Positions 1 to 64,000 of a stretch of 64,000 nucleotides of DNA are shown piece after piece. The DNA is from Candidatus Dependentiae bacterium UBA6230 (GTDB lineage: Bacteria; Babelota; Babeliae; Babelales; Vermiphilaceae): assembly GCA_002441565.1 (NCBI GenBank), contig DJWM01000002.1, positions 31,728-95,727 on the forward strand. Direction: 5' to 3'. The notes below the pieces were generated by a model. It did not search any database. It was not told the origin of the DNA and was given only the letters and a program-made list of their open reading frames with translations. Made by a program: the position numbers and the translations under genes. Each line of letters begins with the position of its first letter. Positions within the stretch are counted from its first letter, which is position 1.

Positions 1-1956
1 ACTAATGGCGTTGAAGCAACGCGAGCATTAGTTTCTGGCAAGCTTAAGGGTTCTGTGCAAGCGCTTGGATATTCCTGCTCTGGGCAGATTGTAGCGGTTG
101 GCAGTAAAGTACGTTCATTGCAGGTAGGCGATTTTGTGGCCTGTGCTGGTTCCGGTGCGGCTAATCATGCCGATATTGTGTGTGTGTCAGAAAATTTAAC
201 GGCTAAATTAAGCAGTGATGAGATACTAAAACATGCGAGTATCACCACACTCGGTGCCATTGCATTGCAAGGTATCCGTCGTGCACAGTTGCAGCTTGGT
301 GAGCAAGTTTGTGTTATAGGGCTCGGCCTTTTGGGTCAGATTACCGTGCAGCTTGCAGCACAATCAGGATGCAAGGTTTTTGGTGTTGATTTAGTACCTG
401 AGCGATTAAATCTTGCGCATCAACTTGGCGCACATCATGTGTACGATGCACGAAATCCGCAATTTATCCAGGATATTATTTTTGCAACGCAGCATCAGGG
501 CGCTGATGTTACCCTTATAACGGCTGGATCAAAAAGTGATGTACTTGTGCAACAGGCTATGGAAATTACCCGCAAAAAGGGACGTGTAGTTGTTGTAGGT
601 GACGTGGGTCTTGGATTACAGCGCGAGCAGCTTTATAAAAAAGAAATAGATTTTCTTATTTCCTGTTCTTATGGTCCCGGACGTTATGATGTGCAGTATG
701 AGCAGCAAGGTATTGATTATCCTTATGCCTATGTGCGCTGGACTGAGCAACGCAATATGCAGGCATTTGTTGATTTGGTTGAACGTAAAAAAATAGTCAT
801 TGACCCTCTTATTGGCGTTGAAATTTCAGTTGATCATGTTGAAAAGGCTTACGAACAACTGGCCCAACAAAAAGGACTTGGCGCTGTGCTGACTTATGAT
901 ACCAAGTGGTCTGATAGTGCTAAGCCAAAAATATCGTGTGTAAATACCAATATTCAGTTTATTCCGGCTATTCATGATACGCTGCGTGTTGGCGTTGTTG
1001 GTGCTGGGGGATTTGCAAAAATTAAGCTTATGCCTATTTTGGCTAAATTACGCAATATTCAGATTCATGCAGTTGTTGACCCAGATGCAGCAAATGCGTT
1101 GAGCGTATCCCGGCAGTATAATGCTCGTTTAAATCTGAGTAGCGATGCGGACCTTTTTTCGCAGGATTTGGTCGATGCGGTGGTTATTGCTTCTCCTCAC
1201 AAGTATCACACTGAGCAGGCACTCAAGGCTTTGGAGCGAGGTAAGGCGGTATTTTTAGAAAAGCCGATGGCGACAACCCTAGAGCAGTATCAACAGCTCT
1301 ATGAATTTTTAGAACATAATCCACAGGCACGTTTTTGTGTTGATTATAATCGATCATTTGCGCCATTTATACGAAAAATTAAAGAAGCAATAAGTGAACG
1401 TTCAACGCCAGTGATGATTCATTATCGGATGAATGCTGGATTCTTGCCCAAAGATCATTGGGTGCAGATGGAATTAGGCGCTGGAAGAATTATTGGTGAA
1501 GCGTGTCACATTATTGATCTATTTTATTATCTTACCGATTCTAGGCCTTTATCGATTTCCGTGGAAACACTTGGTGCACTGCGCAGCGATTTGTGTCCGA
1601 CTGATAATATTTCGGCGCACATTCGTTTTGATGATGGATCCGTATGTTCGTTGCTGTATACCGCCCTTGGTAACGCAAGGATGGGAAAAGAGCGTATGGA
1701 AGTTTTCTTTGATGGTAAAAGTATCGTGATGGATGATTATGTACAATTGACAGGATATGGTCTTGATCGATCATTTGATCAAGTAGTTCGCACGCCAGAT
1801 AAGGGGCATGAAGCATTAATACGCATGTTTTTTACCCAGGTGCAACAAGAAATATTTGCGCCCCCAATACCATTTGATCGATTGAATCGTGTTGCGCAGT
1901 TAACGTTGCTAATCGATGAGCTTGCGTGCAAGGGCGGTGGAGAAAAAGAGTTGTAG
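1..1956 (+). CDS. bi-domain oxidoreductase (MDR/zinc-ADH-like N-half fused to Gfo/Idh/MocA C-half); 5' end runs off the window
   Basis: Frame 1 is open from base 1, so the GTG listed at 55 is not a demonstrated start. The N-half has an MDR-type nucleotide loop (VIGLGLLGQITVQLA). The C-half has the Rossmann start LRVGVVGAGGFA and the EKPMA motif typical of Gfo/Idh/MocA. Confidence 0.75.
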   Translation, partial: TNGVEATRALVSGKLKGSVQALGYSCSGQIVAVGSKVRSLQVGDFVACAGSGAANHADIVCVSENLTAKLSSDEILKHASITTLGAIALQGIRRAQLQLGEQVCVIGLGLLGQITVQLAAQSGCKVFGVDLVPERLNLAHQLGAHHVYDARNPQFIQDIIFATQHQGADVTLITAGSKSDVLVQQAMEITRKKGRVVVVGDVGLGLQREQLYKKEIDFLISCSYGPGRYDVQYEQQGIDYPYAYVRWTEQRNMQAFVDLVERKKIVIDPLIGVEISVDHVEKAYEQLAQQKGLGAVLTYDTKWSDSAKPKISCVNTNIQFIPAIHDTLRVGVVGAGGFAKIKLMPILAKLRNIQIHAVVDPDAANALSVSRQYNARLNLSSDADLFSQDLVDAVVIASPHKYHTEQALKALERGKAVFLEKPMATTLEQYQQLYEFLEHNPQARFCVDYNRSFAPFIRKIKEAISERSTPVMIHYRMNAGFLPKDHWVQMELGAGRIIGEACHIIDLFYYLTDSRPLSISVETLGALRSDLCPTDNISAHIRFDDGSVCSLLYTALGNARMGKERMEVFFDGKSIVMDDYVQLTGYGLDRSFDQVVRTPDKGHEALIRMFFTQVQQEIFAPPIPFDRLNRVAQLTLLIDELACKGGGEKEL

Positions 1957-1984
1957 TATAAAATGTTGATTGAAAGAGTCGGTT

Positions 1985-3418
1985 ATGAAGTATGAGCTGT
2001 TGAGTGGTATTATCAAAGCAAAGAAAGATACTGTTTTTTTTATAGCATGCATCGGTGTATACGTATTGCTTTCTAGCATTCTGTACTATGCTGCGCCACA
2101 AATCAGCTCGCATCTTGATATAGATTCTTTGTGGTACGACAAGTATGCATTCCATTTTTTTCAGAGCGGAAGTATCACGGCACCACACAGCCCAACTACG
2201 GCACCGGAGCACACCATTGGTTATCCTCTGATCATGAGTTTGATATATAGCGTGTTTGGGTATACGTTTACGCCCATCATCTTGATTCAGATAGTCTGCA
2301 TGATCATACTTATGTGGGCTTTATTTAATATGACGTATCGCTTGTTCGGCCCGCTATCGGCACGAATTGTTGCGGTATTGAGTATTTTCAATGTTGGAGT
2401 TCTTGTATATCCGCAATTTGTGCTTACTGAAACAATAGTAACGTGTTTGATCGTCTTATTTCTAGAACGTTTTACTCAATTTTGGCAAACCGGTTCACGC
2501 ATAGCCTTAACAGTTGGTGCGGCGTTTTTAGGGGCATCGCTTATTGTCAAGCCGGTGGCTCTGTATTTTATTCCTGTTGCCGCGTGCTTTGTTCCGTTGT
2601 ACGTGCCGGGAACTCGTAAAAAGCTTATGACGGTGCTCTTGTTTCTGACGATTGCGCTGACACCACTTGTAGGCTACATGACAAGAAACAAAGTGTTATA
2701 TAATCATTTCCACTTTGCTCCTGTGATAAGTATCAATCTCTATGAATGGTATTTGGTTAAAGTTATTGCTGCGGTGCATAATATTACGCCATCAGAAGCG
2801 GAACGGATGATCCCTCCGTTTCAAGCGAACAATGGACTTGATGAACATGGCTGGGAGCCCGCTAAAAAATTATTGTTAAGATACCTTGCGCATCATCCGT
2901 TTACCTGTATTTCTGTGTGGATGAAAAATGTGATGAAGACAGCTTTGGGCCTTTTTAGTACACATTTAAAACTATTGCTCAATCCCATGTTGCGTGGTGG
3001 TGATATCACTTTTTTTTCTGGTACCGGTTCTTGGTGGGACAAAATAGTAACATATGTCAGTTCTGGTGCTCCTAATAGGCTAGTTGTTGTAATTTCGGCA
3101 GCGGAAGGTATATGGAGCATTTTGCGGTGGATGCTTATAATGTCTGCCAGTATGTTATTGTGGCTACGTAAACGATACGCACTACTTGCATTTTTTATGC
3201 TTTTTGTTTTGTACAATCTTATGATTACTGGTCACGATGGTTGTGGCCGTTATCGTTTTACCATTGAGCCTGAACTTATTATGTTAACTGCATTTTCATT
3301 AGCAGCATGGTGGGATATTTTAATGCAGCGACGAGTTCGTGAGGTTGGTGTATCAGCTTACAACCATTATGCACCTATGCCTGTGGTTTCCTATCAATCA
3401 AAGAGTCGTGAGCGTTAA
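1985..3418 (+). CDS. polytopic membrane protein, GT-C fold glycosyltransferase-like (GT39 / ArnT-PMT-like)
   Basis: More than 10 hydrophobic segments. An acidic first loop (HLDIDSLWYDKYA) follows TM1, as in ArnT/PMT-type GT-C enzymes. ATG at 1985 is preceded by AAAGAG; an alternative TTG lies at 1970. It sits inside a nucleotide-sugar operon. Confidence 0.5.
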   Translation: MKYELLSGIIKAKKDTVFFIACIGVYVLLSSILYYAAPQISSHLDIDSLWYDKYAFHFFQSGSITAPHSPTTAPEHTIGYPLIMSLIYSVFGYTFTPIILIQIVCMIILMWALFNMTYRLFGPLSARIVAVLSIFNVGVLVYPQFVLTETIVTCLIVLFLERFTQFWQTGSRIALTVGAAFLGASLIVKPVALYFIPVAACFVPLYVPGTRKKLMTVLLFLTIALTPLVGYMTRNKVLYNHFHFAPVISINLYEWYLVKVIAAVHNITPSEAERMIPPFQANNGLDEHGWEPAKKLLLRYLAHHPFTCISVWMKNVMKTALGLFSTHLKLLLNPMLRGGDITFFSGTGSWWDKIVTYVSSGAPNRLVVVISAAEGIWSILRWMLIMSASMLLWLRKRYALLAFFMLFVLYNLMITGHDGCGRYRFTIEPELIMLTAFSLAAWWDILMQRRVREVGVSAYNHYAPMPVVSYQSKSRER

Positions 3419-3420
3419 AA

Positions 3421-4530
3421 ATGAAAAATTTATTGACGATTATAGTTGTTGGATCTCTGATGCAAATAGCTTGTGCGAATCAATCATCGACTGATCTGAA
3501 GAATGTGTATGCAGTAATTTTGGCTGGAGGAAGTGGAGAGCGGCTCTGGCCGTTGAGCCGCTTGCAGTTTCCAAAGCAATTGCTGTCCGTAGAAGAACAA
3601 AAAACGTTCTTGGATCAGGCGATAGAGCGCGTTTCCACTTTTATTCCCACATCCCATATTATGGTTAACACTACGCGCAATCATGCAGAACGTATTAGCC
3701 ATGCAGTGGGGAATCGAGTAGGCGATATTATTATTGAACCAGGGGCGCGTAATACTGGGCCCGCGATTTTGTATTGTTGTTTACGTTTGCATCAACAAGA
3801 TCCGGATGCTGTTGCGGTATTTTTGCCGGCAGATCATTATATTTCTGTAAATGCTAAATTTGTTGAATTTTTGGGGCATGCAATTGCCTATGCGATGCAT
3901 CATGATCGCATTGTGCTCATGGGGCTTCAACCCAAATATCCAGCAACAGGGTATGGTTATATTGAATATGATCCAGCACTTGTATCCGAGTACAATGGCG
4001 TAGTTCCAGTTAAAAAATTTCATGAAAAACCCGTATATGATATTGCACAGGCTTATGTAACTGCAGGGAACATGCTTTGGAATGCGGGAATATTTTGTGC
4101 TAAGGTATCGGTATTTTTGAACGAATTTAAGACTCATGCACCGGAGATGTATCAGGGAGTGATTAAATCGTTAGATGACACCGATTGTTATCACCAGGTG
4201 GTATCTGAGTCAGTTGACTATGCCATCATGGAAAAAAGTGAACAGATCAGTGTGCTTCCGGCGGATTTTCCTTGGTGTGATATTGGTAATGTTGAAATAT
4301 TTTTATCGCTCAAGGAGCAAAAGCAATCTACAAACAGGCGGGTAATTACGTATGAATCACATAATAGCCTTGTTGATGTTCCAGATAGATTAGTTGCTCT
4401 TGTTGGTGTTGATGATTTGTGTGTGGTTGATACCGGTGAAATTCTTCTTGTGGCCAAGAGACAAGAGGCTGAAAAAGTGAAAATGATTGTACAGGCGCTC
4501 AAAGATATGAAGGCGTATGAGTATTTGTAG
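3421..4530 (+). CDS. manC: mannose-1-phosphate guanylyltransferase (GDP-mannose pyrophosphorylase) with a hydrophobic N-terminal leader
   Basis: AVILAGGSGERLWPLSR...PKQLL nucleotidyltransferase signature, and about 350 aa of ManC-like sequence. ATG at 3421 lies 2 nt after the upstream stop. An alternative internal ATG at 3460 would remove most of the leader. Confidence 0.85.
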   Translation: MKNLLTIIVVGSLMQIACANQSSTDLKNVYAVILAGGSGERLWPLSRLQFPKQLLSVEEQKTFLDQAIERVSTFIPTSHIMVNTTRNHAERISHAVGNRVGDIIIEPGARNTGPAILYCCLRLHQQDPDAVAVFLPADHYISVNAKFVEFLGHAIAYAMHHDRIVLMGLQPKYPATGYGYIEYDPALVSEYNGVVPVKKFHEKPVYDIAQAYVTAGNMLWNAGIFCAKVSVFLNEFKTHAPEMYQGVIKSLDDTDCYHQVVSESVDYAIMEKSEQISVLPADFPWCDIGNVEIFLSLKEQKQSTNRRVITYESHNSLVDVPDRLVALVGVDDLCVVDTGEILLVAKRQEAEKVKMIVQALKDMKAYEYL

Positions 4531-4574
4531 TATTCCAGTCAGGTGTACATGAGGTATAAAAAGAGGAGCTTTTC

Positions 4575-5648
4575 GTGAAACGAGCGTTAATAACGGGTAT
4601 TACCGGTCAAGATGGTTCGTATTTATCGGAATTATTACTGGCGCAAGGCTATGAAGTGCACGGTATTAAACGTCGCTCCTCGTCATTCAATACCAGTCGA
4701 GTGGATCATTTATTCGAGTCAATGCATGCGCGCTTCTTCTTGCATTATGGTGATATGACAGACGCAACCAATCTCATTCGCATTGTTCAAGAAGTTTGTC
4801 CGGATGAAATTTATAACCTTGCAGCACAAAGCCACGTGGCAGTTTCATTTGAAACGCCTGAATATACTGCTCAAGCAGATGCATTGGGAGTATTACGATT
4901 ACTTGAAGCAATACGCATTTTGGGTCTTGTAGAAAAAACACGTTTTTATCAAGCTTCAACGAGTGAACTTTTTGGTAAAGTACAGGAAATTCCTCAATCT
5001 GAATCAACTCCTTTTTATCCTCGTTCTCCTTATGCAGTGGCGAAGCTCTACGCTTACTGGATCACTAAAAATTATCGAGAAGCGTATGGGTTATTTGCCT
5101 GTAATGGCATATTATTCAACCACGAATCTCCACGTCGTGGAGAAACGTTTGTAACTCGTAAAATCACACGTGCTGTTGCACGTATTCATTGCGGCATGCA
5201 ACAACGTTTGTATTTAGGAAATCTCGATGCGAGGCGTGACTGGGGGCATGCTGAAGATTATGTGCGTGCCATGTGGCTTATGATGCAGCACAACGAACCA
5301 CTTGATTTAGTAGTTGCAACTGGTCATACACATTCGGTGCGTGAGTTTGTGGAGCGAGCATTTTTAGAGATTGGCATCACCATCATGTGGCAAGGAGCTG
5401 GAGTACAGGAAGTGGGTGTCAATGCACAGACAGGTACAACACTTGTTGCCGTTGATCCACGGTATTTTAGGCCAACTGAAGTAGATGTGTTACTTGGAGA
5501 TGCACGCAAGGCGCGAGAAATTTTGGGATGGGAACCACGCGTTTCGTTCCAGGAGCTTGTGCATGAAATGGTTGCTGAGGATTTAAGAGCATGCATTGAG
5601 CAGAAAAATACTATAGGTGATAGTGCTACATGTTATGAAGTGAGATAG
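4575..5648 (+). CDS. gmd: GDP-mannose 4,6-dehydratase (copy 1, no leader)
   Basis: [57 protein letters not shown] and [17 protein letters not shown] are classic Gmd motifs. GTG start is preceded by GAGGAG at 6 nt. Confidence 0.95.
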
Positions 5649-5651
5649 AAT

Positions 5652-6791
5652 ATGATGCTAAAAGTAGTAATGATAGCAAGATGTGCGGTTTTTTTGCCAT
5701 TGGTGATGTGTTTAGATTTGTCTGCCAAAGTCGCCTTAATACTAGGAATAACGGGGCAGGATGGATCATATCTTACCGAATTTTTACTTGAGAAAGGATA
5801 CGAAGTTCACGGTATTAAACGCCGCTCTTCATCTTTTAATACCTCACGAATAGATCATGTGTATAAAGATCCCCATGAGCGTGTATCCGGTCGGGGACTG
5901 GTACTTCACTATGGCGATATTACTGATGCTGCCAATATGATTTACCTTATTGCAAAAATAAAACCGGACGAAATCTACAATCTTGCGGCTCAAAGTCATG
6001 TTCTGGTTTCTTTTGAACTCCCTTACTATACTGCCCAAGTTGATGGGCTTGGTACGTTGAATGTGCTTGAAGCGATTCGGTCGTTGGGATGGGAACACCA
6101 AGTGAAATTTTATCAAGCATCCACCAGCGAACTCTATGGTAAGGTGCAAGAAATACCGCAATCAGAATTAACACCATTTTATCCTCGATCTCCTTATGGT
6201 GTTGCGAAATTATATGGTTTTTGGATTACCAAAAATTATCGAGAAGCTTATGGTATGTTCGCATGCAATGGCATTTTATTTAATCACGAATCACCACGTC
6301 GTGGAGAAACATTTGTAACACGCAAAATTACCCGTGCTGTGGCACGTATCGCACTTGGTTATGATGAAATCTTATATCTGGGTAATCTTGATGCGAGGCG
6401 TGATTGGGGACATGCGCGTGACTATATTGAAGCGATGTGGCTTATGCTGCAACAGGACGAGCCGGATGATTTTGTTATTGCAAGCGGACATATGCACTCA
6501 GTTCGTGAATTTGTTCAGTGTGCATTTCATGAAATTGGTATTACTATCGCATGGCGTGGAAGCGGATTAGAGGAAGAAGGATGCGATGCTAAGACCGGTA
6601 AGGTTTGGGTAAAGATTGATCCACGCTATCTGCGACCTTCAGAAGTTGAACTGCTTATTGGTAATGCAAGTAAAGCGCGAGATATCTTAGGTTGGGAACC
6701 TAAGATATCGTTTTGCGAACTTGTGCAAGAAATGGTTGCGTGTGACAGAGAGTTGCTACATACAGAGCCGCGGATGCGCAGTGCTCAGTAG
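5652..6791 (+). CDS. gmd: GDP-mannose 4,6-dehydratase (copy 2, tandem paralog, with a hydrophobic N-terminal leader)
   Basis: Carries the same Gmd motifs as copy 1, and the two read as closely similar along their length by eye. The extra N-terminus is [26 protein letters not shown]. An alternative in-frame ATG at 5706 would remove most of it. Confidence 0.9.
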
Positions 6792-6805
6792 AAGAGGGAT
6801 ACGCT

Positions 6806-7876
6806 ATGCAAAAAATAAATATGGCCATTGTGTTGATATATCTTATGATGCTAGTAACTGCTACCGTGTATGGTGAGAATTTTCAGATTGATAAGGTATC
6901 ACATATGAATGATCAGAATGCCAAAATTTACATTGCAGGGCATGGTGGGCTTGTTGGCAGTGCATTATGCAGAAGGCTGCGCGATCTTGGTTTTTGCAAC
7001 ATTATCACTCGAGGTCATCAAGAGCTCGATTTGCGAAACCAACAGGCTGTCGATGATTTTTTTGCGTGCGAAAAGCCAGAGTATGTATTTTTGGCAGCCG
7101 CTAAAGTTGGGGGAATCGTTGCAAACAGCTCGTATCCGGCTGAATTTATCTACGACAATCTTATGATTAGTGCCAATGTAATTCATGCGGCGTATAAATA
7201 TGGCGTTAAAAAATTATTATTTCTAGGGTCTTCATGTATTTATCCACGTATGTGTCCTCAGCCGATCAAGGAAGAATATCTACTTACCGGACCTCTTGAG
7301 TGGACAAATGAGCCGTATGCGTTAGCAAAGATCGCCGGTATTAAATTGTGTCAATCATATAATAAGCAGTATGGAACCAACTTTATCTCCTGTATGCCGA
7401 CCAATCTTTACGGAATAGGCGATAATTTTGATCTACAGAATTCGCATGTTATTCCTGGGCTTATAGCCAAAATTCATCAAGCCAAAATGCGTGGTGATCG
7501 TAGTGTTGTGTTGTGGGGTACTGGTACGCCACTTCGTGAGTTTTTGTATGTGGATGATTTGGCAGAAGCCTGTATTTTTTTGATGCATCATTATGATGGG
7601 CTTGATCATATTAACGTTGGCTCCGGGCAAGAAATTTCAATTGCAGAGTTAGCTGCATGTGTTAAGGAAGTTGTTGGCTTTGATGGCGAAATCATCTTTG
7701 ATACAACCAAGCCAGATGGCACACCGCGAAAACTGCTTGATACGACAAGACTTGCACAACTTGGTTGGCGTGCTCAAGTTAGCTTGCATGAAGGATTGCG
7801 AGCCATGTATGCATGGTATCTTGCGCAAGACATGGTCAGGGGCGAGTCGTCATCACGATCATCATGTGCTCAGTAA
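6806..7876 (+). CDS. fcl: GDP-L-fucose synthase (GDP-4-keto-6-deoxymannose 3,5-epimerase/4-reductase) with a hydrophobic N-terminal leader
   Basis: [14 protein letters not shown] Rossmann start, [21 protein letters not shown] and [10 protein letters not shown] (YxxxK) are typical of Fcl/WcaG. ATG at 6806 is preceded by GAGGGA at 6 nt. An alternative ATG at 6905 gives a canonical-length protein. Confidence 0.9.
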
Positions 7877-7989
7877 AAGTAATAATGCACGGCCCTAGTT
7901 TCAACTCACTACCGGTTTAATGCATTGCTGTAATTACCTGTGTTATGCTAGCGCGAGAATGAAGGCAACAAAGGAGAGTGAGGTATCTC

Positions 7990-9387
7990 ATGATTGGAGT
8001 TTCGCTCATAATTTTTGGTGCAGCAGGTGATTTAGCCAAGCGCAAATTGATTCCTGCGTTATATGCATTATTTAAACAAAAAAAATTATCCTCATGTGTT
8101 ATGATTGGCTGTGCTGTTACCAATACCACGGCACAAGAAATTCTTCATGAAGCTAAGAAATTTGTGGGTGAGGTTGACGAAGCCATTTGGCACGCATTTT
8201 CCTCATTGTTTTATTATCAAGCGGGTGTTCGTTTTACTCGAGAAGCTGATATTGCTGCATTCCATCAGTATGTGTGTGAGATAGAACAGCAGCATAATCT
8301 TGGTAATAAGCGACTCATATATTGTGCGTTTTCTTCTGATTATTTTTGTGAACTTACCCATCTTATCGGAAAAACAAAATTGGCTCAGCGATCTTGTGAG
8401 GTGCCTCTCGGCTGGCATCGCATTGTGTACGAAAAACCTTTTGGTAAAGATTTAACATCAGCACGTGAGATTAATAAGTGCATAGCGCATTACTTTGATG
8501 AAGAACAAATTTATCGCATTGATCATTATTTAACTAAAGAATTGGCAGGAAACATTGCATTATTGCGTTTCACCAACTGTATATTTGAGCCACTCTGGGA
8601 TAATCGTTATATCGATAATGTGCAAATTATTGTAGATGAGTCCTACACGGTATCTGGGCGAGGTCTTTATTATGACAAGTATGGTGCGTTGCGCGATATG
8701 GTACAAAACCACATTATGGAATTGATCGCACTCATTGCCATGGAGCCGCCTACCAAATTAGAAGCGGAACAAATTCGCTCAGAACGTGCGTACGCATTGC
8801 AATTCATTCACTATGTTGACGGCATACTGGGTCAATATCAGGGATATCGCGATGAGCCAGGTGTTGACCCCGATTCAACGACAGAAACATGGGCAAGTTT
8901 AATGGTTGCTTTGGAAAATCCTCGCTGGTCTGGAGTTCCTTTTTATGTAAGGACCGGTAAAGCTATGCAAAAAAAAGAAACGGTGATTCATATCGTGTTT
9001 AAATCAGTTGAGTGTCTGTTGGTACATGGTTGCCCGGTACCGGCCAATTATTTGACTATTCGCATAGATCCAGACGCTGGTTTTACATTATATCTCAATG
9101 CAAAAAAGCCAGGATCTATGCAAGAAATAATCCCGGTTGCTATGGATTTTTGCCATAGCTGTTTATATGCACAGGCAACGCCGCGCCCGTACGAAATTTT
9201 ATTAGAAGAAGTGCTGCGTGGTACGCAAACAGTGGTAGTAAGGTTTGATGAAATAGAACAAGCTTGGCGTATTATCGATGAAATTAGAGCAAAAAATTTA
9301 CCCGTCTATCAGTATGCACAGGGTAGTTGCGGACCAAAGGAATTTCAGGAATTTTCTCAAAGACATGGCATAGGATGGCGCTCATGA
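7990..9387 (+). CDS. zwf: glucose-6-phosphate 1-dehydrogenase
   Basis: IFGAAGDLAKRKLIPALY dinucleotide motif, the RIDHYLTKE active-site signature, and the MVQNH block. ATG at 7990 follows GAGG. The ORF-track start at 7978 (GTG) lies too close to the SD. Confidence 0.93.
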   Translation: MIGVSLIIFGAAGDLAKRKLIPALYALFKQKKLSSCVMIGCAVTNTTAQEILHEAKKFVGEVDEAIWHAFSSLFYYQAGVRFTREADIAAFHQYVCEIEQQHNLGNKRLIYCAFSSDYFCELTHLIGKTKLAQRSCEVPLGWHRIVYEKPFGKDLTSAREINKCIAHYFDEEQIYRIDHYLTKELAGNIALLRFTNCIFEPLWDNRYIDNVQIIVDESYTVSGRGLYYDKYGALRDMVQNHIMELIALIAMEPPTKLEAEQIRSERAYALQFIHYVDGILGQYQGYRDEPGVDPDSTTETWASLMVALENPRWSGVPFYVRTGKAMQKKETVIHIVFKSVECLLVHGCPVPANYLTIRIDPDAGFTLYLNAKKPGSMQEIIPVAMDFCHSCLYAQATPRPYEILLEEVLRGTQTVVVRFDEIEQAWRIIDEIRAKNLPVYQYAQGSCGPKEFQEFSQRHGIGWRS

Positions 9388-10295
9388 ATATTGGAATCAT
9401 TGGCTTAGGAGTTATGGGCAGTGCCATTGCTCATAGGGCGATAAAAGCAGGTTTTGATGTTGTAGGATTTGATACGCATATTGAACACGCACGGCGTGCA
9501 CGGATGATGGGGGTAAACATTGTGGAATATGCGCCGCTTGTTGCCGGCAACGCACGAATTATTTGGTTAATGTTACCGGCAGGGCCCGTAGTTGATCAGG
9601 TAATTCAAGAATTGCGGCCAATGTTACATGCAGGCGATATTATTATCGATGGTGGCAATAGTTTTTTTCAGGATTCTGTACGTCGTTATCAAACATTACA
9701 AAAAGATGAAATCTTTTTTGTTGATTGTGGTACGTCTGGCGGATTACATGGCAGAGATAATGGCTTTTGTTTGATGGTTGGAGGTGATTTTCAGATCTTC
9801 GAACGATTAGAACCGCTTTTAAAAGCTATAGCTGCGCCAGATGGGTATGCGTATGTTGGTCCATCCGGTGCAGGTCATTACGTTAAAATGGTACATAATG
9901 GAATAGAGTATGCGCTTATGCAGGCATATGCCGAAGGCTTTCATCTTCTTAAGGATGGCTATTATGCGGATCTTGATCTTGCAGCGATTGCGCGTGTGTG
10001 GGAGCATGGCTCTATTGTCCGATCTTGGTTGCTACAATTACTGCGTGAAGTCATGCAAGAAGATCAGGATTTGCATGAAATTTCTGGTCGTGTTGATCAG
10101 GGTGGCACGGGAAGATGGACGGCACAAGAAGCGCATGCACGCAATGTTCCTATGCCGTGTCTCGAACGAGCTCTTGCTGTGCGTAGTTGGTCACATAAAA
10201 CAACCGGCAATTATACTACTAAACTTGTAGCACTTATGCGTAATAAATTTGGTGGACATCGTGTGTATAAAAGAAGTGAAGATATTCCTGTATGA
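9384..10295 (+). CDS. gnd: 6-phosphogluconate dehydrogenase, decarboxylating, short (about 300 aa) form
   Basis: MNIGIIGLGVMGSAIA Rossmann start and the GAGHYVKMVHNGIEYALMQ signature. Its start ATG overlaps the zwf stop as ATGA (9384-9387). Confidence 0.88.
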   Translation: MNIGIIGLGVMGSAIAHRAIKAGFDVVGFDTHIEHARRARMMGVNIVEYAPLVAGNARIIWLMLPAGPVVDQVIQELRPMLHAGDIIIDGGNSFFQDSVRRYQTLQKDEIFFVDCGTSGGLHGRDNGFCLMVGGDFQIFERLEPLLKAIAAPDGYAYVGPSGAGHYVKMVHNGIEYALMQAYAEGFHLLKDGYYADLDLAAIARVWEHGSIVRSWLLQLLREVMQEDQDLHEISGRVDQGGTGRWTAQEAHARNVPMPCLERALAVRSWSHKTTGNYTTKLVALMRNKFGGHRVYKRSEDIPV

Positions 10296-10912
10296 AAAAT
10301 TATATCGATATCAGTTGGCCGATACGTGCCGACATGGTTCAGTACAAAGATGTGCCAGTCTTAAATGTTACACAAACTAAAAATTTTGCTGATCACGGCA
10401 TGTTTCAATCTGAAGTGTGCTTGAGTTCGCACACAGGAACTCATATTGATGCACCATTTCATGTTCTACCAGATGGTCAACGAAGTGAAAGTTTGCAAGT
10501 GATCATCGGAGCAGCATGTAAAGTGCTTGACTGTACGAACGTGCAGCAAGCAATTTCTGCTGATGATTTGCGCATGCATGCTATAGAAGCAGGTGATATC
10601 ATTCTACTTAAAACAAGTAACAGTTTTTTACCGGCAACAGGATCTTTTGAGTATCAATTTGTGTATTTAGCCGCGAATGGTGCTGAATATTTAGCATCTA
10701 AACAGGTAAAAGTGGTTGGGATTGATTATCTTGGTCTTGAGCGTGAACAACCTGGACATCCTTCACATAAAGTATTATTAAGTCAGGGTATTGCGGTTAT
10801 AGAAGGCTTGCGCCTTGAACATGCGCAACCCAGCGAACGTTATATGTTGTTTTGTTTTCCGTTGCATGTGGTCGGACTTGAAGCAGTTCCTGCTCGTGTG
10901 ATATTAAAGTAA
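10292..10912 (+). CDS. cyclase-family metal hydrolase (kynurenine formamidase / putative cyclase fold)
   Basis: HTGTHIDAPFH matches the HxGTHxDxPxH motif of the putative-cyclase family. Its start overlaps the gnd stop as ATGA (10292-10295). Confidence 0.75.
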   Translation: MKNYIDISWPIRADMVQYKDVPVLNVTQTKNFADHGMFQSEVCLSSHTGTHIDAPFHVLPDGQRSESLQVIIGAACKVLDCTNVQQAISADDLRMHAIEAGDIILLKTSNSFLPATGSFEYQFVYLAANGAEYLASKQVKVVGIDYLGLEREQPGHPSHKVLLSQGIAVIEGLRLEHAQPSERYMLFCFPLHVVGLEAVPARVILK

Positions 10913-10918
10913 CTGTTC

Positions 10919-10964
10919 GGCCTACACTCAGAAGAAGCGGTTTCTTTATCTGAGCATAGGCCGA
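10919..10964. terminator. hairpin between convergent genes (possible bidirectional terminator)
   Basis: CGGCCTAcaCTCAGA (10919-10933) pairs with TCTGAGcaTAGGCCG (10950-10964), leaving a 2-nt internal mismatch. No strong U-tract follows. Confidence 0.4.
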
Positions 10965-10987
10965 TCATCCAATAATCGATAGATTAC

Positions 10988-11500
10988 TTATTTTTTGAGC
11001 TCAAGTGTGATGTCATCACCCGATCCCGTTATTGCTATGGAGTTAGAGTTTCCTAAGTCATCGAATTCTGTCAACTCAGCACCATCGCGTGATTTAATTA
11101 TGATGTTTCCACCGTCCTTAGCCAATCGGCGTCGCTCTCCCGGAGCGAGTGTTATAAGATCACCACGGCTATTTTCTATTACTAAAGTGCTTCCAATTCT
11201 ATTCCTGATCGTCCAGGTATCAGAAATAGTTGGTGCTGTTTGTACGTATGTCGTTGTGGTAGGTTCTACATAGACGGTACGCGTTGGACTGTAATATCCG
11301 CTACGCCAGCCTGGTCCACCCCAACCCCAACCACGTCTACCACCGCCGAATCCAAAACCAATTCCTATGCCCCCTCGGCCGCCTCGACCCCAACCACCTC
11401 GACCACCCCAGCCCCGTCGGGCTTCAAGGGTGATTGCTTGTGTTGCCATGATTCCTAGAAATCCTAAGGCGATAACTTTTTTAAGTGTTATCCAATTCAT
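10988..11500 (-). CDS. secreted low-complexity G/R/W-rich protein with a C-terminal beta-rich domain (paralog A)
   Basis: Signal peptide MNWITLKKVIALGFLGIMATQA, then RRGWGGRGGWGRGGRGGIGIGFGFGGGRRGWGWGGPGWRSGYY, a T-rich linker and a roughly 85-aa domain starting WTIRNRIGSTLVI. No family recognised. Confidence 0.7.
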   Translation of the reverse strand: MNWITLKKVIALGFLGIMATQAITLEARRGWGGRGGWGRGGRGGIGIGFGFGGGRRGWGWGGPGWRSGYYSPTRTVYVEPTTTTYVQTAPTISDTWTIRNRIGSTLVIENSRGDLITLAPGERRRLAKDGGNIIIKSRDGAELTEFDDLGNSNSIAITGSGDDITLELKK

Positions 11501-11512
11501 AATCTCTCCTTT

Positions 11513-12076
11513 CTATTGATTCCATGTTTCAATTTCTATGGTGCCAACTTCAGCATCGCGAACGATGTTAACGTGATGATCGCGAACATCCTTGAAGGCC
11601 ATGCTTGCACCATCTGCAGTTGTAACTGTTAGATTAAAATTCTCGTCGCGGTACAATTTTCTGGATTCTTTACCAGCCGGAAGTTTGAGAGCACTGGTAT
11701 CACTTGCGATCGTGAGGTCTTGATCAGTTGCATTGGTGATTCGCCAGAAATTTTTTCCTTGGCGATCCGTTTTTTGAGCCGGTTCCTGTTGTCGTGTGGT
11801 GATGTATTCAACCTCTACCGGTTGCGTTGTTGGTTCTTGAGCTACATAAGTGGTGCGAGGATAGTAGCCGTATCCCCATGGCCGATAATAACTTCCCCAT
11901 GGTCCATATCTTCTTCCGTAATAGCCATAAGGCCCGGTGCCAACACCAAAAGATACGCCGCCACCTCTTCCCCCAACACCAAATCCGAACCCGATGTTCT
12001 GTGCATTTAAGGCAGGGGTAGTTGGCGCCAGTACTGCAGACAAACTGATAATTGCAAAAACTTTTCTTATAGTCAT
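11513..12076 (-). CDS. secreted low-complexity G/Y/R/W-rich protein with a C-terminal beta-rich domain (paralog B)
   Basis: Signal peptide MTIRKVFAIISLSAVLA, then GFGFGVGGRGGGVSFGVGTGPYGYYGRRYGPWGSYYRPWGYGYYPR, a T/Q/E linker and a domain starting FWRITNATDQDLTI. The architecture matches the adjacent gene. Confidence 0.7.
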   Translation of the reverse strand: MTIRKVFAIISLSAVLAPTTPALNAQNIGFGFGVGGRGGGVSFGVGTGPYGYYGRRYGPWGSYYRPWGYGYYPRTTYVAQEPTTQPVEVEYITTRQQEPAQKTDRQGKNFWRITNATDQDLTIASDTSALKLPAGKESRKLYRDENFNLTVTTADGASMAFKDVRDHHVNIVRDAEVGTIEIETWNQ

Positions 12077-12163
12077 GTTTATCTCCCATAAATTCTGTAT
12101 CTTAGCATCTTTTTTCTATTCTCAGCGTAGCACTGTAGTTTTCAGTTTGTAAATAATTTGATG

Positions 12164-12212
12164 CAAAAAAGAGCGGAAATAAGGGTTTTTTAATAACCCT
12201 AAGGTTTCCGCT
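12164..12212 (-). terminator. rho-independent terminator downstream of the DJ-1/PfpI gene
   Basis: AGCGGAAA (12172-12179) pairs with TTTCCGCT (12205-12212), with an inner AAGGGTT/AACCCT(A)A stem. The plus-strand A6 run at 12165-12170 reads as a U-tract on the minus strand. Confidence 0.6.
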
Positions 12213-12282
12213 TGCTACTTATTTGGTTGGAATGTTTAGAGCGTATGGTAATACATGAAGACAAGATATAGATGTATGGTAT

Positions 12283-12810
12283 TCACGAGGCCTTGAGTAC
12301 GCGAACAATTTCTTGCCCAAATGCTTGTGCAGTGTCAGGACCGGTTGCAGTAACAACTTTTTGATCAGATACGACTGGCTGTTGTAGATAATAAACACCA
12401 TATTCTTGGTAGATGTCAGCCAATTTCCCATCACCATCCCATCCGGTTGCACTGATACGTTTTAGTACATTGGCATGAGCTAAAATACGTGTTGCTATGC
12501 AAATTGCTCCGATGAGGACTCCAAGTTTATGTGCTTGTTGTATGATGCCATAGCTTATTGGATTATCGAGACACTCTAAAGCTCCCGGTCCACCAATAAA
12601 GAATATGCCTTGATAATCGTTTGGCTTAACCATGTCTAGGGTAAGGTCTACCGATGTTGTTGACTCATCCTTTGCGCGCGCAGTACCAGTGCGATCGCTT
12701 GCAGTCACCACGTGAAAGCCAGCAGACCCAAGAATCTTTTTGGGAGTGCGATATTCAATGTGCTGAAAACCTTCATGTGCGATAACTAATAGAATCTTGT
12801 GGTGTTGCAT
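12283..12810 (-). CDS. DJ-1/PfpI family protein
   Basis: KILLVIAHEGFQHIEY, FFIGGPGA and the nucleophile-elbow-like IGAICIATRIL. ATG at 12810 is preceded by GAGGAGAAAAAT. The longer ORF-track start at 12936 overlaps the upstream gene. Confidence 0.75.
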   Translation of the reverse strand: MQHHKILLVIAHEGFQHIEYRTPKKILGSAGFHVVTASDRTGTARAKDESTTSVDLTLDMVKPNDYQGIFFIGGPGALECLDNPISYGIIQQAHKLGVLIGAICIATRILAHANVLKRISATGWDGDGKLADIYQEYGVYYLQQPVVSDQKVVTATGPDTAQAFGQEIVRVLKAS

Positions 12811-13789
12811 ATTTTTCTCCTCGTTTTTTAGGCGTACCCAGATAGTGCGCAGCATAGTGGGTGGCGAGTGCGGTGTCAACGCATGGTTTGTTAAGGAGAA
12901 CTGAAGGCATGACTGTTGCGAATATGGTTGCGGCATTGCTTTTTAGCCGATGAATTTTCGTGTGTTCTTGTTTACATAGGTGCTTAAGACGCATAAAGGT
13001 TCGCGACAAGGTTTTTGAGTTAGCGGGCTGCTTTTCCCAGAATGGAATGTAGAGGTGATGGATTGTAGCCTGGCCGATAAGATGATGAAGCGCTTTAAGC
13101 GTACGCACCGTAGGACGCATGATGATGTAGTGATCTATGTTCATGGATCCAGTTGTTTTGATTATGGTGGGGAGTAACGTGTAATCAATCCAGTTGATGG
13201 GATCATTAAGTCGAGCACTGTGTCCTGGATCAATCAACCATGTTGTTTCGTGTGCTCGGATTAAGGTAACGTATCCCCTGGAGCAAGGAATTGTGCGCAG
13301 CACGGTGTCAGAGATGTGTGCCAATTTAAGATACAAGCATGAGCCGAATAATAGGCCACTGAGTAGGATGACACTATGTATTCGTGATGTGGCGTATTTT
13401 ACGCTCATAACAGCTCCTGTGAGTACCAAAAAACACCACCACCAGGGTGGTTGTGGAAGCGCAATGAGCCAACTCTTGTACGAATTACCCAGAAGCCACA
13501 GCCAGGAAGCACTGAGCAGATCGAGTAGCTTGACGAGCACCATATTAGGGATACCGCAGAGTGCGGTGATGACCACCAGTGAGCTCAGCAATAAAAAACC
13601 GCTTAAAAAGGGTGTAAAAATGATGTTGCCAATGAGGGTAAACCAGGACGTTGGAACGCCCCAGTTAGTAAGTATCGGCAATGATACTATGGTGACAAAC
13701 AGTTGTATCTGTACTACGCGGATAAGCCACCGTGTAGCGGTATGGTATACACGAGTAATTTTTTTATGGGATAGCATGTATACCAGCAT
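12773..13789 (-). CDS. ComEC/Rec2-like membrane protein, short form with a degenerate metallo-beta-lactamase region
   Basis: The competence-domain-like membrane core reads VQIQLFVTIVSLPILTNWGVPTSWFTLIGNIIFTPFLSGFLLL. The downstream region (WLIDPGHS ... IDHYIIMRPTV) sits where ComEC has its MBL HxHxDH motif, but the metal ligands are not preserved. At 338 aa it is far shorter than typical ComEC. Confidence 0.45.
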   Translation of the reverse strand: MLVYMLSHKKITRVYHTATRWLIRVVQIQLFVTIVSLPILTNWGVPTSWFTLIGNIIFTPFLSGFLLLSSLVVITALCGIPNMVLVKLLDLLSASWLWLLGNSYKSWLIALPQPPWWWCFLVLTGAVMSVKYATSRIHSVILLSGLLFGSCLYLKLAHISDTVLRTIPCSRGYVTLIRAHETTWLIDPGHSARLNDPINWIDYTLLPTIIKTTGSMNIDHYIIMRPTVRTLKALHHLIGQATIHHLYIPFWEKQPANSKTLSRTFMRLKHLCKQEHTKIHRLKSNAATIFATVMPSVLLNKPCVDTALATHYAAHYLGTPKKRGEKYATPQDSISYRT

Positions 13790-13923
13790 AATTAAATTAC
13801 TGTTTTTGTCATGAGTAAATTATGTTTTTGTATAAAAATGCAGTCTTGATTTTATTTTGTGCGGTGTGCTACGTTAAACAGTAAGACAATAGGATGGTAA
13901 TAATGTGCTTAAGGAGTAGTTTT

Positions 13924-14136
13924 ATGCGTTATGAAAAAGACCATCAAGACCATGATCCGAAATTAATGAAGAATCGTGGAAGAACCCGTGTGCGGCAGGC
14001 GTGGCAAAGTTTGTATGATTCCACCAAAAGAAAAATGTCACGTGGTGCGCAGTTTATTGCTCGCATGATTCCTTGGGCGCGCAATGAAAATTGGCGGGGT
14101 GCGGCTGGTCACTCTGCTGACAAGAAAAAGAAATAG
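13924..14136 (+). CDS. small basic hypothetical protein (70 aa)
   Basis: AAGGAG lies 7 nt upstream of ATG 13924, and the ORF is followed directly by a hairpin plus T-run. The sequence is lysine/arginine rich. No family recognised. Confidence 0.45.
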   Translation: MRYEKDHQDHDPKLMKNRGRTRVRQAWQSLYDSTKRKMSRGAQFIARMIPWARNENWRGAAGHSADKKKK

Positions 14137-14163
14137 ACGCCAAACGTTGCGTCTTAGTTTTTT
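14135..14163 (+). terminator. rho-independent terminator candidate
   Basis: AGACGC (14135-14140) pairs with GCGTCT (14149-14154) and is followed by TAGTTTTTT. Confidence 0.45.
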
Positions 14164-14222
14164 AGTGTGGCATACTCCAGGAGATTATGCGGTTTGGCTA
14201 AAAAATAAGGATTATACGCGAC

Positions 14223-16085
14223 GTGAACGAATTGATGCGATTTCTTGAATACAAAGCATACAAACTTCGTGAATCTTCACTTATTATGACATCTCTTGCT
14301 GCTTCTGGTCATCCAACATCGTGTCTTTCTGCCGCAGATCTTGTTGCGGCTCTTTTTTTTACTACCATGAGCTATGATCCTCATAATCCTGACAATCCTG
14401 ACAATGATCGTTTTGTGCTTTCCAAAGGCCATGCATCGGCCTTACTCTATGCTGCGTACAAAGAGCTTGGCATATTCACTGATGCAGATTTAACGACCTA
14501 TCGCGATTTTGGTTCCACTCTTGAAGGCCACCCTACGCGACGATTTCCGTATGTACATGCTGCTACCGGTTCACTAGGAATAGGACTTTCTGTAGGGGTA
14601 GGCATGGCGCTTGCAGCAAAGCGTGATCAACGATTATATAAAACGTTTGTGTTACTTGGTGATGGCGAACTTGCTGAAGGTTCGATTTGGGAAGCCGCTG
14701 AAATTGCGCATCATTACAAGTTAGACAATCTTGTAGCCATAGTTGATATCAACGGTCTTGGACAGAGTACTGAAAGTATTCATGGGCACCATGTGCATCG
14801 TTATGAAGAAAAATTCAAAGCATTTGGTTGGCATACGCTGGTGATTGATGGGCATAACATGCAAAGCATTGTTGAGGCTTATGAAAAAGCAGTGCGTTAT
14901 GAAGGAAATCCCATCGTTATCATTGCAAAGACCATAAAAGGCTACGGGGTGATTCAGGCAGAAGATAAGCAAGGGTTTCACGGAAAAGCATTTCCAAAGG
15001 AGGAGCTTAATGAAGTTTTACAACAACTCTCAGCTCGCTTTGCTCAAGCACAAAAGTTCGAAGAAAAAAGCTATGTTTGGCGTGCGAAAATTCCTGCATC
15101 ATCAAGTAAACTACGAACACCAGAGTTTCCCCTTAGCTTACCTGATCCCCATTATAAAAAAGGGGATTCGATCGCTACCCGTGAAAGTTATGGCCAAGGG
15201 CTTGCAGCGCTAGGGCGAGTTTGTACGCAAGTAGTAGTGCTTGATGCAGAGGTGAAAAATTCTACGTATGCCGAACTTTTTGAACAAAAATTCCCCGATC
15301 GCTTTGTACAATGTTTTATTGCTGAGCAAAACATGATCGGTATGGCTCTTGGATTTGAGTCCTGCAAAAAGATACCGTTTGCATCAACATTTGGTGCGTT
15401 CATGAGCCGTGCGCATGATCAAATTCGCATGGCGGCAATCTCTCAAGCGGCATTAAGATTGTCTGGTTCGCATGCCGGAGTATCTATCGGTGAAGACGGT
15501 CCTTCGCAAATGGCGTTGGAAGATATTGCGATGATGCGGTGCTTGCCGGATTCGGTGGTGTTGTACCCCTGTGATGCCGTAAGCACCTATAAACTTGTTG
15601 CTGAAATGGCAAATTACACAGCAGGTATTAGTTATATACGTACCACGCGTCCAAAAACTCCAGTGATATATGATGTGTATGAAGAGTTTCCGATTGGTGG
15701 ATGTAAGATTTTGCGCCAAAGTGCAGATGATGTTGCATGCGTAGTTGCGGCAGGTATTACGGTTTTTGAAGCACTTAAGGCGTATGAATTGCTTCAGCAA
15801 GAAGGTATTAGCATAGCGGTTATTGATCTTTACAGTGTAAAGCCTTTAGATGTGGCAACACTGGTACTTTTAGGTAACAAGTCCGGCGGTATGTTGATAA
15901 CAGTTGAAGATCATTATGCACAGGGTGGCATTGGTGAGGCAGTAGCGATAGCTGTGTGCAATGAAAAAATTCACGTGGTAGCGCTCGCGGTATCACAACT
16001 ACCACGTTCAGGTTCTCCAGAAAAGCTAATGGCCTGGGCGCATATTGATGCCCAAGCCATTGTTAATTCAGTGAAAAATACGTAG
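14223..16085 (+). CDS. tkt: transketolase
   Basis: SGHPTSCLSAADL, DRFVLSKGHA, the GSLGIGLSVGVGMA / LLGDGELAEGSIWEA ThDP-binding region, and a C-terminal pyrimidine-binding/transketolase C domain in one 620-aa chain. Confidence 0.92.
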   Translation: MNELMRFLEYKAYKLRESSLIMTSLAASGHPTSCLSAADLVAALFFTTMSYDPHNPDNPDNDRFVLSKGHASALLYAAYKELGIFTDADLTTYRDFGSTLEGHPTRRFPYVHAATGSLGIGLSVGVGMALAAKRDQRLYKTFVLLGDGELAEGSIWEAAEIAHHYKLDNLVAIVDINGLGQSTESIHGHHVHRYEEKFKAFGWHTLVIDGHNMQSIVEAYEKAVRYEGNPIVIIAKTIKGYGVIQAEDKQGFHGKAFPKEELNEVLQQLSARFAQAQKFEEKSYVWRAKIPASSSKLRTPEFPLSLPDPHYKKGDSIATRESYGQGLAALGRVCTQVVVLDAEVKNSTYAELFEQKFPDRFVQCFIAEQNMIGMALGFESCKKIPFASTFGAFMSRAHDQIRMAAISQAALRLSGSHAGVSIGEDGPSQMALEDIAMMRCLPDSVVLYPCDAVSTYKLVAEMANYTAGISYIRTTRPKTPVIYDVYEEFPIGGCKILRQSADDVACVVAAGITVFEALKAYELLQQEGISIAVIDLYSVKPLDVATLVLLGNKSGGMLITVEDHYAQGGIGEAVAIAVCNEKIHVVALAVSQLPRSGSPEKLMAWAHIDAQAIVNSVKNT

Positions 16086-16142
16086 CGTCCAGTTTCGGTA
16101 TATTCTTGAAAACACCCCACTCAGTGCAGTTCTAATTGCTCA

Positions 16143-16838
16143 TTATTGATGATCAAGCAGATGTTCAAACGATCTTTTGATGTTACCCGAATATCGCCCA
16201 TCCAATAAGAGCATGTTAATGACAGCTTGGTAGTTTCTACGATGGGTCGCTAAATCGTTAAGAGGGTCTCGCCGCTCTTTGTTTTGAGATGCTTTATCTA
16301 GTGGAATTCTGCCTTTATGATCGCGAATATCAGATCGAGCACCATGCTTGAGTAAGAATTTGACTATTGATGGGCTGCATCTATCGAAACTTTCGCCTTT
16401 TGAGCAAGCATGGTGTAATGGTGTTTCTCCCTTATTATTCTGTAAGTCTATCAGCCATGGAGCATGGTCGAATAGGACTTCTGTTGTCTTGCCTCTTTCA
16501 AAGCACATAGCAGTCAAAAGTGGATTTTCACGGCAGGTTGACCATAACTTGGCGTGTTTTTTTACAAAATCGTTTTCAGGAATGCTGTCTAAATAGATCA
16601 TTTCGGAAATTATCTCGCAGGGTCTTTCACCATCTTGGGCTAAATCACGCTGAATACAGAGGGACCTAGAAAAAGGTTCACCGTAAAGAGGGTTAGAGCA
16701 AGAATATCGTTCATTCATTTCTAATCTAAAGCGGGGGCGGATGGTGCAGGACCAATTATTAGAAGAAGGGCCCTCCCAATAAGGACCTGAGGCAAGCTCG
16801 CCGCTATAAAGCGATTGCTGTATGCTCATTGAGCTCAT
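16143..16838 (-). CDS. ankyrin-repeat protein (no signal peptide)
   Basis: NKGETPLHHACSKGE...IVKFLLKHGARSDIRDHKGRIPLDKA are canonical ANK repeats. The N-terminal roughly 110 aa are unassigned. Confidence 0.8.
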   Translation of the reverse strand: MSSMSIQQSLYSGELASGPYWEGPSSNNWSCTIRPRFRLEMNERYSCSNPLYGEPFSRSLCIQRDLAQDGERPCEIISEMIYLDSIPENDFVKKHAKLWSTCRENPLLTAMCFERGKTTEVLFDHAPWLIDLQNNKGETPLHHACSKGESFDRCSPSIVKFLLKHGARSDIRDHKGRIPLDKASQNKERRDPLNDLATHRRNYQAVINMLLLDGRYSGNIKRSFEHLLDHQ

Positions 16839-17317
16839 GACAGTAAATTACCGCCAATAGGTATGGCGCACCGTTTTTTAACTTCATAATGACCTTATTG
16901 TTATTGATATTTGTTAATACAATTTTTCATTTAGTGCTATCAAGATAGGCGAAATTGATCCATTGTAAAGGACTTTTTATGCGAAAAAGTATGCGCTAAT
17001 ACTTGATTTTTTTTAGATCATCCTATGGCAACTTTTCTTTTTTTGTGCATTTCAGAGTTGAACCTAGGAAGGGTAACGGTAACAAAAGCGGCTAAAAAGA
17101 ACAATAGGTTGTTGACTAAGGTATAAATGATGGGTGGTTTAGTTGATGCCGATTCATACGTTGAAGAGAGTGTCTTTAATGCATGTTTCAGGAGGGTACG
17201 ACGAACAAAGAAAATTTCTATTTGAAATATTGACATCTGGAAGCTATTATCTTTATGCTGACTGATAGTGGAAAGTAGTAGTATATGACTTATTTTAGAT
17301 AGAGATGAGGAGTGGAC

Positions 17318-18514
17318 ATGTTATATTTTAAGCGATTTTTACGATTTAATTTTTTGTTAAGTTTCTGTTTTATCCTGGTGCAAACTTTGTGTTTAGCTCA
17401 GGATTCTGCATCGAGTGAAGCGTACTCAGATGTGGAGTATAGTGCAGCAATGGACTGGAGCGGAGGAGTAAGAGGAGTAAGATTTTTGGTAAAATCCATG
17501 GATGATGCGCTTGGTGCTGCTGGTAAGATAAATGAATTGAAGCCAGATATTCTGGAGATAGATTTAGACAGACAGCTTGCTGGTTCTGTGCAAGCTGTTG
17601 AGTGCATTCAAGCAATTATTGAAAATTTGTCTGTCGAAGCTAGAAACGCTATAGAAGTTTTGTCTCTGGTTGACAATGGTTTACCTGATCTTCCGGATGT
17701 GAGAGAGCTTGTCAATTTAGAAATTTTTGATGTAAGTGAAAATTCAATGATTTCTCTTGGAAACCTTGTTAGTAGAGTTCCGTCTAGATTAGAGGTTCTT
17801 TCTTTTCGAGAATGTAATTTAACGGTATTTCCTAATATTGTTGGGTTGAATAATTTAAAGATTATTCGTGCTTCTGAAAATCAATTTACGCAGTTACCCA
17901 ATATATCTCATCTTAGCGCACTTGAGGAGCTTGATTTAGGAGGAAGTAGGCTGAGTAGCCTGCCAAATTTGGATAATCTGATTAATTTAAAGGAACTAGA
18001 CTTATCTTCGAATGGATTGGCTACACCGCCGAATTTAAGTCGTTTGGTGCGCTTACAGCATTTGAATTTAAGTAATAATAATTTAACAGTGCCACCCGTT
18101 TTAACAGGATTGATTAACTTAAAAGATCTTGATTTAAGTGATAATTTGCTTACTAGTGCTCCGAATTTGGATGGATTGATCAATTTGCAGGAGCTTGATC
18201 TTGCTAATAACCAAATTGTTGTACCGCCATTTTTATCAGGGTTGTCAAACTTGAAGTCTATCTGGTTTACGAATAATCAGCTTACTCTTCCACCGAATTT
18301 AACTGGTTTATATAATTTACGGGTTTCTGAGGAAAATTTTAGTGGAAATCCATTCATGGCTGATCCTAATCTGAAGGGCCTGTTATTGGATCAGCTGAAC
18401 CAAATTGCGGAGGTTCAGCGAACCGGGGTTATTCCAATGATTCCTTCTACTTCTCGGGCCCCACAAAGAAGAGATGATGATGCCCCAGCACAGAAAAGAG
18501 CTCGATCAGAATAA
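17318..18514 (+). CDS. secreted leucine-rich-repeat protein (22-residue repeats) with a basic C-terminal tail
   Basis: GAGGAG lies 5 nt upstream of ATG 17318. It has a hydrophobic leader and 10 or more repeats of the form LxxLPNLxxLxNLxxLDLSxNx. The tail is APQRRDDDAPAQKRARSE. Confidence 0.85.
   Translation: MLYFKRFLRFNFLLSFCFILVQTLCLAQDSASSEAYSDVEYSAAMDWSGGVRGVRFLVKSMDDALGAAGKINELKPDILEIDLDRQLAGSVQAVECIQAIIENLSVEARNAIEVLSLVDNGLPDLPDVRELVNLEIFDVSENSMISLGNLVSRVPSRLEVLSFRECNLTVFPNIVGLNNLKIIRASENQFTQLPNISHLSALEELDLGGSRLSSLPNLDNLINLKELDLSSNGLATPPNLSRLVRLQHLNLSNNNLTVPPVLTGLINLKDLDLSDNLLTSAPNLDGLINLQELDLANNQIVVPPFLSGLSNLKSIWFTNNQLTLPPNLTGLYNLRVSEENFSGNPFMADPNLKGLLLDQLNQIAEVQRTGVIPMIPSTSRAPQRRDDDAPAQKRARSE
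17701..18330 (+). repeat. tandem imperfect 66-nt (22-codon) LRR-coding repeats
   Basis: Consecutive units include LSSLPNLDNLINLKELDLSSNG, LATPPNLSRLVRLQHLNLSNNN, LTVPPVLTGLINLKDLDLSDNL, LTSAPNLDGLINLQELDLANNQ and IVVPPFLSGLSNLKSIWFTNNQ. Confidence 0.8.
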
Positions 18515-18996
18515 AGGTGATAAAAAATAATATCGCGAGCGGTTTCAGAGATGAACTGCTCGCGATTAATATTCGCTCCACATGCGATGAGATGCTTTAT
18601 CATTTCATTTTAAACATTCTCCAGAATTAATCTGCTAAGAGGTTTTTTGATAATGTGATCAATGGCCCATATAGGGCCACTAAGCTCATCTATTGTGAGA
18701 TTGGTAGCCTTGTCTTTTATTTGATCGATATATGATGAAGCCATTACTTTACTGAGATATGTATTGAGGCGTCTATCGCCTTTCTTGGGTGCCTTTCCTT
18801 GTTTTACTATATTTGCTACTTGACCGATATCGATAGCGTCAATGGCGCGGAAAAAATCATCATGATTGTTGTGTGCTTCAATTGCAGGATTTTCTACGCA
18901 GTCATTTGTAAGCATGCCGTTTAAAAAACAGTTGCTTAATGTGATCATGGTTATTATAGCTGCGAATGCGATTCTTTTAATCTTATTGAAATGCAT
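18415..18996 (-). pseudogene. ankyrin-repeat gene interrupted by an in-frame TAA (18610-18612); the upstream part (18610-18996) alone encodes a 128-aa protein with a signal peptide
   Basis: The minus strand reads ...KKPLSRLILENV*NEMIKHLIACGANINREQFISETARDII... The stop therefore falls inside a single ANK repeat (helix-loop-GANIN). The two listed ORFs (18610-18996 and 18415-18603) are in the same frame. Confidence 0.5.
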
Positions 18997-19023
18997 ATAT
19001 TTTATTTCCTTAGTGTTTATAAG

Positions 19024-20559
19024 TTAATCAAAGAGTCCAAAACCTTTTGATCCAGCAGACAAGGGAGATGTAGGAGAGAGTTCTCCTGCATGACTCATCT
19101 CGTCTTGAACTTCTTGTATAAGTTGTGGAATGTTGAAACTTTCTAATAGATCCTTTTTTCCTGCACTTAATAAGCGAGCCACAACTATCTCTTTTTCTGG
19201 TTTTTTAAAACGAGAAAGATCGAGCTGCTTGCCTGTAGCCACCTCATCAGCATGTAGTGCTGCATCAATCGAACGCTGTAAGCGGTCGGTATGCAATTGT
19301 CTTTTCCATGAATATTTCTTGTATAGCGCGTGTTGATATTCGATAGAGGGGTTATCCGTTGGGATATGCTCGCTACATTTTGGGCAAGAAAGTGCATAGT
19401 TGGTACATAACGAACAAAGGAGCTCGTTACAACAAGTCATGCGTTTCATAAAATCGCCAGTTCGATGTTGTGAGCAGGTAGGGCACTGTTTAAGTGGTGT
19501 TAGGTCAGCATTATAGGACAAAAGATAGCGGATTCTTTCTAAGCAATTACTGTCATCAGCAGAATGCCAGTTGGTTAGACTATTATAGTCTATGATCCAC
19601 TGCTCGAGATCATGCAATGCCACCTCGAGTGGTGTGCATTTTGTATCATGAGTTCTTATATTAGGATTAGCACCATGGGCGAGTAGCATACGGCATGTTG
19701 TCGGATGAGTAGCGAAGTGCAATGGTGTGTTTCCCTCAGAATCGCAAAGATTAGGATTTGCTTGATGTTGTAACAGAAGATGCATAACGTCCAGGTGGTA
19801 CCCAGGCTCTGCCGACTTAGTTGCCCTTAATAAGGGAGAGCGGCCAGAACTATCGCGCTCGCCATTTATATCAGCGCCCTCAGAAATTGCGTTTTTTATG
19901 CCCGCAATATCCCCTTTTTTAACTGCAATATGTAGCATAAGAGTCGCTTTATATATTGGGCTCAGGAGTTCCATAAACTTTTGTTTTAATTCGCCAAATT
20001 CATCGCTTGATTCTATTTGTATAACTTTGTCGAATAAATTTTCTTCAGTCATTCTTGTTTTTTCATCATAGAAACGCTGCCAAAGAGGGAGGCCTGGACG
20101 ACTTGTGAACCAATTTCTCATTATTTCTACTTCAAGTGTACGGCGCGGAAGTTTCAAGTTGTCTACAATATCTTCCCTGCCGGCAGAAAGTAATCGCCAT
20201 ATAAAGAGCCATTGATGTACAGTATCTAGGTGATCAATACGCGGTTGTTCTTGCCCAGTTATGATTTGATCAGCATGGTGGGCGGTATCAAACATTGTTT
20301 TTAGGTACGTAATATCGAGTATTGAGTTACGATGTTCGTGTCCGAGCGGTTTATCTTGAAGGAATTTATTTGGATCTGCTCCGTATGCAAGGAGCATAAA
20401 TATCACATTTTCAACTTGATGCATGCTGCTAGTGAGTTTGTCATAAGTAGAAGGTAGAAAGTTATAGTATTCGTGGCCAAAACGGTTGCATATTCTTTCC
20501 CAAAAATATTTATCTTCAGGATCCTGCATAAGCGCATCAAAATCATCCTTTAGCGACAT
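19024..20559 (-). CDS. ankyrin-repeat protein with an 8-Cys RING-like zinc finger
   Basis: ANK repeats: LHIAVKKGDIAGIKNAISEGADINGERDSSGRSPLL..., GNTPLHFATHPTTCRMLLAHGANPN. Cys cluster: CPTC-x13-CC-x4-C-x2-C-x6-C-x2-C, encoded at 19375-19485. The start is uncertain (ATG 20559 or GTG 20607). Confidence 0.8.
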   Translation of the reverse strand: MSLKDDFDALMQDPEDKYFWERICNRFGHEYYNFLPSTYDKLTSSMHQVENVIFMLLAYGADPNKFLQDKPLGHEHRNSILDITYLKTMFDTAHHADQIITGQEQPRIDHLDTVHQWLFIWRLLSAGREDIVDNLKLPRRTLEVEIMRNWFTSRPGLPLWQRFYDEKTRMTEENLFDKVIQIESSDEFGELKQKFMELLSPIYKATLMLHIAVKKGDIAGIKNAISEGADINGERDSSGRSPLLRATKSAEPGYHLDVMHLLLQHQANPNLCDSEGNTPLHFATHPTTCRMLLAHGANPNIRTHDTKCTPLEVALHDLEQWIIDYNSLTNWHSADDSNCLERIRYLLSYNADLTPLKQCPTCSQHRTGDFMKRMTCCNELLCSLCTNYALSCPKCSEHIPTDNPSIEYQHALYKKYSWKRQLHTDRLQRSIDAALHADEVATGKQLDLSRFKKPEKEIVVARLLSAGKKDLLESFNIPQLIQEVQDEMSHAGELSPTSPLSAGSKGFGLFD

Positions 20560-21193
20560 AAGGGGGATGTTGCCAAATTTCTTCTTTTTTATCCGTAAGC
20601 TGTGCACTATAAGCGAGAAGTACCTGCATGACTTCTAAATTTTTGTTGCGCGTAGCTTGATAGAGAACAGTATCGCCGTCCATATTAAAAGTATAAGGAC
20701 GATTTGTAAGATGACGGGCAAGCAGCATGGTTACGATGTCTGAAGGCGTCCTTTTTACAGGGGGGATTATATCGGCACCATGTGCGAGAAGATAGCGGAT
20801 TGCAGCTAGATTATTTCTAGCTGTGTGAATGAGACCATCATCTACATCTCCTCCTGCCAAAACAAGACTGTCGAGTATTCGCAAATTGTTGGTACAGATG
20901 GCTTTTTTTAGTGGTTCGGCCAGATGGTATGCAACGCTTTTACCAAATAGTAGCCTCTCAGTATCCAAATAACGAACCTCGTTAAGAAGGTCTTCTATTT
21001 TTTTGATATCAATAACCGGTTTACAAATTTCACCACAAAGCTCATCAGATACTTGGACATCATCATTGAACCGTAAGGGGTAATGATCTTTTGCGGAGGT
21101 GCGGAGCATGCCGTGCAGAGAAGTAAAGGATGGCGGGAGAAGGAAGAATATACATAATAATGTTGTAATAGCACCTGTTGGCCAATGAGGCAT
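20543..21193 (-). CDS. ankyrin-repeat protein with a hydrophobic N-terminal leader
   Basis: AAAGGAG lies 6 nt upstream of ATG 21193. The leader is MPHWPTGAITTLLCIFFLLPPSF. ANK-like repeats include LDSLVLAGGDVDDGLIHTA..NLAAIRYLLAHGADI and GDTVLYQATRNKNLEVMQVLLAY. Confidence 0.75.
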   Translation of the reverse strand: MPHWPTGAITTLLCIFFLLPPSFTSLHGMLRTSAKDHYPLRFNDDVQVSDELCGEICKPVIDIKKIEDLLNEVRYLDTERLLFGKSVAYHLAEPLKKAICTNNLRILDSLVLAGGDVDDGLIHTARNNLAAIRYLLAHGADIIPPVKRTPSDIVTMLLARHLTNRPYTFNMDGDTVLYQATRNKNLEVMQVLLAYSAQLTDKKEEIWQHPPYVAKG

Positions 21194-21344
21194 GATTACT
21201 CCTTTTGTGATTAATGCCGTATCCATTGATTTGTTTGGTGAGCAGAATACTACATGTGCCTGATTAAGATAGGATTGTTCGCTGCAGACTACTTTCGGCG
21301 TTATTATATCTAAATTTCAGCAATTTTTAAAAACTCAACAGAAC

Positions 21345-21947
21345 CTAGCAACACCAATAATCGTCGCCATCACCATCATCAAGGCCGTGAGAGCGAGTAT
21401 TTCGTTCATTTTCGCCTTTGAGCACGCGTTCCAATTTCTTTAAATCTTCCCGCTGGTGACTTAGGGAGTCATATTCTTTGGCTTTATGTCGGATACTGTT
21501 ATATTGTTTTTCGTGACGAAACATGTAGGCCATCCATAGGTCGTTTTCAGGTGTTTTCAGATCATTTATGTTGCTCTGTGTGATATTCAGTTCATTCTGA
21601 ACACGGTCGAGCGGAGTTCTATCATTCCTATCTCTAATAGTCCTGTCAGCTCCCTGGTTAAGAAGTTCTCTAATCATTGACATAGTACTCCGCAATGACT
21701 CTATTTTCTCTATCGTTAATTCTTTCTCAGCTGCTATGCGACAATAACTTTCAACGGCGATATGCAGTGGGGTCAAGCGCTTAGCGTCTCGACGATTTAT
21801 ATTAGATTTTTCAAGCGCCGCATGAAGTTGTCCATGCTGATTATCCATGCAATTGGTCAGAAAGTAGTTGCTTAGTGAAAGAATGGCAATAACAACGGTG
21901 AGTTGGGTTGAAGCGATAGGGCTATGTTTTTGATGGGTAGAATGCAT
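21345..21947 (-). CDS. ankyrin-repeat / coiled-coil protein ending in -WCC
   Basis: AAAGGAA SD before ATG 21947. It has a hydrophobic leader and ANK repeats (RLTPLHIAV..., IRELLNQGADRTIRDRNDRTPLD). The C-terminus is acidic and ends DDGDGDDYWCC. Confidence 0.75.
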   Translation of the reverse strand: MHSTHQKHSPIASTQLTVVIAILSLSNYFLTNCMDNQHGQLHAALEKSNINRRDAKRLTPLHIAVESYCRIAAEKELTIEKIESLRSTMSMIRELLNQGADRTIRDRNDRTPLDRVQNELNITQSNINDLKTPENDLWMAYMFRHEKQYNSIRHKAKEYDSLSHQREDLKKLERVLKGENERNTRSHGLDDGDGDDYWCC

Positions 21948-22085
21948 AAGTTTCCTTTTTTCAGTATATGAATTTTTACCACAATTCGTCTGGTGAAAAA
22001 AGTTAGCATATCTACGTGGCTAATGAAAGCTAGATTAGCGGGCGATGATCCACATTTATTGAGTATTGAGTGCCGTATTTTGTGC

Positions 22086-23627
22086 TCATTTAATATTTGA
22101 CGCATGGATATAGGACAAGATATGACCTCCAAGTTCATTAGGTATGGATGTTTCCGGGCTTGGAAGAGCTTCAGTGTTTATAGTAGCATCTGGTTGCTTG
22201 GATATGCGCCATGTTTCTTGTATCCCGGAACATACTATACCCGCAAGTAACATATTGCCTATTTTTTTGAGTTTCCATTCTTTGGCAAAATAAAAAATTT
22301 TCGCGAGTACTGCGGGTTTTATGAGTGTAGTTGGTGAGTGTTTTCTTATTGAGGCTAATTCATCTCTATGGGAAAGGCTGAGTTTATTTGGTGCTATTTT
22401 TTCTAGATACACAAGTCCAAAAAGTCGAAATACTTGGGGATCGAAGTGGTATGCAGGAGACCCAAGAATAGTTATAAGCAAAGTATGAGCAGATTCTTCG
22501 CTGTCTTTTTTGATATCGACAAAGGTAGGGGAAAAAAGACTACGTGGTAATTTTTGTTGATGGTGAAGAAGAGAGAGCAGCTCACGGCGTTGATCATGAT
22601 CGATTGATTGAATAATGGTTTCAAGGAGTGAAGAAGAAATTTCTTCACGTGGATATTTCCGCAAATATTCTATGCCATAGCGATGCTTTTTGGGTTTTTT
22701 GCTTGATACTAGATGTCTTGCAACAAGTGGCTCGCATATTGATTGTCGCTCAAATGAAGAAACTATCTTGCGATAAACAAGCCGATCAAGAGTATCCAGA
22801 TGTTCATTTAGGAGCAGCCGCCCAATAAGGACCTCAGTTTGTGCACGAGAGAAAAATGTTGGGCTGATAGTAGAGTTGTCTTGTGTTGCATGATCTGCAA
22901 GCAGGGCAGTGTCGAGCAGCATTTGTATAGGTTGCCCCAATTGCTTACTGCTTGATTGATCAGCTGATATTTTTGACGTTAGTTGATCGATGCATTGTGA
23001 GCATGTTGCGGCGTTATTATTAATGATGCAGTGCTTGCACATAGTACCGCAGCATGGCGTTTGTTTCACAAAATGCGGAGATTTGGCTTGTGAGCAACAA
23101 GCGCATTGTACTAATGGTGCGCCATGAATAAGAAGAAGTTTTGTTGTAGCAAGAACTTTTTCAGAATCTACGGCGGTAGTATCTTCTTGACACAATGCTA
23201 TATCAAGAGGAGTTCTCTCAATTATATCCTTTAGCCCTGTATTGGCGCCGTAGTGTAACAGTGTTTCAATCAACATGGAATTTCTTATCATTGCTGCGTT
23301 ATGCAGAGCGGTTTTTCCAGATATTATATCCTGAACTTCTACGTTTGCTTCACGTTGCATAAAAAATTTAACGATTTCATTGCTCGTCATGGTTGATCCT
23401 GTGACCTTGATAGCGTTCATTAGTGCGTATGATGGATCAGCGTCATTTGTCTGAGCAGATGTTGTCAGTAATGGTTCTGTTGGATATGCCGGGAATATTG
23501 TAGATGTTGCCAGTATTAGGAGAATACTGTTAAAGAATAAGCACATAAGGCTTTTGTAGTATGTCATGTTATTATATTTTTTGTCCTGATTATATGTCTG
23601 ATGCAGTGGTAATAGAAATGCGCTCAT
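22086..23627 (-). CDS. ankyrin-repeat protein with an 8-Cys RING-like zinc finger (paralog of 19024-20559)
   Basis: ANK repeats: GKTALHNAAMIRNSMLIETLLHYGANTGLKDIIERTPLDIAL. Cys cluster: CACC-x13-CC-x3-C-x2-C-x8-C-x2-C, encoded at 22992-23105. It has a hydrophobic leader (MTYYKSLMCLFFNSILLILATS; the start could be 23567). The C-terminal roughly 280 aa are unassigned. Confidence 0.8.
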   Translation of the reverse strand: MSAFLLPLHQTYNQDKKYNNMTYYKSLMCLFFNSILLILATSTIFPAYPTEPLLTTSAQTNDADPSYALMNAIKVTGSTMTSNEIVKFFMQREANVEVQDIISGKTALHNAAMIRNSMLIETLLHYGANTGLKDIIERTPLDIALCQEDTTAVDSEKVLATTKLLLIHGAPLVQCACCSQAKSPHFVKQTPCCGTMCKHCIINNNAATCSQCIDQLTSKISADQSSSKQLGQPIQMLLDTALLADHATQDNSTISPTFFSRAQTEVLIGRLLLNEHLDTLDRLVYRKIVSSFERQSICEPLVARHLVSSKKPKKHRYGIEYLRKYPREEISSSLLETIIQSIDHDQRRELLSLLHHQQKLPRSLFSPTFVDIKKDSEESAHTLLITILGSPAYHFDPQVFRLFGLVYLEKIAPNKLSLSHRDELASIRKHSPTTLIKPAVLAKIFYFAKEWKLKKIGNMLLAGIVCSGIQETWRISKQPDATINTEALPSPETSIPNELGGHILSYIHASNIK

Positions 23628-23703
23628 TATTTTATTTTCGAATGCCTAATAGCGTAACGATGATTGTTTTTTTTTGCAAATATTGGTTTGTTGGAAAGAG
23701 TTT

Positions 23704-24567
23704 TTATTGCTGAGTGATATCGATTTGGTGATCAATAATTCTTATAGTCACATCTTTTTCGGATGGCTTAAGTTGTTCCAAGTTATTAATGATAGAAGGA
23801 AGTGCTGCAACAAATGTTTCGAGCATAAATTCAACATGTAAAATACCGCGACCGTGCATAGTGACGAGAGCTTGGATTAGTTTTGAGGAAGGGTTAAAAT
23901 GGCGTGCAGAAAAAAGTGGCTCTTGTTCTATCGAGTGAAAAAGATTTTTAAGTTGCTGAATTGACCGTATAGAAAAAACTCCACCGAGTGCTTTTTTTAG
24001 CCCAGGAAGGCCTTGTGGGTCAGCGATTTGTACCATGTCCCAATGAGAGTGTAGAGAATAAATTTTTTTAAAAAGTTGATTTTTAATGAGCGAAGCGGTT
24101 GATTTTTGTACCGGACAGGCAAGCAGCACCAGCTCATCAATACCACATGAAAGAAAGCTTGATGTATCGCTATCAGCCAAGTGAAGCGCCACATTGCCGC
24201 CGTGGCTATGGGTTATGATGCGAATAAATGGCTTCTGTTGATAAGTGCCTTCATATTGATCTATTAATTGTTTGAGCGCTTTGTGTAGTTTTTGCGCAGC
24301 TTTTATTCTTTCATCCTCACTTAACATTCCTGACCAACCAAATAGATAGAGCGTTTCCCAGGGAAACATAGTTGGTGCATGTTGATGTAATATGGTTGCA
24401 AGGTGATGGTGATGAAAAGAAGGATCTAGTGTTTGAGCAAGATGAAGACCTGGCTCGCAGTGCATAAAGCGGTGAAGTTTTTCTATGTGGATATGTGATA
24501 GCGGGGTAGGTAGGATGTGCTGCGGTTTGGTTCCATGAATCCATATGGTGATAGGTGGCGTGATCAT
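23704..24567 (-). CDS. alpha/beta-hydrolase, lipase/esterase-like
   Basis: ITIWIHGT looks like an oxyanion-region strand. IITHSHGGNVAL is a GxSxG-type nucleophile elbow (T-H-S-H-G-G). Later Asp and His candidates are present (HSHWDMV). The family is not pinned down. Confidence 0.55.
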   Translation of the reverse strand: MITPPITIWIHGTKPQHILPTPLSHIHIEKLHRFMHCEPGLHLAQTLDPSFHHHHLATILHQHAPTMFPWETLYLFGWSGMLSEDERIKAAQKLHKALKQLIDQYEGTYQQKPFIRIITHSHGGNVALHLADSDTSSFLSCGIDELVLLACPVQKSTASLIKNQLFKKIYSLHSHWDMVQIADPQGLPGLKKALGGVFSIRSIQQLKNLFHSIEQEPLFSARHFNPSSKLIQALVTMHGRGILHVEFMLETFVAALPSIINNLEQLKPSEKDVTIRIIDHQIDITQQ

Positions 24568-24741
24568 CGTGTATTCCTCCCCATGAATGATACTTATGTT
24601 AATACTACAACTTTTGCCTTATGTGGCCAAGAGGATTGGCGTAGGATAATGGGCGTTTCATTGCAAGAAACACTTGTTACCTTATACTTTAAGCACCAAT
24701 TTAATTATGAGGCTTTGTATTGTTTATAAACAGGGATAATT

Positions 24742-25833
24742 ATGCGTATTTTAAGAGGCATGAATAGTCTAGTTGTACAATGTATAATGCTGAACATTAT
24801 GGTGTCATGTGATGCCATGATTTTGCACAACCAACTATCGTCTGATGTGTCGCATGGATCATTACGAGATGCTATTATCAATGATCCATGGAGCGTTTAT
24901 GATCAGTGTTCTGCATTGAAAACAAAATTTTTACGTGAGTTGCATGAGCAACATATTTTTGATCATAAACATATGAGTCCATCGCAGGCAGTACAAACAT
25001 TCGAGGAGATGTGTCGAATGTTTGAAGCAGAAAATCCCATCTTTTTGCTTGGTGAGTCTGATGCGGAAGCGAAGAATTATGGAGTCGATATGAAGACATC
25101 TGTAGTTCAAGAAGCGCAAAAAAAATATGAAGATCTCATTACCGGTGCAACAATGAAAGCTAATCTACAACAAGGATCAGTGGTATATACCAATTTTGGT
25201 GCGAGAAAATACTTTTCTGATCTAAGAGCGTTATCGAAAATGCTGGTATGTTTCCCCTTATCAGTACTTGCTATTCATAGTGTAGGCGATTTAGATAGAT
25301 GTAGTACAAAATATAAGGATATGAAGTTCGGTTCACGGGAAGTCTTTTCGCATGAAGTATGGTATGAATTAAGTGATGATTTAGCTCCTGAGCTAAGATC
25401 GGAAATAGTTGATGAAGTAACTCAATACTTTGATCCACATATACTTGATGATTATGTACGAGAAGATGTTCTTTTGAGATTGGCACAAAAAAAGCAAATG
25501 ATACGTTGGCTTCGTAATGAATTTCCTCATGCAACTACCAGTCTTTTCATTCACCATAACATTGAAAGTTACCTGTGCTATCTAGCTGGTCACGGGATGA
25601 TGTTGCCTAATGTATTAGTGTCTTCGGATTCTTATGATAATGGGATTGATCAGATGTCTAAACATTACAAATTATTAGCCCTCATAACGTTGCTGTATAA
25701 TAAAGATGCATCCAATTTATTGCTTCATTATGAACATAATAGGCCCATGGTTGCTTCGTATTCAATAGAATCTGCTGGAATCAATGTAGTACAAGAGCCA
25801 ATCATGCGATTAAATCAAATCCCCTTGAGTTAA
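24742..25833 (+). CDS. hypothetical protein with a hydrophobic N-terminus
   Basis: A long ORF (363 aa) with no competing frame. No motif recognised. Confidence 0.5.
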   Translation: MRILRGMNSLVVQCIMLNIMVSCDAMILHNQLSSDVSHGSLRDAIINDPWSVYDQCSALKTKFLRELHEQHIFDHKHMSPSQAVQTFEEMCRMFEAENPIFLLGESDAEAKNYGVDMKTSVVQEAQKKYEDLITGATMKANLQQGSVVYTNFGARKYFSDLRALSKMLVCFPLSVLAIHSVGDLDRCSTKYKDMKFGSREVFSHEVWYELSDDLAPELRSEIVDEVTQYFDPHILDDYVREDVLLRLAQKKQMIRWLRNEFPHATTSLFIHHNIESYLCYLAGHGMMLPNVLVSSDSYDNGIDQMSKHYKLLALITLLYNKDASNLLLHYEHNRPMVASYSIESAGINVVQEPIMRLNQIPLS

Positions 25834-25837
25834 TGAT

Positions 25838-45174: not shown

Positions 45175-47271
45175 TTATTCTTCACTACTATCCATATCCT
45201 CACCATCTTCTTCGTAGCCCATTATCTCATCGAGTTCTTTATCAAAGAAGGTTTGTAATTTTTTAGAACGTGATGGGTGGCGAAGTTTCTTAATCGCCTT
45301 AACTTCAATTTGACGTATTCGCTCACGAGTAACTGAGAAATCCTTGCCGACTTCCTCAAGAGTGTGTTCTGAAGCTACGTCGATGCCAAAACGCATCTTA
45401 AGAACCTTTTCTTCACGTGGGGTGAGTGTCTTGAGTACTTCGCGAACACGTTCTTTTAGATCGTTGTTAGCAACGGTATCTGCTGGCGAGAATTCATCTT
45501 CGTTTTCAATAAAATCTTTGATAGAAGCATCTTCGCTATCGCCGACAGGGGTTTCCAACGAAATTGGTTCCTTGGAGATTTTGATGATGTTCTTGATCTT
45601 TTTTTCATCAAGATTGAGCTCTTTAGAAAGTTCGGCATGAGATGGCTCTCTGCCATGTTCCTGGATGAAAGTACGCTTAATTTTGTTGATTTTATTTAAG
45701 GTTTCGACCATGTGTACAGGGACACGAATGGTACGTGATTGATCCGCAATAGCACGTGTGATAGCTTGTCGGATCCACCAGGTTGCGTATGTAGAAAATT
45801 TAAAACCGCGTTCGAATTCAAATTTTTCTACTGCTTTCATCAAGCCGATGTTTCCTTCTTGGATGAGATCCAAGAAATGTAAGCCTCGATTTACGTAACG
45901 TTTTGCGATATTAACAACCAAACGCAGGTTGGCTCGTGCCAAATCATCTTTTGCGCGTTTATCTTTTCGCTGGCCGGCCATGAGCTGATTGTAATAACGA
46001 ACAATAAGATCGCGAGGAAGCCCCGCTTCGATCTCTGTTTTCTTAATCATTTTCGCGGCAGCACGAACATTTTTTCTGAGTTCTTCAAGTTCATGAAGTT
46101 GATCTAGGCTTGGTTTCTTTATGGATTCGTAGTGCTTTATGTGCTCATTGGTCATTGCAATGAGTTGTTCTTTTTCGCGAATCTTTTGCACAAGGCGTTC
46201 GATTTTTTTTGCGAATTTACGAATAAGTTTATTGTTGAGCTTGATTAAGCGAATGATTTTGCCGATTTCTTCTTTGTTCTTGCGTACCGCTGCAAGCATT
46301 TCTTGTTTTTTTGCATCAGAGGTCAATTTTCCGCGGTAGCTAAGATAAATTTTTTCTTCGCCATCAACGCGTTCTTTGATGTCAGCGATAGCTGTAAGGA
46401 GTTTGGCTTTTTCTTCTTCCATCTTGGATACGGCATCATCTTCTGTGCGCTCCGCCTGAGAAGGCTTCTTTTTTTCGTCTTCTTTTTTCTTCTCATCGTC
46501 TGCTTTTAATGGATTCTCTGAATACTGGATGATGTCTTTAAGCGGTAGTGTGTTTTTTTCAAGACGCTCGGCCATTGCTACGAATTCTTTGTGAATAAAC
46601 GGAAAACGAGAAATAGCATCGACGGATTCACTTTTGCCTTGGGCAATGCGATTGGCAATATCCGTTTCCGTTTTTTTATTAAGAAGCGGAATTTTTCCTA
46701 TATCACGTAGATATGATTTCACGCCGTCAGTAATCTGGGTGCTACCAGCTGTCTCGCGTACGGCAGCTTTTTCGACACCTTCATCATCACCAGCAGAAAC
46801 TTCATTGTCTTCGAGAAGTTCTGAAGTAATTGCCAATGATCCTTCAAGCCCACCGCCCCGTTTTAAATCAGGTTCTTCGCGATCAAAATCATGGATTCCG
46901 GCGTGGGCAGAATCGAGCTCTTCAAGATTTACAAGCTCGAGGCCTTCTCGATCCATGATTTTTAACAAAGCTGAAGTTTCTTGATCGGTAAGGTTATGTT
47001 TTTCAGCAAATTCCATTGTGTCTTCATACGAAACGATGCCGCCAGCTTCTTTGCCGCGTTCGATAAGATTCACAGCTATTTTTTGTACGTCTAGATCAGA
47101 AAGAGTTGAATGCAGTTTGGTCGATTCTTTTTTATTGGCAAGCAATGATGAAGGAGCGCGCTTTGATTTAGCTGGTTTTTTCGTTGAAGTAGGCACAGAT
47201 TGAGAAGCCATAGACTTTTCTTTGGCTTTGGTGCTAGAGGTCCCCTTGATCGATTTTGTGCTTTTTTTCAT
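45175..47271 (-). CDS. rpoD: RNA polymerase sigma factor RpoD (sigma70 family, primary) with a long basic N-terminus
   Basis: Regions 2-4 are present: [50 protein letters not shown], and [20 protein letters not shown]. Confidence 0.96.
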
Positions 47272-47283
47272 CAGAGATCCAAT

Positions 47284-49068
47284 TTATGGAAGATTAATGG
47301 TCAATAATTTTTTTTTCAGTGCAAGAAAATCATGTAAAAGTTGTTGCTCCTTTACGTGGTCGCCTCTCTCTTTTGCGATGTCGAGCTGTTTTTTGAAACT
47401 GTTTACTATGGTTTTCCAGTGATTGCGCTGAAGCTGCAAAATTAGAGCTTCAACCATGGTAGGTTCAAATTCCCCCTCATACTCCAGTAAACATTTACTT
47501 AAAAACTCTCTTTCACAACTATCCAGGGTATCAAAAAAGTCGATAAAACTCAATGAAGCGGTTTCTTGCTTGAGATTGCGGAGCTTGATCAGGATATCGT
47601 GCCAAGGGGAAGGTAAATGCTCAAGGAGTAGTTGGATATTTTGTTCTTTAATGAGCTCTATGTTGTTGATTATGGCAGAAAATAGCGCCTTTTCCAATTT
47701 GTGTTCGCCGATAGGTGAGGAGTTGATCTTTAACGTGGAGGTTTCCTGGGGGAGTGAAGCGGGCCCATGTTCTTTGGCCAGTGTGCCGCCGCGTTTGGTG
47801 CTTTTGAGTTTTTCAAACTCGTGTTTAAGGGTTTCGAACGGAATATTAAGTACCTTTGAGGCTTTTTGTAGGAGTAAATCCTGTGCAATGTTATCTGTAA
47901 CGGTGTTGATAGTGGCCAACAATTTTTTGGTTATGGCGATTTTTTCAGCCATAGATTTTTCTGAAAAACCTTCGGATATATTTTTTATAAAAAAGACAAA
48001 AATATCTTGGGCTTCATGCAGGTAAGGGGCGAGGTCTTTTTCTTTAGTTAGTAGTGATGCGGGATCTTCATGCTCAGGTAACTGCACAACACTTAGCTCT
48101 AAATTGGCTTGCCAGCACAGACTGGTAAGGCGGATAATTGCTTCTCTTCCAGCTTTGTCACCATCGTAAACTACGAAGAGTTTTTTGATATAACGGGATA
48201 ATAGCTTAAGATGTTCCGTGGTGCAGGCGGTGCCAAGAGTAGCAACAGTATTGCTAAATCCATGTTGTGCCATTGCTATGCAGTCAACATAGCCTTCTAC
48301 AAGAAAAGCAAGTTCGGTTTGTTGCATTGATTTTTTTGCTTTATCAAAACCGAATAATAATGCTCCCTTACTAAAAAAAGGATTTTCTCGAGAATTATAA
48401 TATTTTGGGCGTTCGTCATCAGGTTTAAAAATGCGTCCACCAAATCCACAAAATCTACCAAGATGGTCTTTGATAGGGAATATGACGCGTTCCTCAAATG
48501 AAGAATAAAGAACCGTTTTTCCTTCTTGTAAAAAACCAAACTCAACAAGATCTTTAACCAAAATGTTTTGTTTTTGTGCAGCCGTAATAAGTTCCCTTAT
48601 GCGTTGATATCCACCTGGAAGATAACCGAGTGAAAAATGTTGCATACTATCTTTGGTAAAGCCACGTTTAAGAAGATAATGTAGCCCCGCAGGGGATCGT
48701 TTGAGTTGTTCGTGGCACCACAATGCGAGAAATTCGCAAATTTCGTAATAGTGCTTTTTATCCTGCTTGGGCAGTTCCTGATGAAATTCTGTCGGGAGCG
48801 TAATGTTATAGCGTTCAGCTAAGTGCTGAACGGCTTCGCTTGCAGAACAATGTTCGACTTTTGCGATAAAAGAAATTGCGTCTCCTCCTATATGGCAGCC
48901 GAAACAATAAAAAATTTCCTTGTGTGGGCTGACCGTGAAAGAGGCAGTTTTTTCGCTATGAAAAGGGCAATGGCCTTTCCAATAGGTACCTGCTTTTTTG
49001 AGTGTTGTGTATTCCCCTACGACGTCAAGGATAGAGAGGCGTTCTTTGAGGTAGCTAAACTGGTTCAT
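47284..49068 (-). CDS. dnaG: DNA primase
   Basis: CHC2 zinc finger (GHCPFHSEKTASFTVSPHKEIFYCFGCHIGGD) and a TOPRIM region (LVEGYVDCIA...VVYDGDKAG). Confidence 0.93.
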   Translation of the reverse strand: MNQFSYLKERLSILDVVGEYTTLKKAGTYWKGHCPFHSEKTASFTVSPHKEIFYCFGCHIGGDAISFIAKVEHCSASEAVQHLAERYNITLPTEFHQELPKQDKKHYYEICEFLALWCHEQLKRSPAGLHYLLKRGFTKDSMQHFSLGYLPGGYQRIRELITAAQKQNILVKDLVEFGFLQEGKTVLYSSFEERVIFPIKDHLGRFCGFGGRIFKPDDERPKYYNSRENPFFSKGALLFGFDKAKKSMQQTELAFLVEGYVDCIAMAQHGFSNTVATLGTACTTEHLKLLSRYIKKLFVVYDGDKAGREAIIRLTSLCWQANLELSVVQLPEHEDPASLLTKEKDLAPYLHEAQDIFVFFIKNISEGFSEKSMAEKIAITKKLLATINTVTDNIAQDLLLQKASKVLNIPFETLKHEFEKLKSTKRGGTLAKEHGPASLPQETSTLKINSSPIGEHKLEKALFSAIINNIELIKEQNIQLLLEHLPSPWHDILIKLRNLKQETASLSFIDFFDTLDSCEREFLSKCLLEYEGEFEPTMVEALILQLQRNHWKTIVNSFKKQLDIAKERGDHVKEQQLLHDFLALKKKLLTINLP

Positions 49069-49852
49069 GTGTGGTTATCCTGGACGATCGTAAGCGAGGA
49101 ATGAAAACTAATAACACAAATGCTACCATGATAAATAAAAGTGCTAGCCACTGATGTAATGAAAACAATTTAAAATATTGATGCGAGATAAATTCGCGAT
49201 CTGCACGCCAAAAATCAATAACAAATCTTTCGGAGCCGCTGAGAAGTAAATAAACGGCAAGTAGTGTTCCGGGAGCAGGTTTTCTTTGTGCAATAAGATA
49301 AAGTGTGAAGCAGATGGCTAGTAAGGTTAAAGCACTGTATAGTTGTGTTGGGTGCAAAGGTATATGGAGCGGTGCAAATGATTTTGGGTCTGTGTAGGTA
49401 ACGGCGAACCATGCAGTGCAGGTAGTTCCATGGCAGCATCCAGCACAGAAACATCCCAATCGTCCGAATGCCTGTAACATGGGGACATAGAGCACCAGTG
49501 TGTCAAACAAAGGGAGAGCGGGAATGTGGTGTGTGATACTAAAAAACAAAACCCATATGATGCAGCTTAAGATGCCGCCCATGATAGAAAGGCCGCCGTC
49601 AGCAATAGCAAAGATATCAGTCCAAGAATGAAGAGAATGCCAATTTTGTACAAGATATAACGTTCGGCTTCCCAGCAACGTTGCTGCGATACCACCAAGT
49701 AATAAGGTATTTAGCTGTTGATCAGAGATGAGAGCCTGTCGAGTGGAATTACGAAAAATAAGCTGCATAAAGAGGATAAATCCAATAGATATACAGAGCC
49801 CAAAGCTATTAATAGAAATTGGTCCCCAAATAGGTAAAAGTTCTCGGTACAT
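49055..49852 (-). CDS. lgt: phosphatidylglycerol--prolipoprotein diacylglyceryl transferase
   Basis: Polytopic membrane protein with Lgt-like blocks (GGLSIMGGIL, FGRLGCFCAGCCHG, HPTQLY, ERFVIDFWRAD). It overlaps the dnaG start by 14 nt. Confidence 0.85.
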   Translation of the reverse strand: MYRELLPIWGPISINSFGLCISIGFILFMQLIFRNSTRQALISDQQLNTLLLGGIAATLLGSRTLYLVQNWHSLHSWTDIFAIADGGLSIMGGILSCIIWVLFFSITHHIPALPLFDTLVLYVPMLQAFGRLGCFCAGCCHGTTCTAWFAVTYTDPKSFAPLHIPLHPTQLYSALTLLAICFTLYLIAQRKPAPGTLLAVYLLLSGSERFVIDFWRADREFISHQYFKLFSLHQWLALLFIMVAFVLLVFIPRLRSSRITTHEPV

Positions 49853-49960
49853 GGCATCCCCGCAAAATTAAGATACTTTTAGTATAAAGCAGTTCATGAT
49901 GTTGGTACACCAAAGGCCGTGCATGCTGCTTGAGCTAGTTGCGGGCATGATAAGTGCCTA

Positions 49961-51766
49961 TTATATCTCCTGGCGATGCTCACGCGTTTTAAAAATAAGT
50001 AATGAAATTGCTGCAGGGGTCATTCCGGGAATAAGTGTCGCTTGCGCTATAGTTGCTGGATTATGCCGCTTTAATTTTTCTTGAAGTTCGCGAGAAAGTC
50101 CCGGCATGTTAGTGTAATCAAGTGAAGAAGGAATGGTCATATCTTGGTATATTAGTGATTTTTGTATTTCTTTTTCTTCGCGTTGTATATACGGCTCATA
50201 CCGAATTTCGGCATAAATAGTTTGTGCTATGCGCTCATTGAGCATTGGATGGAGTAAATTTTTTAAGTGTTCAAAATTATATTCGGCTCCGAATAACTTA
50301 AGAAGTTGGCTATTGGTATATTTCTGCCGTAGATCATAGAGTACGCTTTCTAATAATTTTTTTTCATGCAAAAAATCTTGGTAGGTAGATTCTTCGATGA
50401 GGCCAAGCTGATAAGCTCGCTCGGTCAAGCGTAAAAATGTATTATCCTGGCGCAGTAATAATCGTCGTTCGGCGCGTGAAGTAAACATGCGATAGGGTTC
50501 ATCAACGCCAAGGCTTACAAGATCGTCAATCATGACTCCAATGTAGCTTTCATTTCTGTCGAGTGTAAATGCAGGAAGACGGTGTGCTTTGAGGTGTGCG
50601 TTAATGCCTGCTATAATTCCTTGCCCTGCCGCTTCTTCGTATCCTGTTGTGCCATTGATTTGACCAGCTAAAAAAAGACCGTTAATGGTTTTAACTTCAA
50701 GTGTATGGTTAAGTTGTTCTGGATGTACAAAATCATATTCAACAGCATAGCCTGGGCGTGTAATGATTGCTTGTTCAAATCCTTTGATCGATCGAATGTA
50801 GCGTTCTTGTATTTCATAAGGGAGTGATGTTGAAAGTCCATTTGGATATATTTCATCAGAATCGGCACCCTCTGGTTCTACAAATACGTGATGCGATGTT
50901 TTATCGGCAAAGCGCGATATTTTGTCTTCTATAGAAGGACAATAGCGTGGTCCGACGCCCTTGATGTTTCCAGAGTACATGGCAGAAAGATGGAGATTGT
51001 TACGAATTATTTCATGAGTAAGCTCATTGGTGTAGGTAATATAACAGTCGCGTGTTGTGGTAGTGCGATGAGGATGAAATTCGAATAAATAATCAAGCTG
51101 ATCGGCTTCTTGTTTTGTCATTACTGAAAAATCCAGGCTTGAGCGAGCAAGTCGAGGAGGTGTTCCTGTTTTAAGGCGACCAAGTTTAAGCCCAAGTGAA
51201 GCGAGTGATATTGACAAAGAAGAGGATACGCCTTCTTCGCTGCGACCACCGGGTTTCTGAGATTGGCCAAAATGGAGTAGTCCGTTCAAAAAAGTTCCCG
51301 TAGTGACCACAACACAGGGAGCTGAGTATATCGTTCCGTCTGCTGTTTTGACTCCAGTAATAACACGTTGCGCATTTATGAGCAGCTCTTGGGCTGATGC
51401 GGTAATTACGCTGATATTTGGAGTATTGGTGATGGTGGTACTGCATAATTGATTGTATGCAAACTTGTCTATCTGTAGGCGTAATCCTTGCACTGCGGGG
51501 CCGCGCCGGGTATTGAGCATGCGCACTTGCAGATAGGTTTGTGTGCAAAGCTTAGGCATCAGTCCGCCTAGAGCACTGATTTCAAATACAATATGGCCTT
51601 TACCTACGCCTCCAATAGCTGGATTGCATGGCATGCGACCAATGCTTTCAACTGAAAGGGTGATAAGAAGCGTTTTAGATCCCATCTTGGCAGCAGCATA
51701 AGCAGCTTCTACGCCGGCATGACCGCCACCAATTACAATAACATCGAAGTTATGAGTAGTATTCAT
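49961..51766 (-). CDS. mnmG: tRNA uridine 5-carboxymethylaminomethyl modification enzyme
   Basis: FDVIVIGGGHAGVEAAYAAAKMG FAD motif, GPRYCPSIEDK and LFLAGQINGTTGYEEAAGQG. The ORF-track start at 51793 is a TTG, and ATG 51766 fits homolog N-termini better. Confidence 0.95.
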   Translation of the reverse strand: MNTTHNFDVIVIGGGHAGVEAAYAAAKMGSKTLLITLSVESIGRMPCNPAIGGVGKGHIVFEISALGGLMPKLCTQTYLQVRMLNTRRGPAVQGLRLQIDKFAYNQLCSTTITNTPNISVITASAQELLINAQRVITGVKTADGTIYSAPCVVVTTGTFLNGLLHFGQSQKPGGRSEEGVSSSLSISLASLGLKLGRLKTGTPPRLARSSLDFSVMTKQEADQLDYLFEFHPHRTTTTRDCYITYTNELTHEIIRNNLHLSAMYSGNIKGVGPRYCPSIEDKISRFADKTSHHVFVEPEGADSDEIYPNGLSTSLPYEIQERYIRSIKGFEQAIITRPGYAVEYDFVHPEQLNHTLEVKTINGLFLAGQINGTTGYEEAAGQGIIAGINAHLKAHRLPAFTLDRNESYIGVMIDDLVSLGVDEPYRMFTSRAERRLLLRQDNTFLRLTERAYQLGLIEESTYQDFLHEKKLLESVLYDLRQKYTNSQLLKLFGAEYNFEHLKNLLHPMLNERIAQTIYAEIRYEPYIQREEKEIQKSLIYQDMTIPSSLDYTNMPGLSRELQEKLKRHNPATIAQATLIPGMTPAAISLLIFKTREHRQEI

Positions 51767-51812
51767 AAAGTTAAGGCAAAGGTTTTTATACAATTTTTTA
51801 GATAGATGAAGA

Positions 51813-51850
51813 TAAAAATGACCCTAAAGTGCTTATGCACCTTAGGGTCA
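51813..51850 (-). terminator. rho-independent terminator candidate (minus strand)
   Basis: TGACCCTAAAGTGC (51819-51832) pairs with GCACCTTAGGGTCA (51837-51850) with one mismatch. The plus-strand A5 run at 51814-51818 reads as a U-tract on the minus strand. It lies downstream of the 51966 gene. Confidence 0.55.
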
Positions 51851-51965
51851 GTGTACTGCAACGTAATAAGACTAGCAAGCATTATACTATGGTGTGCGCG
51901 GTACTAGGCATGCTCTGAAAAAAGCGTGTCAAAACCCCATTTCCCCATTAAGTGTTATGCCCCAT

Positions 51966-52625
51966 TTATCGACGGTTAAGTCGGCTTCTCAAACAGTCAA
52001 GAACCTGGAAGCCTGACATGTTTTTAAGCGGATGTTGTTCAAATAGTGTTATGAGGATATTTTGAAGTTGGCCAGCTTCGCAGATATTTGCACCGTCGAT
52101 TAATGCATTTAGGCGTTTGATCTTATGTTCAAGCGCTGTCATTTTGGCGGTGGTGAATTTGGTGGTACTCAATTGTTTAAGCGCTGTTGCCAACATGAGA
52201 GAAGATGCTTGATTTTGTTTCATCACAGCGACAATATCATTGAGATCTGCTTTGAGTTCAGTCAAAATTTCGTATGCTAGATTAAAAATTTCATTTTTAT
52301 TGGCGCGTGTGCCGAGAGGTTTGATAAGCGAGGTGTCAATTCTTGCTATCAAGGTATCAAGGTGCTGTAGGTGAGACTGGTAGGTTTCGGTATGTTGCCT
52401 GTTGAAGAAGTTCCTTATTTGAGTGTCCAGCAGCTTCGCGCAATCTTTTATTTCTTGGAGGCATTGACTGATGAATTGGCGATCATCTGATGATAGGCAT
52501 GGTGTTGAAATAGATGGGTGTGTTTCTCGCGCCTTGGATTGTATCAAAAATGAAGAGCTTAAGCTGGCGATGCATAGTATTGGTAACCACATACTCCTTT
52601 TGGTTTTCAAATAGGATAAATTCAT
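51966..52625 (-). CDS. hypothetical secreted helical protein
   Basis: AGAGGA SD before ATG 52625. Leader MNLSYLKTKRSMWLPILCIASLSSSFL. No family recognised. Confidence 0.55.
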   Translation of the reverse strand: MNLSYLKTKRSMWLPILCIASLSSSFLIQSKARETHPSISTPCLSSDDRQFISQCLQEIKDCAKLLDTQIRNFFNRQHTETYQSHLQHLDTLIARIDTSLIKPLGTRANKNEIFNLAYEILTELKADLNDIVAVMKQNQASSLMLATALKQLSTTKFTTAKMTALEHKIKRLNALIDGANICEAGQLQNILITLFEQHPLKNMSGFQVLDCLRSRLNRR

Positions 52626-52731
52626 GATTTCCTCTCTAAGGGCTATCTGGGTTTCACCGATGATTACCATTCACATTGTTAATTAAAAGTTTACTAAGGG
52701 AGTAATTTGCGTCAAAAGGGGGGGTAATACG

Positions 52732-52759
52732 TTGATTAAATCGTGGTTTTGATTAATAT
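52732..52759 (+). promoter_or_regulatory. sigma70-type promoter candidate upstream of mraY
   Basis: TTGATT (52732-52737), a 16-nt spacer, then TAATAT (52754-52759). The context is AT-rich, so a chance match is possible. Confidence 0.3.
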
Positions 52760-52798
52760 GAAATAATCTCATTTTTTTATTAACCATATAGGTGTAAT

Positions 52799-53866
52799 AT
52801 GCTTTATCATGTTGCCGAATTATTAATGGCTTACACATCCCTGTTCAACGTCATGCATTATGTGAGTGTTCGCGCAATAGCCGGATTACTAAGTGCTCTG
52901 ACGTTTTCTTTGCTATTCGGATCATGGTTTATAGAGACGTCCCGTAAATTTTTCAGATCCAAAGCGCGCGAAATGACACCAGCCTCTCATCGAGCTAAAG
53001 ATGATATGCCTACTATGGGCGGGCTGTTCATGTTGATGATCATCATGACCAACGTGCTCGTATGGTGTGATTGGAAAGATGCTCATATTTGGGTAATGCT
53101 GCTGTGCTTATTTGGATTTGGCATTATTGGTTTGTGGGATGACTGGTCCAAGGTGTCTTCTCGTAAGGGCATTTCAGCACGTGCTAAGTTTATTGCGCAG
53201 TGGTCGGTTGCTTTTTGCGTGGTAATACTATGGCTTTATGCTTGTCGCGGTGCGTCAACACAACTTTATGTTCCGTTTTTTAAACATTTTCACCCAAATC
53301 TTGGCATATTCTTTATTCCGTGGGCAGCTTTTGTGCTTGTTTCTATGAGTAATGCAGTGAATCTTACGGATGGCCTTGATGGTCTTGCTATTAATTCTCT
53401 GATTCCAAATTTTGTAGTTTTTTCATTGATTGCGTATCTTTCGGGGCATTTTATGCTCTCTCTATATCTTCGCATTCCCTTTGCGGCAACGTCGGAGTTA
53501 GCCGTGATCGGAGCTATTGTGATTGGTGCTTCTTTAGGTTTCTTGTGGTTCAATGCTTATCCGGCACAAATTTTCATGGGTGATGTCGGTTCACTTTCTT
53601 TGGGGGCAGGATTGGCGTTGATGGGAATCATGAGTAAACAGGAATTGTTGTTGCCCATAGCAGGTGGGCTCTTTGTCATGGAAACACTTTCGGTAGTTAT
53701 GCAAGTAGCTTCGTACAAATTGAGGGGAAAAAGAATGTTCAGGATGGCTCCCATCCATCATCATTTTGAATTACTCGGTTGGCCAGAAGCAAAAATCACC
53801 GTCAGGTTTGGCATTATTTCATTGATTTTGTGCTTACTCGCTTTAATTACCTTAAAATTACGCTAA
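52799..53866 (+). CDS. mraY: phospho-N-acetylmuramoyl-pentapeptide-transferase
   Basis: KDDMPTMGGL, GLWDDW, NAVNLTDGLDGLA, FMGDVGSLSLG and APIHHHFE are hallmark MraY motifs. Confidence 0.96.
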   Translation: MLYHVAELLMAYTSLFNVMHYVSVRAIAGLLSALTFSLLFGSWFIETSRKFFRSKAREMTPASHRAKDDMPTMGGLFMLMIIMTNVLVWCDWKDAHIWVMLLCLFGFGIIGLWDDWSKVSSRKGISARAKFIAQWSVAFCVVILWLYACRGASTQLYVPFFKHFHPNLGIFFIPWAAFVLVSMSNAVNLTDGLDGLAINSLIPNFVVFSLIAYLSGHFMLSLYLRIPFAATSELAVIGAIVIGASLGFLWFNAYPAQIFMGDVGSLSLGAGLALMGIMSKQELLLPIAGGLFVMETLSVVMQVASYKLRGKRMFRMAPIHHHFELLGWPEAKITVRFGIISLILCLLALITLKLR

Positions 53867-54886
53867 AGCTAGATTAGTTTTTGCAAATGTTTTTTCAAGT
53901 GCCAAAGGTTTGATCGGGCCCATTTCGGCATTGACTTCTATCGGTTTATCAAGGGCCAACAATGGCTGTATTGGTTGCGAACGGTAGCCATAATCTTCGA
54001 GAAAATCGGCTATATGTTCAATATGCCAGGCTCCAGCACATACAATGATAACTTTTTCTTCAGGGTGTTCGACAATAAAATTAAGCGCCTTGAAATCCAC
54101 GAGCTCATCTATTCCTCCAGCAGGATTGTGCTGCAAGATGAGTTCTATGGTTTTTATCTTCTGTTGTAATGTGTGTGATTTATGAAGTTTTTTCGCTTGT
54201 GTAATGATGTGCTTATTTTCATGAACTTGAGATGTTGTTAAAAGTGTTTTGAGGGCAGATATGAGTATCTCAGGATTAGGGGTAATACTTATGACTTGTA
54301 TCAATGTTCGAGCCATTATTACATGGGATGGTGTAGTAACGTATGCAATAAAAGCGGATATTGGAGTTAGCAGATAACTAGCGATTGAGTAAGCTTTTTT
54401 GATTTTCGATATTACATAGTTAAGGTAAGGTGGTGGGGTTTCTAAGATTGAATCAGCATGGCGACATTCTATGGAATATGCATCGACATGGTTCTTTCTG
54501 CATTCTAGAGTAAAGTTTGTGATGACCTGTGGATGATAGCATTTAAAGTATCGATCCATGATGAGTGTTAACATGGTTGGTAACCCTAAAAATGGATTAT
54601 GTGGTATTCCATAAACCATGTCTTCGATGAGCACAGTAGCCTTAAGTTTCTGAGCAAGCGCGATAATATCGTTGCGTTGTTGATTAGAAAGCTCGCGCAC
54701 CCTTTTCTTTGCTTGATCATCAATTTCTTTAAGGTATTCGTGGCAGTCTCCGAGTAAAAAAATAGTCTGTTTATGTTTGGGAGTTCGCTCTTTTTGATAG
54801 CACATGGTATCAAAAATAATGGGATAAGACGGCAAAGTCCACGTGCTCATTATGACAAGTATAAAGCCTAATCGTATATTCATCAT
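53858..54886 (-). CDS. hypothetical secreted protein with paired GxxH motifs (possible Tiki/TraB/ChaN-like fold)
   Basis: The leader is MMNIRLGFILVIMSTWTL. It has an N-terminal IFLLGDCHE and a C-terminal IIVCAGAWHIEHI. The assignment is speculative. Confidence 0.5.
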   Translation of the reverse strand: MMNIRLGFILVIMSTWTLPSYPIIFDTMCYQKERTPKHKQTIFLLGDCHEYLKEIDDQAKKRVRELSNQQRNDIIALAQKLKATVLIEDMVYGIPHNPFLGLPTMLTLIMDRYFKCYHPQVITNFTLECRKNHVDAYSIECRHADSILETPPPYLNYVISKIKKAYSIASYLLTPISAFIAYVTTPSHVIMARTLIQVISITPNPEILISALKTLLTTSQVHENKHIITQAKKLHKSHTLQQKIKTIELILQHNPAGGIDELVDFKALNFIVEHPEEKVIIVCAGAWHIEHIADFLEDYGYRSQPIQPLLALDKPIEVNAEMGPIKPLALEKTFAKTNLALA

Positions 54887-54921
54887 GATTTAAACCCCCA
54901 TTCTCCATTATTTAGATTTTT

Positions 54922-64000: not shown

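Follow-up and report, generated by a model that had tools for sequence, protein, structure and literature searches.

Three of the four GDP-fucose enzymes encoded at a locus of a Dependentiae (Babeliales) genome of ~1.0 Mb, from a bacterium with a protist-parasitic lifestyle, very probably carry genuine secretion signals, and the pathway, intracellular in all other bacteria that were compared, probably leaves the bacterial cytoplasm. The abundance of signal peptides in Dependentiae generally is already published, and our literature search found no paper on leadered GDP-fucose enzymes in these bacteria. What sets this case apart is that the tagged enzymes belong to a canonical cytoplasmic pathway, whereas clear housekeeping proteins lack such tags (among 40 blindly sampled ORFs, 0/11 of these were flagged, against 11/13 of the orphan or effector-like ones). 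The locus lies at the start of the 64,000-nucleotide window, the whole stretch of DNA that was analysed, and its features are as follows.

1–1956 (+): bi-domain oxidoreductase with zinc-ADH-like and GFO/IDH/MocA domains (Pfam PF00107, PF01408 and PF22725), leaderless, opening the locus and truncated by the window start; NCBIfam matches sub-threshold only (inositol / UDP-GlcNAc 3-dehydrogenase-like)
1970–3418 (+): multi-pass GT-C glycosyltransferase, PMT_2 / ArnT-like (PF13231, 32.8 bits, cut-off 26.1), with ~8 hydrophobic segments
3421–4530 (+): ManC, monofunctional mannose-1-phosphate guanylyltransferase with a predicted signal peptide (PF00483 over residues 31–300, and PF22640)
3421–3477 (+): ManC leader MKNLLTIIVVGSLMQIACA, predicted cut after A-C-A19, followed by a 10-residue linker and strand beta1
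4562–4568 (+): strong Shine-Dalgarno (SD) site AGAGGAG of Gmd1, duplex of -8.3 kcal/mol with the anti-SD
4575–5648 (+): Gmd1, GDP-mannose 4,6-dehydratase, leaderless, GTG start (TIGR01472, 599 bits, cut-off 415)
5637–5645 (+): SD-like GAAGTGAGA of the long Gmd2 start, -5.0 kcal/mol, within the last Gmd1 codons
5652–6791 (+): Gmd2, GDP-mannose 4,6-dehydratase with a predicted signal peptide (TIGR01472, 586 bits, cut-off 415)
5652–5726 (+): Gmd2 leader, 25 residues, predicted cut after L-S-A25
6792–6799 (+): SD site AAGAGGGA of the long Fcl start, -6.3 kcal/mol
6806–7876 (+): Fcl, GDP-L-fucose synthase with a predicted signal peptide (NF047922, 509.8 bits, cut-off 500)
6806–6874 (+): Fcl leader, 23 residues, predicted cut after V-Y-G23
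6905–6907 (+): retained ancestral Fcl start codon (Met34), preceded by a weak AAGG (-4.0 kcal/mol)
7978–9387 (+): zwf, glucose-6-phosphate dehydrogenase, leaderless (PF00479 and PF02781)
9327–10295 (+): gnd-like 6-phosphogluconate dehydrogenase, leaderless, start uncertain (PF03446 and PF00393)

Family profiles bear out an operon coding for intact ManC, Gmd and Fcl, as the initial annotation had proposed. Gmd and Fcl both score above the cut-offs of their equivalog models, and the activity of Fcl by family is that of a GDP-4-keto-6-deoxymannose 3,5-epimerase / 4-reductase; its sequence contains the GSSCIYP, YALAK and NSHVIP motifs, and that of ManC contains GGSGERLWP and EKP. ManC and Fcl each give a single match in the genome, so that the sole copy of either enzyme is leadered. 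TIGR01472 aligns from residue 26 onwards in Gmd2 but from residue 2 in Gmd1, NF047922 from residue 38 in Fcl, and the ManC profiles from residues 30–31 (TIGR01479, confined to the GMP part, and PF00483), which leaves N-terminal extensions of 29 (ManC), 25 (Gmd2) and 37 (Fcl) residues and none for Gmd1. When re-read from the ATGs at 3421, 5652 and 6806, the three leaders were identical to those first reported, as were the gaps from the upstream stop codons (2 nt for ManC, behind the glycosyltransferase, 3 nt for Gmd2 and 14 nt for Fcl) and the internal ATGs at 3460, 5706 and 6905. The lack of a leader in Gmd1 also holds, since an in-frame stop five codons upstream of its GTG, together with the strong AGAGGAG, makes a leader impossible. 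The predicted mature start of Gmd2, K26, coincides with the canonical Gmd N-terminus. In AlphaFold2 models, residues 1–20 of Gmd2 have a pLDDT of 52–58 ahead of strand beta1 (27–31), and Fcl has a helix at 6–23, a linker at 24–29 (pLDDT <50) and strand beta1 at 41–44; both leaders are thus predicted to sit outside the enzyme fold.

Across 204 leaders, the n-region has a net charge of +1.5 to +1.8, the h-region has a median length of 12–14 residues and reaches at least 20 residues in just 3–7%, and a -3/-1 site is found in 98%, with a lipobox-like motif in ~3% and a twin-arginine motif in none. Judged by sequence, this is the design of a textbook Sec / signal-peptidase-I signal and does not have the dimensions of a membrane anchor. 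A point against export is that the leadered enzymes are not depleted in cysteine, the leadered Fcl being richer in cysteines, although the whole secretome of this genome is not depleted either. The leader rule is a home-made, loose predictor that flags 38% of the crude proteome, and three leadered enzymes out of four are therefore unremarkable alone (p about 0.16). The pattern is significant because it recurs in relatives and is essentially missing outside the phylum.

Scanning related genomes by stop-to-stop frames revealed n-h-c leaders on ManC in 11 genomes, on one Gmd in 12 genomes and on Fcl at 12 loci in 11 genomes. The leaders of these 11–12 related genera share the same design, with sequences that are unalignable between genera. 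Among the best 120 database homologues of each enzyme, leaders stand at the gene-caller N-termini of 71/120 Gmd, 40/120 Fcl and 94/120 ManC proteins. In 80 named genome loci for Gmd, convincing leaders were confined to three contigs labelled Dependentiae/Babeliales and one labelled Pseudomonadota; the latter, with 34% GC and a Gmd that groups with Dependentiae Gmd, is probably mis-binned. It accounts for the one convincing leader among the ~75 Gmd loci that carry no Dependentiae label, which otherwise gave two marginal rule hits (false positives), and the leader extensions are thus essentially confined to the Dependentiae phylum. Furthermore, ManC and Fcl are never discordant within a genome: nine genomes have leaders on both and four on neither. 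On the Gmd tree, leadered proteins cluster strongly (9 changes vs 32.8 in shuffles). The genomes in these comparisons are not phylogenetically independent.

Translation from the long starts is indicated by their SD sites, which reach -4 kcal/mol or better in 25/35 unique leadered orthologues (background 12.6%, p = 2e-15). In a same-genus genome the GAAGTGAGA site is kept and the AAGAGGGA site is identical, and the leaders have equal lengths and zero indels, the one 1-nt indel falling inside the 3-nt spacer upstream of Gmd2. In this comparison 17/19 residues are identical in the ManC leader (omega 0.29), 15/25 in that of Gmd2 (omega 0.52) and 14/23 in that of Fcl (omega 0.33); pooled pN/pS is ~0.49 for the leaders vs 0.10 for the mature parts, and non-synonymous changes in the leaders are fewer than synonymous ones (p = 0.014). 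The leaders are under relaxed purifying selection and evolutionarily maintained. The initial annotation had argued that they are no accidental read-in and had made this depend on where orthologues start; the orthologues of related genera likewise begin upstream, with n-h-c leaders and SD sites at that position, which supports real, translated leaders.

The most economical reading of such a signal is the export that was initially suggested, possibly with action on the host. ManC, Gmd2 and Fcl would be translated from their first ATGs, each with a Sec-type, signal-peptidase-I-type signal ahead of a catalytically intact enzyme. The leader would guide the unfolded enzyme through SecYEG, and the single LepB would cleave near the ancestral N-terminus, exactly there in the case of Gmd2. 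The enzymes would then be active in the periplasm, or in a host-facing space reached via type II / secretin machinery or vesicles, and might convert host mannose-1-phosphate and GTP, or host GDP-mannose, into GDP-fucose with host NADP(H); Gmd1, the old leaderless paralogue, would remain cytoplasmic. We are highly confident that the leaders are translated and functional as targeting signals, and consider it likely that each enzyme, at least in part, crosses the inner membrane. We infer that the enzymes are translocated and cleaved, and likewise infer where they end up and where their substrates come from; the use of host-supplied substrates is a tentative proposal that we hold to be somewhat doubtful, and the explanation as a whole, in which the three leadered enzymes are exported and act outside the cytoplasm, is favoured with modest assurance. 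The genome encodes SecY, one LepB, T2SS-F and two secretins, and the search for a nucleotide-sugar transporter gave no more than a weak, sub-threshold TPT-like match.

The metabolic context is less simple. The leaderless enzymes of the genome include a PMM/PGM-type mutase, Gmd1 and a GalE-like protein, and if ManC were strictly exported, Gmd1 would be without home-made substrate. Fcl uses up NADPH and Gmd requires bound NADP+, and neither is known to occur free for use in a bacterial periplasm; as the leaders are Sec-type, the enzymes would moreover be exported unfolded. The cytoplasmic NADPH producers zwf and gnd lie directly 3' of fcl, and zwf probably starts at ATG 7990, since the SD there is -9.5 kcal/mol vs -3.8 at 7978. 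The two Gmd copies had been thought to differ mainly by the leader, which is wrong: they are 71% identical, old paralogues from different clades, Gmd2 falling in a large leadered-Gmd clade and Gmd1 grouping with the leaderless copies of three related genomes (G003, G013 and G017).

An unlikely but serious alternative, which extends the export explanation and is compatible with it, is that two products are made per gene: a long exported form, and a leaderless cytoplasmic form that starts at the ancestral Met (Fcl 6905, perhaps ManC 3460) and would complete a cytoplasmic pathway with Gmd1. The earlier caveat about 6905 retains some force here, as 36/40 leadered Fcl homologues still have the ancestral Met (the other four have Ile), 6–7 residues ahead of beta1, compared with 6/71 for Gmd and 44/94 for ManC (Fcl vs Gmd, Fisher's test p = 2e-18). 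Gmd is also the enzyme that is often duplicated in relatives, one copy having a leader and the other none, while the sole ManC and Fcl are leadered here even though Gmd1 and the mutase are cytoplasmic. There is the AAGG upstream of 6905, about half of the genes in this genome begin without a strong SD, and Chlamydia phosphoglucomutase CT295 offers a precedent for a housekeeping enzyme that is also a secretion substrate (PMC9251005). However, the SD at the internal Fcl Met reaches -4 kcal/mol in just 3/10 relatives, whereas leaderless Fcl genes have a strong SD at the canonical Met, and the internal Met of ManC in this genome falls within the h-region and lacks an SD. In addition, the Fcl Met is equally kept in five genomes where the sole Gmd is leadered (G002, G009, G014, G015 and G022), so that a cytoplasmic Fcl would there be left without substrate.

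It is improbable that the leaders are uncleaved membrane tethers, which would keep the catalytic domains docked on the cytoplasmic side of the inner membrane as a GDP-sugar assembly line beside the GT-C transferase. Such an arrangement would suit the cytoplasmic location of the substrates, NADPH, the mutase and Gmd1, the zwf and gnd genes downstream, and the translational coupling of ManC to a GT-C membrane enzyme across a 2-nt gap; the Fcl leader of this genome also has a 20-residue uncharged stretch, modelled by AlphaFold2 as an 18-residue helix with a flexible linker behind it. PglF, WbpM and CapD, membrane-anchored SDRs that act as nucleotide-sugar 4,6-dehydratases, resemble the leadered Gmd in having hydrophobic segments at the N-terminus; their catalytic domain is cytoplasmic and several helices span the membrane, while the Dependentiae leaders consist of a single short h-region and a cleavage motif. 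The tethering that had been offered as an option alongside export is a poor fit: most h-regions are too short for a stable transmembrane helix, the Gmd leaders stop 1–5 residues ahead of beta1 without a linker (in Gmd2 abutting it), and the -3/-1 motif is nearly universal. The positive charge, moreover, is N-terminal and the downstream flank neutral, a pattern that predicts an N-in / C-out topology, i.e. a translocated domain.

A start-site artefact, with translation from 3460, 5706 and 6905 and an untranslated, AT/T-rich upstream region read as hydrophobic, is very improbable: the NCBI pipeline does start the same-genus ManC (P0242, 356 aa) at the internal Met and the AT-rich regions upstream of some Bacteroidota gmd genes are also hydrophobic (hence two marginal false positives in ~75 loci), but Met-initiated, positively charged n-h-c frames occur in >10 genera and ~200 database homologues, an internal start codon ahead of beta1 is missing from most leadered Gmd, and the SD sites, substitution pattern and tree clustering described above all speak against it.

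The proposed export of ordinary sugar-metabolism enzymes has a parallel in Chlamydia trachomatis, which secretes enzymes of glycogen metabolism (GlgA and others, CT295 among them; Gehre et al. 2016, PMC4829429; PMC9251005). There, too, an obligate intracellular bacterium puts a secretion signal on such enzymes and runs a pathway beyond its cytoplasm, fed by the host nucleotide sugar UDP-glucose. The chlamydial signal, however, is for type 3 secretion and export there was demonstrated by experiment, in contrast to the Sec/SPase-I signal and inferred export here, and the chlamydial pathway consumes a nucleotide sugar, whereas ManC, Gmd and Fcl make or interconvert one and need NADP(H). Within the same phylum, Chromulinavorax destructans has predicted signal peptides on 44% of CDS, comparable to the 38% of crude ORFs flagged here by our home-made rule; orphans, ankyrin proteins and hydrolases carry them disproportionately often, and Sec was proposed as the route, but mannose, fucose and nucleotide-sugar enzymes are not mentioned (Deeg et al. 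2019, PMC6561590). Plant UDP-xylose synthases are likewise SDR paralogues with a cytosolic leaderless and a Golgi-lumenal, hydrophobic-leader form, reminiscent of Gmd1 and Gmd2 (PMC6018967), although these are eukaryotic enzymes with uncleaved type II anchors, supplied by dedicated nucleotide-sugar transporters.

The manC-gmd-fcl genes of E. coli colanic-acid / O-antigen clusters share the three families, their chemistry and the operon linkage. They differ in that the E. coli enzymes are leaderless, like those of essentially all ~75 non-Dependentiae gmd loci, and in that the Dependentiae ManC lacks the PMI domain that makes its E. coli counterpart bifunctional. Unlike such clusters, the Dependentiae locus lacks Wzx/Wzy genes and any recognisable fucosyltransferase (Pfam GT11 and O-FucT searches gave no match, the O-FucT result carrying no weight because it was likewise negative in control genomes).

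Environmental metatranscriptome contigs contain the operon, some of them crossing gene junctions and leaders (5590–5749 and 5650–5868 at the Gmd2 leader; 6552–6819 and 6826–7045 at the Fcl leader). A fourth nucleotide-sugar SDR in the genome is also leadered, and the window encodes a leadered J-domain protein and a leadered PPP phosphatase, the usual partners of both being cytosolic; these proteins add to the case for export.

The genome of Candidatus Dependentiae bacterium UBA6230 (1.02 Mb, five contigs) has 'Candidatus Dependentiae bacterium isolate DEP1' as its nearest named relative, with a Gmd2 identity of 92%. The enzymes of GDP-fucose synthesis are encoded in a co-directional gene row near the start of the window, and the coordinates and peptides that the initial annotation had given for this operon were all correct on re-check.

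1-10295 (+): co-directional gene row encoding a bi-domain oxidoreductase, a multi-pass GT-C (PMT_2) transferase, ManC, Gmd1, Gmd2, Fcl, zwf and gnd
3421-4530 (+): ManC, guanylyltransferase, with leader
4575-5648 (+): Gmd1, GDP-mannose 4,6-dehydratase, leaderless
5652-6791 (+): Gmd2, GDP-mannose 4,6-dehydratase, with leader
6806-7876 (+): Fcl, GDP-L-fucose synthase, with leader
7978-7992 (+): candidate starts of zwf, of which ATG 7990 (AAAGGAGAG, -9.5 kcal/mol) is likelier than the first GTG at 7978 (-3.8)

Both Gmd copies match the GDP-mannose 4,6-dehydratase model TIGR01472 over the full profile length and above its equivalog cut-off of 415 bits (Gmd1, 599.1 bits, residues 2-339; Gmd2, 586.4 bits, residues 26-367). 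They contain a stretch ending in (F/Y)G as well as SPY(A/G)VAKLY, and the motif columns (the NADP-binding GxTGQDG, together with S/T...E and YxxxK, whose catalytic roles we assume by analogy with the E. coli enzyme) are invariant in a 39-sequence alignment. Fcl is a GDP-L-fucose synthase (Fcl/GMER; NF047922, 509.8 bits against an equivalog cut-off of 500 bits, residues 38-342), in which GSSCIYP, Y171-A-x-A-K175 and H214 are invariant across a 40-sequence alignment. ManC combines a nucleotidyl-transferase domain (PF00483, 122 bits) with the ManC beta-helix (PF22640, 49 bits), both above their cut-offs, and ends at residue 369 as a monofunctional guanylyltransferase without the C-terminal mannose-6-phosphate isomerase domain; a bifunctional GMP/PMI (TIGR01479) is rejected at 261 bits versus the required 372.95, with only profile positions 2-352 of 467 covered. 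As judged from these sequences, the cofactor and catalytic motifs of the pathway enzymes are intact. The genome has one ManC and one Fcl, both leadered; Gmd1 and a PMM/PGM-type mutase are leaderless.

The initial annotation had regarded the signal-peptide-like leaders that follow from the long starts (ATG 3421, 5652 and 6806) as unlikely to be accidental read-in, a view borne out by the frames of relatives, database starts, ribosome-binding sites at the long starts and a signal of selection; together with restriction to the phylum, these provide five independent lines of sequence evidence that support translation of the leaders. Family profiles begin at residue 30 in ManC, 26 in Gmd2, 38 in Fcl and 2 in Gmd1, so the leaders of the first three are genuine additions at the N-terminus. 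A leader is impossible in Gmd1, because an in-frame stop sits five codons before its GTG, which is preceded by a strong AGAGGAG. When tblastn matches in 30 related genomes were extended to the upstream stop, Met-initiated n-h-c leaders preceded ManC in 11 genomes, one Gmd in 12 and Fcl at 12 loci, with leader sequences that are unalignable between genera. Among the top 120 homologues of each enzyme in a collection of 5.8 billion proteins, 71 Gmd, 40 Fcl and 94 ManC are leadered, counts that rest on N-termini as called by the original gene finders. Outside the phylum, the survey covered 80 named genome loci with the closest gmd genes, where convincing leaders were confined to three Dependentiae/Babeliales-labelled contigs and one Pseudomonadota-labelled contig, and the home-made leader rule hit two of the approximately 75 other loci, both marginally (a TTG-started AT-rich read-in and a weak 48-residue stretch). 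The Pseudomonadota-labelled contig (L088, CAYUHH010000002.1, 'uncultured Pseudomonadota bacterium', 34% GC) encodes a leadered Gmd beginning MKKKIFFTLVFSFISLLHAKN whose partner on the tree is a Dependentiae Gmd (SH-aLRT 95), and is probably mis-binned or mislabelled.

The UBA6230 genome uses Shine-Dalgarno sites, with an energy of -4 kcal/mol or better at 51% of crude starts versus 12.6% of random positions. At the long starts the energies are -5.0 (Gmd2), -6.3 (Fcl) and -2.6 kcal/mol (ManC, whose start lies 2 nt past the upstream stop codon), and sites of -4 or better mark the long start in 25 of the 35 unique leadered orthologues (p = 2e-15 versus background). Such a site precedes the internal Fcl Met in 3/10 cases, and leaderless Fcl genes of other families have strong sites at that position. 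The ribosome-binding site has relocated together with the start codon. Against the same-genus genome, the leaders of all three enzymes are identical in length with zero indels, and the 3-nt spacer ahead of the Gmd2 ATG is exactly where a 1-nt indel falls. Omega is 0.29-0.52 in the leaders and 0.05-0.08 in the mature parts, and non-synonymous change is below synonymous change in the pooled leaders (p = 0.014). The two genus members differ by 1 change over 6871-6923, where approximately 3.4 synonymous changes were expected, and this high nucleotide conservation is not significant. The near-identical environmental strains show no variant inside any leader, their variation being too low to reveal constraint. 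These strains differ by 0-8 SNPs per 4.6 kb and no indels at window 3300-7900; they derive from sediment, wastewater, biofilm, bioreactor and hydrocarbon metagenomes of at least nine studies, and the organism has a cosmopolitan distribution across natural as well as engineered waters. Metatranscriptome contigs from sludge and sediment cover the operon across its gene junctions and leaders, which indicates transcription if DNA carry-over is set aside, and such contigs cannot locate translation starts.

The leaders are built like cleavable Sec/SPase-I signals, and unlike membrane anchors, Tat signals or lipoprotein signals. By the home-made rule, all three window leaders have the positive n-region, the h-region of approximately 7-15 hydrophobic residues and the small residues at -3 and -1 that define Sec/SPase I substrates. 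In a set of 204 homologous leaders, n-regions of 4-5 residues carry a net charge of +1.5 to +1.8, median h-region length is 12-14 residues, 98% have a small-residue -3/-1 site, and the 15 residues downstream are about neutral in charge. An uncleaved signal-anchor would need a span of approximately 18-20 or more residues plus a linker, whereas h-regions of at least 20 residues occur in only 3-7% of the set and Gmd2 has no linker; the Fcl leader of UBA6230, taken by itself, has an uncharged stretch 20 residues long and is compatible with either reading. The predicted mature N-termini are N20 in ManC, K26 in Gmd2 and E24 in Fcl. The predicted Gmd cut (L-S-A | K-V-A-L-I) restores the canonical N-terminus with zero linker, and therefore an uncleaved helix would enter the buried first strand directly. 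In AlphaFold2 models of Gmd2 and Fcl both leaders stay outside the fold, with residues 1-20 of Gmd2 at pLDDT 52-58, and Fcl forming a helix at 6-23 and then a linker whose pLDDT is below 50. A lipoprotein (SPase II) signal fails on the lipobox [LVI][ASTVI][GAS]C, which is found in approximately 3% of the 204 leaders, and the QIAC of the ManC leader lacks the Leu/Val/Ile at -3. A Tat signal is dismissed, as the twin-arginine motif (RRxFL) occurs in 0/204 leaders and in none of the three window leaders. As for the export machinery, genes for SecY, a single S26 signal peptidase, T2SS-F and two secretins are present in the genome.

The selectivity of the leader rule was assessed on a blind sample of 40 random ORFs of at least 250 aa, drawn with a fixed seed and annotated with Pfam before the leader flags were unveiled. 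None of the 11 clear housekeeping cytoplasmic proteins passed (GyrA, Ile/Val-tRNA synthetase, DnaX, MnmG, alanine racemase, glucokinase, YicC, a recombinase, an rRNA methyltransferase, MoxR and GT4), while 11 of 13 orphan or effector-like proteins and most envelope proteins did. Since housekeeping proteins fail and orphans pass, the 38% of the crude proteome flagged by the rule reflects a large orphan secretome and not leakiness; in Chromulinavorax, signal peptides are predicted in 44% of proteins and the secretome is likewise large (PMC6561590). LeuRS, UvrB, Tgt, transketolase, transaldolase and gnd are leaderless in the window, and zwf is the only one of the checked window housekeeping proteins that trips the rule, through its own Rossmann strand and with no extension. 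Two further proteins of the blind sample carry N-terminal leader extensions, namely an AAA ATPase whose domain begins at residue 81 (G000:C1:191197-192252, contig C1 of this genome) and a HAD hydrolase whose domain begins at residue 39 (G000:C4:140435-141226, on the contig of the window). A 574-aa protein in the window (61432-63159, minus strand) is hydrophobic at its N-terminus (from Met11, MIIRRLSTKISTYILLALSCINSV), contains a DnaJ domain internally at residues 242-287, and is another case of a leader on a domain type with cytosolic known partners.

Among the other nucleotide-sugar enzymes of the genome, an SDR on contig C2 (C2:93035-94018) is leadered, and a GalE-like enzyme and a GT4 are leaderless. 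This fourth nucleotide-sugar SDR (G000:C2:93035-94018, minus strand, outside the window) best matches GalE/TviC-like models, and carries a 39-residue extension beginning MKIRYILGIIVLSQLSVIQG before its Epimerase domain, with a Met pair just before strand beta1; the adjoining gene encodes a leaderless 477-aa FAD-type protein.

On a tree of 98 Gmd sequences, the leader state is strongly clustered, requiring 9 changes versus a shuffle mean of 32.8, and 0/500 shuffles were as low. Gmd2 falls within a large, mostly leadered clade and Gmd1 groups with leaderless copies of three other genera; since the two are 71% identical and placed in different clades they are old paralogues, and a recent tandem duplication is rejected on the same grounds. 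ManC and Fcl are both leadered in 9 genomes, both leaderless in 4 and discordant in 0, although shared ancestry means that these genomes do not count as independent observations. A clear departure from this all-or-none rule was seen only in the genus of one relative, G013, in which leaderless ManC, Gmd1 and Fcl share an operon with a single leadered Gmd2 (loci L005, L023 and L042). The top Gmd2 matches include Gmd proteins of basidiomycetes (Trametes, Pilatotrama) with 70-71% identity (P0058, P0071, P0077, P0103, P0107), one of which lies with weak support inside the mostly leadered Dependentiae clade, and Gmd2 may be of a eukaryote-like type by this sequence resemblance.

Taken as a whole, the leaders are very probably genuine, selected Sec-type signal peptides, and the best-supported reading, which we consider probable, is that at least part of the enzymes are exported. 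That they act on host substrates is plausible, albeit with the balance somewhat against it. Because ManC is leadered too, the whole branch from mannose-1-phosphate is tagged, and a more speculative and rather unlikely extension would put the entire route from mannose-1-phosphate through GDP-mannose to GDP-fucose beyond the bacterial cytoplasm, in the periplasm or host cytosol, where it would use host GTP, sugar phosphates and NADPH; the compartments would be doubled by gene duplication (Gmd1/Gmd2) and by two start codons in one Fcl gene. Such a route would be the bacterial equivalent of a nucleotide-sugar pathway of the Golgi type or of one that hijacks the host. Fcl requires NADPH, and Sec export would require Gmd2 to refold and bind NADP+ afterwards. 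Obligate intracellular bacteria take up ATP through the inner membrane, and one chlamydial example takes up NAD+ as well, which means that nucleotides from the host do enter their periplasm.

In a less likely reading, which would extend export and not exclude it, the same gene would also yield a second, leaderless product from a retained Met. The ancestral start Met just before strand beta1 (Met34 of Fcl, at 6905) is kept in 36/40 leadered Fcl, with Ile in the other 4, while the corresponding Met is kept in 6/71 leadered Gmd and 44/94 leadered ManC. A second product would explain this retention, and also the presence of a single leadered ManC and Fcl beside the leaderless Gmd1 and PMM/PGM-type mutase, with zwf and gnd following fcl, two points that export by itself leaves unexplained; but it is without ribosome-binding-site support and does not fit the genomes whose sole Gmd is leadered. 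Pfam searches for fucosyltransferases (GT11 and O-FucT) in this genome and 20 relatives gave zero matches in UBA6230, the O-FucT negative being uninformative because the search also failed in all control genomes, and the only nucleotide-sugar transporter candidate was a sub-threshold TPT-like match (19.4 bits versus a cut-off of 30). Cysteine depletion or even-number bias was considered as a sign of an oxidising periplasm: the leadered enzymes are not depleted, with Fcl cysteine even higher (6.75 versus 4.42); this test is non-discriminating here, because the whole secretome-like set is also undepleted (1.47% versus 1.43%).

The closest demonstrated parallel to export of GDP-fucose enzymes, predicted here from sequence, is Chlamydia trachomatis, in which glycogen enzymes and a phosphoglucomutase are secreted by type 3 secretion and host UDP-glucose is used (PMC4829429, PMC9251005). 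The closest architectural parallel is provided by the plant UDP-xylose synthases, which are either Golgi-lumenal or cytosolic (PMC6018967). Host-directed or extracytoplasmic metabolic enzymes are thus already known in kind from intracellular bacteria, and tagged GDP-fucose enzymes would be a variant; a literature search linking Dependentiae to GDP-mannose or fucose metabolism found nothing relevant. Bacterial nucleotide-sugar synthesis is usually treated as strictly cytoplasmic, and there are two ways to read the selectively maintained signal peptides that ManC, Gmd and Fcl carry throughout this phylum of intracellular parasites. Either activated sugars are made or remodelled in a host-supplied compartment, a new form of metabolic parasitism, if so, that may extend to surface or host-protein fucosylation, or Sec signals in Dependentiae serve a purpose not yet understood.

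A cultured relative, strain Noda2021 (AP025250), grows in Vermamoeba vermiformis (PMC8812299), and its Gmd and Fcl are both leadered. Public records are inconsistent for ManC, Gmd and Fcl because annotation pipelines call different starts. The NCBI annotation of the same-genus ManC (P0242, JAHDWT010000010.1) begins at the internal Met and gives a 356-aa protein with the leader removed, while the long start is kept by other callers and by the DFAST annotation of Noda2021 Fcl (P0208, 335 aa).

Follow-up and report, generated by a model that had tools for sequence, protein, structure and literature searches.

A divergent RING-like cysteine finger in a small ankyrin-repeat protein family of the Dependentiae

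Two genes in the window (the whole 64,000-nucleotide stretch of DNA analysed) appear to encode members of a very small, lineage-specific ankyrin family of the Dependentiae (TM6), in which a divergent C4C4 finger is predicted to be joined to the last ankyrin repeat in a fixed register. Judged from their sequences, both proteins carry a real, strongly divergent C4C4 RING-like module whose E3 activity is plausible but uncertain; RING fingers serve eukaryotes in the attachment of ubiquitin. We give slightly less than an even chance to the full reading, in which these ankyrin proteins act through the finger as E3 mimics. Taken by itself, the Cys domain is probably a zinc finger of the RING superfamily; active E3 function is a tentative proposal, which we hold to be somewhat doubtful. 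The source organism is an uncultured intracellular bacterium, and the Dependentiae are obligate parasites of protists.

ORF A (19024..20559, minus strand) encodes 511 aa from its ATG, with a GTG-extended reading that reaches 20607, and consists of a helical module, ANK repeats, the Cys (RING-like) domain and a second helical module. ORF B (22086..23627, minus strand) encodes 513 aa, although its true start is likely M21, at 23567; a signal-peptide-like segment is followed by ANK repeats, the Cys (RING-like) domain, a helical module and a C-terminal region. This last region, about 230 aa long, is conserved and has no match in databases. As the preliminary description had proposed, the two proteins are paralogous (BLASTP, 26% identity, E=2e-12), the alignment spanning the ANK repeats, the Cys domain and the subsequent helical module. 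ANK repeats are recognized by Pfam in both: in A at 19501..19941 (minus strand; Pfam covers aa 207-304, and a degenerate last repeat is added whose end, LLSYNADL, lies 5 residues ahead of the first Cys) and in B at 23112..23384 (minus strand). The family-specific helical module that follows the Cys domain is located at 19135..19284 in A (minus strand; IDAALHADEV...ARLLSAGKKDLLESF) and at 22779..22931 in B (minus strand; LLDTALLADHA...GRLLLNEHLDTLDRL), and A has another copy at 20155-20304 (FDTAHHADQI...WRLLSAGREDIVDNL). ANK and LRR genes form a fast-evolving cluster at this locus. Where B has its ANK repeats, its ortholog P0123 carries roughly three more (a 92-aa indel), and P0122, also an ortholog, lacks them altogether. 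When 1.84 billion representative proteins were searched exhaustively, this Cys module turned up in only 3 clusters; family members bear no annotation beyond "ankyrin repeat domain-containing protein".

The Cys domain occupies 19375..19485 in A (minus strand, aa 359-395; CPTC-x13-CC-x4-CSLC-x6-CPKC) and 22992..23105 in B (minus strand, aa 175-212; CACC-x13-CC-x3-CKHC-x8-CSQC). A six-frame regex search of the window finds exactly these two RING-like Cys patterns, at the very positions first described, and 200 shuffles of the window yield none. The 37-38-residue domain contains 8 of the 13 cysteines of A and 9 of the 13 of B. It had been reported to follow the ANK repeats directly and to open with a 13-residue loop that starts with SQ and contains F[MV]K; indeed, the cluster begins 4-5 residues past the final helix of the ankyrin repeats (A, LLSYNADLTPLKQC; B, LLLIHGAPLVQC), and the loops read SQHRTGDFMKRMT (A) and SQAKSPHFVKQTP (B). 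All eight cysteines are invariant in A, B, P0123 and P0122 (21-84% identity), where they make up 8 of the 11 invariant alignment columns; the positional ortholog of B, at 35% identity, retains all eight, and so do population variants. B is under purifying selection, strongest over the Cys domain: in comparison with P0123, dN/dS is 0.11 for the domain and 0.31 for the whole gene. These patterns support the earlier claim that the cluster reflects homology rather than chance Cys richness, and the cluster behaves as a domain under selective constraint.

Profile and sequence searches of the Cys region give a divided answer: matches in the PDB are almost only RINGs, but Pfam RING models stay below their thresholds. 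A profile of three domains retrieves 29 PDB matches at E<=10, 28 of them RINGs, led by RNF125 (E=0.0034) and followed by MAT1, RNF126, TRAF6, BRCA1 and RNF4. With the P0122 domain alone, 44 of 46 PDB matches are RING or RING-type, the top one being the RBBP6 RING (E=0.003; ITPCCQKSICKHCIATALNE against VIPCCGNSYCDECIRTALLE); PDB E-values of the domain are about 3e-3 at best. The MAT1/Tfb3 RINGs are among the top PDB matches. In two controls that shuffled all residues but the cysteines, no RING match in the PDB remained. By hhalign, the probability is 87% for the RBBP6 RING, 45% for the CNOT4 RING, with all eight cysteines in register, and 15% for the c-Cbl RING, while the PHD and rubredoxin controls fail (1.7% and 0.8%). 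Sub-threshold Pfam matches of the isolated domains are nearly all to RING families (zf-C3HC4_3, 1.1e-3; zf-RING_2, 1.4e-3; then zf-RING_5, zf-C3HC4, zf-C3HC4_2 and zf-C3HC4_5, with zf-RING_4 at E about 0.6-1). The best such match in the three-domain scan is zf-C3HC4_3, a result not broken down by contributing member. No RING model reaches its Pfam gathering score: the cut-offs lie at 21-31 bits, and the best model scores about 19-20. The comparisons support the view, put forward at the outset, that by sequence and profile the Cys domain stands nearest to RING fingers, and among them to the all-Cys (C4C4) type.

Two eukaryotic RINGs come closest in design. The C4C4 RING of CNOT4 (Pfam zf-RING_4), already named as a parallel in the preliminary description, is all-Cys, binds two zinc ions and has nearly equal spacing (C-x2-C-x13-C-x-C-x4-C-x2-C-x11-C-x2-C), but it has CxC where the family has CC, and its Leu before Cys2 and Arg after Cys8 are both missing from the family. 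The RBBP6/Mpe1 RING (PDB 2YUR, 3ZTG) is likewise all-Cys, with an adjacent CC at ligands 3 and 4; its consensus, C-X2-C-X11-C-C-X-[NS]-X2-C-X2-C-X12-C-X2-C (PMC1360078), compares with C-x2-C-x13-CC-x3/4-C-x2-C-x6-11-C-x2-C in the family, and the two have a "PCC...C..CI.TAL" stretch in common. The similarity covers only about 35 residues and is statistically not strong; in RBBP6, Cys2 is preceded by Ile (CLIC), where the family has T/C/C/H, and the U-box-like hydrophobic set is present; RBBP6 also combines DWNN, zinc knuckle and RING without ankyrin repeats. The finger seems to resemble RBBP6/Mpe1 in its paired ligands and CNOT4 in overall spacing.

The preliminary description overstated the novelty of a bacterial ANK-RING fusion and the rarity of the architecture. 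ANK plus RING is common in eukaryotes, for example in the plant XB3-like family (PMC3596331); in the plant XB3/XBAT and Mind bomb E3s, ankyrin repeats, which bind targets, precede a RING on the C-terminal side, an order shared by A and B. In A, the distances from C3 to C5 and from C6 to C7 suit zf-C3HC4_3, the type used by these eukaryotic ligases. Their RINGs, however, are of the C3HC4 type, in which ligand 4 is His, and Pfam recognizes them at full score, whereas the family has signal peptides of bacterial type and helical and C-terminal regions that are unrelated; no significant sequence relationship between the two was found. Among bacteria, a RING finger protein is predicted in Babela massiliensis, of the same phylum (PMC4378268), and RING/U-box domains with LRRs in the Neochlamydia NEX1b family (PMC4209131). 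Like A and B, these combine predicted eukaryote-like ubiquitin-ligase domains with repeats, in bacteria that live inside protists as obligate parasites or symbionts (PMC4378268, PMC4209131), but their domains are detected by standard profiles, which miss the A/B family, and NEX1b pairs its domain with LRRs at the N-terminus. If active, A and B would share with NleG, LubX, GobX, RavN and AvrPtoB the scaffolding of E2~Ub with no covalent intermediate (PMC5819833). LubX, GobX and AvrPtoB are described as U-box ligases; RavN has a U-box-like fold without Zn-coordinating sites and retains the Ile/Leu/Pro E2-binding triad (PMC5819833), whereas the A/B family has eight predicted zinc ligands and no triad.

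The E2-docking surface of active RING and U-box domains comprises a hydrophobic loop 1 Ile, a helix Leu/Trp and a loop 2 Pro (PMC5819833). In the four aligned sequences the residue preceding Cys2 is T/C/C/H instead of I/L/V, Cys8 is followed by S, I, A or T, an Arg/Lys linchpin past Cys8 is absent from all four, and Pro follows Cys7 in A and P0122 only; the canonical E2-docking residues are largely missing. Their absence favors an alternative that we consider rather unlikely, namely that the domain folds as a RING with two zinc ions but has no ligase activity and serves as a rigid structural or interaction module like the MAT1/Tfb3 RING of TFIIH, capping the ankyrin stack, placing the helical module or binding a non-E2 host partner. 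MAT1 and Tfb3, whose RINGs rank high in the PDB search, are structural RINGs and are not known to have ligase activity. Moreover, paralogous modules in which ANK repeats are joined straight to the helical module (the first module of A; the 469-aa L003 protein) lack the Cys domain, which makes the finger look like an optional linker insert. Yet E3 ligase activity is ascribed to both CNOT4 and RBBP6, the best single match (PMC1360078), in some members Cys7 is still followed by Pro and Cys6 by Ile, and RavN, a strongly divergent bacterial U-box, is still active (PMC5819833). It is improbable that the cluster is not a RING at all, but another small metal-binding fold, such as two CxxC knuckles or a zinc ribbon, or else an extracytoplasmic disulfide-stabilized knot, the last being conceivable because the family proteins carry export signals; the signal-peptide-like N-termini of B and its orthologs imply that the domain crosses an oxidizing compartment. 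Structure prediction did not bear out the RING reading as sequence affinity did: two AlphaFold runs are of low confidence (pLDDT 44.3 and 49.6) and Foldseek finds nothing at E<3, though the low-confidence AF2 model has a beta-hairpin on each side of the CC pair in a RING-like arrangement. All database matches are sub-threshold, and for P0123 they include DUF5522 (E=6.5e-4), matched in part and over a short stretch. Against a non-RING fold stand the in-register cysteines of the PDB RING matches, lost on non-Cys shuffling, the failed PHD and rubredoxin controls, the agreement of the spacing with the published RBBP6 consensus (PMC1360078), and the ankyrin repeats, which are cytosolic modules.

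Both ORFs are real, with the correction that they lie on the minus strand and that A, by comparison with relatives, is the downstream part of a larger gene split by a frameshift. The upstream part is a 227-aa ORF (20543..21226, minus strand) with a signal-peptide-like N-terminus followed by ANK repeats, and the two form a single frame in the relative GCA_023382795.1. The junction is an A/G-rich tract at 20585..20607 (minus strand; GATAAAAAAGAAGAAATTTGG), where the window has 4 nt more than L003; it is the same in L004, an independent sample. Among the N-termini compared (A, B, orthologs and neighbors), A has no signal peptide, so host delivery of this fission product is doubtful. We regard it as quite unlikely that these genes, A above all, are in decay, left over from an ankyrin family that grows and shrinks, and that their Cys domain is now functionless. 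Such decay would agree with the frameshift, with a further break of A into 169 and 342 aa in another strain, with the lack of a counterpart for its ANK2-Cys-helical half at the syntenic locus of GCA_023382795.1, with the visible degradation of neighboring ANK genes, and with changed codons between the window and L004 that are nonsynonymous to synonymous 3:1 in A and 4:1 in B. It agrees poorly with the purifying selection on B and the eight cysteines kept by its positional ortholog; in A, the 342-codon ANK2-Cys-helical part is open in every variant seen.

The hydrophobic N-terminal segment of B (23481..23567, minus strand; MTYYKSLMCLFFNSILLILATSTIFPAYP) is probably a Sec signal peptide or signal anchor, and orthologs of B and neighboring paralogs also have hydrophobic N-termini. 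In Chromulinavorax, 78% of ankyrin proteins have signal peptides (PMC6561590). The host-directed role suggested in the preliminary description fits the organism, a member of the Dependentiae, whose ankyrin proteins mostly bear signal peptides. Of the E3-mimic reading, the export of B and the binding of zinc are shown in part, and the other steps are inferred. On this reading, B may be exported by means of the signal sequence at its N-terminus, as ankyrin proteins of the phylum typically are, and would arrive in the cytosol of the protist host, where one or more host proteins would be bound by its ankyrin stack together with the conserved region at the C-terminus. The eight cysteines may hold two zinc ions in a cross-brace, and the finger would offer a docking site for the host ubiquitin machinery, most likely by recruiting E2~ubiquitin, the protein being a host-directed E3 ligase mimic. 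If this is true, these ankyrin proteins would hijack the host ubiquitin system via a RING-type finger.

Two ORFs of the window, A (19024-20559; 511 aa when read from ATG, up to 20607 if a GTG start is used) and B (22086-23627; 513 aa), both on the reverse strand, carry a cysteine cluster directly after their ankyrin repeats. The cluster reads CPTC-x13-CC-x4-CSLC-x6-CPKC in A (19375-19485, reverse strand) and CACC-x13-CC-x3-CKHC-x8-CSQC in B (22992-23105, reverse strand). A six-frame regular expression search found exactly two RING-like cysteine patterns in the 64-kb window and none in 200 shuffled windows, and the clusters hold 8 of the 13 cysteines of A and 9 of the 13 of B. Ankyrin repeats alone score above the Pfam threshold in either protein (Ank_2; 57.9 bits in A, 44.3 bits in B), and the first cysteine lies 4-5 residues past the last ankyrin helix in A and B ('LLSYNADLTPLKQC', 'LLLIHGAPLVQC'). 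The two proteins are 26% identical (BLASTP, E=2e-12) over an alignment that runs from the ankyrin repeats through the Cys domain into the helical module behind it, with the shared signature D-A/T-A-L-x-A-D ... R-L-L. Since the cysteine patterns, their placement after the ankyrin repeats and the alignment of A with B all agree, the preliminary description of two paralogous ankyrin proteins with RING-like Cys clusters is confirmed as written.

The family is very small. A profile built from the Cys and helical regions of A and B was searched with HMMER against 1.84 billion representatives (50% clusters of about 15 billion proteins) and found three proteins: the cluster of A, the cluster of B, and P0122, a protein of 429 aa (E=1e-11). 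A full-length homology search with A was dominated by generic ankyrin matches, the informative ones being its own cluster and P0002 alone, a protein that fuses a 227-aa ORF to the N-terminal half of A. GTDB genomes scanned with alignment A3 gave 31 pattern matches, none of which was confirmed. Among named relatives, P0123 of Candidatus Dependentiae bacterium GCA_023382795.1 is closest to B (84% identity); its annotation is 'ankyrin repeat domain-containing protein' and nothing more. A PGAP1-like hydrolase gene precedes B, and since a homolog of that gene also lies upstream of P0122, P0122 is B's positional ortholog in a more distant relative. Of the ankyrin stack P0122 retains no repeat and just a trace of the final helix, and its cysteine pattern is CSHC-x13-CC-x4-CKHC-x11-CPYC. 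Judged by these searches, the family appears confined to one small Dependentiae clade.

In the alignment of A, B, P0123 and P0122 (21-84% identity), the eight cysteines account for eight of the 11 invariant columns, and the strain variants of A and B keep all of them too. Between B and P0123, dN/dS is 0.31 for the whole gene, 0.50 for the N-terminus and ankyrin repeats, and 0.11 for the Cys domain. P0122 has no ankyrin repeats, B about 2-3, and P0123, through a 92-aa indel, about three more than B; no such variation affects the Cys domain, the helical module or the C-terminal region of these orthologs. Conservation and dN/dS thus identify the Cys cluster as a constrained domain and not a chance enrichment of cysteine, as had been argued from A and B themselves, and the pattern persists in the orthologs P0122 and P0123 with all eight cysteines in place.

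The helical module is about 50 aa long, with the signature D-A-A-L-x-A-D-x-V ... R-L-L-x-x-x-x-x-D-L-L, and occurs at 20155-20304, 19135-19284 and 22779-22931, as well as at about 7350-7620 of L003, the syntenic contig of GCA_023382795.1. In several paralogs it comes after the ankyrin stack, some having the Cys domain between the two and others not; A contains two copies, and neither Pfam nor the PDB has a match to it. B has probably been annotated with a start 20 codons too early (23568-23627): P0123 starts at the equivalent of Met21 (23567), which in B directly precedes a signal-peptide-like segment. Near the other end of B a motif, [LI]P.E[LI]...I[LI].YI (22089-22145, reverse strand), is kept ('IPNELGGHILSYI' in B, 'LPLEIIESIIEYI' in P0122); the C-terminal region of B has no PDB and no Pfam match. 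An F-box/PRANC identity for this motif found no support, the resemblance being only helix-1-like and the C-terminal segments having no Pfam match at E<=10.

RING domains follow the formula C-x2-C-x(9-39)-C-x(1-3)-H/C-x(2-3)-C-x2-C-x(4-48)-C-x2-C, with eight metal ligands, and in the C4C4 subtype (CNOT4, RBBP6, TFIIH p44) cysteine replaces histidine at ligand 4. All four sequences fit this formula with one departure, the adjacency of ligands 3 and 4 (CC, x0). The spacing from Cys3 to Cys5 is 4-5 residues, like that of C3HC4 RINGs, and the eight invariant cysteines match the C4C4 subtype, ligand position 4 and its surroundings containing no His. When a profile of three domains was searched against all PDB sequences, RING domains made up 28 of the 29 matches at E<=10, with the cysteines in register; the top matches were RNF125 (E=0.0034), MAT1, RNF126, TRAF6, BRCA1 and RNF4, and RLIM, RAD18, RBBP6, RNF8 and TRIM32 were also among the leading ones. 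The P0122 domain alone matched RINGs in 44 of 46 cases, the best being the RBBP6 RING (2YUR/3ZTG, E=0.003; 'ITPCCQKSICKHCIATALNE' versus 'VIPCCGNSYCDECIRTALLE'). With the cysteines fixed and the other residues shuffled (two sequences), there was no RING match at all, and therefore the signal does not come from cysteine spacing alone. In hhalign comparisons with hand-entered reference sequences, of which RBBP6 alone is partly verified by the PDB match of P0122, the RBBP6 RING gave a probability of 87%, the CNOT4 RING 45% with all eight cysteines aligned, the c-Cbl RING 15%, a PHD finger 1.7% and rubredoxin 0.8%. Almost all Pfam matches of the isolated domains were RING families (zf-C3HC4_3 at 1.1e-3, zf-RING_2 at 1.4e-3, zf-RING_5, zf-C3HC4, zf-C3HC4_2 and zf-C3HC4_5), every one below its gathering score (best about 19 bits). 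COMMD9_HN, DUF5522, Hormone_5 and DUF7837 also appeared weakly and were judged chance partial matches.

The RING reading proposed earlier is thus favored by the kind of family matched in the PDB and Pfam, but not by the strength of the matches, with Pfam scores below gathering and best E-values of about 1e-3 in Pfam and about 3e-3 in the PDB. Its likening to CNOT4 as a C4C4 RING holds for the eight cysteines and their register, but RBBP6 is the better match. A cross-brace fold, which the preliminary description proposed to look for by structure prediction, did not emerge: full-length A, modelled by AlphaFold from its sequence alone, reached pLDDT 44.3, the 75-aa domain with the four-sequence alignment reached 49.6, and Foldseek of these models against the PDB returned nothing at E<3. 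By these scores the models are too poor to use and the structural test failed; the sole structural hint is a RING-like arrangement in the low-confidence AF2 model, where the CC pair is flanked by a beta-hairpin on each side. Altogether, the Cys domain is probably a zinc finger of the RING superfamily. A direct precedent for its CC pair exists in RBBP6, where cysteines are likewise adjacent at ligands 3 and 4 in the consensus C-X2-C-X11-C-C-X-[NS]-X2-C-X2-C-X12-C-X2-C; its zinc ligands are given here as in the 2006 statement of that consensus, 'C4C4 or C3NC4' (PMC1360078).

Whether such a domain would act as a ubiquitin ligase is a separate matter. In many RINGs a basic 'linchpin' residue after the last cysteine (Cys8) activates E2~Ub, as in the structures of RNF4 and BIRC7, although many active RINGs do without it. 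The E2-docking surface of active RING/U-box domains consists of Ile/Leu/Val in loop 1, just ahead of Cys2, a hydrophobic residue such as Leu/Trp in the helix that follows Cys6, and Pro in loop 2, next to Cys7 on its C-terminal side (PMC5819833). Read from the four-sequence alignment (A4) in the order A, B, P0123 and P0122, the residues are T, C, C and H before Cys2; T, I, I and I after Cys6; P, S, Q and P after Cys7; and S, I, A and T after Cys8. Any one of the four has only part of the hydrophobic triad, and none has a basic residue after Cys8. Given how many active RINGs lack the linchpin, its absence weakens the case for an E3 without excluding one. The missing docking residues and linchpin would also suit a RING-fold interaction module with no catalytic role, which is the main rival to a ligase, and MAT1 and Tfb3, which rank high among the PDB matches, are RINGs not known to act as ligases. 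RBBP6 and CNOT4, however, are described as ligases (PMC1360078), and RavN shows that a very divergent bacterial U-box can stay active (PMC5819833). With the signals in the sequence so mixed, E3 activity is a possibility that we put somewhat short of even, and a purely non-catalytic module seems to us only a little less likely than that.

Dependentiae (TM6) are widespread, almost uncultured, obligate parasites of protists. The window belongs to a 188.8-kb JGI metagenome contig, contains the housekeeping genes transketolase, leuS, uvrB, rpoD, dnaG and mnmG, and is syntenic with L003 at 73-95% nucleotide identity; with P0123 as the closest relative of B, this synteny places the source organism in that phylum. 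No tRNA and no Rfam family was found in its 64 kb. Genes lie on both strands of the window, yet GC skew stays positive almost throughout (about +0.06 to +0.21, apart from two slightly negative 2-kb bins), and its cumulative sum climbs to 3.8, dipping slightly just twice. B (read from Met21), P0122, P0123 and the 227-aa ORF carry a strongly hydrophobic stretch at the N-terminus (KD15 > 1.9), and the N-termini of the neighbouring 200- and 128-aa ORFs are strongly hydrophobic too; A read from ATG has no such segment (KD15 0.91). These N-termini are consistent with the signal-peptide ankyrin proteins of Chromulinavorax, in which 78% of 98 ankyrin proteins have signal peptides and export is proposed to go through the Sec system (PMC6561590). 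B-type proteins are plausible candidates for secreted, eukaryote-like effectors of Dependentiae. The fuller reading, that they would be zinc-dependent all-Cys RING E3 ligases, Sec-exported and then delivered to the protist cytosol, with a non-canonical E2 interface and a RING maybe derived from one of host RBBP6/Mpe1 type, is tentative and on the unlikely side.

A and B lie in an ANK/LRR gene cluster at 16.1-24.6 kb that changes fast between strains, and the order of the PGAP1-like gene followed by the B-type gene is conserved in three genomes. The adjoining segment (23704-27001) holds three genes possibly involved in lipid-directed host interaction: the PGAP1-like alpha/beta hydrolase (23704-24567), a 363-aa protein with no match (24742-25833), and a 387-aa protein (25838-27001) with insignificant Pfam matches and precomputed assignments to PI-PLC X-like (faint) and Rv2075c_cat. 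The 200-aa protein (21345-21947, reverse strand) combines its hydrophobic N-terminus with weak ANK similarity, and its C-terminus consists of an acidic run and two cysteines (...LDDGDGDDYWCC); as a speculation, the host might lipidate this final CC. A promoter/terminator scan of the locus did no better than shuffles.

In L003, as in P0002, a single reading frame joins the counterpart of the 227-aa ORF (20543-21226) to that of A's N-terminal half. Compared with L003, the window has 4 extra nt in an A/G-rich tract at about 20590-20605 (GATAAAAAAGAAGAAATTTGG), an insertion that breaks an ancestral signal-peptide + ANK + helical (+ANK+RING) gene into a pair of overlapping ORFs, with the junction at 20543-20607. 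The same junction occurs in L004, from the independent sample SRR19748630 (98% identity over 12.5 kb), so the frameshift is no assembly error, and A is consequently left without the part that bears the signal peptide. A further strain carries A broken a second time, into pieces of 169 and 342 aa (P0125/P0126); the 342-aa part, with ANK2, Cys domain and helical module, is open in all variants. Exactly this half of A (19011-19972) has no counterpart in L003 (6223-6259), where the homologous gene (423 aa) ends just before it. With a frameshift, a second split and this absence from L003, A seems to be in flux, and of the two genes B more plausibly encodes a working protein.

Other parts of the locus have turned over as well. 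The 128-aa ORF (18610-18996) and a 62-aa ORF (18415-18603), both on the reverse strand, are remnants of a 469-aa gene with signal peptide, ANK and helical module that is intact in L003 (6244-7653); the rest of its space in the window is occupied by an LRR-repeat gene on the opposite strand (17312-18514, forward) and a 231-aa ANK gene (16143-16838). Divergence from L003 is mosaic (22086-22430, 21345-21947). The last 113 codons of B are nearly identical in DNA (dS 0.013), the protein product of the 200-aa ORF is the same in the two loci, and the DNA of the stretch 22086-22430/21345-21947 is about 90% identical, with only 73-78% identity in the flanking segments. This pattern points either to a chimeric MAG or to recent exchange between lineages, by recombination or gene conversion.

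We know of no characterised zinc-binding bacterial RING-type E3 mimic. Those characterised in the literature covered here are of the U-box type, the RavN fold being stated to lack zinc sites (PMC5819833). The architecture itself is less unusual than the preliminary description held: ANK + RING is a standard eukaryotic E3 arrangement, exemplified by the XB3-like family (PMC3596331), a RING-finger or RING/U-box protein has already been predicted in Babela massiliensis of the same phylum (PMC4378268), and the Neochlamydia NEX1b family joins a predicted RING/U-box domain to LRR (PMC4209131). What appears to be new is a strongly diverged all-Cys RING with an RBBP6-like CC pair, missed by standard annotation, and its fixed register on an ankyrin stack in putative signal-peptide-bearing proteins. 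Its impact is limited by the tiny size of the family (3 clusters in 1.84 billion representatives), the earlier Babela and Neochlamydia predictions and the weak E2-binding signature. Standard domain annotation nevertheless misses such modules, and the members are annotated as ankyrin proteins only. To our knowledge, the hundreds of secreted ankyrin proteins of Dependentiae are without assigned activities. A zinc RING on an ankyrin stack, if real, would give one ankyrin family a concrete and testable activity, host ubiquitination; it would add a zinc RING with an unusual CC ligand pair to the U-box-type bacterial mimics, and the B-type proteins would be the first zinc-RING, as opposed to U-box, bacterial effector family to be characterised.
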